A stretch of 64,000 nucleotides of DNA from Oopsacas minuta (taxonomy: Eukaryota; Animalia; Porifera): assembly GCA_024704765.1 (NCBI GenBank), contig JAKMXF010000066.1, positions 248,001 to 312,000 on the forward strand, read 5' to 3'. This document shows positions 1 to 64,000 of this stretch, piece by piece. Made by a program: the position numbers and the translations under genes. How positions within the stretch are numbered: position 1 is the first letter of the stretch; the number at the start of each line of letters is the position of its first letter. The notes beneath the pieces were generated by a model. It was not told the origin of the DNA. It did not search any database and saw nothing but the letters and a program-made list of their open reading frames with translations.

Positions 1-1031
1 TTTTTAAGTCAGGGGGCGGACGAAATTGAAATGGTTAACTGGTGAGTAGTATGCTCATCGGAAATCTCCATATTAACCACATTTTGGTGAACATTTTCCT
101 GTAATATTTGGATTTCGTACTCGGTTATAACGAAATTCAAGTACTGTTCTTGAGAGCTCTTATATTGTAAACTGAGTTAAATTGCTAATCAAATGATAAT
201 TCAATTAATAAAGACTTAATACCTTTTGATGATTTAATACTCGTATAGAGGATGTTAATCAATAAGCTCTGCTGTTTGACAGGCTGTCTTTCGTCTCGAA
301 TAAAGCGCAGTTTCTTCAAATAACCTAAATTCATATAGAAGAAATTTAGAGATTATCCACACATAAAGCTATGTCATTAATTCGGCAAAGTATAATCTAC
401 GTAGAATATTAATAGATAAGTAAAAAGTGATATTATTAGATACAGAAATTAAAGTAAAATAAATATCATAAGTTATCAATCATATGATCTAGCATCATAT
501 GATTGATAATACTGAAATTATGACGTATGCTCCTATCAGCATTCTAATTATAGATTTATAGTAAATTAATATTATATGTAACAGGAAATAATATTAATAA
601 TTATAATCACCACTAGAGCATTTCAAGAAATGAATTAACTGTATTGGGGTTGTTTCCATATGATATATACTTAATAAAGGAAAAAATTTCCTAGAAGTAT
701 TCATAAACAGTCTTTAGAACAGCGGGTCAACTTTTTTAACCCGTGGACGCCGTATAGGCCTATACCATTTTAGTACATTCTGTGGACCCCAGGTTGGCAA
801 CCACAACACAAAAACTAACTTTCCAATTTCTGGAGTCAAATACCTTTCAACAACCCCATTATGCAGATTTGCTTAGAATGTTCAGGCAAGCAAGAATATT
901 TTGCATTAATTAATAAACGAGCAGCACAAGTTGTAATTCACAGGAATTACTCTAAATGAAATTATTTATGTTGTATTACATATAAAATTGTTCCAGTTTA
1001 GTGCAAATAGTCATGTAAATCTATATTGTAG

Positions 1032-1302
1032 CGTGACCTACGTAATATAAGGCCTGACTGTTCATTGGGACCATGGATTACTTAAAGTGCATACGTTGAA
1101 TATGATATGTTGAGATTAATACCGTTGTTTTTGACAATATTCTTACCAAATGGTAGATAGAAGGTAATCATATTTACACTACTACAACAAAAATTGTATA
1201 AATAAAGAAATAAGAAATGCTAGGACAACAAAATGCACTTTAAGTAATCCATGGTAGGTAATTCTATGCACAATAGTCAGGCCTTATATTACGTAGGTCA
1301 CG
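1032..1302. mobile_element. MITE with perfect 28-bp TIRs, a subterminal 22-bp inverted repeat and a 7-bp target-site duplication
   Basis: CGTGACCTACGTAATATAAGGCCTGACT at 1032-1059 and its exact reverse complement at 1275-1302. Inner IR CCATGGATTACTTAAAGTGCAT at 1071-1092 / 1233-1254. ATTGTAG flanks both ends (1025-1031, 1303-1309). Confidence 0.85.
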
Positions 1303-1395
1303 ATTGTAGCTATTTAATTAAATACTAAATATTATGAATTAGTTTAATCATATATTCAATTTATAGACTCTAAGTTTAAGACACAATAGTGGGTG

Positions 1396-1938
1396 TTATA
1401 CAAATATCGAATGATGTAATGAATCTATTTTATCCTTCTTCCTCAGTCTCTCATCTACATAATATTGCATCAATTCGTCATTAGGTTCGCATGTCTTCTG
1501 TTGTTCTGTCTCATAGACCGTAACATCTGTTATTTCAAGCAATCCCTTAATTTGATCTACCCAGATCTGCATGATATCTGAAGAACCTGCACTAAAGAAG
1601 TAAGTCCTCCTCAGTGTCACCAAATCGAATATATTCCCAAACTTGTCATTTCCCAGTCCAATTTCAATACGTTGTACATCCTTAAGATTGATTATTGCTA
1701 TGGGATTGTCTTGAGTGCTGTTGGTATAATACTCCAGAGTTTTGTCAGCTCTTAAGATGAAATAGCGTTTATGCCATCTCTTCTTTACGATAGACTTCTT
1801 GAGAGGAGGAGATTTTATCAGGAACCCGGACATTATTATTTCTGAATGATTCCTACAGTGACATTTAGTACAATGAACCAGATCAGAATGTGTGGTCAGA
1901 CAACTTTCTTCTCCTTTGTAGTTAAGCATGGACTCCAT
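1396..1938 (-). CDS. PH-domain-only protein, GAB/DOS-type PH domain, with a Cys/His-rich N-terminus (paralog A)
   Basis: Motifs GFLIKSPPLKK..KRWHKRYFILR..LEYY..PIAIINL..IFDL.T..RTYFFSA...WV match the GAB-family PH pattern. Single-exon ORF, near-identical to 3360-3845 in its core. Confidence 0.8.
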   Translation of the reverse strand: MESMLNYKGEESCLTTHSDLVHCTKCHCRNHSEIIMSGFLIKSPPLKKSIVKKRWHKRYFILRADKTLEYYTNSTQDNPIAIINLKDVQRIEIGLGNDKFGNIFDLVTLRRTYFFSAGSSDIMQIWVDQIKGLLEITDVTVYETEQQKTCEPNDELMQYYVDERLRKKDKIDSLHHSIFV

Positions 1939-3359
1939 GTATTCTTTATTAAGTGTGTAATTATGTTTATTAGTTATCTCAGTAATCTCTACTATTTATA
2001 GAGTTTATGAAGCACTGTCAATTTACATTTTCACTGTACTTGGGTTACGTTAGTATTCAATTATAGTGAAATCAATATAATGATCTGATATAATACAGGA
2101 AGTCACAGTCTAAGTCATTGAAATTTCGGTCATAAATCTGATCATATTGTTGGATAAGATTCCAGTAAATTAAATTGGCGAAAAGAGTTGAAATTATACT
2201 GTGTTGTTAGCAGAAGGTAATCATATTCGTAATGCTTACAATCCTCTACTATATATTTACATAATGCCGATGTGAGCATTACACTATTACACTTAATATC
2301 CATAAATATTTGAGGGAATTATTCAACCAAAATGCTGACCTCTGCAACAATTGTTAATCCAAACACAAAATACAGCACACTAAATTTTTACCCACACAAC
2401 TACTGCAAGTGCACTGAAAGCTTTCGAAAAAGCTTAATCGTAAAGTGTACAAATATGTGCAATACTTAACGGAGTCATGTGTTAACCGTAAATGGTGGAT
2501 ATCTCGTTCTTTCGGGCGAGATTTCCGTTGACGATATATCCGCATATACGGAAACAGTGTTATAGCCGTAATAAGGGTCCATAGTTCAAAAGCTCGTACG
2601 AGATTGAAACATAATCTGACCAGAAAATTCTCAACATGTAAGCTCAGGACAATAATCATATGTTGAGGTTATAAACAATACTATAATTACTCAATACACG
2701 TATCACATAATAGATAATTACTAGTCTCGTGAAATATATTTCAGTGAAAATGAAACACACTACTGTATATTCATATATGGATCTGATTTTAAACTTTTAG
2801 GTCTTAGATGATTCTGTCAATATGATATTAAAAGTGTACTGATATTAATTAACAGGACATATTATCAGTAATAGTGGTAGGTTAAACTGCTTTCTTTCAA
2901 AACTTTCCTAGAATATTGTATGTATTCAGGAAATAACAGAATGCATTTTATAAGAGAAATTGTCTAATGTCATTATTTTCAATATGACAGGAAGTACGTA
3001 TATCACAATTATTATTATTATAACTCAATTGTTTGTTGTTTGGTAATTAGGGAAACATGAGTAAGGCCGAATTTTATTCTGAGACTACTTAAAATCAAAT
3101 TATTGACGACGGGGGGTGGGGCCCCGTTTACGGGGTACCCCCGAGTACTGAATACAAATTCAGTCTTATTCAGTCAACCCAATAATTATAAGCAGACTGA
3201 ATGCAAATTTCCCATTTTTAGTTCGCAAAATATAATAGCTAGAAAGCATTAGTTAAGTAAGCATCAATGCAAAGGAACACGAAAACTATAAATAACTAGC
3301 ATAAGGAATATTCATCTAAAATAATAAATTCGCATTTCAAACAAAATTCAAAAAATAAA

Positions 3360-3845
3360 ATGGACACGGAATTGATCAAGGAAGAAAATTGTCTAACCAG
3401 ACATGGTTCTCTGGTTCATTGCACTAAATGTCACTGTAGGAATCATTCAGAAATAATAATGTCCGGATTCCTGATAAAATCTCCTCCTCTCAAGAAGTCT
3501 ATCGTAAAGAAGAGATGGCACAAACGCTATTTCATCTTAAGAGCTGACAAAACTCTGGAGTATTACACCAACAGCAGGAAAGACAATCCCATAGCAATAA
3601 TCAATCTTAAGGATGTACAACGTATTGAAGTAGGACTGGGAAATGACAAGTTTGGGAATATATTCGATTTAGTGATACTGAAGAGGACTTACTTCTTTAG
3701 TGCAGGTAATTCTGATCTTATGTCGAAGTGGGTAGATCAAATTAGAGAATTAATACCAAGAACTGATGTTACTGTCTATGAAAAACAACAAGAGAGAACA
3801 TGCAATCTTGATGACAAGTTGATGCAATATTATGTCAAAGAATGA
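3360..3845 (+). CDS. PH-domain-only protein, GAB/DOS-type (paralog B, inverted duplicate)
   Basis: Same PH motifs as 1396-1938. The core is nearly identical at nucleotide level, while the N- and C-termini diverge. Confidence 0.8.
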   Translation: MDTELIKEENCLTRHGSLVHCTKCHCRNHSEIIMSGFLIKSPPLKKSIVKKRWHKRYFILRADKTLEYYTNSRKDNPIAIINLKDVQRIEVGLGNDKFGNIFDLVILKRTYFFSAGNSDLMSKWVDQIRELIPRTDVTVYEKQQERTCNLDDKLMQYYVKE

Positions 3846-4511
3846 TATGTGATAAAGTATGGAAATCCATGTATTACTATGTTAGAATCTGTAAATCTTA
3901 CTCAATACATTTGAATGGAAGAGTTACTGTTTAGTAAATACATAATAAATAAACAATAGTAAATAATATTGAGACAAAAATTAAATTTTGGATAAAAAAT
4001 CAGATTTCAATAATTCGGGAATTGTTTCAAATAATCTAAGTAAATGTGGGCTAAAATACAGGACTGTCTTGTTGCAGTCGTAATAGGTTGAACTTATTCA
4101 AGTTTCCCCTTTGCGAAATAGAAATGCATAAACGGGGTTGTTAAATAATTTTAACAAGAATTTGTTTGCTCATGTGAATTACTTCTAGTCCGTTGAATAT
4201 GGTCACAAATACACTAGATTGCCTAAGCCAGTAAGCTATTTAATACTCAGCTGGCGTGGCGATTGGCATAGATTTAGGACTGCAATGCAGATGTCCATGC
4301 ATTCATGAATCTAACAAACTTGTAAATATTTTTCAAGCTAGTTACATTCATGAATAGAATTTCTTTTGTAAATAATATTCAGTGCAAATGTATATTAAAC
4401 CACATTTATCGTTAGTAAGTACAAATCACATTCCAATTTGATAGGAATTCCAGCTGATTAATGCTAGGAAATCAAACAGACAGAATGACATATAAGGTAA
4501 AATTACATGAC

Positions 4512-4566
4512 TAATTAAGTCGGACATGATTACTCGGAAAACGAGTAATCATGTCCGACTTAATTA
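4512..4566. repeat. Perfect 25-bp hairpin/palindrome with a 5-nt loop
   Basis: TAATTAAGTCGGACATGATTACTCG (4512-4536) + GAAAA + exact reverse complement (4542-4566). Confidence 0.9.
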
Positions 4567-4933
4567 AGGCTATTAATGTTGCCGGAATTCCCGCAGAGGC
4601 ATTAAAACTAGTAAGAGGTAGCGTAATTCAAATAATACCATCACAATATACATAATAACATTCCATATGTTTTCGTATTTCTTTGTAATAATTTCTTCAT
4701 TTCATCCACTTCTATGATTAATCAGCATATTTTTGCTAGAAATATGTTCTTAATGACGTATGTTATGTATTGATTGCCAAGCACACAAACGAAATAAATA
4801 ATTCAATCAACAAAATACAAAATATACTTAAGATAATACCCAAGTTATATGAATGCCATGTCTTTGTTATTCCATATAGTGGCTCAAAGTGAATTGAAGT
4901 GTATTTTAACTTATCAATTAATGGTATCTGATA

Positions 4934-5219
4934 GGGCTGTATCAACTCATTTTATTGAATGAGTTGAATGAGTTGACAACGCAATCGGGCCTGGACTCGG
5001 TATGAAAAGTAGGTATATTATCTGTTCCAAGAATTGGGAATCATCAAGGGCAATGATGTAACAATGTATTTTGCTCCCACCGAAACACCAATGCATCAGT
5101 TTTATAATGTTCTAAGCTTATTATTTCAAGTTAAACTCTTGGTTATAAAAAGAGTTGGTAAAAAATCAACTCTTTATTTAAGTTGAATGAGTTGGTAGAA
5201 AAATGAGTTGATACAGCCC
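4934..5219. mobile_element. MITE-like element with 20-bp TIRs and internal GAGTTG repeats
   Basis: GGGCTGTATCAACTCATTTT (4934-4953) and its reverse complement (5200-5219). Multiple subterminal GAGTTG/CAACTC motifs. No TSD recognised. Confidence 0.7.
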
Positions 5220-6150
5220 GTCACTTGTATGGATTCTTCCAAAATTGCTATTATTATGTTTTCAATATGAGGAAGATAAAATAATTCGATTCTGACCTCC
5301 TGGAGAGATATTTATCAAGTAAACAATTGAGTACAGTTGTAACCAGGAAGGAACAATCATATGAAGTCATATCACAGTTACAGTTATTAACGAAGAATCA
5401 TAATAATATTTAGAATAAATATAAATACTAAAAGATCAAATTTAGAAACTAAGCATTAGGTATCTCCAGTCATTTAATATACAAATTCATGAACTGGTCA
5501 AGTTAATGCTAAACTATTCCACTACATGCATTGTTAGCTGAGAGAGAGTTGTCTCTCTTATGCTTGGAAGATGTGGAACATTACATTAATTTATTTATAA
5601 TTCTTTGTCCCGGACTATGAAAACTTATAATTGAAGCATATTGTTTGAGCGACAACCTTCCAGGAATGAGAGCCGGGGTGATGTTTTTTTGTTTTATGGA
5701 TATTTTTTGGGATTTAGCCTAACTGCTACAAATTAAACTTCTTTCTTTCTTTTCCAATATTTATCTTATATAATTTGCAAGGTTGCAACCGAATAGTTCA
5801 ATATTCGGTTACCAACATAGAATATAGAAGTTATTTCGGTTTATCGTAATTATCGAGCATTTAATTACAAAACATAATCAGAATCAATAAACTTAACAGA
5901 CAAATGAACAAATAGAGAAATTCGCTGATATAAATCATTTAATATTTCTGAGTTATTCTTGGTAAGTAATTTAATTTGGATATTGATTAGTAATATTACT
6001 GTTATTAAATTCCAACTTCGTAGAAAAATGGCAACGAGATAGCAGAGCTCAAAAATTTTTGATTTGTATATGTTCAAAACCTCAAAATTATGTTATCATA
6101 CCAACCGTGGGGTAATTATCCAATATTGGAAATTAGATAAAATTTAAACA

Positions 6151-6304
6151 CAGTCTACTTCCGTTATATCGAAAAAGGGGGCATATATCGAAGTCTGGAA
6201 TTGTACAAATATGGTCCCAAACTGTCAAAGTAACATATATTCCATTGGTCAAATCGAAGTAATTTTCGCGGTTCCTCGAACTTCAACATAACGGGAGTTG
6301 ACTG
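6151..6304. mobile_element. MITE family A (Tc1/mariner-pogo-like, TIR consensus CAGTCAACTCCCGTTATATCGAA)
   Basis: Starts CAGTCTACTTCCGTTATATCGAA and ends ATAACGGGAGTTGACTG followed by TA. Internal AAATTGTACAAATATGGTCCCAAAC block shared with other copies. Confidence 0.8.
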
Positions 6305-6385
6305 TAATTAAAGTCAAAGCAAAAACACCCAATAAAAGTACAAAAGTCAACGAAATTATTCTAAAATTACTAAACAATAATAACA

Positions 6386-9340
6386 TCATTCATTTTTCTC
6401 CTTAAAACTGCTCATTGCCTTATCAAAATCATCTTTACTCACAACAATAGTCTCATAACAATCAGGTTTTCCTTCTCTCTTCAATTCTTCTACTTTCTTA
6501 TTCAATCCATTCATCATTGCATCATAACATATACTGTATATATGGCTACCACTGACTGTACCTTTAACAGATTGACTCATCTCTTTTAAATCAACTTCAG
6601 GATCCATTCGGAAATTCTTAGTTACAGCTCTGAAAACTTTTTCAATTTCTTCTGGAGTTTCGCAATGCCCTACATGTATGGATCTGTCGAGCCTTCCTGG
6701 TCGTATCAGAGCGGGGTCCAGAAGGTCGATTCTATTGGTAGCGGCTACTACGTATACATTTGGGGTCTTGGCTACTCTGTCTATCTCAGTGAGTAACTGT
6801 GAGGATACTCTGTCCATAACTCCTCCAGAATCTCCTGTATCTCCTCTCCTAGGTGCAAGAGAGTCAATCTCATCAAAGAATAGGATACAAGGTGCTGATT
6901 CTATTGCTGTATCGAATAGATCTCGCAGATTACACTCACTTTGTCCTACGTACATGTCAAGTAGCTCTGGTCCCTTTACATTAAGGAAATGACATTTACA
7001 CTCAGTAGCTATTGCCTTAGCCATCATTGTCTTACCACAACCTGGAGGACCATGCAGTAACAAGCCACACCTCTTAAATTTTAAGTCAGCCTCACTCATT
7101 TCTTCAGAAGAGAAGAATAGCGAACTCATAATCTCCTCCTTCACTCCCTCCAGCCCACCAATATCGTCCCAGTTCACCTTTGGTATTTCAGTTAGTTTCA
7201 TAGTCTTAGATTGTTGTGATCTCAATTGTTTCAAAGCATCCGTAATATCCTCACTGGTAACTACTGTAGATAGATTATGACAAGGTAGAATGTCTATGTC
7301 TAGCTCAGATAATAAATCAGAGGTTCTAGCAACCGCGTTAAGATTTGTAATATTCAACACAAACTGTATATCTCCTAGTAAGAACTTGTGACAATCTTTG
7401 GCTATTACTGACAGATCAACATCAGAAGCGAATACCCATCGTGACGTCATTAATCGCATTACCTCATATACTTCTCGTGATTTCAGATATGGTATCATAA
7501 CTGTGTTATGAAACGCTTCGTCTATGGATTCGGGTATATCTTTGAGTGACGATGTTCCCCCAATGATAATCAATGGTAATCCTTCTTTGCTTTTGTATTC
7601 ACAAATTAGTTCTGATAAGTACATAGCTAGTCTGAATTGACTGGTATCCTGTTTATCAACTGGAGTTAATAGTTGTAGGGATGATAAGAATACAATACAA
7701 GGTCTTGTTCTGAGGGCTGAGCTGAATAAAGTGACTAGTTTAGAGTCTGCATCATTTTGGGAATCAAAAACTATGTCATGACAGTCAAAATAAATAAAAT
7801 GCAGGGAAAAGAGGCGAGCTATAGTCCTGGCTAGTGTTGCTTTACCACTTCCTGGTTTACCCTCAATTAATATTCCATTATTAAACTTAGTATGTGGGTT
7901 ACTAGACATGCACACTAGGGGGTATACGAATCTCAACAGCTGGACCAGGGATTCATCCAGTCCATAAGGAAATGGACAATCATAGAATTCATCCATTGAA
8001 TAACAGTGTGGTGTATGTCCATCCATGTGACCTATCTGTGATAGTGTACTGTGTTCATATGCTACCCATTTCAATTCATTTTCTAATTTATTACTTGTTG
8101 GATTCAAAGGAGTAATTGCTTTTGTATCTTTTTGATCTTTTACTTTCAGAGATTCTACTTTGTAATACAAAAATTCTCTATTAAGAAAATTCTCAATACA
8201 AATGAAATCTCCCTCTCTAAGGAGTTTGGGTACATCGAAGTATTTTTGTAGCTCTACAGAGTACGTGTCAGTTGTATCGATGTCAGGTGTCATTACCTGC
8301 CTAAGAGTGACGTCAGAAGCTAGAAGAACAGGCATTTTTGCCTCAACAATATCTCCGTAGAAAGCATACCAGTTGGGATGTAGTGGAGAGTTAGTGAGGA
8401 GATTTTGTGAAGCTACGTAGCATAAAACTGTCCCTCTGTCCAGATCTTCCTTCACATTATGGCTAATACAATTCTGTAGACATATAGTCTCTCTCTCATG
8501 CATGATAATCACAATACAAAGTCTCTTAATTGGGTTTAATTCTAAGTCAATAGGAGGAATCTTAAACCAATCACAATTTTGAAATACATTGTTTGATAGA
8601 GTTTGTTTAATTTCTATCTCAACCCAATCTTTATCTTGTAAGCCAAGAAGTAAGGCATCTTTATGATTAAGCATTATAGCGGTAGAATCTACAAATCCGT
8701 GAGGTATGAATCTAATATTCCCCTGCTTCTTAACAGGCTCTATTATTAATTCTAACTCTGTTCTATAGTCTATATAACCGTATATAAATTCTTCTGTGCA
8801 TACCATACGTGTTGCTAAGCAACGAGGTTGTTGTTGATCAACTGGAGTAATTTCTCCCTTCTTTTCTGGCAGAGAGATTAAGAATATACTCTGTGTTTGA
8901 CAAGTAATAGGAGCTATAGAACATTGTGAAGATATTAACTGTAGGATATTAGCTCTATCCCAGTCTACACTCTCTTGCATACACAATACAACCTTGGTTA
9001 GCCTAGGAAGCTGACATTTGTATAACAATACACGATCATTATCATGTATATTATAGTGTGAGGACAAATAGTTAGGGAATAGAATTATTGGACGAGATTC
9101 CTTGTCAGTATTGAAACCAGAATCAGAATAATCTTTCAAGAGTTTTATTGTAAATAGTTGTATATACCCGTTGTTAAACGAGGTGGATTCTGCATCTGAT
9201 ATTATCCGAGAGAGAAGCACACCAGATAGACCATCTTCTTCTGTCAGTAGAGAAGGAATAGACTTTTTGTTGCGAGGTATATCTGGTATGTATAGTGCTG
9301 GAGGTAGTCGGAGGGATGTAGAGTGTAGTATACACAACAT
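6386..9340 (-). CDS. PEX6: Peroxisomal AAA+ ATPase PEX6 (single exon)
   Basis: 984-aa ORF with two AAA modules: GKPGSGKAT in D1, and GPPGCGKT, VKGPELLDMYVGQSE, FFDEIDSLAPRRGDTGDSGGVMDRVSSQLL in D2, the last being PEX6-diagnostic. Confidence 0.93.
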   Translation of the reverse strand: MLCILHSTSLRLPPALYIPDIPRNKKSIPSLLTEEDGLSGVLLSRIISDAESTSFNNGYIQLFTIKLLKDYSDSGFNTDKESRPIILFPNYLSSHYNIHDNDRVLLYKCQLPRLTKVVLCMQESVDWDRANILQLISSQCSIAPITCQTQSIFLISLPEKKGEITPVDQQQPRCLATRMVCTEEFIYGYIDYRTELELIIEPVKKQGNIRFIPHGFVDSTAIMLNHKDALLLGLQDKDWVEIEIKQTLSNNVFQNCDWFKIPPIDLELNPIKRLCIVIIMHERETICLQNCISHNVKEDLDRGTVLCYVASQNLLTNSPLHPNWYAFYGDIVEAKMPVLLASDVTLRQVMTPDIDTTDTYSVELQKYFDVPKLLREGDFICIENFLNREFLYYKVESLKVKDQKDTKAITPLNPTSNKLENELKWVAYEHSTLSQIGHMDGHTPHCYSMDEFYDCPFPYGLDESLVQLLRFVYPLVCMSSNPHTKFNNGILIEGKPGSGKATLARTIARLFSLHFIYFDCHDIVFDSQNDADSKLVTLFSSALRTRPCIVFLSSLQLLTPVDKQDTSQFRLAMYLSELICEYKSKEGLPLIIIGGTSSLKDIPESIDEAFHNTVMIPYLKSREVYEVMRLMTSRWVFASDVDLSVIAKDCHKFLLGDIQFVLNITNLNAVARTSDLLSELDIDILPCHNLSTVVTSEDITDALKQLRSQQSKTMKLTEIPKVNWDDIGGLEGVKEEIMSSLFFSSEEMSEADLKFKRCGLLLHGPPGCGKTMMAKAIATECKCHFLNVKGPELLDMYVGQSECNLRDLFDTAIESAPCILFFDEIDSLAPRRGDTGDSGGVMDRVSSQLLTEIDRVAKTPNVYVVAATNRIDLLDPALIRPGRLDRSIHVGHCETPEEIEKVFRAVTKNFRMDPEVDLKEMSQSVKGTVSGSHIYSICYDAMMNGLNKKVEELKREGKPDCYETIVVSKDDFDKAMSSFKEKNE

Positions 9341-9547
9341 GTGGTAAGGTAGTACGCTAATTTATCATGCTTATGTATAACAATACGAAGTAAATTATAA
9401 TAGTGAAAATATTCGTGTGTGTGTTTAAAATGCGTAAATATATTGTTAATCTATTAATGAGAAATGCAATATATATGATACACAAATATTGTATACGATA
9501 ATTCACTTTCGTGCATACTGTTGCAGGAAAATAGATTCTATTTCTAT

Positions 9548-12420
9548 TCAATAAAGTTGCCAGCAAACTTCCGCCAAATAAAGTCGTAAGTAATTTGAAA
9601 AAATCAACGTGCAATGAATAAGTATTACTAGAATACAACTAATACCGTACTTACCAAATACTGAGATGATACACATAGCTACAGAATTTCCGATCACTCT
9701 ACATCTCTCTGTATCAACATAAGAAGTAAGTCCTAGCTCTTCTTCAAGTTCCTTCTGACAGGCCCAGTTTGCAAACGCAGGCATTAATAGTTTATGTACC
9801 AAACATTTGTGTACCCACTGACTGTCTTTCACTTTAGCTATCGTCTGCAGAGATACTGCTATCTTATGAGCTACTGGACTCAGTACTTTTTTACAACCTA
9901 TGTAAATAGGATATTGATGATATGTATGATATGTGTGTGTATTTATATACAACTCAGTGATAATTATAGTATTCTACTCACCACTGTTAACTAATCTAAC
10001 TTCAGTAGAAGTGATAAGTAAATCGAGTAGTTCCTCTGTGAAACAACTCATAGTATCTTCTGGCCAGTATAAGTTAGGCTAGATATGAAATAATGTATAA
10101 GATACATAGTGAAATGAACTACAAATTTCAAAAGAGAAACTTAGGTAATAAGTTACCTTATCCCAATTACAGATCAGCTCAAGAGTGGTGAAACACTAGA
10201 AATAAAATATGTTGGCATTTACAATGGATTAATGGCAATGAAACGAAATGTCAGATTTAAAATTACAAACTGTATGCTAGTGTGTAACAACTCACTGGAT
10301 AATACACTTGTAGAGTATAGTCGCTGTAGAGAATTGAACTGAATATTACTTGCATTGTCGATAAGAATACTTGCTTAGATAATACTAGAGAGAATAAATA
10401 AATAAATAAGTGTTACTTGAAAGAATATTTGTTAGCTACAGAATAACGATATTATACCTTTATAACCCTCTTCATTTTCACGCTGGACTATCTGATCTGA
10501 CTATGAGAAAGAAATACAATAATTTAGTCTAGTACAGATTTTAGTGAAAAAATACGTACGTATATACTATATTGTATGTAGTAATGCACTTGTACATACG
10601 TTCTATAGAAATCTAATAATTAAGTAAGTAAACAAACCAATCTACGTAGAACTTTAGGCCAAACAACTCCCATAGACTGATAAAGTAGAATATCAGCAAC
10701 AGAGAAGTCTAATCTCTGTAGAGGAAGAGCCATGAAGAAGAAACCCATCTTATCAGAATTATCTAGGAAAACAACAAATGTCTAAGAGCACTGTTCAAAG
10801 TACAAGGAATCCCAAAGCAAATCCTTATACCTACCTTGTAGACGATATATCGTAGTCAAGATACGGCTATAGATAGAGAAAGTTAGGAATAAATATATTA
10901 GAATTGTTACAAGTACACATAGCGTTGTTCGCCGATTAAGAATATTCGCTAATTACATTTTTCAGTGATTAGAGTCCAGTTTGTATTGGAAATGATTTTT
11001 CTAATAGCAAGTTCAAGTATTAACAAAGGAAATTCGAACTCCACTTTATATTATGATATATAGTTATTAACTCACCATGCACTAGTTAACCTCGAATATG
11101 TGTAGATAGCGGTGATTTTTGGTATATTAGGCTTGATGCAAAATAGAATAGACTCCAGACAATGTATTAGAGTCTGAAGTAAAGGGTACTTTGTGTTATC
11201 TCCCTATAGGAATAGATACATAATATAGAAGGTTTACATACAGATATAGCATAGCTATCATACCAAATGAGGAGCTTTATTACACTCTAGAATAAGGAAT
11301 ACTAGCTGAGCTTCAAAAGGAGCTAGAATAGGAGGATAGCTAGGAGCAGAGGGGGATATTACTTCTCTCTCATAGCTGGAGTGTCTTGTCCAGTATGTTA
11401 AGTCAAGCCAGCAATCTTCCATGCATTTCATCTATTGAGGATATTATAAATTAATAACTTAAGTAAATATTATCTATAATAAATATTCGAACTTCTATTA
11501 TAATACTAACTCTATGCTAAGTAATCTAAATTTTGATGTTTGAATGTAAATTAGCCTCCCAAATAATCTCAGACAAAAATAGTTTTCTACTATCTTTGGG
11601 TAAAAAAAGTATAATTGTAAGTTCATTATTTAAATAACTTGTCAAGGGGTTTGGCTTGTTTCTGTGTAAAAACGAGGTATTCTCAGGGAAAGGTAAGAAC
11701 CTCATAGAGGAGATACAATGCCTCTTCAATTGAACCCAAAAAATTTCATTGCTATGTAAAATACATAGAAATTTTACTAATGCATTGCATTACCATGAGA
11801 GGTTCCTCTTCAGGTATACCAATCTGTGTTAGCTTGTCTGGAGGAGTATAACATGTATTCTTCTTTATGTTAAAGTAACACACATGTTTGATTAGCTGAG
11901 ATATTGTGTCTTCCACTGCTACTGGTAGCATCTGTAGGAACTGAAATAGAAATGAATAATTATAATCATTCACATAATTATACAGCATTTGAATGCAGGG
12001 ATTCACTATTATGGTTATTATAACTGAAAATTGCATTTTCATGTTTCGATTTCTATAAGCCTGATACTCGTATTATTCAATCTCTTTTGGAATGTTTAAA
12101 AATACATTACTACCATCAATAGAGTAGTGTTAGGATGGCATGACAGATAAACTGCATCAAGGTAGTAATGTGTTATATGTTATACAATTAATACAACTTC
12201 TTTTCCATCTGTTCATATACTACAAGGATTCTCAGATCAAATCATGTCAATACCTTAATAATGCCTTGAATGATTGGAAGAGAGTTGTGTATGTTCTCAG
12301 GGTTTTTTAGCATCAACAGTATATCTTGTACTTTAAGTGCGCCCAATCTCAGACGCTCCAATGTCTTCACTACATCTATAGATAATAGCGGAAGTTTAAT
12401 AGGTTTCAACTATTTTCATA
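9548..12420 (-). CDS. ICE1: Multi-exon C-terminal part of an ICE1-like (little elongation complex subunit 1) gene
   Basis: Hand-spliced GT-AG exons give DCWLDLTYWTRHSSY..SYPPILAPFEAQLVF, RILTTIYRLQ, LLYQSMGVVWPKVL and SQWVHKCLVHKLLMPAFANW. These resemble, from memory, the human ICE1 C-terminal domain (FDLLPVIRSHVY, RVYVGICRQL, WIWTHDNIISKELWPVMDKW). Exon boundaries approximate. Confidence 0.55.
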
Positions 12421-13288
12421 CAATAAACGTAAATAACGCAATAGCATTTATAAGAATACAAAAATTCTCTGTATTAATTAACCTATGAAGGGTGATGGAA
12501 TGCATTATGATTAAATAAATATGAGCATGTGACATCATATTAATGACAGTATAAGTTGAGTTGATAGGTTAGAAACATGGGGAACATGTGTAGAATAATA
12601 ACTGTTAGTGTTGGGGGAATCAATAATATGATGTGGAAGAATTTGTATTGAATTTAATCGTACATGCTATTCGAACCCTCGGCATGTTTTTTGCTTTAAA
12701 GATAGACTTAGGATAACATAAATATATTTTCACATGTGAAGTTATGTGTTGGTGTAAAAATTCAAAGAGTAAAATTTGAAATGTTTGAAACTTTCACAAT
12801 TCGTACGATTTATCTACAAAAGCATTCCTGCAGCCAAGATACGGATAAGGATGAAATCAACAACAACAAAACTAAAATCAGTGACGGTAATGTCTTCCCG
12901 ATTAAATATATAATGTAGTCATCTGGAAGGGAAGAACAAAAATAATCAGAGTGTAGATAAAAGAAAACATTTCTAAGGAATAAGGATTACAGAAATTGTG
13001 TAGAAGACCTTTGAAACTCAATACATAGGATAACATATGTACTAATTACATCTGGCAACAATGTTATTTAGGTTGGAATTTCAAAGAAATGGAAATGTAC
13101 ACAAAAATAACTATATAATGCTGTAATTTGAGGCCATATTTACACAATACCAAGTTGTGCATAGCATATTGTCACAACTACCATATTTGGGCATGGATAA
13201 GCTCCCCGGCCTGTGAGCAAACTGTGTATGAAAATTAATGTATAAAATATGAAACAGCAAACATAGCAAGAATACACACACAAATATT

Positions 13289-14296
13289 CTAAGCTAAGAC
13301 TTCGTAACTACTAGCCTGCTTCTTTCGGTTCCAAATACGTCCAGCAATATAACCAACTAGAATAACTCCAACTAATACAGCAAGACCTGTAGCTACACCC
13401 ACAGCTATCATGTTAATCACTTCCTCTTCCTCTTCCTCAGTATTACACACGTGTGTAGCTGAGAATGAAGGTGACGTCATATTAAATGCCTGTAGTATAT
13501 ACTCTCCCATAGAGAACTGTACAATTGAACTATGTGCTGTAGAGTTAGATAGAGTAAGTTCAAGTTCTTCTGAGCAATAGTACGAATATTTTACGTTAGT
13601 AAAAGTCTGTGCATTAGAAATTGATACTGTACTGGAATTAAGAATCGGGTCTATAAACATGGGATCGTAACTAGCATTTGAATAATGCAGTTTCAAGTCG
13701 GATAACCACCATGTGCCTTTATAGCTTGTCTTGCCAGAAGAAACAAAGTCTTTATCATTACGTTTGAAACAGAATGAGATCTCATAAGAATATGGTCTAT
13801 TCAGGGGCCATGTAAGTGAAATGCGAGATAAAGATTTTCCGAAGTTATTCTGCTTAGCACAATTCCCGTCTATACTCACAGACGTATTCTGAGGTACTCC
13901 TGTCAGGAATTCTCTCCTTCTACCGTTTGTATCATCATACTGAATATTAAGCACTATACGCTCACTGTGTTTAAGACATAGCTTTACACAGGGATTAGTG
14001 AGAGAGGGATAAGCGTAGCAGGTGCTCACTTGGTTGGGTGGGTTTGTTGGTGCTGGTGTAGTAGTTACAGCAGTACTAGTAGTTGTAGATGTAGTAGTAG
14101 AGGAGGAAAGAGGTGTAGTAGATGAACTGGGTATTACAGTTGGTGATATTGTAGGAGTAGAATACACAGATGATGTTACTGTAGCTCCTATGGAGTTATC
14201 AAGAGTAGAGCTGAATACAAATGTACTGCTCGTACTGATAACTTGAGGAGAGTATAGAATTTGCAGCAAGTAAAGTGCACAAAGAAAACGAAACAT
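13289..14296 (-). CDS. LAMP-family lysosomal membrane glycoprotein (CD68/LAMP-like: mucin stalk + one LAMP domain + TM)
   Basis: Signal peptide, Ser/Thr-rich stalk, Cys-bounded lumenal domain (YSYYCSEE, LQAF), TM segment, and a short tail GYIAGRIWNRKKQASSYEVLA with a Yxx-hydrophobic sorting motif. Confidence 0.8.
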   Translation of the reverse strand: MFRFLCALYLLQILYSPQVISTSSTFVFSSTLDNSIGATVTSSVYSTPTISPTVIPSSSTTPLSSSTTTSTTTSTAVTTTPAPTNPPNQVSTCYAYPSLTNPCVKLCLKHSERIVLNIQYDDTNGRRREFLTGVPQNTSVSIDGNCAKQNNFGKSLSRISLTWPLNRPYSYEISFCFKRNDKDFVSSGKTSYKGTWWLSDLKLHYSNASYDPMFIDPILNSSTVSISNAQTFTNVKYSYYCSEELELTLSNSTAHSSIVQFSMGEYILQAFNMTSPSFSATHVCNTEEEEEEVINMIAVGVATGLAVLVGVILVGYIAGRIWNRKKQASSYEVLA

Positions 14297-15236
14297 TTCA
14301 AATTAGAATACACAACAGTAGAAATCACCGCTTTTATTACCAAATCTTTATTGAACGAAAGCCTACACTTGACAGGAAATAATGCAAATTGTCCATACAG
14401 AGAAGCCAGTAGATAAGCCATTCAAAAGAACAGTGAGGATTCAAGAACCACAAATCAATATCATACAATAAATATAGACATACTAACAATACCTTTGTTT
14501 CGCGGGAGTAGGAATATCTTTCTTATAGAGATATTTTCCCTTGGATTAATGTCAGACATACTGTTAGGGATATGTTTGGACGCTTGGCTTCCTCTTCATG
14601 GTTGGTTGGTGTATTTGATGCGATATTGGCATGTGTAGAATGATTTTTATCGACTAGTTAATAAAAATGTGTTTACTGTGGTATTTGTACATTTAATTAC
14701 TAGTATTCGGATTGAGGTGATAATTTTCCCTTGGATCAGTTTCGGACATGTCATTAAGCAGTAATTCGAAAATTATCGAAATAAGCTAGGAATACAACCC
14801 ATTAATATTTCACAATGCATTAATTCCAACTTGATGCGGAACATATTTACTATATTAATTATTCGCATAAATCATTATCAGTTGCTGAAATATGCTGAAT
14901 AATGAAAATACGTATATGGAACTTACAAGCATAAGGACTCTGTTCTTCGTTCCTCTTTAGAGCACCTATAGATAGGGATACAGTCAATAAATAACAAATT
15001 ATATAATTGTACGGAAAATTAAATATAAATTTAAAATTATCGGTTTACTCTAAATACTGCTCGTAGCACTCAATGATACATTTAGACTTTAGAGACTGGT
15101 CAAAGGGGAGGAGAGATGCCTTATTGACCAAATCCCCATTAAGTATATATGCTTTACCTCTTTAGACAATATTAATAGATGGACCACTTACACCAAAATG
15201 ATAAATTATGTGAGCAAGTAAATTGGTTTCATAAAT

Positions 15237-18200
15237 TCAGTGAATTATTGTAAATAGCTCACCAATGACAACGATCTTTTTAGTAGCAGTTTTAGGTCTA
15301 TCCGGTTTCTTCTTAGCAGTCTCCTTTTTATCCCTCAGCTCCTGTAACATACAATCAATCTCTTCATCACTGTCTGTGTATTGTGTATCACCCTGTCCTA
15401 CTACATAACCTCTCTTAGCAGGGAAGTTATCCACTCTCTTTCCGCCTGATTTATTCCTGTTACGAGATTGGTTTGGACGCTGTTTCTGTTTAGAAGATTG
15501 AGCTTCAAATTTAGTTTTTGTAGCCTGGAATAATTCAGAAGTGCTCTGGGAACTAAATGTGTAGCTAGACATTAGCTCTGTTATAGTAGTGTTCTCAGTT
15601 AATGTATTGCTCTCTGCTAGGAAACTCTCCCAGTAATTACTGCTATTTACCGTCTGAGAGAAATGATTATTAATAAACACAAATAAGAATACTAATCTAA
15701 TATCACAGAGTTAAATTGAGCCAAATACAGTGAATTGAACTCTCCATAAATGGAGCCTGCGGAAACGAAGTGAATATACACAGAGCGAATTCCTAGTCTC
15801 ATACAAATATACCTCCACAAACGTGGACATGTGGTAGCCTCCCTAGCACCCAGTCCGTGTATGGAGGTTACACTGTAATAATGCAATATGTTAAGTACTA
15901 ATTAGAACAATGACGTGAGAGCGTATATAAATATATACCTGTTTATCTGTAAATGAATCAGTCTGTATAATATCTGTATTAATAACAGGAAAAGTAATAT
16001 CCATCTTATCATCTATATCCTTATCATTCTCCTGTACTACCTCTGATGACGTAATCGTCTCTGTGTGTGGAGGAGACTCTATATTAGTTTGAGAGAGAAA
16101 ATTAGCAAATGGTAGAGAACTCTCCTCATTAGAAAAATCAGTAGTCAGATAAGATCTGTATTCAGTGCCTGAGCGTGTCATCCTGACATTGATATTGACA
16201 GATGTGTCTAGCTGACGAGATGATGGCAGGGGGGAATGAGGTCTATTGATAGGACGTCTCTTTAGAGAAGAACTCGAAGGTGTTTTGAAGGAGGAGGCGG
16301 ATGAAGAGAGAGGAGAGGGAAGAGGAGATACGTACACATCTCCATCAGAATCTGATGGAATTGACTGAGTAGTCTCCTGTGTAATATCATCTACATCACT
16401 ATCTACATCATCTGTAAGATCTACAACCTCCTGGCTTACACATATCTGCTCAAATTCATCTTCACACCTATCAGCTACAAACTCCTTCTTTATCTGTATT
16501 ATATCAGCTGTTGATTGCGCAGGCGTGATGTCATAGAATCCTAACGAGTCTAGGCTATACACAGGTTTAGGTATATTTCTTGTGGCTGATATAGAGAATA
16601 GAGTACGCATTCTCTCAGCCTTCAAACACACAGAATAATCAGTTACTATACTCAATAGAGTAGGTGGTATGCGTGTAGATGTTTGAGGGATTATTTCTAT
16701 GTTCTCGGTTGTAACTGTTTCTTCTACCAAACCGATTTCTTGAGGATTATAGGTGGGTGTGAATGGGATTGTCTCCTCCTTGTCAGAGCAGTTCTCATCT
16801 GATTCACTTATGTATACCTTACTCTTAATTCTCCTCCTTCGTCTGCCACGCCCCACTACACGTTTAGTAGGCCCCTTACCCATCTCTACGTCACTCTCTC
16901 CCTCTGATTCTCCAACACCAATACCTGTATCAATAACAACAACAACCTCGCTACAACTAGCTTGTTTATCATCAGTGTTTATGGAAGTATTCCTACATAT
17001 CTCTTCTGTAGATTGCTCGTCTGATAGAGCAATTATATTGGATACTTTCTTAGTTTTCATTTGTGAGAATTCTGTTATAGCATCAGTAGGTCTGGTCAGT
17101 TTTTGTGAGGTGACTGAAGTCTCCTTGAAGTACTCTGATAATATCTTAGAGGATGAAGGGGGTTTAGTCAACTGTCTACTTCCTCTACGGGGTAGTCTAG
17201 GGAGTTCTACAACCCTCCTCTCAGAGGGATTAGTGTTTACAGGCTTGCTCTGTCTATCTCTTTCTATGCTGTGCATGCATTGAGTCTTTGATTTACGCAT
17301 TTTAGACTTTCTCTTACGTTTAACTGATCTAGTTTTACTTGGAGACATAGTAGGTAGATTGGAATTCTTCCTAGCAGATGATGATTTAGAAGAACCCTGT
17401 GCATTATCTGTACGAATAGCTGTATGTTGGTTCTTAACTCTAGCAGGTTGTTTAGTGGACATGTGATGTAACATTGATTGGGGAGGTGTAGTGGGTATAG
17501 GGGGTCTAGTCGGGGGCATGAGGAACACAGAAGGTATGATAGGACTAATGGCATCAGGGGTTGAAGAGAGACGAGGGCTACGTCTAGGGGTAGCTACAGG
17601 GGTGTAGGGAGGAGACAGATGTTTGACAGGAGCTATTTCAGCTAGTTTAGCTTTGGAGCGAGTAGTAGGAGGTTGTGAATCCTCACTTGGTCCTGGGGAC
17701 AATTCTATTTCTCTAGATTCAGTTATTACATCCAGTGTAGTGGTGCTTATAACAGAATCTGATACAGTTGTAGTACATTGAGATAAAACTACGGGTAGTG
17801 TTTCCATTGGTAGAGATTCAGTACAATGATTGAGATCGTTTAATACAGGGGCATTACTTCCATTAAGTTGACAAGTAAGATCTTGATTTTGTCCTACAGA
17901 TATATCAGATTGACTTGATATATCTTGTGTAGCAGTATAAAAGGAAGTTTCTAGTTGTGTGTTACTGGTAGGAAACAGCTGTCGGACACGAGTAGGTGAG
18001 ATAATATCAGAGAGAGTATTCTCTGATGTAGTTCTAGATCTAGAGTGCTGATGTGTTACCTTAGGAGGGTCAGGAGTATTCTCCTGGAGAGATGGTATTG
18101 ATATTTTAAGCTGTTTAGCTATGCTACGTGTTACACGACTAGAACAGCTGGGGGTGCTGTTAGAGTGACCAGGTGAGGGGGACAGGGGAGATAGACTGCG

Positions 18201-21200
18201 TTCTGAATGGGATTTAGACTTGAGTAGCTTCTTCCTGAGGCTAGGACTGAGAGGAGGAGTATGTGACGGAGATGATCCAGGAGATGATTCATTAGAAGAA
18301 CTTGAGGCAGATTGAGAGGATGAGCTCAGTTGTAGATCATCATTAAGAGGATTGAATCTGGTAGGAGATAGAGATAGGTTAGGAGAGTGGAGAGGAGATA
18401 GGTTAGGTAGGGGTGAAGCACCTACAAGAAGTTCTCAGTAAGATCAAAGAATAAAATATAGAATATACATATAGGAAAGGATTTTTCTAACCCACAACCT
18501 AGGTTGCTACATACGAATTCCCCCAGCAACCACCTTGATTTACGTTACTAAATAGATTGTAGGTTAGAACTCCTCAATAGGAAAACCATATTAGTATAGT
18601 TTACCTATAGGCAAGCTAGAGTCTAGTGTGTCTTCAGGTGTATGGGATCTAAGCGGAGACATAGCAGGTAGTGTCCATTGAATAGCATCTTCTAAGCTCT
18701 GAAATATGTTAATTGATTGTACGGATGATATCTGACTGACATCTGTCATATCAGAATCACTAGATGACTGAGAAGAATCATCACTGGGTTGTGGCACCAG
18801 GTTAGAGGGTGTCCTGCCTTCTGGATAAGGGGAGAGATGGGGAGAGGATGAGGGAGGGTTTACTCTCCTACGTTTGTGACGAGGTGTTGCATTAGTGCTG
18901 GAGTCTAAGTCACTCAATACTCCTGATTGGACTAATTGGAGACTAGAGAGAGATAATGTACTAATCCAGTATATTTACATTTAGGATATTAAATAAATAA
19001 ATATGTAACACAACAAAATAATAATATTACTGATATTTCTATTACCGCTGTTTGAGTTTGAGTTTGTATTGAGATTTCCACTAAATGATAATATTATAAT
19101 AAATCACAATCATATAGGAATATAATACAGTCACTAATAGAATGAAACTTTCGTTTTACTGAAGCTCAAACCGCGATAATTACTTCAATATAAGCGGGTT
19201 CGATTAGCCAATTAAATATATGTTTCTTTGACGGTTTGGGACCATATTCGTACAATTTCAGACTTCGATATAACGAGAGTTGGCTATATTCTCAACATTT
19301 TCATTGAATTAAGAAGAATCAAATATGAATTCCAACCTCTTTCTCAGCCTTCTTAGATTCCTTCCTAACAGCTACTAATTCTGTCTTCAAATTTTGTAAT
19401 TTCTCTTCAGCATTACTCTGCTTCTGAGTAGCATCTTTCAAGAGTTTGGCTAGTTTACGTTTGTCTAAAGTTAGTCAAATCTATATTATTAAATCTCAAT
19501 TGTTGTCTGTCTGTTTGTTTGTTTTGTTTGTTTGTCCGTTGTCAAGGAAAGGAATTATGGTATGCACTTTTGAATTTCAGCATAACAATGTATTTATCGT
19601 GTTTATCAAGGAAGTAAATAGAATTCAATCAACTTCACTAAATATGTCGAACATGCTGAATCCGATTTTCACACTTTTGGATTAATCATATGTAAATTTA
19701 TTGTTGTTTTTATGAATATAAAGTAAACAAATTTCAAAATTGAAGTAGAATCATACTTTCAACGACCTTCCTGGGATATTGGAGTATACTGAGGCTGAAT
19801 ATGGTATTGTAAACAATAGATTGTGAATGTTTGTTTACTTTTAGGTACATAAAGTAAACAAATTTCAATATTGTTTAGAATCATGCTTTCAACAACTATC
19901 CTGGGGTAATCGAGTATGCTTAGTCTGAATATTGTAAACAACATCAATATTATTAAATCTCAATTGTTGTTTGTCCGTTGAATACCTCGGGGCGCAATGC
20001 GCCGAGTTCATCGCGAAGCGACGAGCCAAAGGCTCGTGTGATATTAAAATATAAATTCATACTCAGTGATTCATCATATTCGTATTCTACCTTGATTAAT
20101 TTCCTTTGATTTGTTAAGTTTCTGCTGCAACCTTTCATTTCTAAGATAAACCAAAATAATAAATCTTTCCAAAATAACAAGCTCAGAACTAAACCTACTT
20201 TTTCTTCTCATCACGATAAGCCACCTTATAGACATCAAGTACTGAGTACATACTAATTTTCTCTTTCTCAGCTTCCGAGAACTTAGCATTTAGTTGGAAT
20301 ATTGTAGTCTGTATGGGATTTGAATAAAACTCACATGAATATATTACGATAATTCAGAAACTGACCTCTTTAGAATCTAACTCAGTTTTGAGGTCTACTA
20401 CTGTTTCATCGATTTCACGCTTGCTCTCTTTAAGTTGTTCATTCTCCTACACAGAATATATGGATATTAATTATAGAGAGGGATATAAAACATACTTACT
20501 AACACCTTATAATAATTTCCCGAGATTTCCAAGTTACATTCATAAATAGAAATTTCAGGCTATTATTTGGGAAAAAGGAACTAATTTCCAAATATTCCTG
20601 GCTCTAGATCTTCAAATATTTTCCTGGATTTCTTGTAAAATCCTGGGATAATCCTGGGATCCGAGAGGGTTGGCAAGTATGATATTAGCCAATAAGATTG
20701 CAAAGAAATTCAGAAATTTCAAGGAAAATAATTAAACCATGGATACTCCACCATAAAGTATGTTGTTTAAATGTCTGATAACGAATTTTGCTGATATTGT
20801 GTACAAGTTGGTGGGATACTTGCTTAATGCATTTCTATACAAATGAGTGGAAGCAGTCACTTATAATCAAACTTTTGTGATCCTAGCCATAAAGCACAAT
20901 GGCAGTATATTACCTGTTGACAAGGCCAGAGATGATCCACTTGAGCCTTCAAAGCTCTACAATCATTCTCTACTATAGACTTCTGTTGAAGAAGAGTACG
21001 GATAAGATTGCTAAGAAAATAACGCAGAAATAAATATACGTATTATAAAATATTGAGGGATTCTATATTGCTAACTCAAAGTTAATAATCTTCTGTTTGA
21101 AGAATAGGAACTGATCTATACGTTTGTTCTCTTGAGACTTAACTTCCTATAAAAGAAATAAGTATATTAGAGATAATAAGGGAAGGGAAATAGATGAACA

Positions 21201-21333
21201 GTTTAGATAAACAAATATATATATATCACTAGTATATATATATATATATATCACTAGTATATACCTTGGTTAAACTGATACATTTGGTGCATCGAGAAAC
21301 TTCTCCATTCTGCTTTGCATCTTTATTAGACAT
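15237..21333 (-). CDS. ICE1: Multi-exon N-terminal/middle part of an ICE1-like gene (coiled coil + long S/P/T-rich region)
   Basis: In-phase splicing from ATG 21333 gives MSNKDAKQNGEVSRCTKCISLTK|EVKSQ...FKQKIINFD|NLIR..., matching the ICE1 N-terminal signature (human SRCQGCASL..KQKIINTDNLL). Coiled-coil exons follow (20449, 20290, 20150, 19470), then ORFs 18591-18917, 15891-17807 and 15237-15680. Further small exons probably extend to about 14490. Confidence 0.7.
15728..15875. mobile_element. MITE family B (TA-flanked, TIR about CAGTGTAACCTCCA); explains spurious ORF 15692-15886
   Basis: TA|CAGTGAATTGAACTCTCCATAAA ... TATGGAGGTTACACTG|TA. Internal AGTCTCATACAAAT..CCTCCACAAACG shared with copies at about 35260-35367, 40030-40174 and 56514-56600. 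Confidence 0.7.
19150..19286. mobile_element. MITE family A copy (degenerate, intronic)
   Basis: GAAGCTCAAACCGCGATAATT...TTTGGGACCATATTCGTACAATTTCAGACTTCGATATAACGAGAGTTGGCTA. Confidence 0.7.
19690..20040. repeat. Dispersed non-autonomous repeat with a roughly 130-bp internal tandem unit and a GC-rich triple mini-hairpin end
   Basis: Two tandem units AAGTAAACAAATTTCAA..AGAATCAT.CTTTCAAC.AC..TCCTGGG..ATCGAGTAT.CT.AG.CTGAATAT, with homologous inverted copies at about 37260-37460 and a related end at about 25490-25790. Hairpins at 19991-20037. Confidence 0.65.
20491..20681. mobile_element. MITE family C (TIR about CATACTTGCCAACC)
   Basis: CATACTTACTAACACC ... GAGGGTTGGCAAGTATG. Full homolog at 47566-47726 and a partial copy ending at about 21527. 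Confidence 0.7.
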
Positions 21334-21664
21334 ATAATAATGCTAATTATGTAAGAAGTAGAAATCATAAAATAGACTACACATAACAAAATGATATATA
21401 TGATATATTTACGTGTAATAGGGAAAATATCCAGAAAAATAGCAAAAATAGAAAAATTTCCCAAGGATTTTCAAATATGAAAGTGAAATCTGACATAATC
21501 TAGAGATCCTGGAGGGTTGGCAAGTATATGTCATATCTTAAATTACGTGTTAACCGTGTTCCTATTAACGAATATATTACACCAATAAAACAGAAACTCG
21601 ATTATAGACAAAATACCGGAATCATAAAAATGAACTGGAGCATGCGTGCATGTGTGTTACAGTT

Positions 21665-24600
21665 TTAGGACCAATAATATCTAACAGTAACCAACTCATC
21701 ACAGTCTTCTAATGCAATTAATAAATCTACATAATTCTCTGTGTCAGTCATCAGGATATAATTAGACATTACTTGATTGAGACGTAATGCATAATTTGGT
21801 ATCAGATCCATATAAATCAGCTTAACCTTTTGACAAATCATTTCAGGAATAATTTCGTATTTAGCAGTGACGTCATCAATGAACTGTTTGAGAGTCATTT
21901 CCTTGTTTCCTCGTATTTCCCATCTATCCCATGCAGTCATAAATACACCGGGTTTGATTTGAGACCGTACGACTGGACCTGGTACGTAGAATTGGAGTAT
22001 GGGTACTGCTAGTGACATAGAACAGTTCCTGAATTCTTCTAATTTACACTTTTTTACAAGTTTTAAAAGTTCAATTGTGACTAGACCAGACACAGCAGCT
22101 GAACTAGTCACAATAGCTGGTACAATATTTCCTGCTAATCTTTTAATAATCAAACGATCAGCAAATGGAATTGAATATGTTTCACTGTATAAATTACTCG
22201 CAGCTATAATGAAATCCATATGTATGACGTCATCTGTATTAAATGAATTTGGCTGCATTGTGAGCTGATGATTGTGTATTGGCGGTGATATCTTTATGTT
22301 AGTAGCACGAGCAAGATATTGCATTGTTCTGTCATTTGATTTTGATCCATCAATATGTTTCTTGTTGATATCAGGAATCTGAGTGCCCTCCAAGAATATC
22401 TTAATGGAGTCTAATTCGCATTCTTCTCTCGTTACTTGGATACCAGATCGGAATGCTAGAAGTTTAGCACAAGAAATTATGAATTGAATATGATTTGAAA
22501 TCTTAATATTGAAATTAATTGGATTATGATTCATATAAATTGGTCTATGTTTGAAATATTTCTCGAATTTTATCCTAGCAACCTGTACACAATCTTGGAA
22601 TGTAGAAACTCCATTAACTAGCATTCTAACAGCTGATTCACAAATTTCAGGGAATTCTCTTTGGGATATTCTATTCAACAACTCTATAGGATGTTTGTTA
22701 TCACACCAGAATTGAGAATACATTTGTGGTTTTAACTGAAACATAGAATCAAATCTATCACGTGCCAATTTTACACAGTGAAGGGTCTTACGAGGTATTG
22801 AAGAGTAGATAGGACATCTCTCATATGGAGTTATATAGGTTTCTGTTTCAAATGGGATTATTACTTGTACGTGACCTTTTGTTCCCATAAAACCTAGATA
22901 GAGGAAATATAGAATAGCAGAGATCATTTAAAGTAGGGTTTCTCATGATCTCAACCTGTGGTCATTTGGCCAAACGTGAGAAAACAGGTCAACTTGCGAG
23001 CAGTGGAGATCCTAGGGGCGGGACAAACGGGTCAATTTCCCCGATATGCAAAATAATGGGACCGCCCCTGTTTGAGTGTGGTCATGATTGAAATATACAT
23101 CCAAAGTGTGGTAATAGCCAAGTACCAACCCATAAAAAAAGAGAGCAGAAGGAGCGTAGAACACAAGTTATATAGTGTATCCTAACATACCTGATTCAAG
23201 AAGTGGTCTGTTATTAGTTATACATCTCCCATCTATATACAATCTAGTACTTGTATTATCTACTGCATTAATAACGAAGTCTTGATTCTGATAGAACTCG
23301 TCTGTATAGTGGGTATGTTCTGTATCAGAGCATACATAATTATTATGAGCTTCTATTCTCAGATTAGGATTAATATCAACAGCTGATTCACGGGCTGATA
23401 TTGATTTTGATTGTTTAATGTGTTTTTCTCTGAACAAGAACTGATTGTTTAGATTTGTTCTTTCAACTGAATCATTATCAGTAACAATAAATTGTCCTCT
23501 TGTTGACATTCCGATAAGTGCGATATTCTTCATAATCTCACAGCCAATTGCACCACATCCTACCATAAACGAGTTCACACTCTTCAACCTCTGTAACATA
23601 GTTTCGCCTATAATAAATAAATAAAAATTACATCTTGATGTACACACCAATATTGTTGATTATTCGCAATTTACCAATACACAATCTAAGAAGATCATAT
23701 CTATCTTCACGCCTGATAAATTCCTCTGGTGTAATTCCGCCTCTAGGGATAACTTCTCTTACATCCAAGTGTAACCATTGTTCAATAGGTCTGAATGTAT
23801 TCGTTAGGGCAATGAGAGCCTGTTGTGCTACTATGCCACCTAAAGTAGCACATAATGGTTGTAGACATCCTGTACAAGTGTTAGTCATATCTCTTATGAC
23901 GTCATAATCTGGTTTGTCTACTAATTTCCCATCAAACCTGCACAGAATATCTTCTGATAATTGAACACTCAACTAAAGATTAGATTATTCATTTTATATA
24001 TCAGAAGTCTGTATTTACTAATACTGACCTCAAAATCGAATGTATTGTGAGGTAGAGGCATTCTATGTTCCCTAGCAACGAATTGTAGCATAGTTATGTA
24101 GGCAAGGTGGGTATGTTTATGGGCTATAGGCTTGCCCATGTCAGACAGCATAAGTTTAGGGTTGTACAGTTGAGTAGAAAGTGACTCGAAGCTAAGTTTG
24201 ATTGATTTTCCTTTGATACCATGACCAACACCACCTAAATAATTATATATATATAATAGTACGCATTCATCAGAGTAAATAGCTGAGTTCACCAATTAGA
24301 AATTCATATCAATTTCCTGGCAAATTCGCCATTAGCGCAGTATTTACTATACCGAATTGCAAATGCGAAAACTTGCTGGAGGCGGATTGCTAATTGGCGA
24401 ACACTAATATTATAAATTGAACTTAATACAGTCGACCACTTCGCACAGAAAATTGTAGGGGCATGCAGGGGTTGTCCGAGGATCTGGCAGACCCTGGACA
24501 AGACCCGGGTACAACAATCTTAACCTGTGGCAAATGTCCCGTTTTCCCTTCCCTAGGACCGCAACTATAGTAATGGCCCTACCACCTATTCCGGCTATTC

Positions 24601-25428
24601 GCATCTATAGACTGCCCATATATAATCTAGACGTCAATTTGATTATGTAGAAGAGATAAAATGTTAACCTTTCGTGTAAGGAGTGAAGGCAGTTGTATCA
24701 CTTATCCTAAATGAATTATATGAAATTAATTCTACTTTATATGCTCCACTATTCAATTCCACCATTCCCTCTACATTAGTAAACCTCACACGATCACCAG
24801 TTTGTAATCCATGTACCTCATGCTGCATAAGTGTAACTAGTCCTCTCTCATTTTGTGATACATACTCTATCATGAATTCCTCTTTCTCTTCATCATTCTT
24901 ATCAACAACTTCAAAAATATCACCAAAGTCATTAAAAACTGAAGCAAACACACCAAAAGTGTTAGCAGAAATAAATCGTACTGGAGGGGCTGCTCTGCGA
25001 CAAAAGTGATTAGCAGATTCCAACAATTCGAAGGATCGACAGTTGACAAAAATGACACATGTAAACCCTTCTAGAATAGATAACTCGTCTTTAATAACAG
25101 GAGATTGAACTCTGACCTTTACATACAGATTCAACTCAGCCAAACGTGGACATGTAATATCAGCTCGATATTTTCCGATATCACTCTCCCTCAAGAAAAA
25201 CTGAGTTCCAATGTCGGAAATGGTAACCAAGGTATCGTCACATAAAACTAATTCCTCAACGCCCGTGAGTACAATATTCTTAGCTATTTCAGCACCTAGA
25301 CCATCCAGACCATACAACAGTACTCTGGAATGAGCCAGTTTATTCATAGCATCATCTCCAAGGACATAACGTTGTCTATTGTAAAGGGAATCGTCAATTT
25401 GGATGTGTTTAGGGCAGATTGTAGCCAT
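21665..25428 (-). CDS. UBA6: Divergent UBA6-like ubiquitin-like activating enzyme E1 (5 exons)
   Basis: DDSLYNRQRYVLGD, EEFIRREDRYDLLRLCIG, VGCGAIGCEIMKN, GTKGHVQVIIP, and a C-terminal UFD region (WDRWEIRG). Exons at about 25428-24668, 24231-24029, 23972-23670, 23606-23192 and 22895-21665, joined by GT-AG introns. The best match recalled is UBA6; orthology versus paralogy is not established. Confidence 0.8.
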
Positions 25429-26238
25429 ATTAATTACAGCATTCGTGGTGTAGCTATTCCTGTTGATAAATTATCGATAATTATCAATAACGAGCCGCTT
25501 CGCTTGCTCCGCTGAGGGGCTTGCAAACACTTTGTGTTCGCATGGGACTCGGCACCTCGTGCTTCGAAGTTAGCAAAGTATAAATTACAAAATTGAATTG
25601 AGATATTAATATTCCAATTATTTGTTTACTATATAGTCAAACTTGTCTATAACAACTGCCAAAGGGACTGACTGACCAAAAGTGGAGATTTCAACTATTT
25701 GTTTACTTTATATTAATAAAACAACGATAAATTCATAAGAGAAACGTTAAATAAATTTATTGTTGTTTTTATAAATACCAATATCGTAAACAAATGATTG
25801 AAATCCCAAAATATACGTAGAGACTTGCTCTTAACGGCTACAATAGGAGTACGCTGAACCGAATTTCGCATTTTTCATATGTACTTTATTGTCGTTGTTA
25901 AGCATATTCTCTCAGGAGAATATGTAGCAAGTTCTCGTGAATACAACAATAAATATTTTGACGAGAGAACAATATAAGATAACATAATGATTTGATTCGT
26001 AGTTATTAAAATGGCTATAATTTTATTAAGAAATAATACATACAGAGCTGAGCTCTGGTAGAGCGCACAGTTTTCGCCCATATTACTGGTGAGTATATTG
26101 CAATATATAATATGAGGGTCTGTGTACTGGTTTCTTGTTGATGGGAATTTTGTTTCGATTATTGATCATGCCTCCTAATTGTCGTTGTGTTTTTCAAGCT
26201 ATTTAATGTGGACTTGAGCTTTTATATCGCATTCAATA

Positions 26239-29200
26239 CACAGTGGTTTAAAATGGGAGTTAGTAAAGAATAGGTATTCTAGTACCAGATAGCCATATGC
26301 AATGTATTATTTGCGAATAGGTTATCGTATCCGAGGAATCGAATGGGGTAATCAAATTTCTTCTATGGCTTCTAGATTTCTGGATATGACGTCACATTTA
26401 AAAAATTATTTAATAAAACTCATAGAAATTTCCACTTCATAAGAAAAATCTCCTACTCTGTATATATACTATTACTCTGTATAGTATTTGGATAAGAATG
26501 TATAGATTTAACATTTTAATGAATCAATGAATTAATTATAAGTGAATCAACAATTTCGTCTATAGAAGAATCTAGTAATCTATTTTCGGTATTATCCCTA
26601 CAACACTTTGCTCTTTTTGTGTGGCCGTGTTCCCCACACCTTTCACAAACTAAACTTGAACGAAATTGATTCAATACAGAGTCACTTTCAGAGGCCAGTC
26701 TCACGAAAATGTCCATTGCATTATCTTCAAATGAAGACTTCCTTGCAAGATTCTCCCTATACTTTCTTAGTAACTTGTTGCATGCCTCGGATCCCTCTTC
26801 AGAGAAACTTTTCAGACCTCGCCCATGGTTGAACTCTTTCAAAATTTCTTCTGAGTGAGCTAATACCCTGGTAATGTTGGGGTAATGCTCACCCAAGGTA
26901 ATGAATCAACGATCAAGAGATATGTATCGGTGCATAGATCACCAAAGACCTCGGTGTTAATGATCCTGTCTGAATTGATTATTCGAAGAATAGCTGACAA
27001 GTGTGTATGTAGTTTTGAAAGTGTTTCTTTGTGTTCTGTTTCAACAACTGACAATACACACTCAATGTATTTCGAATCACAGGAAAATGCTCGACGAGCT
27101 ACACTACCAGTAGAGCTAGTACCTCCACTTGCATTCGGCTGATCTATCCTCATTCCTGTCTTCCCTTCAATCAGATTTCTGACAAATATCATCGAATTTT
27201 TATCGCCAAAGATGTCGGTGACCATGTACGTTTTCCACAATTCAAATGATAAATTAGTAGATTGAACCACCTGAAAATGCCAGTGTACGAGTGTAACGGA
27301 GATGCTGGAAGGATGTTTATTGTTGAGGTTGGTTCGTGCGTTATGTTACAACGTTGGTTTGAAGGAAGTGAGAAGAACGAATGGCTGTCTTCTATTTCAC
27401 CGAAAAGTTGAATTGCATCAGTAATGTACCTGTTGATAGGAAATCCCTGTATTATCAACTCACGATCACTGAGTTCCTTATGTGTTGCTGTACATAATTG
27501 ACAACTTGCCCCACCTGCCCAAGATAGAATTCCTGCCATTTTCCCATCAAGCATTGATCGAACAATGTCGACTCGTACTTGCTGATCAGGGCCAAGAGTA
27601 AATCCTTCACTTCTCATAAGATCAGTATCAGTATTGATTAGATCGTCCATAAATCGCTTGATATTAGCTTCGTTTTCTTTCGCAGCGAGGAGGAAAATCG
27701 GACGTTGAGCAAAAGGAGAATTGGGAGTGTTATTTTTCCAGAGTTCGCGACCGCTATTGCTTATTACCTTTACAGCTCTGAAACAGAATAAGATAAACGA
27801 CTTAGTATCTGTATTCGTGTTTGATTGATTATATACAGTGTGACTTCCAGAGCCATCTAGTCCGTCTGCTATCTGGAATTATAGGGGATAATCTTGAGCT
27901 GGAGGTGGCGGTAGCGTGGACATAAGCCTGCAAAAAGTATGGCGGACGTGATGGGCATATGGCATATATACACCAAGTGGAGTTTCAGGATTGGGGTACA
28001 TCTGAATATCCGACCGTAAATTATACTGTTTCTTTCTTCTACTACCCTATAGTATGCCGGGAAACGAATATCGCTAGATAGCAAGTGATGTCGGAGTTGT
28101 GTGTATTTCCTCCTGCCAATTTCTAGGAGATCTACAAGGAACACTGTCTTGGTAACATCGAGCTCTTTCTTCAACAATTTACCGAATTGACCCGAAAACT
28201 TGTCATAGACTACAGATTTTGAAACTTTAGCTATTTCTCGCTGTTTTGTTTGGTTCGATAGTAGTTGCAAGGCAAGTGCAGCTATCTTGATTTCTGAAGT
28301 ATTCTCAACGATTGAGAGTGCTTTGATAGATTCCAAGACATTTGAGAGTCGTGAGCGTTGTTGTTGCATCGTGAGATTGTCAATACTCTTCCTATGGTTT
28401 GCAGAGAGTGTGGATATGACTTCTTCATCATCTGAAGACAGCTCAACGGTATCATAAAAACGGTTCCTCTTCAACTCTGGTTCCATGGATATACCACAAT
28501 GCCACCAGTCTCCCTCTAAGCAATCTAGCGATTTCTTTGCCTTCCTGATCCTGCTTCTTACTCGGAGGAGCGTTGCTTCCAATTGTTTCCTTTCTTCGAA
28601 GTCCATTTGAAAGTTCTGCTCAAAGAAACTGAGTGTCGTCGAGATACAGTTGTTGTTGTCTTTCAAAATCTTCGCAAATTCAAGATGAGAGTTAGGGAAA
28701 GTTAGTTCTTGAGTCATTGATAAAAGCGTAGAAAACGGTTGATTATCAGCAAATTCAATTTGTTAATGTCATATTAATCATGTATTTATATATTACATTT
28801 ATTGGTAATTGGAATGCTGCAATAGAGTAGATAAATTTAGCATACAAATTGCATAGCAACAAAAAGGTGACAATGGAATTCGCTGAAATTTTTCATGTTG
28901 CGCACTGTTTCTGTGCTTATCATTTTAATATGTCTTTCTAGATATTATAATGCCATTTTGGAATTAATTTCTAAGTGGTGTTTTGTGGTGTTTTTTTTTG
29001 CGGCCATTTGGAAGTTCTTTTTCTAAAAATATTGTACCTCTAAAGTACCATTAATCAAATCAACTTTGAATCCAAATGTAGTAAAGATACACTGACGAAA
29101 ATGAGAAATCAGATTTAGCATAACTGAATTGTGTTGACGAAATAAAATAAATTTGATTCGGAGAATTCTGTGACGCTCTCAAGTAACCTTAAATTGGTGC

Positions 29201-29391
29201 TAATATTAGCATCACTGAAACCGCAAATAGAACTATTTTTTGATTGATTCTTTAAATTCATATTGTGAGAGCTATATGTATTCGATCGAATTGAAATTTG
29301 AAATTAACATTATTCAAACAAACAAGAACGAGTTTAAACCATTAAAAATGAAATCTATTTTTTGTCTATTCTTTGCATTCAAACCACTGTG
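26239..29391 (-). mobile_element. RAG1-like/Transib-superfamily DNA transposon with RSS-like bipartite termini
   Basis: Inverted ends CACAGTGGTTT at 26239-26249 and 29391-29381. Each is followed by AAAGAATAG (26265-26273 and 29374-29366). A single internal transposase gene; no 5-bp TSD. Confidence 0.85.
26516..28717 (-). pseudogene. RAG1-like/Transib DDE transposase, about 734 aa after repairing three -1 frameshifts and one nonsense codon
   Basis: Hand reconstruction: NBD-like RKSIDNLTMQQQRSRL; IADGLDGSGSH (D1); WKNNTPNSPFAQRPIFLLAAKEN; SMLDGKM (D2); CQLC; ITPTL(H)RVLAH; FSEEGSEACNKLLRKYRENLARK (E); C-terminal CERCGEHGH. Lesions at about 28020, 27879-27881 (TAA), about 27200 and about 26870. 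Confidence 0.9.
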
Positions 29392-29396
29392 TGTTT

Positions 29397-30040
29397 TAGG
29401 CACGTCGCCTCACGTCCCAGATAGTAGGTATACACAACGTTGTGTTGCATCTTAGTAATATAAACCTTAATTAAATTAATGTCATATTTATACTTAGAAT
29501 TAATGGGAGTAAGCAGCAGGCCAATCGGAATATACACGTGGAGACATAATCTACAAATACTTAAATGGCATTGCTGGAGTGACATATTGGGCGCATTATG
29601 GTGTGTATGTAGGTAATAACTACGTAATTCATTTTACACAGGATGATAATGGTACAGGTGTGGTAAAGAAGGACAGCCTCGAAGCATTTGCTAATGGGAA
29701 AGATGTACATTTTTACAGTCGTTCAAGCAGTAGAACTGCCGATAAAGCCGAATCTATTTACAATGGAGGTGGCAGAGATTGGAAAACATATGATTTGTTG
29801 ACCAGAAATTGCGGACATTTTGTAGCGGAGTGCGCCAAATGATTAATATAGTCTAATCAAACAGCAACGACGACAGATTTAACTAGTTATTGTAGAGTAA
29901 TGATTAGATAGTATGTATTTCTAGCAGTTCTTTTTTCCTCTTGTACCTTGATTATATGAAACTACTAAACTAATTATTCAATATAATTATATACATTGAG
30001 TTTTAGAGGGTTCAATCAACAAGCTACTAATTAAATAGCC
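29397..30040 (+). repeat. Tandem segmental duplication unit (copy 1) of 30810-31445
   Basis: Near-identical from TAGGCACGTCGCCTCACGTCCC to TAATTAAATAGCC in both copies. Confidence 0.9.
29503..29842 (+). pseudogene. LRAT/NlpC-P60-domain gene copy 1, with a 7-bp insertion after the ATG (frameshift)
   Basis: ATGGG-AGTAAGC-AGCAGGCC versus ATGGGAGCAGGCC in copy 2. The downstream frame keeps YWAHYGVYVG..VIHF and NCGHFVAECAK. Confidence 0.75.
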
Positions 30041-30915
30041 AATAAGCGACTTCATGGAAATTATATTTTTGGGTTCTACCATCCTTCATGAAATACTCAA
30101 CATTTCCAGAATTCCTACAAAATCACAATCACGTAATTATAAATGTACAGTATTTCCCTGAATAACCGAGCGTTATTCTTTTCGTGTAATTTTTTTACAA
30201 TTTTTGAAAATACAAATGGTTTTGTGAAACCAATTATCCTAATTTGTTGGATAGTCAAATGAGACATAAATTAACAGTCTTCTAATGATAAATTATATTC
30301 ACAAGGCTTGGAGCCTCTTCTAGCCCCCGGCGTATTTCCCTGAATAAGCATTCAGGAAAATACGATCATTACAATAAAATAATTTATGATAGACAATTTA
30401 GTGAACTGAATGGATTCCAAGGATCAGTTACAAATAATTCCTGAAATAATGAATACGCCCTTGAGGGAAATAAGATCCAACTCTAAAGAAGGACAATATA
30501 TTAGGCTAACTACCAGAATACTACATATAAAGGAAATTACAGCCACTGTCAGTATAACTACGTATACTAGTAAAAATGAATTCATTCATCTAGGCTGTAT
30601 TTCCGTCCGGTCTATGACATTGCATCAAACCACCTTGACTTAAACACATATATGTACCAATCATTTATTGTAACACTTGATTAATAAGAGGGCAATTCCG
30701 AGTTTAAATCGTTAATTCTTACAAAAATTGCAGGAAAATAATTACTGAGAAGACAATTAGGTCCCTGGTAGACCCATTTCCCCTAATTTATGTACTAAGC
30801 AGGATTTTCTAGGCACGTCGCCTCACGTCCCAGATAGTAGGTATGCACAACGGTGTGTTACATCTTAGTAATATAAACCTTAATTAAATTAATGTCATAT
30901 TTATACTTAGAATTA

Positions 30916-31275
30916 ATGGGAGCAGGCCAATCGGAATATACACGTGGAGACATAATCTACAAATACTTAAATGGCATTGCTGGAGTGACATATTGGAAGC
31001 ATAAGGGTGTGTATTTAGGTGATAATTATGTAATTCATTTTACACAGGATGATAATGGTACAGGTGTGGTAAAGAAGGACAGCCTCGAAGCATTTGCTAA
31101 TGGGAAAGATGTACATTTTTACAGTCGTTCAAGCAGTAGAACTGCCGATAAAGCCGAATCTATTTACAATGGAGGTGGCAGAGATTGGAAAACATATGAT
31201 TTGTTGACCAGAAATTGCGGACATTTTGTAACGAGTGCGCCAAATGATGAATATAGTCTAATCAAACAGCAATGA
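30916..31275 (+). CDS. LRAT/PLAAT-like (permuted NlpC/P60) protein copy 2, with a MGAGQS myristoylation-like start
   Basis: RGDII..YWKHKGVYLGDNYVIHF..Y.LLTRNCGHF, so His-His-Cys is present. A 1-bp deletion near the end changes the C-terminus relative to copies 1 and 3. Confidence 0.8.
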   Translation: MGAGQSEYTRGDIIYKYLNGIAGVTYWKHKGVYLGDNYVIHFTQDDNGTGVVKKDSLEAFANGKDVHFYSRSSSRTADKAESIYNGGGRDWKTYDLLTRNCGHFVTSAPNDEYSLIKQQ

Positions 31276-32075
31276 CGACAGACTAAACTAGTTATTGTGG
31301 AATACTGATTATATAGTATGTATTTCTAGCAGTTCTTTTTTCCTCTTGTACCTTGATTATATGAAACTACTAAACTAATTATTCAATATAATTATATACA
31401 TTGAGTTTTAGAGGGTTCAATCAACAAGCTACTAATTAAATAGCCCTGTTGCATGAGATATTGACCCCCATATAATAATGACCCCCCCCCCCTCTATAAA
31501 GGAACCATGGATGCTCAATGGGGTCATTTTGGCATAGTAGAACTGACATAATTTATCATAGTCATTTGAATCCAGTAAATTGAATGTTGAATTCGGTTCC
31601 GCGGCATTTTTATATCCCTTATTATTGGGAATACTTGTTATCAAATTAACAACGAAATATACACTGAACTTTCGGTGCTTCTTGTGGTTTAATGAACAAT
31701 TTATTTTGTAGATTTAATATGATAATGTCATCCAGTGATGACAATAACTTGATGTGATAAGAAGGGGGTCAATATCTCACGAAGATTAGAGTAGAATAAT
31801 GACCCCTTTGAGCATCCATGGTTCCTTTAAAGAGGGGGGCTCATTATTACTGGGGGTCAATATCTCATGCAACAGGGCAATTTAATTAGTAGCTTGTCGA
31901 TTGAACCGTCTAAAACTCAATGAATGTAATTACATTTAATAAATAGTTTAGTAGTTTCATATAATCAAGATACAAGAGGAAAAAAGAACTTTTTAAGAAA
32001 TACTTAGTATCTAATCATTATTCTACAATAAATAGTTTAGTCTGTCGTCGTTGCTGTTTGATTAGACTATATTAA
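31245..32075. repeat. Long inverted repeat (arms about 31245-31528 and 31798-32075) joining convergent LRAT copies 2 and 3
   Basis: For example GCCCTGTTGCATGAGATATTGACCCCC and GGAACCATGGATGCTCAATGGGGTCATT are mirrored at 31798-31878, and the 3' flanks of both genes mirror each other. Confidence 0.85.
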
Positions 32076-32564
32076 TCATTCGGCGCAATGTCTTGCAAAA
32101 TGTCCGCAATCTCTATACGCCGGCCAATATGTTTTCCAATCTGTGCCACCTCCATTGTAAATAGATTCGGCTTTTTCCGCAGTTTTACTGCCTGAATGCC
32201 TGTAAACATGTACATCTTCCCCAACACCAAATTCTTCGAGACTGACCTTCTCTAACACACCTTCCCAATTATTACCCCATGTAAAATGAATTACACAATT
32301 ATCACCTAAATACACACCATAATGCTTCCAATATGTCGGACGATTTAAATATCTGTAGATTATGTCTCCACGTGTATATTGCGATGTATTGTAGCTTTTT
32401 GAAGCTGAAGGAGTAGTCCCTGAGCTACTTGAGCTACTTGGGCTACTTGAGCTACTTGGGCTACTTGGGCTACTTGAGCTACTTGGGCTACTTGGGCTAC
32501 TTGGGCTACTTGGGCTAGCAATCAATTCATAATTCCAGTAGCATTGCACTTTAAATCTACGCAT
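32076..32564 (-). CDS. LRAT/PLAAT-like protein copy 3, with an N-terminal Ser/Pro repeat tail
   Basis: YTRGDIIYRY..YWKHYGVYLGDNCVIHF..DCGHFARHCAE. The true start is uncertain. Confidence 0.75.
   Translation of the reverse strand: MRRFKVQCYWNYELIASPSSPSSPSSPSSSSSPSSPSSSSSPSSSSSSGTTPSASKSYNTSQYTRGDIIYRYLNRPTYWKHYGVYLGDNCVIHFTWGNNWEGVLEKVSLEEFGVGEDVHVYRHSGSKTAEKAESIYNGGGTDWKTYWPAYRDCGHFARHCAE
32422..32511. repeat. Coding minisatellite, 10 x 9 bp (G[A/G]GCTACTT), encoding SSP/SSS
   Basis: Ten consecutive units counted directly. Confidence 0.95.
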
Positions 32565-32790
32565 ATAGATAACACAACAGGGATATATCTTTATGTATCT
32601 ACATATTAGTCAGATAAACTGACTCAAGTACTTGCATATTCTTATCGTAGTATGATTTTCACCAACACACCCTACATATTCCAAATTAGTACAATTGCAT
32701 CTTACATAAAGAGATAAAAAGATACAGTCTTATGAAGTTGATAAAAAATTTTAATTTTGTTATTAAAAATATAACTGGTCTTTGTCTATA

Positions 32791-34463
32791 ATGAAGTATA
32801 CACGTATTGGATTTCTGACATATACTTTGATGGCATTAGTGTTATTAAGATACTCTACAGCACAGCAATTTTGTTACAGGGACTCTTCAATTAATTGTAT
32901 AAACTTTAATCGTGTCGAGTGTTATGCACAATCTGGTATGAATTCAAACATTTTAGGGAATGCGTTGACTACTTGCACAATGGGCGAACACTTTCAGGAA
33001 GTTTTCTTATTTTAGAAGGTATGAATTACTCCATTGAATTGCCCCTTAATCTCGGTGATAATATTACTATCTTTGCAATATTTGGATCTGGAAGTAACAT
33101 AACTGTGTTTATTAATCCGCTTAAACAGCACAGTAACATTACACGGTTTAGTCTAGAAAGCATAGATTGGGAAACACGAGGTATGATGTTATATACCCAC
33201 TTCCCTAACCTAGAACAAATTGAAATAACGCGAGAAGGCTCCGTCAATACAATAGATACCAATCTATTGACTAATCTTATGTCCCTATCCTCTCTAGCAT
33301 GGACAAGTAGCTCATTAGTAAATATACATGTAGATACTTTCAGAGGTCTGTCTTCTTTATCCTTTATAAGCATAATTGGTAATTCCATATCGTATCTGTC
33401 TAGTGAAACATTCCAGCATTTACCATCTCTTAAGATATTATTTGTTTTTCAATTAAACTGTACTTGTCAACTGCAATGGATGTCTATAGTAGAAGCTAAT
33501 GGTTGGATTGATATTATAGGAAGTTGTGAGGGATCTGGTTTGAGAATAGATTCTCCTTCCACATATTCACAGTGTCACAGTACTGAGTCTTATCAATGTT
33601 TCAACAAGTCAGTTAGTTGTGATAACGTTTGTATTAACACACCAGATAGCTACATATGTGCTTGTGCAGAAGGTTACGGACTGACACTGATAGAAGCTGA
33701 ACAAGCATGTCATGACATTGATGAGTGTGTACAGAATGTAACTATCTGTCAGGAACAGAATTGTAGGAATACTCTAGGATCTTATCAGTGCTACTGTAGT
33801 GAGGGATTCTTACTGAGTAATGATGGGAATACATGTTCTGATGTGAATGAGTGTAGTAACAATCCTTGTGAGTACAATTGTACTAACACTATGGGATCCT
33901 ACTTGTGTTCTTGTTATGAGTATTTCGTTCTTAGCAATGACAGGCACACATGTCAGTGTCAATCAGGTTATAAGTTAACAGCTGATGGATGTGTAGATAT
34001 AAATGAGTGTGTAGATGGGAATGGAGGTTGTGATGACATTTGTATTAACACAGATGGGAGTTTTACGTGTACTATATTCCTTATGGATAACTCTCAAAGT
34101 CAACTAACTTTCGTGTTCATAGGTATTTCAGCTATCCTGACAATAATTCTGATTATTATTATATTTGTATTGGCTATTACATGCTGTTGTTGTTGTTATT
34201 GTTGGAAACTTTCGAAATCACAACCAGAAAGTTCTAGCAAGCCAAATGATAGAGTAGATAAGATAGAGTACTATGCTGTAGTCTCACCTGAAAGTACCAA
34301 TAATGCAAGCAACTACATTAACACAAATAATGAGGAGCTGAAACGCAATATAAACCCAGCTGTCTATCCAGAAGAGGATCCTTACTACACTGATATGCAG
34401 ACTGCTCAGGTAGAATCTGGTCAGATGTCTCCTGCTTACTACCTCCAAATGAATAACATTTGA
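32791..34463 (+). CDS. Type I membrane receptor: signal peptide, LRRs + LRR-CT, about 4 calcium-binding EGF repeats, TM, Tyr-rich tail
   Basis: An 80-nt intron at 32936-33015 (GTATGA..TTTTAG) joins signal-peptide ORF 32782 to ORF 32919 in frame. LSSLSFISIIGNSISYLSSETFQHLPSLKIL, LNCTCQLQW, DIDEC/DVNEC/DINEC repeats, TM followed by CCCCCYC. Confidence 0.85.
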
Positions 34464-34768
34464 TTTCTGTGTTCTCTAACATAACAAAAATTTGAAAACA
34501 TCAGTTGAGAACTATTTGTGTGCTACATCTTCATATACCCTCCTAATTAGGATCCTTTTAATCTATTATTTTATACTAACTGTTTGTTCTTTGTATATAC
34601 CAATGCATGACACTTTAAGCATATGTTTTGCGATCAAGAGTTCGAATCGTGCTATCCCCTCTTAAGCAAGAAATAAATTTATTAACGTAATTAACTTCTA
34701 ATACAACTAAACAAATCAAACATCTATACAATACAAAACAATTTCCCTAACTTATTAACTAAAAACTA

Positions 34769-37700
34769 TCATTTTATTATTTCTACTTTCTCTTTATCAA
34801 AACTCTCTACAATTTCAATATCAAAATTCTCTTCATCCATGGTACTATCTAACCGTTTATTTAAACTTGTTTCTAACTCATGGAGACGGTCTTTAATGCA
34901 GTTTTTAACATCCATAAAATCGTTAAACATAGCTCTATACTTCTTAAATAGCTTATCAGCCTCATTTCTCTGTGCTTTCTTATCTTTTTGCTCAAATATT
35001 TTTTGGTAATATGCAATGTTTTTCTGTATTTCTAGCTGTTCTCCTTCTGTTAGCACTTTGGGAGGTCTCCCTCTCCACTTAAACGCGTACAAGAATGGTA
35101 TAGTAAATTTATAATAGCAGCGACCATAGAATGTCCATAATGCATAGCTACACTCTGTAGCTCTTGTCATGTAGTTAATATATGAACATAGATAGCGACC
35201 TATAGAGAACAGTAGTTAATACAGTAAAACTGTGGATACAGAGAAATTCTGGAAATAGAGTGCAGATACATATGGAAAATTCCAAGTCTCATACAAATGA
35301 TCCACACACGTGGAAACGGGGAAGATTTTTTGGCGTCTTCGGCACTCCGTTTATAGAGGTCACACTATAATACATATATTCTTATAATATAAATTAAAAT
35401 ACTCCAAATGTGAAGGAATTTTTTCTGTTCAAAACTATGGCTGTTAATTACACTCGAAAATAGGATCGATAACTGTACAGATTAGTCTCTAAATTATAAA
35501 AGATATACCAGTAGGATCCCATTGTATGTCTGTAAATCCTGTATGATTCTGTCTGTTAATAACAGAGAACTCTGTAGCATCTATGAATATGAGGTCTCCT
35601 GTGTTCTGGGATATAGCAGCAGCTACTAGATACTGACCTAACGGAGACCAGGAGAGGTGACTAGCATATACACCTGTCATATCCTTAAGGAAGGGGTTAC
35701 TAGCTCGAGACGGATCCACAGAGAAGAACTTTAGAGTTGATTGATGACCTAATTAGTACATAATCAATCAATAAACCAAGAAATAGTTACGCATATAACG
35801 GAATGGCTTAGCATCTTCGCGACTTATATACGAAACAAATAGTACGTGTGTTCATATAATTGCAATATAGAGAATGCTTATAAAGACGATAGTTGTCGTT
35901 TGTTTGTGTGTTTGTTCGTTTGTTGTCCAGAAAGCTTCAATTGGCATACAGGCGTAATCCTATATGGAACAAAGATCTATTAGGTTACATATCTATAGTA
36001 ATGCTCTATAAGGAGTTGACTGAATATGATCGAAATCAAGGCAGAATTTTGATTTTCTAGGACTGGAATATGAGAATAAATGAAGACTGGAGATTTAATT
36101 TGTATTGGAAAGTAAATGAATGCAAATACTACTTGCTAATAGACTTCCCCAGAAAAACAATAATATAATTACCAATAACGTCTTTGGTAGCCTCTGAGGA
36201 CATAACAGCTATTTTATTCCCATTCTGATCTAGTGCATAAGCAGTAACACTCTCTCCAGCATCTATACTGATTACTGGTATCTCTCTGTCTTGTCCTATA
36301 CTGAATACCTCAAATGCTGTCTTTGTTTTGTTCTGTTTACGAGATTTACTTATGTAATGTATCACTTTACAAAGCAGGAATCTCCCTAAGATATAAATTA
36401 TGAAATATTACCATCATATACTTTATATAAACATCAATCATTAATTCTAGTTACAGCGGATGTCAGTTATAAGAACACCCTCTGGAGTCGCAATATATGT
36501 TCTTATAACTGGCATAAAATAGCTGGTAACTCTGATAAGTTGAAGTTGCATAAATCAGAGCGTGAGCCATTCGATGGTGATCATATGGTGTTTACCCAGA
36601 GAGATCACTACGGAAGGTCTCAAGTGTCAAGTGGAAGTGGTAGCCAATTGTGCTGTGTTTCGAGAAATCTCTCTTTCGGCTTCCTTCTGAAAACGTCTGT
36701 TACAAAGTACAACATAACAGTGCTACTACAGGGCTGCTACGCCTGCGAATGCAGGGACCAATTGTGTAGTCAATTGTCCCCAATTTTCTATTCACAATAC
36801 TATGAATATCCAATAAGGATAATAAAAGTATTGTATTGTAATTAAGCTACTTTATTATTGGAAATTATCGCTAATGGTATTTACGCGATTGTTGTCTCTC
36901 TGTTTGTCCGATTTTATGATATACTATTTGTATTTTGAATTTGAATTTCGCGTTTTAATACGTAGTCTAAATATGGAAACCTTTTCAGACAGGTTAAAGG
37001 GACGCAAGGAAATGTTAATGAATTCCAGTACAAAAAGAAATAGAGAATGAAAGAGAGTTTCAGTTTAGAAGGTTACTAAAACAATGAAACATGAATAAAG
37101 AAAAAATTGAATTTACCAAGCCCATAATGCAAAAGTACAATCAGCCTGCTTCGTGTATAATTAACCTCTTTTCATATACAATTAACCCCTTTCGTGTAGT
37201 GATTAATTGTATTTGGGCAATCAATAAACAAAAATGACATAATTACATATTTCCCTAAAATTAAACAAATATTCACAATATGTTGTTTACAATATCATAT
37301 TCAGACTCAGCATACTCGATTTCGCCAGTATAGTCGTTGAAAGTATGAATCTATCACCATTTTGAAATTTGTTAACTTTATGTATCTAGAGTAAACAAAT
37401 ATTCACAATATGTTGTTTAGAATGTCATAATCATAATCAGCATACTCGATTGCTCCAAAGTAGTTTTTGTGGAAACTACTGGAAACGGCTAGAAACCGCT
37501 GGAAACTGATAGAAACTGCTGGAAACAGCTAGAAACTGCTAGAAACCGCTGGAAACTGCTGGAAACTGCTAGAAACCGCTGGAAACTGTGCGAAACTGTG
37601 GGAAACTGCTGGAAACTGTGGGAAACTGTGCGAAATTGTGGGAAACTGCTGGAAACTACTGGAAACCGTGCGAAACTGCTGGAAACTACTGGAAACCGCT

Positions 37701-38381
37701 AGAAACTGCTAGTAACTACTGGAAACCGCTGGAAACTGATAGAAACCGCTGGAAACTGCTGGAAACCCCTGGAAACTGCTAGAAACCGCTGGAAACTTTC
37801 TTCTTTCTCCTTACTCCTTACTCCTTGTATTTGATTCTAATTTTCATTTTCAATTTAATCCATTCTTTTAATTCAATTACACTTGCCCATTTAACCTGTT
37901 TGCTCAAGGTTTACGGTAGGAATATTTTCTGGTCCCTATGATTTCAAGCTAACGAGAATATGCCGTAATAATAAACTGATTTATCTTACCATTCTCAGTC
38001 CACTTTAGCTCACAATCATGTACTCCTACCAAATTTTTCTGTCTAGCAATAGCTCTAGTTGGTATACTCATAAGAGCTACTTGAGCAGGTTTCTGATTCT
38101 GCTCTGGGAACCAATAAGCTAATACATTACTCCCTGTAGGACGCCAGGAGAAATCTTGTATATTAGGAATGTGTATAACTTTATCATCTAATAGCTTCAT
38201 ACAGTCAGATTGAAATACTTTAATGCTCTGGTTAGCTAGACTAAGAATACCGAAATATTCATCATTATAACTCCATTGTATTAATGGCCATTTAGCTGGC
38301 TTGTCTCTACCTCCAGGATAGATTACAACAGATTCTACTGAGAATGTCTTTACCACTTTAGCTACATGATACAAATACAGG

Positions 38382-38441
<60 letters not shown>

Positions 38442-40461
38442 GCATTGAACCCTTCAAGATTCTTATTTTGCCAGCACATAAGCTTTTATCCGGAAAATGG
38501 TAATGACGGATAACTGGATAAGATCCATTTATATAATTAGCTTTTGCCAAAATCTACAAAAAAATTCGAAATTTGACATTTTTGGATATTTCAAATTCCG
38601 AAAATTAGCCAGCAGCAGTAGGAAGTTACGATAAATTCGAAATGTAAATTCTAAAAGTTTATGTACATTTACTAATGTTACCAATTACAGACCTGTGAGT
38701 AGATTCCATATCTTAACATTCTGATCATCTTCTGACTGAGGTAAGCTGCAAGTAACTACATAATTCTCTCCGGGAGATATGTCAACCAATTTAACTCCAA
38801 AATGTGGGTACTTCTGGAAACGCTCAAAGCTCTCAAATGCCCAAATAGCTGCACCCTGTGGATGTACCGTTACCAAGAATGTTCCCTGTTTGGACCAGGT
38901 GAACCCTAACATACTCCACTTCAACCTCTCTACAATGTATCGGGGTACAGAGCCTGTGTTCCACCACAAAGATAGATGAACATCTGAATTAGACAGGTCG
39001 GTATTAGATCCTAAATAATAATATAAAGACATGAATATTAAATGAGATAATCTAAATAATAATACATACAGTAGACGTCAGGCAACAATATTTTGTAGGT
39101 ACTAACCGAAGTACGTACGTATTATCCGAATATTCTTCCTATACAATTAGTGCAAGAATTGAAAACGGGAAATAAATACATATACCGGAGTCTCACCTTG
39201 ATGCAAGATAGCATATTGATCATGAGCATCCTCTTTCATAGCCCACCACCATAGAGGACCTTGTCTCTCTCCAGGATAAGCTAGTGGAGTTTGTTCTTTG
39301 AATTCATCACTCATTCCCAATGCTTCAACAACTTCTGTCATGAGGTTAATTGTAAAAGTATGACTTTTATCCATTATGTATCCGTCAGCTATTTTCTTAG
39401 CTTGTTCAGCAGAATCTGAAGATTGATACTCAACCAGCATGAATCCCTTCAGCATGGCTAGCAGATAATAAAATAGTAGTATAAGGATACAGCGAACCTC
39501 GTTAATACGAACACCAACGGACGACCAATATTTGTTTGCTTTATCCACAGTTCGTATTAAGTACGTAATTGAATAACCATATTAGGGAGTAAGGGGTAGG
39601 GACCTGAATTTGTATAAATATTCATTCGTATTAACCGAGTGTACGTCTTATCCAAGTTCTATTGTAATTAATTTTTTGTGGTTTGTCAAGTTCAATCTCA
39701 ATTTATCAATTTACCATTAGTTTCCTTTGCAAAATAAATATTGACAATTTTTCCAAATCTTGAGAATATCTTGCGTAATATAATCTCCAACTTTTCCATT
39801 TTCTCTCCTTTAGGATCTATCTGTGGAATATTCTCTACAATTATTATGCTATCAAACTCTTTACTAACTTCTGGCGATTCTAATCTGTGATGTAACATTA
39901 TGGTTTCTGCCTCATTTGGTTTATGTATTTCTTTTAGTTTATTCAGGATCTAACGATAATAAAAAATAATTTTAACAAATGTATAGCAAACATATACGAT
40001 GTAAAATGCGAAAATTCGTTCATAGAAAAATCTCTGATGCAGCTACCCCATTTCCCCGTTTCTGACAAATTCTTCGTTTGTGGAGGTTCATTTGTATGGG
40101 ACTAAAAATTCGCTCTATTATTTTCACTCCGGTTCCAGAAGTTCCCGAGATTGCCGTTTGTGGAGGCTATGCTGTAATAATATCAAAGGAATTACTTAAA
40201 CAATTATCCGTATCATAGAGCTGAGGAATGACTAATAGAATTTCTATTAGTGAAATTCGCTACCAAAGGTCACAGTTAAGTTATTTGTATAAAAATTATC
40301 TAGTTGCTTACATCAATATCAGATATACATTCTACATATCCTTCATCATCAGATAGCTCAGGTGTACTACTATCTGCCTCTTCATCAGATCCCAGAGTTT
40401 TAAGAATACCATACATACCATCTCCTGTTGATATACCTCCTTGCTTGGGAAATTCTGACAT
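34769..40461 (-). CDS. EIF3B: Eukaryotic translation initiation factor 3 subunit B (multi-exon)
   Basis: N-terminal ELSDDEGYVECISD, RRM (SIIIVENIPQI..KGFMLVEY), WD40-like exons (WSKQGTFLVTVHPQGAAIW, WSPLGQYL, QWDPTG), YAFKWRGRPP, and a C-terminal coiled coil. Confidence 0.93.
37471..37797. repeat. 10-bp minisatellite (GGAAACTGCT / AGAAACCGCT variants, about 33 units) in an EIF3B intron
   Basis: Read directly from the sequence. ORF 37588-37782 is an artefact of it. Confidence 0.95.
38383..38440. repeat. (TAA)n microsatellite, about 19 units, intronic
   Basis: Read directly. It explains the poly-L and poly-Y stretches in ORFs 37949-38479 and 38362-38550. Confidence 0.95.
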
Positions 40462-40644
40462 TTCTATATAGCTAAAGTATGGTAACAAGGTATAGTAACT
40501 TGTAACAAACAAGAAATATGTGTAATTAGTAATAAATAATACATAGACCCGAACCGTCAAATTTCGTACTCTATATAAATACATGCTGACTGTTAGGTTT
40601 ATTAACATTATCATACAGATAAATAAATACATAATTTTCAAAAT

Positions 40645-41460
40645 TCAAATCTCATCCGTATCATCAATCTCAGAATCTGAAATAGATCCACAATCACTGT
40701 CATCAACAATTTCTCCATCACTTAACGAATGTTCTGCGGAAGGCACATGTAATATTTCAGAGGTGTGAGATTTCGCAGGACTGGCAGTAGATATAATAGA
40801 GATATTATCAGTAGTGAGAGAACTCTCTGGAATTTGTGTTTCTAAACTACTCTCAGTATGTTGTACTGAAAAGCTATCTATACAAGGCATGTTCTTAACT
40901 TGACGTGGTATGGAGCTATTGTTTGAGCTATTATTACACAATGTATGTACAGTGCTTTCTATCTTATCACAAGTAGCAAGTTTCTTCTTTAATTGTATAA
41001 TATTATTTCTAGAATGTTCTATCTGTATATCCAAGCTATCTTGCTCTACTGCATAACCATTTAATATAGACGTTACTTGTCCCAAACGTTCATTATTGAC
41101 ATTAATATCTTCACTCAATTCTTTAAGTTTTGTGTTCAATGATTCCTCTTGTGCAGTTAATTTAGGCAGTAAATACTCAGCTTCATTACATTTGACTTGA
41201 TAAGTACTGAGAGCTCTTCTCCTACGCTCTAACTCTTGTTGTAGCATGCTGTTAATCTGCTCAATAGGCAATGCTTTTGATAACAAATTGAAGAAGTTTG
41301 ATAAAGATTGTGAATCTTCTCCTTCAGCTATGTCTCTATAATCAAATGAGTTATTTGTGCCTTCTTTAATGTCTGTATTAGCTTCTAAACCATTCTTTTG
41401 AGAACGAACGAAATCCAATATTTTATTGAGGTTTTTGGAATTTTGATCTTCTCCCTCCAT
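40645..41460 (-). CDS. Uncharacterised coiled-coil protein
   Basis: 271-aa single-exon ORF with a heptad-like central region (LQQELERRRRAL...LNTKLKEL) and an acidic Ser-rich tail. Confidence 0.65.
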   Translation of the reverse strand: MEGEDQNSKNLNKILDFVRSQKNGLEANTDIKEGTNNSFDYRDIAEGEDSQSLSNFFNLLSKALPIEQINSMLQQELERRRRALSTYQVKCNEAEYLLPKLTAQEESLNTKLKELSEDINVNNERLGQVTSILNGYAVEQDSLDIQIEHSRNNIIQLKKKLATCDKIESTVHTLCNNSSNNSSIPRQVKNMPCIDSFSVQHTESSLETQIPESSLTTDNISIISTASPAKSHTSEILHVPSAEHSLSDGEIVDDSDCGSISDSEIDDTDEI

Positions 41461-41617
41461 TAGCTAGTGCTAGCATACTTACATATATATAATACGGTTA
41501 TACGGATATTTATTGTATGGTGAGAACTGTATTAAGCTTAAGAATAGGAGGAAATCTTAGCGAATACGCATACGTAGAAAGAAGAGTATTGTTTGATAAT
41601 TATAGTTCTTATTAATA

Positions 41618-41788
41618 CAGCCAATTCCTATATATCAAACAATGATATATTGAAATATCCGCTTATATTAATGTCTGAAATTGCACAAATATGGTCCCAA
41701 ACCAGTAGCATATATTTCATTGGTTATATCAACTCTATCGAGGGAATTATCGCGGTCTTTTGAGCTTCGATATAACGGGAGTTGATTC
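41618..41788. mobile_element. MITE family A copy
   Basis: TA|CAGCCAATTCCTATATATCAAAC ... GAGCTTCGATATAACGGGAGTTGA. Confidence 0.75.
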
Positions 41789-42124
41789 TAATGGGAAGTT
41801 TTAAGTGAATATATTTCCACTATTTAGTAATAACTTAGTAACAATTTGGTATTTTAGCATGCATTTTGTGTTTCTTATATCTCTTGTAAATAACATTAGT
41901 ATTAGAGCATATATGATGTTCCTTTTCGAGCTATACTTTTGTTATCTGGCGACACGGATAAATATATGATTACAGTAGACTCTTGCAAATCGGACAAAGG
42001 CATTTATAAACTAAATTGGAACACTTTAATATGCAAATAGAAATAACGTATAACGGCATGATCTAGCAATTAAGAGATATATTGATATACTCAAACTGAA
42101 ATATAAAAGAACTAAAATAGCTCA

Positions 42125-42892
42125 CTAACTACTCGCTCTCTCATTTCTACTAACCAATATCTTTTTAATAACTTCTCCTCTCTCACTGGGAAGAGTACCA
42201 AAATATAACTTCTGATCTTCAGAATATCTCTCTATACTATCTACCATATCTCTGTATGTCCAATCTTTCCAATTCTTATTGAACCTGTTCAACAATTCAA
42301 TTCTCCTATCAGACGCTTTCACACAATCTACAGGTTCCCTTGGCAACAGATCAGGAGCAATGGCATGCTCTATTATAATAACAGCACGGAAGGCAAACCA
42401 GCCTCCATACTTAGGATGCATAGATACTCCATATATATTATCTCCCTCACTCCATGTATCAGCTGGTACATCAGATCTCTGGTAATAGTATGCAGCACCT
42501 GATATGTGACCAGCTGTTTGCATTAGAATTTTAGGCGCTCTATTTGGCTGTAATTCAAAGTCATACAATATTATAATATTCTTCAATTCATCAGGTAGAA
42601 TAGTATTAATATCTTGTAATTTATTTATTATTGCTTGGTCCAGAGGATCACGGGTATTTGAAGGATCAGGTTTATTCTTCAAAAAGGGGAGGAAGGTATT
42701 CTCAAACATACATGGAGTAGATACAGCAAGAATAGCAAGAGTATCAGGATTATATGGTAACTCAAATACAGATGTAACTTTAGAGTTATACCATGATGTC
42801 AGAAATGGATAGAACTCAAACCCATAAGGAAGATAGTGCTTGCTTAGGTTGTCAATAAGACTGTGTACTTGCGTATTAGAATAACCTTCCAT
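42125..42892 (-). CDS. MMACHC: Cobalamin-processing enzyme CblC (MMACHC)
   Basis: GFEFYPF..WYN, STPCMFE, DPLDQ, YDFELQPNRAPKILMQTAGHISGAAYYYQRSDV, HPKYGGWFAFRAV. Confidence 0.95.
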   Translation of the reverse strand: MEGYSNTQVHSLIDNLSKHYLPYGFEFYPFLTSWYNSKVTSVFELPYNPDTLAILAVSTPCMFENTFLPFLKNKPDPSNTRDPLDQAIINKLQDINTILPDELKNIIILYDFELQPNRAPKILMQTAGHISGAAYYYQRSDVPADTWSEGDNIYGVSMHPKYGGWFAFRAVIIIEHAIAPDLLPREPVDCVKASDRRIELLNRFNKNWKDWTYRDMVDSIERYSEDQKLYFGTLPSERGEVIKKILVSRNERASS

Positions 42893-43047
42893 ATTGCTAT
42901 GTATAAATAGATATGCCAGTTAATACTAGTATAAATATTGTATGATATAACTCATAAAAAGGAATATTTGAGCGAATATTGAAATACGTATTATAATCTT
43001 ATTGAAAATAGAGTAGCTCTGCTTAATATGACAAAATCAAGATAGAG

Positions 43048-43195
43048 CAGCGGCTCCCAAACTGAGGTCCACTGACGACAGCAGGGGTCCACAGGATCTC
43101 AAAATTGTATTGCAGCCTATGGCAGGGGTCCACAGAAAGTGTTAAAATTGGCATAGGGGAACCACGTCCATGGGTGAGAAGGTTGGGAACCGTTG
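43048..43195. mobile_element. hAT-type MITE
   Basis: TIRs CAGCGGCTCCCAAAC / GGTTGGGAACCGTTG. 8-bp flanks AGATAGAG and ATATAGAG (7/8 match). A related degenerate copy lies at about 720-803. Confidence 0.75.
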
Positions 43196-43285
43196 ATATA
43201 GAGTTTCATTTCAGTCATTAACTGATAAATAATGTATAACTTATCAGATACGTGTAGCAGTATGCATAGTGATAATATAATCATA

Positions 43286-45089
43286 TCAAGTCATGACGTC
43301 ACTATTCTGTTGTGTATACGCACTCTGTGTTGTGTTATCCGCTAGTACATCACTAGGCTTTATAGGCTGTAGAGATCTAAACGGTAACACGTGTGGAGCT
43401 GTTGATGGGATATTCCATAGAGCACGTGGTCCCTTCTTGATGATATCTCCTTGTATTATTGATACACCAGGTGATGGATCCATTTTCTCTATTAATGGTT
43501 CTGGTACTGGTGAGAACACAGGCCCGTGTTTTGAAGAGAATGTGTTGGATTGCCGGAATTTCGCGGGTTCTAGTATACTAGTAGCTGTAGGCTGTAATAT
43601 ATTAACTTTAGGAGTAACTTTATTAGCAGGGAGTCTCCTAGAAGGTACTGTACTTATCTTGTGTGTCTTAAGGTATTGATCAGTTGATTGGGTCAGGAGG
43701 GAGTGTAGTGTCGTGTCTATAGGAGGAGCTGGGAATGATGTGGATTCAGATATTGTCCTGATTTCTAGCTGGTGCCTCTGAGAGGGAGTACTAGTCCTCC
43801 TGGGTTGATGACTCAATTGTTTTGTTCTGGAAGCACCTAATTAGCAAAATAAAAACATAAAACAGAGGTTATACACAATAAATTCAGGCTTTTGTGCCCA
43901 TTTCTTTACTCTAGGAACGAAATGAAGACAAGATATTCAATAGACAAAATATTCTGAAAATATTTACTGCCAAAGCCATTTCTTTACAATTTACATACAA
44001 GTTTTCTTGGAGGACAAAATAACCTATAATTAAATGGGGAAAAACCCGATTTCAACTGTATCTCATTATATATTGTAGAGATAGCATCACATACAAACAT
44101 ACTATAGTATAAATACTCACCTCCTCTACTAGGATCTCTGCTCTTTGGTTGTCTAGGAGGTACTGGCTGAATCAATTCATCAAACTTACAAGTAGAATCT
44201 TCTATAACACTATCTGATTCCTCTGTTACTGGATACATAGGAGATTCTTTGAGAATAGATGACTGATGAGATGTTTGTTTCGGAGAAAGAGGAGATGGAA
44301 GAGGATTAGTGATCTAAAGTAAAGAGCTGAATAAAGCGAAATAATCTCACGAATTTGCATATTATTGCCGACTGAAATATTGTAGTAAATTAGAAATACA
44401 GACAACTTCCATTATATCGAAGCTAAAGAGACCGCGATAATTAGATATAAGCGGAGTTTGATATAACAAATGAAAATTATGTTACTTTGACGATTCGGGT
44501 ACATATTTGTACAATTTCAAACTTCGATATGAAAGAGTATTTAGGTATAACCGTGTTCGATATAACGGGAGGTGACTGTAGATTATTATGAAATTAAATA
44601 TTTGTATATATGTATCTACCGGTTTGCTTCTGATAGGAACCTTCCCTCTAGTCCAAGCCTCTAGCTCACAAGGGATAGGCTCTTGTTCCTCTCTCCACAC
44701 TTCTATCTGATTAGATTCATTACTCTTATCTCTTTTTAGAAAGTTCCATTCTACCACTTCCATCATTTCTGTCATAGCCCATTCTACAGTAGCAGGAATC
44801 AGCTGACGGGCTTTGAAGTGATAGTCTACTTTTTCCCAGCTCTGTTCTATATAAAAAATTTGTAAAACAGTGGTATTAGTATTACAAGTCAAGTATAGAA
44901 TTTGAATTCACCTATGATCGTATTAATGATATCTGCTACATTTTCTGACAATTTATCCCATTCTGCCCACTGCTCCCACATAGCTTCACTAACTCTATTA
45001 GGAATTAAGTCCTTAATCTCAGGAGTATCTGGTGTTATAACTACACCCATATTCTTGTCTTTATCATCTTTCTTCTTCTTGCTACTCAT
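43286..45089 (-). CDS. C2orf81-like (DUF4639) protein, multi-exon
   Basis: IPNRVSEAMW, RQLIPATVEWAMTEMMEVVEWNFLKRD..WREEQEPIPCELEAWTRGKVP resemble the C2orf81 conserved block. Pro/Ser-rich 3' exons at 44238-43984 and 43816-43286. Confidence 0.7.
44399..44578. mobile_element. MITE family A copy (intronic, TA TSD)
   Basis: TA|CAGACAACTTCCATTATATCGAAG ... GATATAACGGGAGGTGACTG|TA. Confidence 0.85.
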
Positions 45090-45457
45090 CTACAATAGAT
45101 TATAATCTGTACATATAATGATAAGGTAAGAACTAAGAAGTAAGATCACGGATAGGAAATTCAAATGTGTTAAGAAATCGTTACAAAATGGTACTAGCTA
45201 CTTAAATCAAATTGACATGACAGTAAATGCATCGAAAAATAGGTAATACGTACATTTAATTCCCACATTGGCTAAATCAAGCGTAATTAATTGATGTATG
45301 AATTGAGGGCCCTGTATGTATGTATGTAGTATGGCTCAGTAGAATGAAAGTGTACTCAAATATTCGAAATATAATTTATCATTAAAAACAATAAATAAAT
45401 AAAAATACTAATAAGTAACAGTCAATAAATATAAAGAGAGTATACTGTATAGGCTAT

Positions 45458-45922
45458 TCATCTAGGTCCAGTAGCTAGCCCCAAAACAGCTCCTACGGAT
45501 CCAAACGGTCTCTTAAGATCATAAGTAAGAGGCTTAGGTTCAGTCGGCCAGTAGACATACCCGCTCTTAGCTCGCTCGTAGTATGCAGATCGTGCTCTCT
45601 TATTTGTAGAGGACTGATGTTTGACTGCAGTTCTGTTTGGTAGAGCTGAAGCTGTTGATGTAGTTGATCTGTGTTTTAGGTAGTTTTTATACTTGTTTAA
45701 GCTATCAGTATTCATATTAGTGAGTTTAGCTGGAGGAGTTTGTGTTTCTTTGTTCTTAGAATCAGGCTTACTTCTGAGTGTAGGTAGCTTGTTAGGGTGT
45801 TTACGTGGAGAAGGAGCGCAGTATGATATGAACTGGTGGTTAGGAAGTTCTACTAATCTGTAGTAGGAGAGAGGCTTGGATATATCTTGGAGATAAGGGG
45901 GTCTTGGAGGAAGATGAGACAT
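45458..45922 (-). CDS. Uncharacterised basic, Pro/Ser/Thr-rich protein
   Basis: 154-aa ORF, long for this AT-rich DNA. No family recognised. Confidence 0.5.
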   Translation of the reverse strand: MSHLPPRPPYLQDISKPLSYYRLVELPNHQFISYCAPSPRKHPNKLPTLRSKPDSKNKETQTPPAKLTNMNTDSLNKYKNYLKHRSTTSTASALPNRTAVKHQSSTNKRARSAYYERAKSGYVYWPTEPKPLTYDLKRPFGSVGAVLGLATGPR

Positions 45923-45964
45923 TGATAGCTGGAGTATATTACTAATTGTATTATTTAAATGTTA

Positions 45965-46095
45965 AATATCAAACACATTGAAAATAAATGAACATCTAGG
46001 ATGAAGTATAAAATTGTACAAATATGGTCATAGGCATATTATATATCGCAGTATTATCGCAATCCCTTGAGCTTTGACATAACGTGAGTTGGCTG
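45965..46095. mobile_element. MITE family A copy (degenerate left end)
   Basis: AAATTGTACAAATATGGTC...CCCTTGAGCTTTGACATAACGTGAGTTGGCTG|TA. Confidence 0.65.
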
Positions 46096-46398
46096 TAAGA
46101 TGAATATAATAAACATAGTTTGGGAATTAGTTATGTATTTTAATATGCGTAGAAGTATTTTCAAAGTGGAAAAGAAACTAAGTTATCAAACCATGAGTTA
46201 TATACTCACAATATATTTTAATGTTATTTTATATACTACTTGGTAAATACACTAGCGTATGTAACAACTGCAACACATTCCACCTCTCCACTAAGTTGCC
46301 ATGAGAAGGACATATTCACATAAAATTAATAGTAATAACAAGTGACCTGAATTATGCTTAATTTCCGTGTTTCTCTCAATGTATTGAAAATATAGCAA

Positions 46399-48847
<2,449 letters not shown>

Positions 48848-48873
48848 TCTAACAGTATTATTATATAGTAATA

Positions 48874-49033
48874 CAGTCAATTACCGTTATATCGAAGCTT
48901 GGGGATCGCGATAATTACTTAGATATAAGCGGAGTTGAATATAACTTTATGCTAGTACAATATTTGTACAATTAGATTTCGATATGTGCAGGTAAATCAA
49001 CATATTCGTGTTCGACATAACGGGAGTTAACTG
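48874..49033. mobile_element. MITE family A copy (TA TSD), just upstream of the PI4K2 ATG
   Basis: TA|CAGTCAATTACCGTTATATCGAAG ... CATAACGGGAGTTAACTG|TA. Confidence 0.85.
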
Positions 49034-49669
49034 TATTAATAATAGAAGTGGATTTTCCAGTCCTAAAACAGACAATGAAATATTTGCCCTGCTCCCATAG
49101 AATCCGCTTAATTGGTCAATGGTCACATTATGTTCACTGTTCCTATGTCCATTTAACCTTCAAGTTCTGTTTGCTCATAATAGGTACATATATATGTAAT
49201 ACCATATTTATAGTGTCAGTTAATGCTCAGATAAGGAAAGACTTCAAATAGAATCTCTATAAAATTCTTAGAAATAGAAATTAAAGATTCATTAACAGAG
49301 AAGTGCTTATATTGTCTCATAAATATACTATTGAATTGATTGTAGAATACTTTTATCAACAATCAGTAGTGATAAGAATTCAAATTACAAACTAATGCAA
49401 AAGAATTATGTGTTTTAATAGCGATAGGAGTGCTATGGAACCCGTAACGATAAACACAGAATAGTGATCGCATTTGAAGTGTCCTGTTTGACTAATATTA
49501 GGAGTTTCATTATGAAAAGTCATAATCTCCCGAAATTACGGAAAATTTTACTACCATATGTGTTGATTTCCTATTGACTGATAGAGTGATAGTATTTACC
49601 ATGATTTCTATAATGTTGAGTTCATCCAATAAGTGTTCTGACGAAACGTCCTCTATATTCTGCTATTAA

Positions 49670-49779
49670 CCATGGATGGTGGATTTACTTCATTTTATGT
49701 TATACATAAAGAAATTCCCTCAAAAGTCAAAATGTAATAGAACAACACCCAAGCAGATAAACGAATCCACCATCCATGG
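49670..49779. mobile_element. Small TIR element, possibly piggyBac-like (TTAA/TTAC flanks)
   Basis: 19-bp perfect IR TAACCATGGATGGTGGATT at 49667-49685 / 49764-49782. Confidence 0.55.
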
Positions 49780-50003
49780 TTACATATCCAATAAGCATAT
49801 ATGGAACATTTGGTCATAAGACAGATTCTAATTGTAATGAGAGTACCAGCAGCACAAAAATAAAACAAACAGATAAATAGGTAGAAATAACAGTCAGTTA
49901 AGGGATCAGAATCAATTAGTTAACAAGAAAAAGTAATGAAGATGTAATATAAATAATAAAATAAGTGAATTCGCTATAAGAATATAACGTAGTACTGTAA
50001 TAA

Positions 50004-51293
50004 CTAGAAGCTCTGCATAGAGTTTATTTCATTGTCACTCACTACAATGAGATTGAAGTCTTTATCAAGCGCGAGGCCTTGTGGCAACCATTTAGGCGTA
50101 TCCTTTAAAATATTCGGTTCAATCTCTCCTAACTCAAATCCATCGTTTGCACAAACCAACACGCTGCCAGTTCTGCTATCACCTACAAGGATATTAGTCC
50201 AGGGATCCATGGTGAAGAAGTATGATTCCTGTATCTGATCTTTGTATAGGATAGAGCGAAGTGGGACTCCTTTCAAATTGAAAGTTTTTAGAATAACACT
50301 AGCCTCTGCAAACAGTACATAAAGCTCTTTATTCACTAATTTCATGTCTCGTACTCGTATAGCATCAGGTTCCATAGTGAAATCTATATCAAGGTTGAAG
50401 CTACGTATAAGTTCTAAACTGACGTCATACACATTAATTCTTATAACATAACGCTCACAAATGTAAATCTCCTCATTCACGATGTCAATTGCTATTCCAC
50501 GTAGACTTTGTGTAGTCTTAATAGAGTGTAATTTCTCCATAGAATCAGTGGAGAAATTGATAATAGAATTGTCGCATACAATATTTACAGTGTTTTTATA
50601 CAGCTCGATGGAACAAGGTCTCTTCATGTCATTATCTACTAATGTATTCAACAATTCACCATTTCTATTGAATACTTTAACTTCATCTGATAGATGATCT
50701 GCTATGAATATTTGACCGTTATCCTTTCTAAGTGCTAATCCCATTGGATAGCTAAACATGGCGTTTTCTCTTTTCCCGTGAATTGACATTGTAGGTGAGT
50801 TCCTGAAGGTATAAGCGTGCTGATTAATCTCAATCCTGCAGAGCTGACGTAGGAAAGTTTCGAATTCTGGTTCTTCATTCCAGGATATGTGGACCTCAGG
50901 TAGCATCAATATACTGTATTTGAGTGAGTTTAGGTTAGATTCAATTAGATGGAATATTGAATTAGTTTCCTTGCTATTTTCGGTCTGCTCAAACTTAGTA
51001 GATATTTCTCGTTTTCCTATTTCTACCAGTCTAATGTTCTCTTTAGTATCTGATACAGTTTGATCTATTTTATCAGATATAGATTCTAAATATGATATTA
51101 ATTCTATCTCTTTCTTGTCTAGCATTACTCTCAATTCAGAAAGACCTTCCCTGATCAATTCTTTCTTCTTATTGATGTCTTCTTTAGCCAGATGTACTCT
51201 CTCTTCTAGTCTCTGTAGCAGAGCAGGGGATAATACATCTTCCATACTGTAAGCAAATTGAGCTAGTTCTTCTGAGGATAGATTGCTAGCCAT
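50004..51293 (-). CDS. Coiled-coil + NHL-repeat beta-propeller protein (TRIM-NHL-like, no RING/B-box)
   Basis: N-terminal coiled coil; FSYPMGLAL..IFIADHLSDEVKVFN..G; C-terminal PQGLALD..LIVVSD. Confidence 0.85.
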   Translation of the reverse strand: MASNLSSEELAQFAYSMEDVLSPALLQRLEERVHLAKEDINKKKELIREGLSELRVMLDKKEIELISYLESISDKIDQTVSDTKENIRLVEIGKREISTKFEQTENSKETNSIFHLIESNLNSLKYSILMLPEVHISWNEEPEFETFLRQLCRIEINQHAYTFRNSPTMSIHGKRENAMFSYPMGLALRKDNGQIFIADHLSDEVKVFNRNGELLNTLVDNDMKRPCSIELYKNTVNIVCDNSIINFSTDSMEKLHSIKTTQSLRGIAIDIVNEEIYICERYVIRINVYDVSLELIRSFNLDIDFTMEPDAIRVRDMKLVNKELYVLFAEASVILKTFNLKGVPLRSILYKDQIQESYFFTMDPWTNILVGDSRTGSVLVCANDGFELGEIEPNILKDTPKWLPQGLALDKDFNLIVVSDNEINSMQSF

Positions 51294-51735
51294 GTTTCTA
51301 AATTAATGTAATATTATCTAGCCAACTGAGTTCAATTATTTTGGCAACTGAACTGAAAATTCAATTATAGCTGGATTATAGCTGAGAAGGCGCAACGCCT
51401 GAGGACGGATATGTGGATGTAGTGAAGTACCTGATGTGTCTGAGTATATGAATCCACACTCTACAAAGGGAAATGTTGAAATGATACCAATATATAGGGC
51501 GTATAACTTTAACCATTGCCAAAATAATTGCTTTGTTTGCCAAAATAATTGAATTCATTGCCAAGTTAATGGTGCATCCGTTTCTAAATAGGTAGAATTG
51601 TAATCGAGAATGCCCTTATGAATTCACCAGCAGAGATATATTTCGTGTATTATAATGGTAAAAATAAACAAAATGGAAACTGCAGGGAAAATAGTAGAAA
51701 ATCACTAATAATAAATATAACTAGTATTGGGAAAA

Positions 51736-51942
51736 CTAAAAAGCTATAAGATTACATTTCTTGTTCATTTGAGCTACAATAATTCTATTTAGCTTGTCAA
51801 TAGCTACTCCAAGGGGATGATAAAAATTCTGATCTCCTGGTAGCATATCACTACTGACAGTTTGTAGTACTTCTCCATTATTGGAGATTATCTTTATTTG
51901 CTCTCCTTCCGCTAAAAAGTGCACTAATCGAGTGAGTAGCAT
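51736..51942 (-). pseudogene. Isolated C-terminal NHL-repeat fragment
   Basis: QIKIISNNGEVLQTV...FYHPLGVAIDKLNRIIVAQ parallels the end of 50004-51293. No upstream exons found. Confidence 0.55.
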
Positions 51943-51979
51943 AAATTTTTATAAATAGCAACAAAAACAGATTAATAAA

Positions 51980-53181
51980 ATGGCAAGTAATTTATTTACT
52001 TCTGATCGGCTGACCGTTGAGGATAAATCTACACGGCTCTACAAGTGGATGACAGATCGACCTGATAGCTCAAGTACAGAATTATTACAGGAAGTATATG
52101 ATGAACAGGCTTCTTATTATGATGAGTTGTTATGTGACAAAATGGGCTGGTATGGGTGGAAGGAAGGATCAGAATTCTTCAATGGACAATTAGAGAAATT
52201 CGGGTTCAGTAAAGGTATCCGAATCCTGGATGCTGGGGCAGGGACAGGACTTGTTGGTATGTACCTGTATTACAAAACAGTGGTGCTGGATTATAATTAC
52301 AAAGTTCATAGATTTTAGTTTTGGCATGAACTTTCCAGGTCTGTGTAATGAGCATGGGATAAACTTTGGACATGTCATCTGGCAACACTACAGAAAAATA
52401 AAGCTGTAGTAATTCTCTCTGTAGGTAAGAGACTGTCAGAATTAGGATACACAAACATTACAGCTCTTGACATAAGCCACAAGATGCTAATCCAATGCAA
52501 AGAGGAAGGTTGCTATAAAGAATTTCACCAGTGTGATCTCAATATTGACTCATTGGACGCATATAATAAAGCATTTGATGCTGTTATTGCGATTGGTATA
52601 TTTTCAAAGTAAGGGACAAATCTTTGTAAAGTGCATACAATAATTATATAAAGCTAGTTTGCCACGACTTAAATAAAGGAACAGAATTATACTAAATACA
52701 CAGTCAACTCCTGTAATATCGAAGCTCAAGTGAGGGGAGGTAGCGGAATAATATGTTCGATATAACCCGATCAAATTTATGTTACTTTGACAGTTTGAGG
52801 CCATATTTATATAATTTCAGACTTCGATATAACAGAAGTTGACATGATAATCCCGTTCCTGGCAAGTTGACCGATTATCTAAGCCGAGGCAGCAATTACG
52901 TATAAACATCCAAAGAGAATGAAAATGGGCAGATTAGTACATTGTAAATTCTTAGGGCTTTAGTGCTGCCACAAGGAATGAAGACTTTACATAACTGTGT
53001 TAAGAAAGGAGGGCTTGTGTGTATAAGTTCAAGAAGCAAACATTTTGAAAATTTTGGTCATAAAGCTATGACAGAAGAAATGGTAGCAAAAGGATTCTGG
53101 AAGAATATTGGAAGACAAGATACAGACAACTATTTCACTGGGCAGATAAGTGGTCATTACTTAACATTCCAAGTACAATGA
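51980..53181 (+). CDS. Class I SAM-dependent methyltransferase, METTL27/WBSCR27-like (3 exons)
   Basis: ILDAGAGTGLVG|KRLSELGYTNITALDIS..FDAVIAIGIFSK|..VKKGGLVCISSR, via introns at about 52257-52424 and 52609-52957. Confidence 0.85.
52701..52844. mobile_element. MITE family A copy (intronic)
   Basis: CAGTCAACTCCTGTAATATCGAAGCTCAAG ... CTTCGATATAACAGAAGTTGAC. Confidence 0.8.
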
Positions 53182-53288
53182 ACCAAACTTCAAATAAATA
53201 TATATAAACATATAGATCTAGTATTTAGAGCAGAGCCTACGTTTCTAATAATTCATCCTTATAAATATTTATAGCATACATTATTCTA

Positions 53289-53501
53289 CAGACAACTCCC
53301 GTTATACCGAACAGATGAACACGGATAGCATATCAAAATGCCTGCTTATATTGAAATCTGAAATGGTGCAAATATGGTCTCAATTCCCAAACCATCAGAG
53401 TACAGTGGAACCTGCATAAACTGACACTCGCTGGCTTTGGGATCATCTGTTATATCGAAGTATCGCGGTCCCTTGAGCTTCGATAAAACAGGAGTTGACT
53501 G
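53289..53501. mobile_element. MITE family A copy (TA TSD)
   Basis: TA|CAGACAACTCCCGTTATACCGAAC ... CTTCGATAAAACAGGAGTTGACTG|TA. Confidence 0.85.
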
Positions 53502-53596
53502 TAATTATAAATTCTCATTACTGTTTCATGACCTTTATCTGTAATGCATTTGGTTCTAACTAAATTAGTTATCACTGAAATAATTTCAATTCTGTG

Positions 53597-54841
53597 ATGT
53601 CAATAGAATTGTCTAGTGAGGGTAGCAGCAAAATGAGAGGTGGGAAAAGAAAGCGAGAAAACTTTGAAGGAAATATTTCCAAATCTGTTTCTGATTCTAT
53701 CGATATGAATTCTTCTCTCATGGAATCATTTCGTACATTTAGAGCAGATTTAGATGCACATCAGGATAAATACGAGAGATTGGTTAAAATCAGTAGGGAT
53801 ATAACTATCATTAGTAAGAGGATAATATTCAATCTACACAGATGTGTTGGTAAGTTGTATTCGAATAGTAGCTGTATTTCATTATCTCATACCTATCAAT
53901 AACGTTATCACTTATCGGGAGCAAGGCACACATTATTTGTTCCTGTGGAGCCCCAGCTGTCCGTGGATCACCAAGGGGAGCTCTACCCCGTAAATGTTAT
54001 GGTGTTTAAATATGTTATGTCATGATATATATGTACTATGGCCAGCTAGGAAAAACAGGCAGAAAGAGGCGGTTTTTTTCCGAACACTGATAATTTCGAA
54101 TATTGTAACTTGACAAGTACTTGTATTAACAGGTAGCACAGATAGAGAGGCTATATTTGAAGAATGCGTAACAAAGTTCTCTTCTATCTCTCCCCTGATA
54201 TCATCTATACAACAAGAGACTATGGATCTAGATCCTTACTTGTATGCTAGAGCATACACTAATGGATATCAGGAGTTAGTAGAAGCTCTAACATTCTATC
54301 ATTTCCTTAGGTATTCCTCTCTAGTTAGCTACCAGCACTTATCTCCATTCTTTAAAGGCACTCTCTTAATCATTGATTATGTTCTGGGTTAGTTAATTCT
54401 AACCTGTTGCTATTATACCCTATTATTATATAATTATATGCCTTTTTCCCAAATAATTGTCCGAATTTGCTATTTATTTATGCAAAACTTGGAAAAACGA
54501 ATATAGCAAAGATGTATTATTTGTTTGTATTTAAGCAAGGCATTATGTTTACAGGTGTCCTAGACTTAACAGGTGAAATGATGCGTGCATGTATAAGCTC
54601 TATAACAGCAGGAGATATGGACACACCCCTACAAGTACTATCTTTCTTATCACAGATGAATTTACACTTACAACAATTCCGTCCATTTTCACACAAAGAA
54701 CTATCCAATAAGCTACGTACTCTCAGTACAAGCATGCTTAAGGTAGAGAAGGCTTGTTATAGTCTACATCTGAGAGGATGTTCTGTTGCTTTGATTGCTT
54801 TTGAAGATGATGAGGAGAGAGATCTTACGGATATGTATTAG
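53597..54841 (+). CDS. TSNAX: Translin-associated factor X (3 exons)
   Basis: LDAHQDKYERLVKISRDITIISKRIIFNLHR; middle exon (about 54133-54387) with YQELVEALTF and DYVLG; final exon VLDLTGEMMRACI..KVEKACY. Confidence 0.92.
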
Positions 54842-54926
54842 ATTCAATCAGTGCATAAATATAATATTCCTACAATAGTATATGTAATCGAAAGACACGT
54901 CCTTGGTGTATGTACGTATATCATAA

Positions 54927-55043
54927 GGTCAACTACCGTTATATCAAACACATATCGAAATCTGAAACTGTACGAATACCGTCAAAGTAACATACAAGGA
55001 ATTATCGTGGTTCCTTGAGCTTCGATATAACGTAAGTTGACTG
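54927..55043. mobile_element. MITE family A copy
   Basis: GGTCAACTACCGTTATATC ... GAGCTTCGATATAACGTAAGTTGACTG. Confidence 0.75.
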
Positions 55044-55096
55044 TGCTATGAATTAAATTTATTAACTATGAACTTAAATATTAGCAGACTAATCTG

Positions 55097-56329
55097 ATGG
55101 CAAGGATACCTGATGAGTATGGTGACGTAATAATAAACCTAGAGAACTGCAGAATCCCTAAAGAGAGACTAGAATTAACCCCGTCTATGCGAGACGGATT
55201 AGACTACAAGATAGAGCATCAGTTGAGAATACTATGTTGTGAGAACTTACAGCACTCAGGATTATTATTAAAACTCCCTCAAGTAGCCATGGCTAATGCA
55301 CAAGTATTATTCCAGCGTTATTACTGTTCTAAGTCATTTGTAGTGTATGATTTCCAACACGTATCAATAGCATGTCTCTATCTAGCCAGTAAGATTGAAG
55401 AATGTTATAGGAAACTGAGAGATATCATTAATGTGTTTCATTACGTAACTCAGAAGAAGAGTGGACTAAGCACTGAGCCATTGGAATACGTAGGAGAATA
55501 CTATTTCTATATTAAGAATGAAGTCATAAAAATGGAACGCCGTATATTAAAAGAGCTAGGTTTCTGTGTGCATGTTAAGCACCCTCATAAGATTATTGTA
55601 GTGTACCTGAAGTTCCTAGAAATGGATCAGAATAGAGCATTCGTACAGCGTTCTTGGAATTATATGAATGATAGTCTCCGTACTACTGTGTTCCTACGTT
55701 ATTCACCAGAGACAATAGCAGCTGCTTGTATATTCCTAGCTGCAAGAGTTTTGAGTATACCTTTACCTAAGACACCAGGCTGGTGGGAAGTATTCGGATG
55801 TTCAATCGAGGAGATTGAAGATATCAGTTTATATATTCTAGAGCTATATCAAACTAAGTTACCTTCTCCCGAAGAGATGAAGAGAGAGGTTAAAAAAGCA
55901 CGAGAAACATTAGAAGAGAAAAAGAGTGCTGAAAAACACTTGATAGAGTCTAGTAGCAATAATTCTCCATGTCCGCCATCTCCTAGACACACACAGACCA
56001 CTTATAAACCTCAAAACTCTGATGATAATACAACCAAGCCATCCAGTGGGAGGAAACACTACAATGAAACAGACAGGGATATATCAAACAGGCATGATAG
56101 AGCTAAACACAAACGTTCTCCTGAATCAAGTCCCTCTTCTGGTATACATCATAAATACAAACGGAGGAGTAGTCCGTTACCTAGACACAGACGTAGCAGA
56201 TCTAGATCTTCATCAAGCTCCTCCCCTGATGGTAGATACCGCTCATCTAGTCAGGAGAGATACTACAGGAGTAGTAGACATCTGGTTCGCAGGAGCGGTA
56301 AGACTAAGAGGGATCATTATAAGAATTAA
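55097..56329 (+). CDS. CCNL1: Cyclin L (cyclin boxes + RS-like tail), single exon
   Basis: TPSMRDGLD..E..LRILCCE..Q..G.LLKLPQVAMA.AQVLFQRYY, ACLYLASKIEE, ELGFCVHVKHPHK, WNYMNDSLRT, RS-rich C-terminus. The L1/L2 distinction is vertebrate-specific. Confidence 0.93.
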   Translation: MARIPDEYGDVIINLENCRIPKERLELTPSMRDGLDYKIEHQLRILCCENLQHSGLLLKLPQVAMANAQVLFQRYYCSKSFVVYDFQHVSIACLYLASKIEECYRKLRDIINVFHYVTQKKSGLSTEPLEYVGEYYFYIKNEVIKMERRILKELGFCVHVKHPHKIIVVYLKFLEMDQNRAFVQRSWNYMNDSLRTTVFLRYSPETIAAACIFLAARVLSIPLPKTPGWWEVFGCSIEEIEDISLYILELYQTKLPSPEEMKREVKKARETLEEKKSAEKHLIESSSNNSPCPPSPRHTQTTYKPQNSDDNTTKPSSGRKHYNETDRDISNRHDRAKHKRSPESSPSSGIHHKYKRRSSPLPRHRRSRSRSSSSSSPDGRYRSSSQERYYRSSRHLVRRSGKTKRDHYKN

Positions 56330-56797
56330 GGATGATTACTGCTGTTTGATAATTATTATTACACAATAGTAGATTAGCTGTAATGTCAAGAATTTCTTGC
56401 TTAAATAATTCATTATATCTCTTACCACAGACCCGGTACATGGATACTAAGTTGGCTATACAGGGTGTGGCACTCATTACGAAATACGTATATAGGATAA
56501 TAGGAAATGGGTACAGTGTAAACTCCACAAACAGGGTGAAAGAGACGCTGAAATATGCTACGTTCCCCGTTTCTCGTTGGTGGATGTTCATTTTAAGGGA
56601 CTAGAAACTTGCTCCATTTATTTTTCACTCAGTTTCCACAGTTCTTATAAGCGATAACCAATGTATTATATAATGGCTGGAATGATTTGAAGATAATTAT
56701 CCCTGGATGTTGTAGTGTAAAATTGATAACCTGTAGTATCCATGGTTTCTACTGTGACAAAAGACCATGATATAAAGCTTGATTCGATGAGAGGTGC

Positions 56798-56802
56798 AAA
56801 AA
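56798..56802 (-). terminator. Pol III terminator (T5) of the tRNA gene
   Basis: TTTTT 5 nt after the discriminator base on the minus strand. Confidence 0.7.
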
Positions 56803-56807
56803 GCATA

Positions 56808-56903
56808 TTCCCCAGGAGAGTCTCGAACTCTCGACCTTCGCATTTCTCAGCACGTCAATACTGCTTATAAGTACGACGCTCTAACCAACTGAGCTACTGG
56901 GGA
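56808..56903 (-). tRNA. tRNA-Ile (anticodon TAT) with a 22-nt intron (56865-56844)
   Basis: Acceptor stem TCCCCAG/CTGGGGA; D-arm GCTCAGTTGGTTAGAGC; anticodon arm TCGTA-CT-TAT-A[intron]A-TGCGA; T-arm GAGAG-TTCGAGA-CTCTC. Confidence 0.93.
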
Positions 56904-57234
56904 ACGATAATCAGAAAATTATCACTTTCAGTATTATATACAATTGTGTATTGCATTGAGAAATGCTCCAGCACTGGGGTAATCCCTCATATTCATTTTT
57001 ATATGCCCAGACTACGCTTTTATTACTAAGAAATTCAAGTTTTCGAATTCCTACAATTCGCATATTTACAGATAATTGAAATAACGAGGAAACTATATTA
57101 CTTCCCAAACACAGTACAGATCAATAAATTTGTTCTGATGTATCTATCTAATAATATCCACCTCAATAAATCAAATAATTCATTTCCAAACAGGCAGATT
57201 TGCCTATTTCAAAAAGCATAAGTAATCGGGGATG

Positions 57235-60200
57235 CTAATTTTCTAGAAGTAACAACTTCTTACACAACATAACTCCTTCTATTCGTACTGTACTCTGGTT
57301 TGAACTAATAGCTTCCAATTGGTAGATACACTCCATCTTTAGGGTATATTTCTTCCTGACTAATTTAGATAACCATACTTGAAATTCAGGCAGAACTTCA
57401 GGTCTGATCTCAATTTTACTCTCAGAGAGATTATTTGATATAAGATGAGCTTCAATTGATTCTAGAAGTACCGAATTAATACATTGAGATAGTGAAATGA
57501 TAAATGCATGTACATTTACTCGACTAGTGTTTAGTATTGATTCTTCACTACCATTTGTTTTGAGTCTGTCAATATATTTTACGCCAATTTCAATTGTGTG
57601 GCTGAGCAGACTTGTTTCATGTTTGGGCAGTGATTTTGTCATTGAAATTTCCTGAATAAGTTTGAGAGCTAATTCGAGTATTTGACAACAATATCCCCAA
57701 ATTTCTCCAAAAGAACTGAGATTGTCTTCATAGTCAAAAGATGCAATAAGATTGTATACAAACTTCATAAGATGGTTGTAGAAAACCGTGAATTTATTAA
57801 CCCGAGCTACTTCAAGGTTAAATAAACATGATGCTTCTAATGCTGGGATATCACGTAGTCCCAATAGTGTGAGGTCTGCAGTGAGCGGAATCAAATCATT
57901 AATGAGTGAAAGAATGAAGTTTTGCATCTCAGCAGGTAGTATTAGCGGTACTTCAGAGGGTCCATGCATGTTCTTACGCTTCCTACGTGACGTCACGCGT
58001 ATCTCAGTGATGTCACCAGCTATAGCTAACTCAGGAGGTAGTAGTTTAGCCCAGTTTAAACACGTGACTAGTCTTTCCATTGTAGAAAATGCGATTTCTT
58101 TAGAGTTCTCATTTGCATTCATTGCAAGTATTGTTAGTATTTTGCAGTGTATTCTGAATGCAGAGAGGAGTAGAGGGATTGTTAAGTTCGTGTTATTGCA
58201 TTCTCGTGTGATAAATGTCTCTATTGAATTTGTAACACTACCAAGGGCTTTTGATATTTTGACAAATTCTGGTATATCTTTTACTTGCTTCAATGTTGGA
58301 GGATTTTCAAAAGTAGCTTCTAACAGTTTGAATGTCATTTCAAAAGAGAATTTCGGCTCTGATTTCTTCTTAGACTTACTTTTAACTTTTGTATTTTCAA
58401 ACAAACACTCAATATTATGCAGAAATATTCCCAACAATATTTTCCCCTGATTCCAACGCACGATACAAATAAGTAGAGGTAAGTAATTCTCTGAGGGTGA
58501 ATCAGGATTATATAAAGATAGCATTTCTATAGGATTGTAGCTAAGGACTGGTATTTTATCAGGAGGGATTAAACTAGCTAGTAGGAGAACAGCTGATCTT
58601 GCTTGTGGATCAGCAAAGGCGTTAAAGAATAACGGAATTAGTTGAGAAACTCTGTTAATCAGTGAACCATATATTTCCTCATGTTCTGACTGGGTTAATA
58701 CATCTAATGCGCTGTACCAAAGATAACCAGTTATTTCTAACAGACCCTGCATCAAAGATGGATTATCAATAAAGCTTTGACTAAGAGAATCATTATCTTG
58801 ATCTATAGAGATATTTTCTAAATCAGCTGATTGGTTACTCATACTACTCATATTCTCGGTATCTGTAGATTTTAAAACTCCATTCTTAAGTGAGATTGTA
58901 GTGAGATTAATAAACTTAATAATCTGTAATGGAGTCATGTAGCAGTGTACGAAACTATAAAACTTACGAGCTGTCACCATACTACAGCTATTCAACATAG
59001 ATACTACTCGTGTCATTTGTACCTCCCCGGATTTCTCTACTGGTAGGAAAGATGACATTAAAAGAGCTACGATCTTCATAACAATCTGTGACGAATCAAG
59101 CTCAATACGAGCGAGCAGATGCTCTACAGGTACAATATTCAAAAAGGATATGTGAGTATTTAAATGTTTGATTTTGATAAGAAGATCCACCAGAGCAGAG
59201 CGTACAAGTTCAGAAACATCATGTATATGATTACAGAGAATAGGAAGTATAGGTTCTAGTGCTGGATGCGATAAATTATTCTCTAATAGTCTAGCTAATC
59301 CGTTTATAACGCTAACTCTTACGGCTACTGAATTAACATCAATTGATAATTCTGATACTAATCGAGTTAACAGAGATTTCTTAATATTCCCAGGGAAAAA
59401 CTGCCAATATCCAGAGAGAAGTTTGAAGGAACTTGTGATTGAATTATTCCTCACTTGAGGTGAAGGGTCCATGATAAGGTCTAGGATAATATCAAATTGT
59501 TTCTGTAGAGTTTCGTCTAGTTCCTGTCTCGGCATATCAGGATCTTGTATAGGAAAAGAACTGAAGAAAAATATTGCTGCATTTGTTCTAACAAGATGGT
59601 TCGGACATATTAAAAATCGCCATAGGAATGGCTTGAATAGTCTATACAGCATTTCTTCGACTCCAGACATATGTTTGTTTGTAAAAAATGTTGATACTAA
59701 TAGAAAAACTGTATTGAATATTGCATTAGGACCAGTTCTATGTGCTAGTATACCTTTATATAACAAATCTTGTATACATGCGTATTCTAATTTTTCTCTA
59801 CAGACTCCAGTTGAAATCTTCCATGCATGGAAATATACGTTACCATATATTTCTACAACTTTCTTCTCTGAGGTAGGAACAATTTGGAGTATAGCAAGAT
59901 GAAAATCTAAGTTGAGTGAAGGGTGAATTGAAAATAGAAAAGATAGAAATTTAGAACAATCCTTGTTCTTAAGAAGTTGATATCTACTCGCGAATAATTT
60001 CAAGAAGAATGGTTTCAAAAATTCGCATTGATCATCAGATATATTCATCTCTAATAACCCTTTCCTTATACTGTAGATATCCTTTATAAGTTGGACAGTA
60101 GAGCCTTTTGCTTGTTGAGATTTAACGAGCATGTAAGTGATTAAATTTGGATAGAATCTTTGCTTGTCTGCCATGTTAGTTTTCCACCAATGAAAGCATA

Positions 60201-60633
60201 TTTTAGCTATGATATCTGCTATATCATGGTAAGATTGAGGTAGTGTTAGTAATAGACTGTGTAGTAAGGATGTAGTCTCTTCTAAACGGGGATGAATACG
60301 TTCTAGTGTTGTTACTGCATATTGAATTATGGATGCAATGCAGTGTATTTTGCTTAGCAGAGCTGGTAAAGAAGGAGAATTATCATCTAAACCATCTCTA
60401 TGATTAGCGCCGAGCTCTTTGAGTATATCCTGTGTAGTTTCGAATAAAGCTGTCCAAACTATTTCATGTTGCTTCTTACTCAATGTTTGTAGTGCCTCTG
60501 ATAGATTGAATGTATCAGTAGAATTCTTATGACGAGTAATGAATGAAGATAGAGCTAGAGTAGTGTTTGATTGAATGCTTGATGCTGCTTTGATGAATGA
60601 TTCTCTGTCAGCCTTTAAACTCTTATTGGACAT
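57235..60633 (-). CDS. NCAPG2: Condensin-2 complex subunit G2 (HEAT repeats), single exon
   Basis: 1132-aa ORF with IQDLLYKGILAHR, VEEMLYRLFKPFLWRFL..PNHLVRTNAA..F...FPIQDP, KQFDIILDL..DP.P.VR, DVSELVRSALVDLLIKIK, VP..HLLARIELDS. Confidence 0.93.
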   Translation of the reverse strand: MSNKSLKADRESFIKAASSIQSNTTLALSSFITRHKNSTDTFNLSEALQTLSKKQHEIVWTALFETTQDILKELGANHRDGLDDNSPSLPALLSKIHCIASIIQYAVTTLERIHPRLEETTSLLHSLLLTLPQSYHDIADIIAKICFHWWKTNMADKQRFYPNLITYMLVKSQQAKGSTVQLIKDIYSIRKGLLEMNISDDQCEFLKPFFLKLFASRYQLLKNKDCSKFLSFLFSIHPSLNLDFHLAILQIVPTSEKKVVEIYGNVYFHAWKISTGVCREKLEYACIQDLLYKGILAHRTGPNAIFNTVFLLVSTFFTNKHMSGVEEMLYRLFKPFLWRFLICPNHLVRTNAAIFFFSSFPIQDPDMPRQELDETLQKQFDIILDLIMDPSPQVRNNSITSSFKLLSGYWQFFPGNIKKSLLTRLVSELSIDVNSVAVRVSVINGLARLLENNLSHPALEPILPILCNHIHDVSELVRSALVDLLIKIKHLNTHISFLNIVPVEHLLARIELDSSQIVMKIVALLMSSFLPVEKSGEVQMTRVVSMLNSCSMVTARKFYSFVHCYMTPLQIIKFINLTTISLKNGVLKSTDTENMSSMSNQSADLENISIDQDNDSLSQSFIDNPSLMQGLLEITGYLWYSALDVLTQSEHEEIYGSLINRVSQLIPLFFNAFADPQARSAVLLLASLIPPDKIPVLSYNPIEMLSLYNPDSPSENYLPLLICIVRWNQGKILLGIFLHNIECLFENTKVKSKSKKKSEPKFSFEMTFKLLEATFENPPTLKQVKDIPEFVKISKALGSVTNSIETFITRECNNTNLTIPLLLSAFRIHCKILTILAMNANENSKEIAFSTMERLVTCLNWAKLLPPELAIAGDITEIRVTSRRKRKNMHGPSEVPLILPAEMQNFILSLINDLIPLTADLTLLGLRDIPALEASCLFNLEVARVNKFTVFYNHLMKFVYNLIASFDYEDNLSSFGEIWGYCCQILELALKLIQEISMTKSLPKHETSLLSHTIEIGVKYIDRLKTNGSEESILNTSRVNVHAFIISLSQCINSVLLESIEAHLISNNLSESKIEIRPEVLPEFQVWLSKLVRKKYTLKMECIYQLEAISSNQSTVRIEGVMLCKKLLLLEN

Positions 60634-61574
60634 TTGATGCTAAGAAAATAATTAAATTCTCAACATAGTCAATCTAGAGGATTTTTGTATAAGAGTAAGT
60701 GTGTTTATTCCAGATACACATAATCTACATTCAATGTATTTGTATTGGGTTGTAGAAACAATATAGTGGCTACACAACTACTATTCAAATTTGTCTGTTT
60801 GATTAATATTGTACATAAGTAATAGCAGGCTTGCGTTGTTTGTTTGCTTGTTGTTTTGTTCCACTTGTAAAGGATTAATTTGTGTGCTATATACAATAAC
60901 ATATATTACATGAATAACTGAGGGGCTGAATAAAATTTTAGCATTTTCTAGTTTGTCATATGTAAAATTATTACATTTCAGATTATAAAGCAAACAAAAC
61001 ACTTTGGAACTTGTTCTAAACCGCTTTATATGCGAAATATATCAAGTAGTATGTTGAATACGAATTCCGCATTTTCAAGTTTGTCGTATGAAAATTTGTT
61101 ATTGTTTTTACGAAAATATTCCCAATATTACGTAACTCATAATTAATTAATATTAATTGATATTTTATTAGTTTTTAACCTAATTAGAATATATTAATAA
61201 ATATCAAATTTATGAAATAATAAAATTGGTATTAAAACTGCATTCATTGATTCAAATCAAATTATTATTTAATGAAATGAGCTAATTAAACGCAGTTAAT
61301 ATCGTCACAATGGCAACGTTGTAATTACAGAGCCCATAACTGGTACCTGCTAGACAAAATTAAGTTGTAGAATAGGATAATTATAATTCTACACTTCTAA
61401 TCCCAGTCCATACCATCTGTAATTACAATAGTATTATCCGCATTACTCTGCAGTTTAAACATTCCATAAATCACATTCAATGGCCTACATGTCATAAGCT
61501 GATATTATAGTCAATATCATACCGTATAAAAGATAGATAAAGGATAGCTTTAAGTTATTATATATTCCTGGAAT

Positions 61575-62393
61575 ATGGGGAGTTTAACATCAAGGTCAAC
61601 TCAAAGTACAAGTACAAATGCAGTAGAGAATTTACAAATGAGAGCAGAAGGCTTAGCTATACGATGCATATCATCACTTTATGTAAAGTTAAGTACGTGG
61701 TTGATAACTCTTTGTTACTATAGTTTAGTTAAATTCTGTAAGATAGGGCTGAAAGTTACAAAAACTGTGTTTGAAGATACAGCTAGTTTTGTAGCAAAGA
61801 ACATACTGGGATATGTGAATGCCTTTCGTGATACAACAATAAATTATATATGGCATAGAACTAATTACGTAAAAGAAATGATAGAATCGAGTATTGCTGT
61901 TGTAACTAAGTCGTATACATTCGAATTACAAGAAACATTCGCTGAAGTTAAAAAGATCATAACCCGTTTCCTGTGTGGATCTATATCTGTTAAAGTTGAG
62001 TATGAAGCTGGTGACATTCTGTACAGACGAATGAATGGGGTCCTAGGAATGTTCATATATCACTACGGAGTGTTTATCGGCAAAAAAGAAGTAATACAGT
62101 TCACGTGTAGTGCGTGTAAAGCTAGTGAGGGTATATTAGAGAAAGTTAGTCTAGATGAATTTCTTGCTGGGGAACTTGAACTAGGGGTAATAACAAAGTT
62201 CGAATATGCTACTAAAAATAAGAAAGACATTTGCAGGAAAGCATTCGAGATCTACCAGCTAGATGAGGAGAGGGAAGATTGGTGTGAATATAATTGGAGA
62301 AGAAATAATTGTGAACATTTCGCTAACTACTGTGCTACAGGCCATAAGTACTCCAGCCAGTCAAGCTATTTTCTGATCAATTGTGTATTGTAA
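61575..62393 (+). CDS. LRAT-domain protein with a long N-terminal extension (MGSLTS start)
   Basis: AGDILYRR..IYHYGVFIGKKEVIQF..YNWRRNNCEHFANYCATG. The second His is replaced by Gln. Confidence 0.85.
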   Translation: MGSLTSRSTQSTSTNAVENLQMRAEGLAIRCISSLYVKLSTWLITLCYYSLVKFCKIGLKVTKTVFEDTASFVAKNILGYVNAFRDTTINYIWHRTNYVKEMIESSIAVVTKSYTFELQETFAEVKKIITRFLCGSISVKVEYEAGDILYRRMNGVLGMFIYHYGVFIGKKEVIQFTCSACKASEGILEKVSLDEFLAGELELGVITKFEYATKNKKDICRKAFEIYQLDEEREDWCEYNWRRNNCEHFANYCATGHKYSSQSSYFLINCVL

Positions 62394-62862
62394 TGGTTGA
62401 AACGTATACGGTATTTGTTTATGTGTAAATATTTTGTAATTAAATGTTATACGTACAAAATGGGAAAACTGTAACTTGTTGTAGTTAATCATTCTAAACG
62501 TTGGTGTGCGAATTGTTACAAATCAATAGTTACATTTATGAATTGAATTAAATAGTGTAATTGCTGATTAGGTACAAATTCCAAGAATTTTATAGTTATT
62601 TCCCATTTGACTTTATGGAGCTATACTTTTCATTGAATTTCCCCGAGGTTACACATATCCGTGAATACGTGTTCTATAACTGGAAAAGCACTGACTTTTT
62701 CCAGTTCCCAAATATGATCATAATCCTTGAATGATTGTAAAATAATAAAAGTTTGTGGTTTGAGATTTGAAAATAAATAAAATGTATACACTTGAGATAT
62801 AGCTGCTATATATATATATACAAATAAAATCAATAAATCAGATGAAAAGCAACAAAAACCGT

Positions 62863-64000
62863 TCAGGTATCTTCAGAATGAGATTTAGCAATTAAGCCTA
62901 AAATATATTTCTGTAAGCCAATAAACACAATCTCAACTACACTAGATAACCCCATTAAGTCAGTAGCTACGAATGGTAACACAGTACTACTGATTTGATG
63001 CAAATAACAAAGATTAAATTTTTCAGAATGACCCTCAATTTGACTACAAACATATCCAGATGATATAACCTGTCCTCTCTCGTAAGATGGGTCTAGCGGG
63101 ATCAAATCTAGCTCTACAGAGCTAAATGCTATAGCATATGGATCTAAACTAGTGGATATTATGGGAGATCGTTTTGAGGCTAAAAGAACGAAATCTCTAA
63201 TTTTCTCACTGTGATCTAATGGCTTCATTATAAGTCTTACTATGACGTCATCATTAGTTATAGATTTAACAGTATCAGCTGATATACATAGCTTATCCCA
63301 TGTCTTCCTATCTTCAAGGAGAGATTGTTGTAACAGTTTAAATCCTGTCTCTGAATCTACACCTGCTATCTCTCCTTCACATTTCAGAGCAAAGAATTGA
63401 CTATCTTCATATTGATATAGAGTACAGGATCTGTTCTCATTGCTGTCAGATTTCTGCCAACCTACAACACAATTAAAAAGCATATTATCCTGTAATATTC
63501 GTTAATAACGTAAAAGTGGGGGTTAATTAAGCCATTCTTAGCCCACATCCTACAGCCTTGTAACATACAGCATTTCTAATAAACATAATAAATACTAACC
63601 AGTTAGAGTGTATAGCTTCATGAGGCTAGAAATATTCCCATATACAAGTGGCAGGAATTGATCTTTACTTGAAGGATCCAATAACGGTATCTTCTTATCA
63701 TTAACAAAAGTTCTTCTATCCAATCTCAAATGATATCTACCATAAGCTTCTGCAGCTCTCCTCTTCTCTATCTCCGTAGCAGGAGTTAGTTTAGGTAAGT
63801 TAATAAGGTTAAAATCTTCATCTCTCACTCCCAGATAGAAATAAGCAGATGATATATGTCTTTCTTCCTCATTTATTTTGTAAGCAGTCAGCCGTATCCC
63901 TACCTCCATACTCTTGTTGAATACGTTATTGACTGATGCTCTGAGACGAACTCTGTCACCCACACGGGATGGAGCTCTGAAGTGAATACTGTCCACAGCT
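62863..64000 (-). CDS. Acyl-CoA thioesterase ACOT11/12-like (hotdog + START), 5' part beyond the window
   Basis: DSIHFRAPSRVGDRVRLRASVNNVFNKSMEVGI (hotdog-ACOT), EIEKRRAAEA..R, followed by a START-like exon (62863-63483). Confidence 0.85.

Follow-up and report, generated by a model that had tools for sequence, protein, structure and literature searches.

A probable Subgroup I Transib transposon, now decayed, in the glass sponge Oopsacas minuta

RAG1-like transposases without a RAG2-like partner bear on the ancestry of the vertebrate recombinase. Here we analyse a 64,000-nucleotide window of the genome of Oopsacas minuta, a hexactinellid (glass) sponge, and identify positions 26239-29391 as a decayed autonomous-type Transib transposon whose architecture has been published as that of the 'Subgroup I Transibs' (Tao et al. 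2022, PMC9435367), a reading to which we give a probability of about 0.88. As described in that study, such elements hold a single gene between asymmetric terminal inverted repeats (TIRs), and their transposase has a CTT1 tail, a retained α11–α12 region and an equivalent of the nonamer-binding domain (NBD) of RAG1. The features of the Transib superfamily are all present in the sponge family: a single RAG1-core-like gene, a DDE triad, heptamer TIRs, a 5-bp duplication and no RAG2-like gene. Placement in Subgroup I is suggested by the asymmetric TIRs, the CTT1 tail, the retention of α11–α12 and the ranking of similarity scores. We describe the element, its relatives in the same genome and the predicted structure of the intact protein, and propose, by analogy with solved systems, how such a protein may work.

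The connection between Transib and RAG1 is long established. Motifs of the RAG1 nonamer-binding region were found to be conserved in Transib transposases (Kapitonov & Jurka 2005, PMC1131882), and asymmetric TIRs, a CCGHC tail and an NBD have all since been identified in Transibs (Martin et al. 2023, PMC10462144). The original prediction for this locus had read its protein as a mosaic of RAG1L and Transib features and as a possible sign of a new 'RAG1L-only intermediate lineage'. The mosaic architecture holds; the new lineage does not, as the core lies closer to HzTransib and the architecture matches that of the family already described (PMC9435367).

A single-gene element with asymmetric ends

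The transposon copy (26239-29391, minus strand) is 3,153 bp long, contains a single gene and carries terminal CACAGTGGTTT inverted repeats at both ends. In gene orientation, the 5′ TIR (29366-29391, minus strand) comprises the heptamer CACAGTG (29385-29391), a 10-bp spacer and the 9-mer AAAGAATAG (29366-29374), and the 3′ TIR (26239-26273, plus strand) comprises CACAGTG (26239-26245), a 19-bp spacer and the same 9-mer (26265-26273). With an open reading frame of 2.2 kb, only 674 bp 5′ and 277 bp 3′ of it remain inside the element, in agreement with the earlier view that there is no room for a RAG2-like gene; between the TIRs there is neither an open reading frame nor space for a RAG2L protein (kelch, with or without PHD).

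This asymmetry recurs in other copies in the same assembly (GCA_024704765.1). Four elements (the window copy, L001, L003 and L004) have a spacer of 10 bp between heptamer and 9-mer at one end and of 19 bp at the other, the 9-mer reading nGGAAATAG or AAAGAATAG. The window copy and L001-L004 all carry the heptamer CACAGTG at either end, with one exception: in L002 the 5′ heptamer is CACAGTA. Each of the four copies examined spans about 3.0-3.4 kb and has one gene between its TIRs, L001 measuring 3,418 bp, L003 3,226 bp and L004 2,998 bp. No DNA similarity to the window element could be detected in L004, which nevertheless presents the same arrangement of heptamer, 10 or 19 bp and 9-mer, and the persistence of this layout in sponge elements that share no DNA similarity argues that it is functional.

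Perfect 5-bp target-site duplications flank L001 (TAAAG), L003 (AACTA) and L002 (CTATG), and none was found at L004. A 5-bp duplication was also sought around the window copy and not found, the flanks being AAACA and TATTG in gene orientation; we attribute this to duplication or rearrangement of the flank, which from 29394 forms the edge of a segmental duplication. The sister copy L002 is collinear with the window element from end to end, at 97.9% and 95.6% nucleotide identity, and matches to the family occur in about 29 gene models of O. minuta. On the basis of the divergence of about 2% between copies and the perfect target-site duplications, the family may have been active recently. A homology search with a distant member (P0149) drew its matches from the ENA and Logan collections, apart from a single beetle protein. 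The nearest copies that are intact, P0184 and P0186, come from ENA assemblies ERZ20067936 and ERZ25069837.

Decay of the transposase gene

Three-frame translation and tblastn with two relatives (P0184 and P0182) delineate a transposase pseudogene of about 734 codons (26516-28717, minus strand), made up of four collinear frame pieces at 28717-28020, 28019-27201, 27201-26872 and 26881-26516. Aligning these pieces to the intact 724-amino-acid relative P0184 and to L002 locates each lesion. Three 1-bp deletions relative to L002 cause frameshifts at 28020, 27201 and 26870 (all minus strand), the last of which falls in the codon of the first ZnH2 histidine, where L002 reads an intact TPTLHRVLAH. An in-frame TAA stop (27879-27881, minus strand) stands in place of CAA (Gln) in L002. 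The original reconstruction of a protein of about 734 amino acids from four fragments, through three −1 frameshifts and one stop, is thus reproduced both by translation and by comparison with P0184 and L002. A near-invariant glycine has moreover become tryptophan (SWAGGAS, 27519-27521), a change absent from the earlier list of lesions.

The window copy is dead: besides its three 1-bp deletions and its nonsense codon, it has a Gly-to-Trp substitution at a conserved site. An intact element would encode one transposase of about 725-735 amino acids. The annotated gene model of the locus, O. minuta LOD99_14715 (P0002), skips frameshift 1 as a false intron and ends at frameshift 2.

The catalytic core and zinc sites

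The Transib-style catalytic motifs named in the original prediction are all located in the window copy: DGLDGSG at 27846-27866, MLDGK at 27540-27554 and SEEGSEACNK at 26774-26803. They place the first catalytic aspartate, the second D of DGLDGSG, at 27855-27857 (RAG1 D600; invariant column D285 in family alignments A1 and A2), the second, in MLDGK, at 27546-27548 (RAG1 D708; invariant column D388 in A1 and A2), and the catalytic glutamate, in SEEGSEACNK, at 26786-26788 (RAG1 E962; invariant column E642 in A1), all on the minus strand. The RAG1-type zinc ligands are likewise there. CQLC, the ZnC2 pair (27492-27503, minus strand), corresponds to invariant columns C403 and C406 of A1; of HRVLAH, the portion RVLAH lies at 26855-26869, its first histidine being the one that coincides with frameshift 3 and is intact in L002.

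Two further features extend the resemblance to RAG1 and RAG1L. The equivalent of the RAG1 α11–α12 region (27291-27485, minus strand) covers profile positions 409-457, which align to RAG1 and have no counterpart in HzTransib. Near the C terminus (26600-26647, minus strand), the zinc knuckle CERCGEHGHTKRAKCC has the form CX2CX3GHX5C, within the CTT1/CTT* pattern CX2CX3GHX4-5C, and the motif is conserved in A1, including its distant members.

A predicted RAG1-type nonamer-binding fold

Upstream of the core, the original prediction had placed a nonamer-binding domain followed by a segment resembling the DDBD, and structure prediction agrees on both. In the window's own model, amino acids 103-172 (28202-28411, minus strand) are predicted to fold like the NBD of mouse RAG1 bound to DNA (3gna, residues 389-456), at Z 6.6 over 67 of 68 residues; the Foldseek comparison has a TM score of 0.76 and an r.m.s.d. 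of 1.9 Å. For this segment the RAG1 entries stand clearly above the next unrelated match (Z 3.8). The family profile is collinear with the RAG1 NBD and matches 3gna at E 0.009. A single-sequence search of the PDB with the N-terminal piece gave no match, and the link to the NBD required a profile and structure prediction. The DDBD-like helices follow at amino acids ~183-234 (28016-28171, minus strand), and residues 106-233 of the window model align to RAG1 391-511, which spans NBD and DDBD, so that the predicted NBD-like fold is directly N-terminal to the DDBD. This is also where the alignment to HzTransib begins, at profile position 172 and residue 182 of the P0184 model. The literal GRPR/K minor-groove motif is absent from the window copy, which has NHRKS against GRPRQ in RAG1 (HRK in place of RPR); GRP is present in some distant family members (P0165 and P0178).

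Residues 1-100 are predicted to consist of a three-helix domain and, after it, a disordered linker. The domain itself (amino acids ~9-75; 28493-28693, minus strand) is modelled by AF2 at a pLDDT of ~82-84, is conserved across A1 and is probably HTH-like, its structural matches being weak ones to the HTH domains of Mos1/SETMAR and to homeodomains (Z 3.5-3.8). As all of the HTH-like matches have Z < 4, no family was assigned. Residues 1-100 have no Pfam or PDB match and contain no RAG1L-type zinc-finger or RING/ZDD region.

Affinity with Transib, RAG1L and RAG1

Sequence and structure rank the known relatives with HzTransib foremost. Searched against the PDB, the family profile scores 260 bits with HzTransib (E 5e-76), 180 bits with amphioxus BbRAG1L (E 1e-51) and 127 bits with RAG1 (E 5e-36), and frame piece 2 by itself finds HzTransib as its sole match (E 4e-5). 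The profile scores put the resemblance well above chance. The AF2 model of P0184 (pLDDT 87.5) gives Z 33.0 with HzTransib, 31 with RAG1 and 27.4 with BbRAG1L. Over the aligned span, the structural alignment includes 488 of 507 residues for RAG1 and 466 of 543 for HzTransib, in keeping with the retained α11–α12 region; model residues 106-686 align to RAG1 391-1005. A Pfam scan of the four pieces yields only RAG1, below threshold, on the last piece, and even the intact P0184 does not reach the cut-off of the Pfam RAG1 model.

HzTransib (Helicoverpa zea; PDB 6pqn and 6pqx) is the best match to the catalytic core in both sequence and structure, at 24% identity; the DDE triad, the zinc site (CxxC and HxxxxH), the heptamer ends and the 5-bp duplication are common to both. 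Its solved chain of 497 residues, however, begins at the DDBD, so that nothing in it corresponds to the first ~170 profile positions, where the N-terminal domain and the NBD lie; the insert of ~49 positions resembling α11–α12 (profile positions 409-457) is missing too, and the HzTransib tail is of the CTT2 class (PMC9435367), unlike the CTT1 tail here. BbRAG1L of ProtoRAG and other RAGL proteins share the core fold, an NBD*-like region and a C-terminal tail of the CCGHC type that clamps the TIR, but in RAGL elements there is a RAG2L gene in convergent orientation, and the N-terminal region is long and bears zinc fingers. The window element has neither, and the sequence similarity of RAGL proteins to the sponge family is lower than that of HzTransib. 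Vertebrate RAG1 is collinear from the NBD (RAG1 389-456) to the CTD and has the DDE residues and zinc ligands in common, and its 12/23 RSSs resemble the sponge ends in pairing a heptamer with an A-rich 9-mer at two spacer lengths about one helical turn apart. It differs in that the sponge proteins are 16-17% identical to it, have no RAG2 partner, acidic tail or GRPR motif, are associated with 10/19 rather than 12/23 spacing, and belong to a mobile element and not to a host recombinase.

The closest correspondence is to Subgroup I Transibs such as Hydra Transib-9_HM and those of Mnemiopsis leidyi, with which the element shares one gene, asymmetric CACAGTG TIRs, a CTT1 (CX2CX3GH..C) tail, an NBD equivalent and 5-bp target-site duplications. 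It is set apart from them by its host (Porifera, Hexactinellida), its 10/19-bp spacers and HRK for GRP in the NBD. The spacing reported for some insect Transibs is 12/23, unlike the 10/19 seen here.

Alternative explanations

The NBD fold, the α11–α12-like region and the CTT*-type tail, all missing in HzTransib, could mark a distinct 'RAG1L-only' lineage between Transib and RAGL, nearer to RAG1L than to ordinary Transibs, and Tao et al. themselves termed Subgroup I Transibs 'intermediates' (PMC9435367). We consider such a lineage unlikely: the core scores higher with HzTransib than with BbRAG1L or RAG1 in both sequence and structure, the RAG1L-type zinc-finger or RING region is not found at the N terminus, and the concept is in any case already published. 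The RAG1-like features are ancestral in Transibs (PMC9435367, PMC10462144) and are therefore shared primitive characters; the absence of RAG2L is itself a defining Transib trait. Secondary loss of the RAG2L gene from an RAGL transposon has a precedent in the suggestion by Martin et al. 2020 that Transib may have originated in this way, and the region through which RAG1 binds RAG2 is retained in the sponge family. Bacterial and Subgroup I Transibs, however, also keep α11–α12 without RAG2L (PMC9435367), and the size and single gene of every copy examined, together with a profile that ranks HzTransib above RAG1L, make such a loss very improbable.

That LOD99_14715 is annotated as protein-coding in GenBank raises a further alternative, namely that the locus is a host gene domesticated from a transposase. 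The existence of a gene model is what speaks for it, but that model is drawn around the first frameshift and halts at the second, and the three frameshifts and stop, the intact TIRs and the near-identical paralogues with lesions of their own (those of L002 are independent of those in the window copy) all count against this reading. In view of the lesions and intact TIRs we reject domestication, the least probable of the alternatives. The evidence thus favours a decayed Transib of the Subgroup I type.

Proposed mechanism

The intact protein would comprise, in order, the N-terminal three-helix domain, the RAG1-type NBD fold, the DDBD, PreR and the RNase-H DDE core, followed by the ZnC2/ZnH2 zinc site with its α11–α12-like insert and by a CCHC-like C-terminal tail (CTT1). 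From HzTransib, BbRAGL and RAG we infer the binding of domains to the TIRs and the nick-hairpin chemistry, and in the same way what the NBD-like domain, the tail and the N-terminal domain may each do. A transposase dimer would pair the two ends. An NBD dimer would read the conserved 9-mer across a spacer of 10 bp at one end and 19 bp at the other, and this difference of about one helical turn may be an analogue of the 12/23 rule. Clamping of the heptamer-proximal TIR would fall to the CTT1 knuckle. The DDE site would nick at the heptamer CACAGTG and hairpin the flank, and integration would yield the 5-bp target-site duplication.

Implications

Sponges (Porifera) are not among the taxa named in the paper of Tao et al. 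or its supplement (PMC9435367), and a search of that supplement for the peptide motifs of the family gave nothing usable. The element thus belongs to a known Transib type and is a sponge representative of it that appears not to have been reported before; only the host is new. It adds a host phylum for the Transibs closest in appearance to the RAG1 ancestor, in which an NBD, a CCHC tail, the α11–α12 region and asymmetric ends occur together. The picture of RAG origins is unchanged, since the published model already gives the ancestral Transib these features. For annotation, LOD99_14715 and many similar O. minuta models named 'V(D)J recombination-activating protein' are transposon pseudogenes and not host homologues of RAG1.

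We suggest tentatively, at somewhat under even odds, that this is the first documented sponge (Hexactinellida) Transib lineage, recently active and combining an NBD fold, 10/19 heptamer/9-mer ends and an extra HTH-like N-terminal domain. If so, the module of NBD, nonamer and asymmetric spacer, together with the CTT1 tail, would already have been in place in the Transibs of the earliest-branching animals, and the sponge elements would offer a tractable, RAG2-free system for studying how spacer asymmetry is read.

Lesions and coding capacity

The whole element spans 3,153 bp (26239 to 29391) and is bounded at both ends by inverted CACAGTGGTTT termini. Within it, on the minus strand, four transposase open reading frame (ORF) pieces lying in three frames (26516–28717) join in order into one protein of about 734 amino acids. 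Lesions were mapped by tblastn with the intact 724-residue relative P0184 and by DNA alignment to L002, a sister copy in Oopsacas minuta. Together these recover the three −1 frameshifts and single stop of the original prediction: single-base deletions at ~28020, 27201 and 26870, and an in-frame TAA (27879–27881) that is CAA in L002. The motifs that it quoted are likewise all present. A further lesion replaces a nearly invariant Gly with Trp (27519–27521), and the first zinc-binding histidine, intact in L002, sits on the third frameshift. The window copy cannot make protein.

The GenBank model at this locus, LOD99_14715 (P0002), carries the public annotation ‘V(D)J recombination-activating protein’ and is given as protein-coding, although the locus is a pseudogene; the model spans the first frameshift with an intron and stops at the second. 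Searches with the N-terminal piece and P0002 as queries matched about 29 annotated O. minuta proteins, many of which look like similar fragments. Some O. minuta models join Transib N termini to a ‘P element transposase’ annotation (P0004).

The transposase core is Transib

Against solved structures, piece 2 alone matched only Helicoverpa zea Transib (HzTransib; E 4e-5), and piece 4 matched HzTransib first, the amphioxus RAG1-like protein BbRAG1L second and RAG1 third. A family profile built from 23 full-length relatives (alignment A1) and searched against the PDB gave the same ranking, with E values of 5e-76 for HzTransib (260 bits), 1e-51 for BbRAG1L (180 bits) and about 5e-36 for RAG1 (127 bits). 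An AlphaFold2 model of P0184 (pLDDT 87.5) was superposed on solved structures; all three proteins were matched here too, and HzTransib was again best (6pqx; Z 33.0, rmsd 2.8 Å, 24% identity), ahead of RAG1 (Z about 31) and BbRAG1L (Z 27.4). The profile scores and the structural ranking therefore place the core with Transib rather than with RAG1L.

RAG1-like features

The by-eye alignment to the RAG1 nonamer-binding domain (NBD) in the original prediction proved right. The profile aligns collinearly with RAG1 from profile position 76, running through the NBD, and separately matches the isolated NBD crystal chain 3gna (E 0.009); P0184 model residues 106–686 superpose on RAG1 391–1005 in those RAG1 chains that contain the NBD. 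We also predicted the structure of the window protein’s own first 234 residues and searched it with Foldseek and VIA-align. The top 17 Foldseek matches are all RAG1 chains including the NBD, with 3gna at TM 0.76 and rmsd 1.9 Å, and VIA-align places residues 103–172 on RAG1 389–456 (Z 6.6, 67/68 residues aligned), the next unrelated match having Z 3.8. In the RAG1 alignment, the GRPR motif is not kept in the sponge proteins, which have HRK opposite RPR.

The solved HzTransib chain starts at profile position 172, the DDBD (the domain following the NBD), and is without positions 409–457, which in the sponge family align to RAG1 after the CxxC. Judged by this sequence alignment, positions 409–457 are the α11–12 region, which binds RAG2 in RAG1. 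The C terminus carries CERCGEHGHTKRAKCC, a CX2CX3GH...C knuckle called CTT* or CTT1. The first 75 residues form a confidently predicted three-helix domain, conserved across the family, whose only structure matches are weak ones to helix–turn–helix or homeodomain-like folds.

Asymmetric termini

In gene orientation, the 5′ end reads CACAGTG, 10 bp, then AAAGAATAG, and the 3′ end reads CACAGTG, 19 bp, then AAAGAATAG. This 10/19 layout recurs in three other elements (L001, L003 and L004), with the 9-mer being nGGAAATAG or AAAGAATAG; one of them, L004, shares no detectable similarity with the window element at the DNA level. That the position of the 9-mer is kept while the spacer sequence is not argues that the layout is functional.

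Recent mobility and the missing duplication

L002 (GCA_024704765.1) covers the entire element at 97.9% and 95.6% identity, is flanked by a perfect CTATG target-site duplication and carries lesions that differ from those of the window copy; the family has therefore moved in the recent past, and its copies are decaying independently. A 2.7-kb nested insertion (5741–8461 of JAKMXF010000177.1) interrupts L002 and contains a 489-residue ORF on the opposite strand, for which a Pfam search found no match. More distant families, at about 40% protein identity (P0234, P0238; L004), occupy the same genome. Intact ORFs of 723–725 amino acids occur in ENA assemblies: L001 (ERZ20067936; 724 residues, P0184) and L003 (ERZ25069837; 723 residues, P0186), both from long-read assemblies, have perfect terminal inverted repeats (TIRs). 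Perfect 5-bp duplications flank L001 and L003, as they do L002, and from their sequences the L001 and L003 elements look potentially active.

The window copy has no 5-bp target-site duplication at its flanks. Its neighbours are, on one side, a ubiquitin-activating E1 gene exon (an exon-like ORF of 254 amino acids with ThiF and E1_FCCH domains, 24664–25428, minus strand, about 800 bp from the transposon 3′ end) and, on the other, LRAT-domain genes. Starting at 29394, three bases outside the transposon, the flank belongs to a segmental duplication including an LRAT-domain exon (29394–30040 and 30806–31445, 95.5% identical, and also inverted at 32385–31876), and the homology ends at the transposon boundary. 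A later rearrangement at this flanking duplication probably accounts for the missing target-site duplication.

Proposed mechanism

By analogy with the solved complexes of HzTransib, BbRAGL and RAG, the transposase of the intact element would act as a dimer that synapses a 10-bp end with a 19-bp end, its DDE site nicking at the heptamer and then hairpinning the flank. Despite the unequal spacers, both 9-mers would be read by the NBD dimer. The CTT1 knuckle would clamp the heptamer-proximal TIR, and integration would duplicate 5 bp.

Discussion

According to Kapitonov & Jurka 2005 (PMC1131882), Transib transposases have kept the terminal motifs of the RAG1 nonamer-binding region, and Transib TIRs are built as heptamer–spacer–nonamer; 12/23-asymmetric Transib TIRs have been reviewed (Yakovenko 2021). 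What defines Subgroup I Transibs is asymmetric TIRs, the CTT1 tail and retention of the α11–12 region; an NBD equivalent occurs in both subgroups, and Subgroup I has been termed ‘intermediates’ between Transib and RAG1L (Tao et al. 2022, PMC9435367). Asymmetric TIRs, the CCGHC tail and the NBD are likewise all recorded from Transibs (Martin et al. 2023, PMC10462144). The apparent mosaic is therefore a published architecture. For this reason, and because HzTransib outscores both BbRAG1L and RAG1, the proposal of a new RAG1L-only intermediate lineage very probably does not hold; the underlying observation stands, as does the NBD alignment within its interpretation.

We found no published sponge Transib and no paper pairing Transib with Hexactinellida, and the RAG and Transib papers that we checked make no mention of Porifera; the genome set of Tao et al. 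2022 (PMC9435367) dates from April 2020. The window element, now dead, belongs to a Subgroup-I-type Transib family of a glass sponge that was active until recently, and adds a sponge member to a kind of transposon already described.
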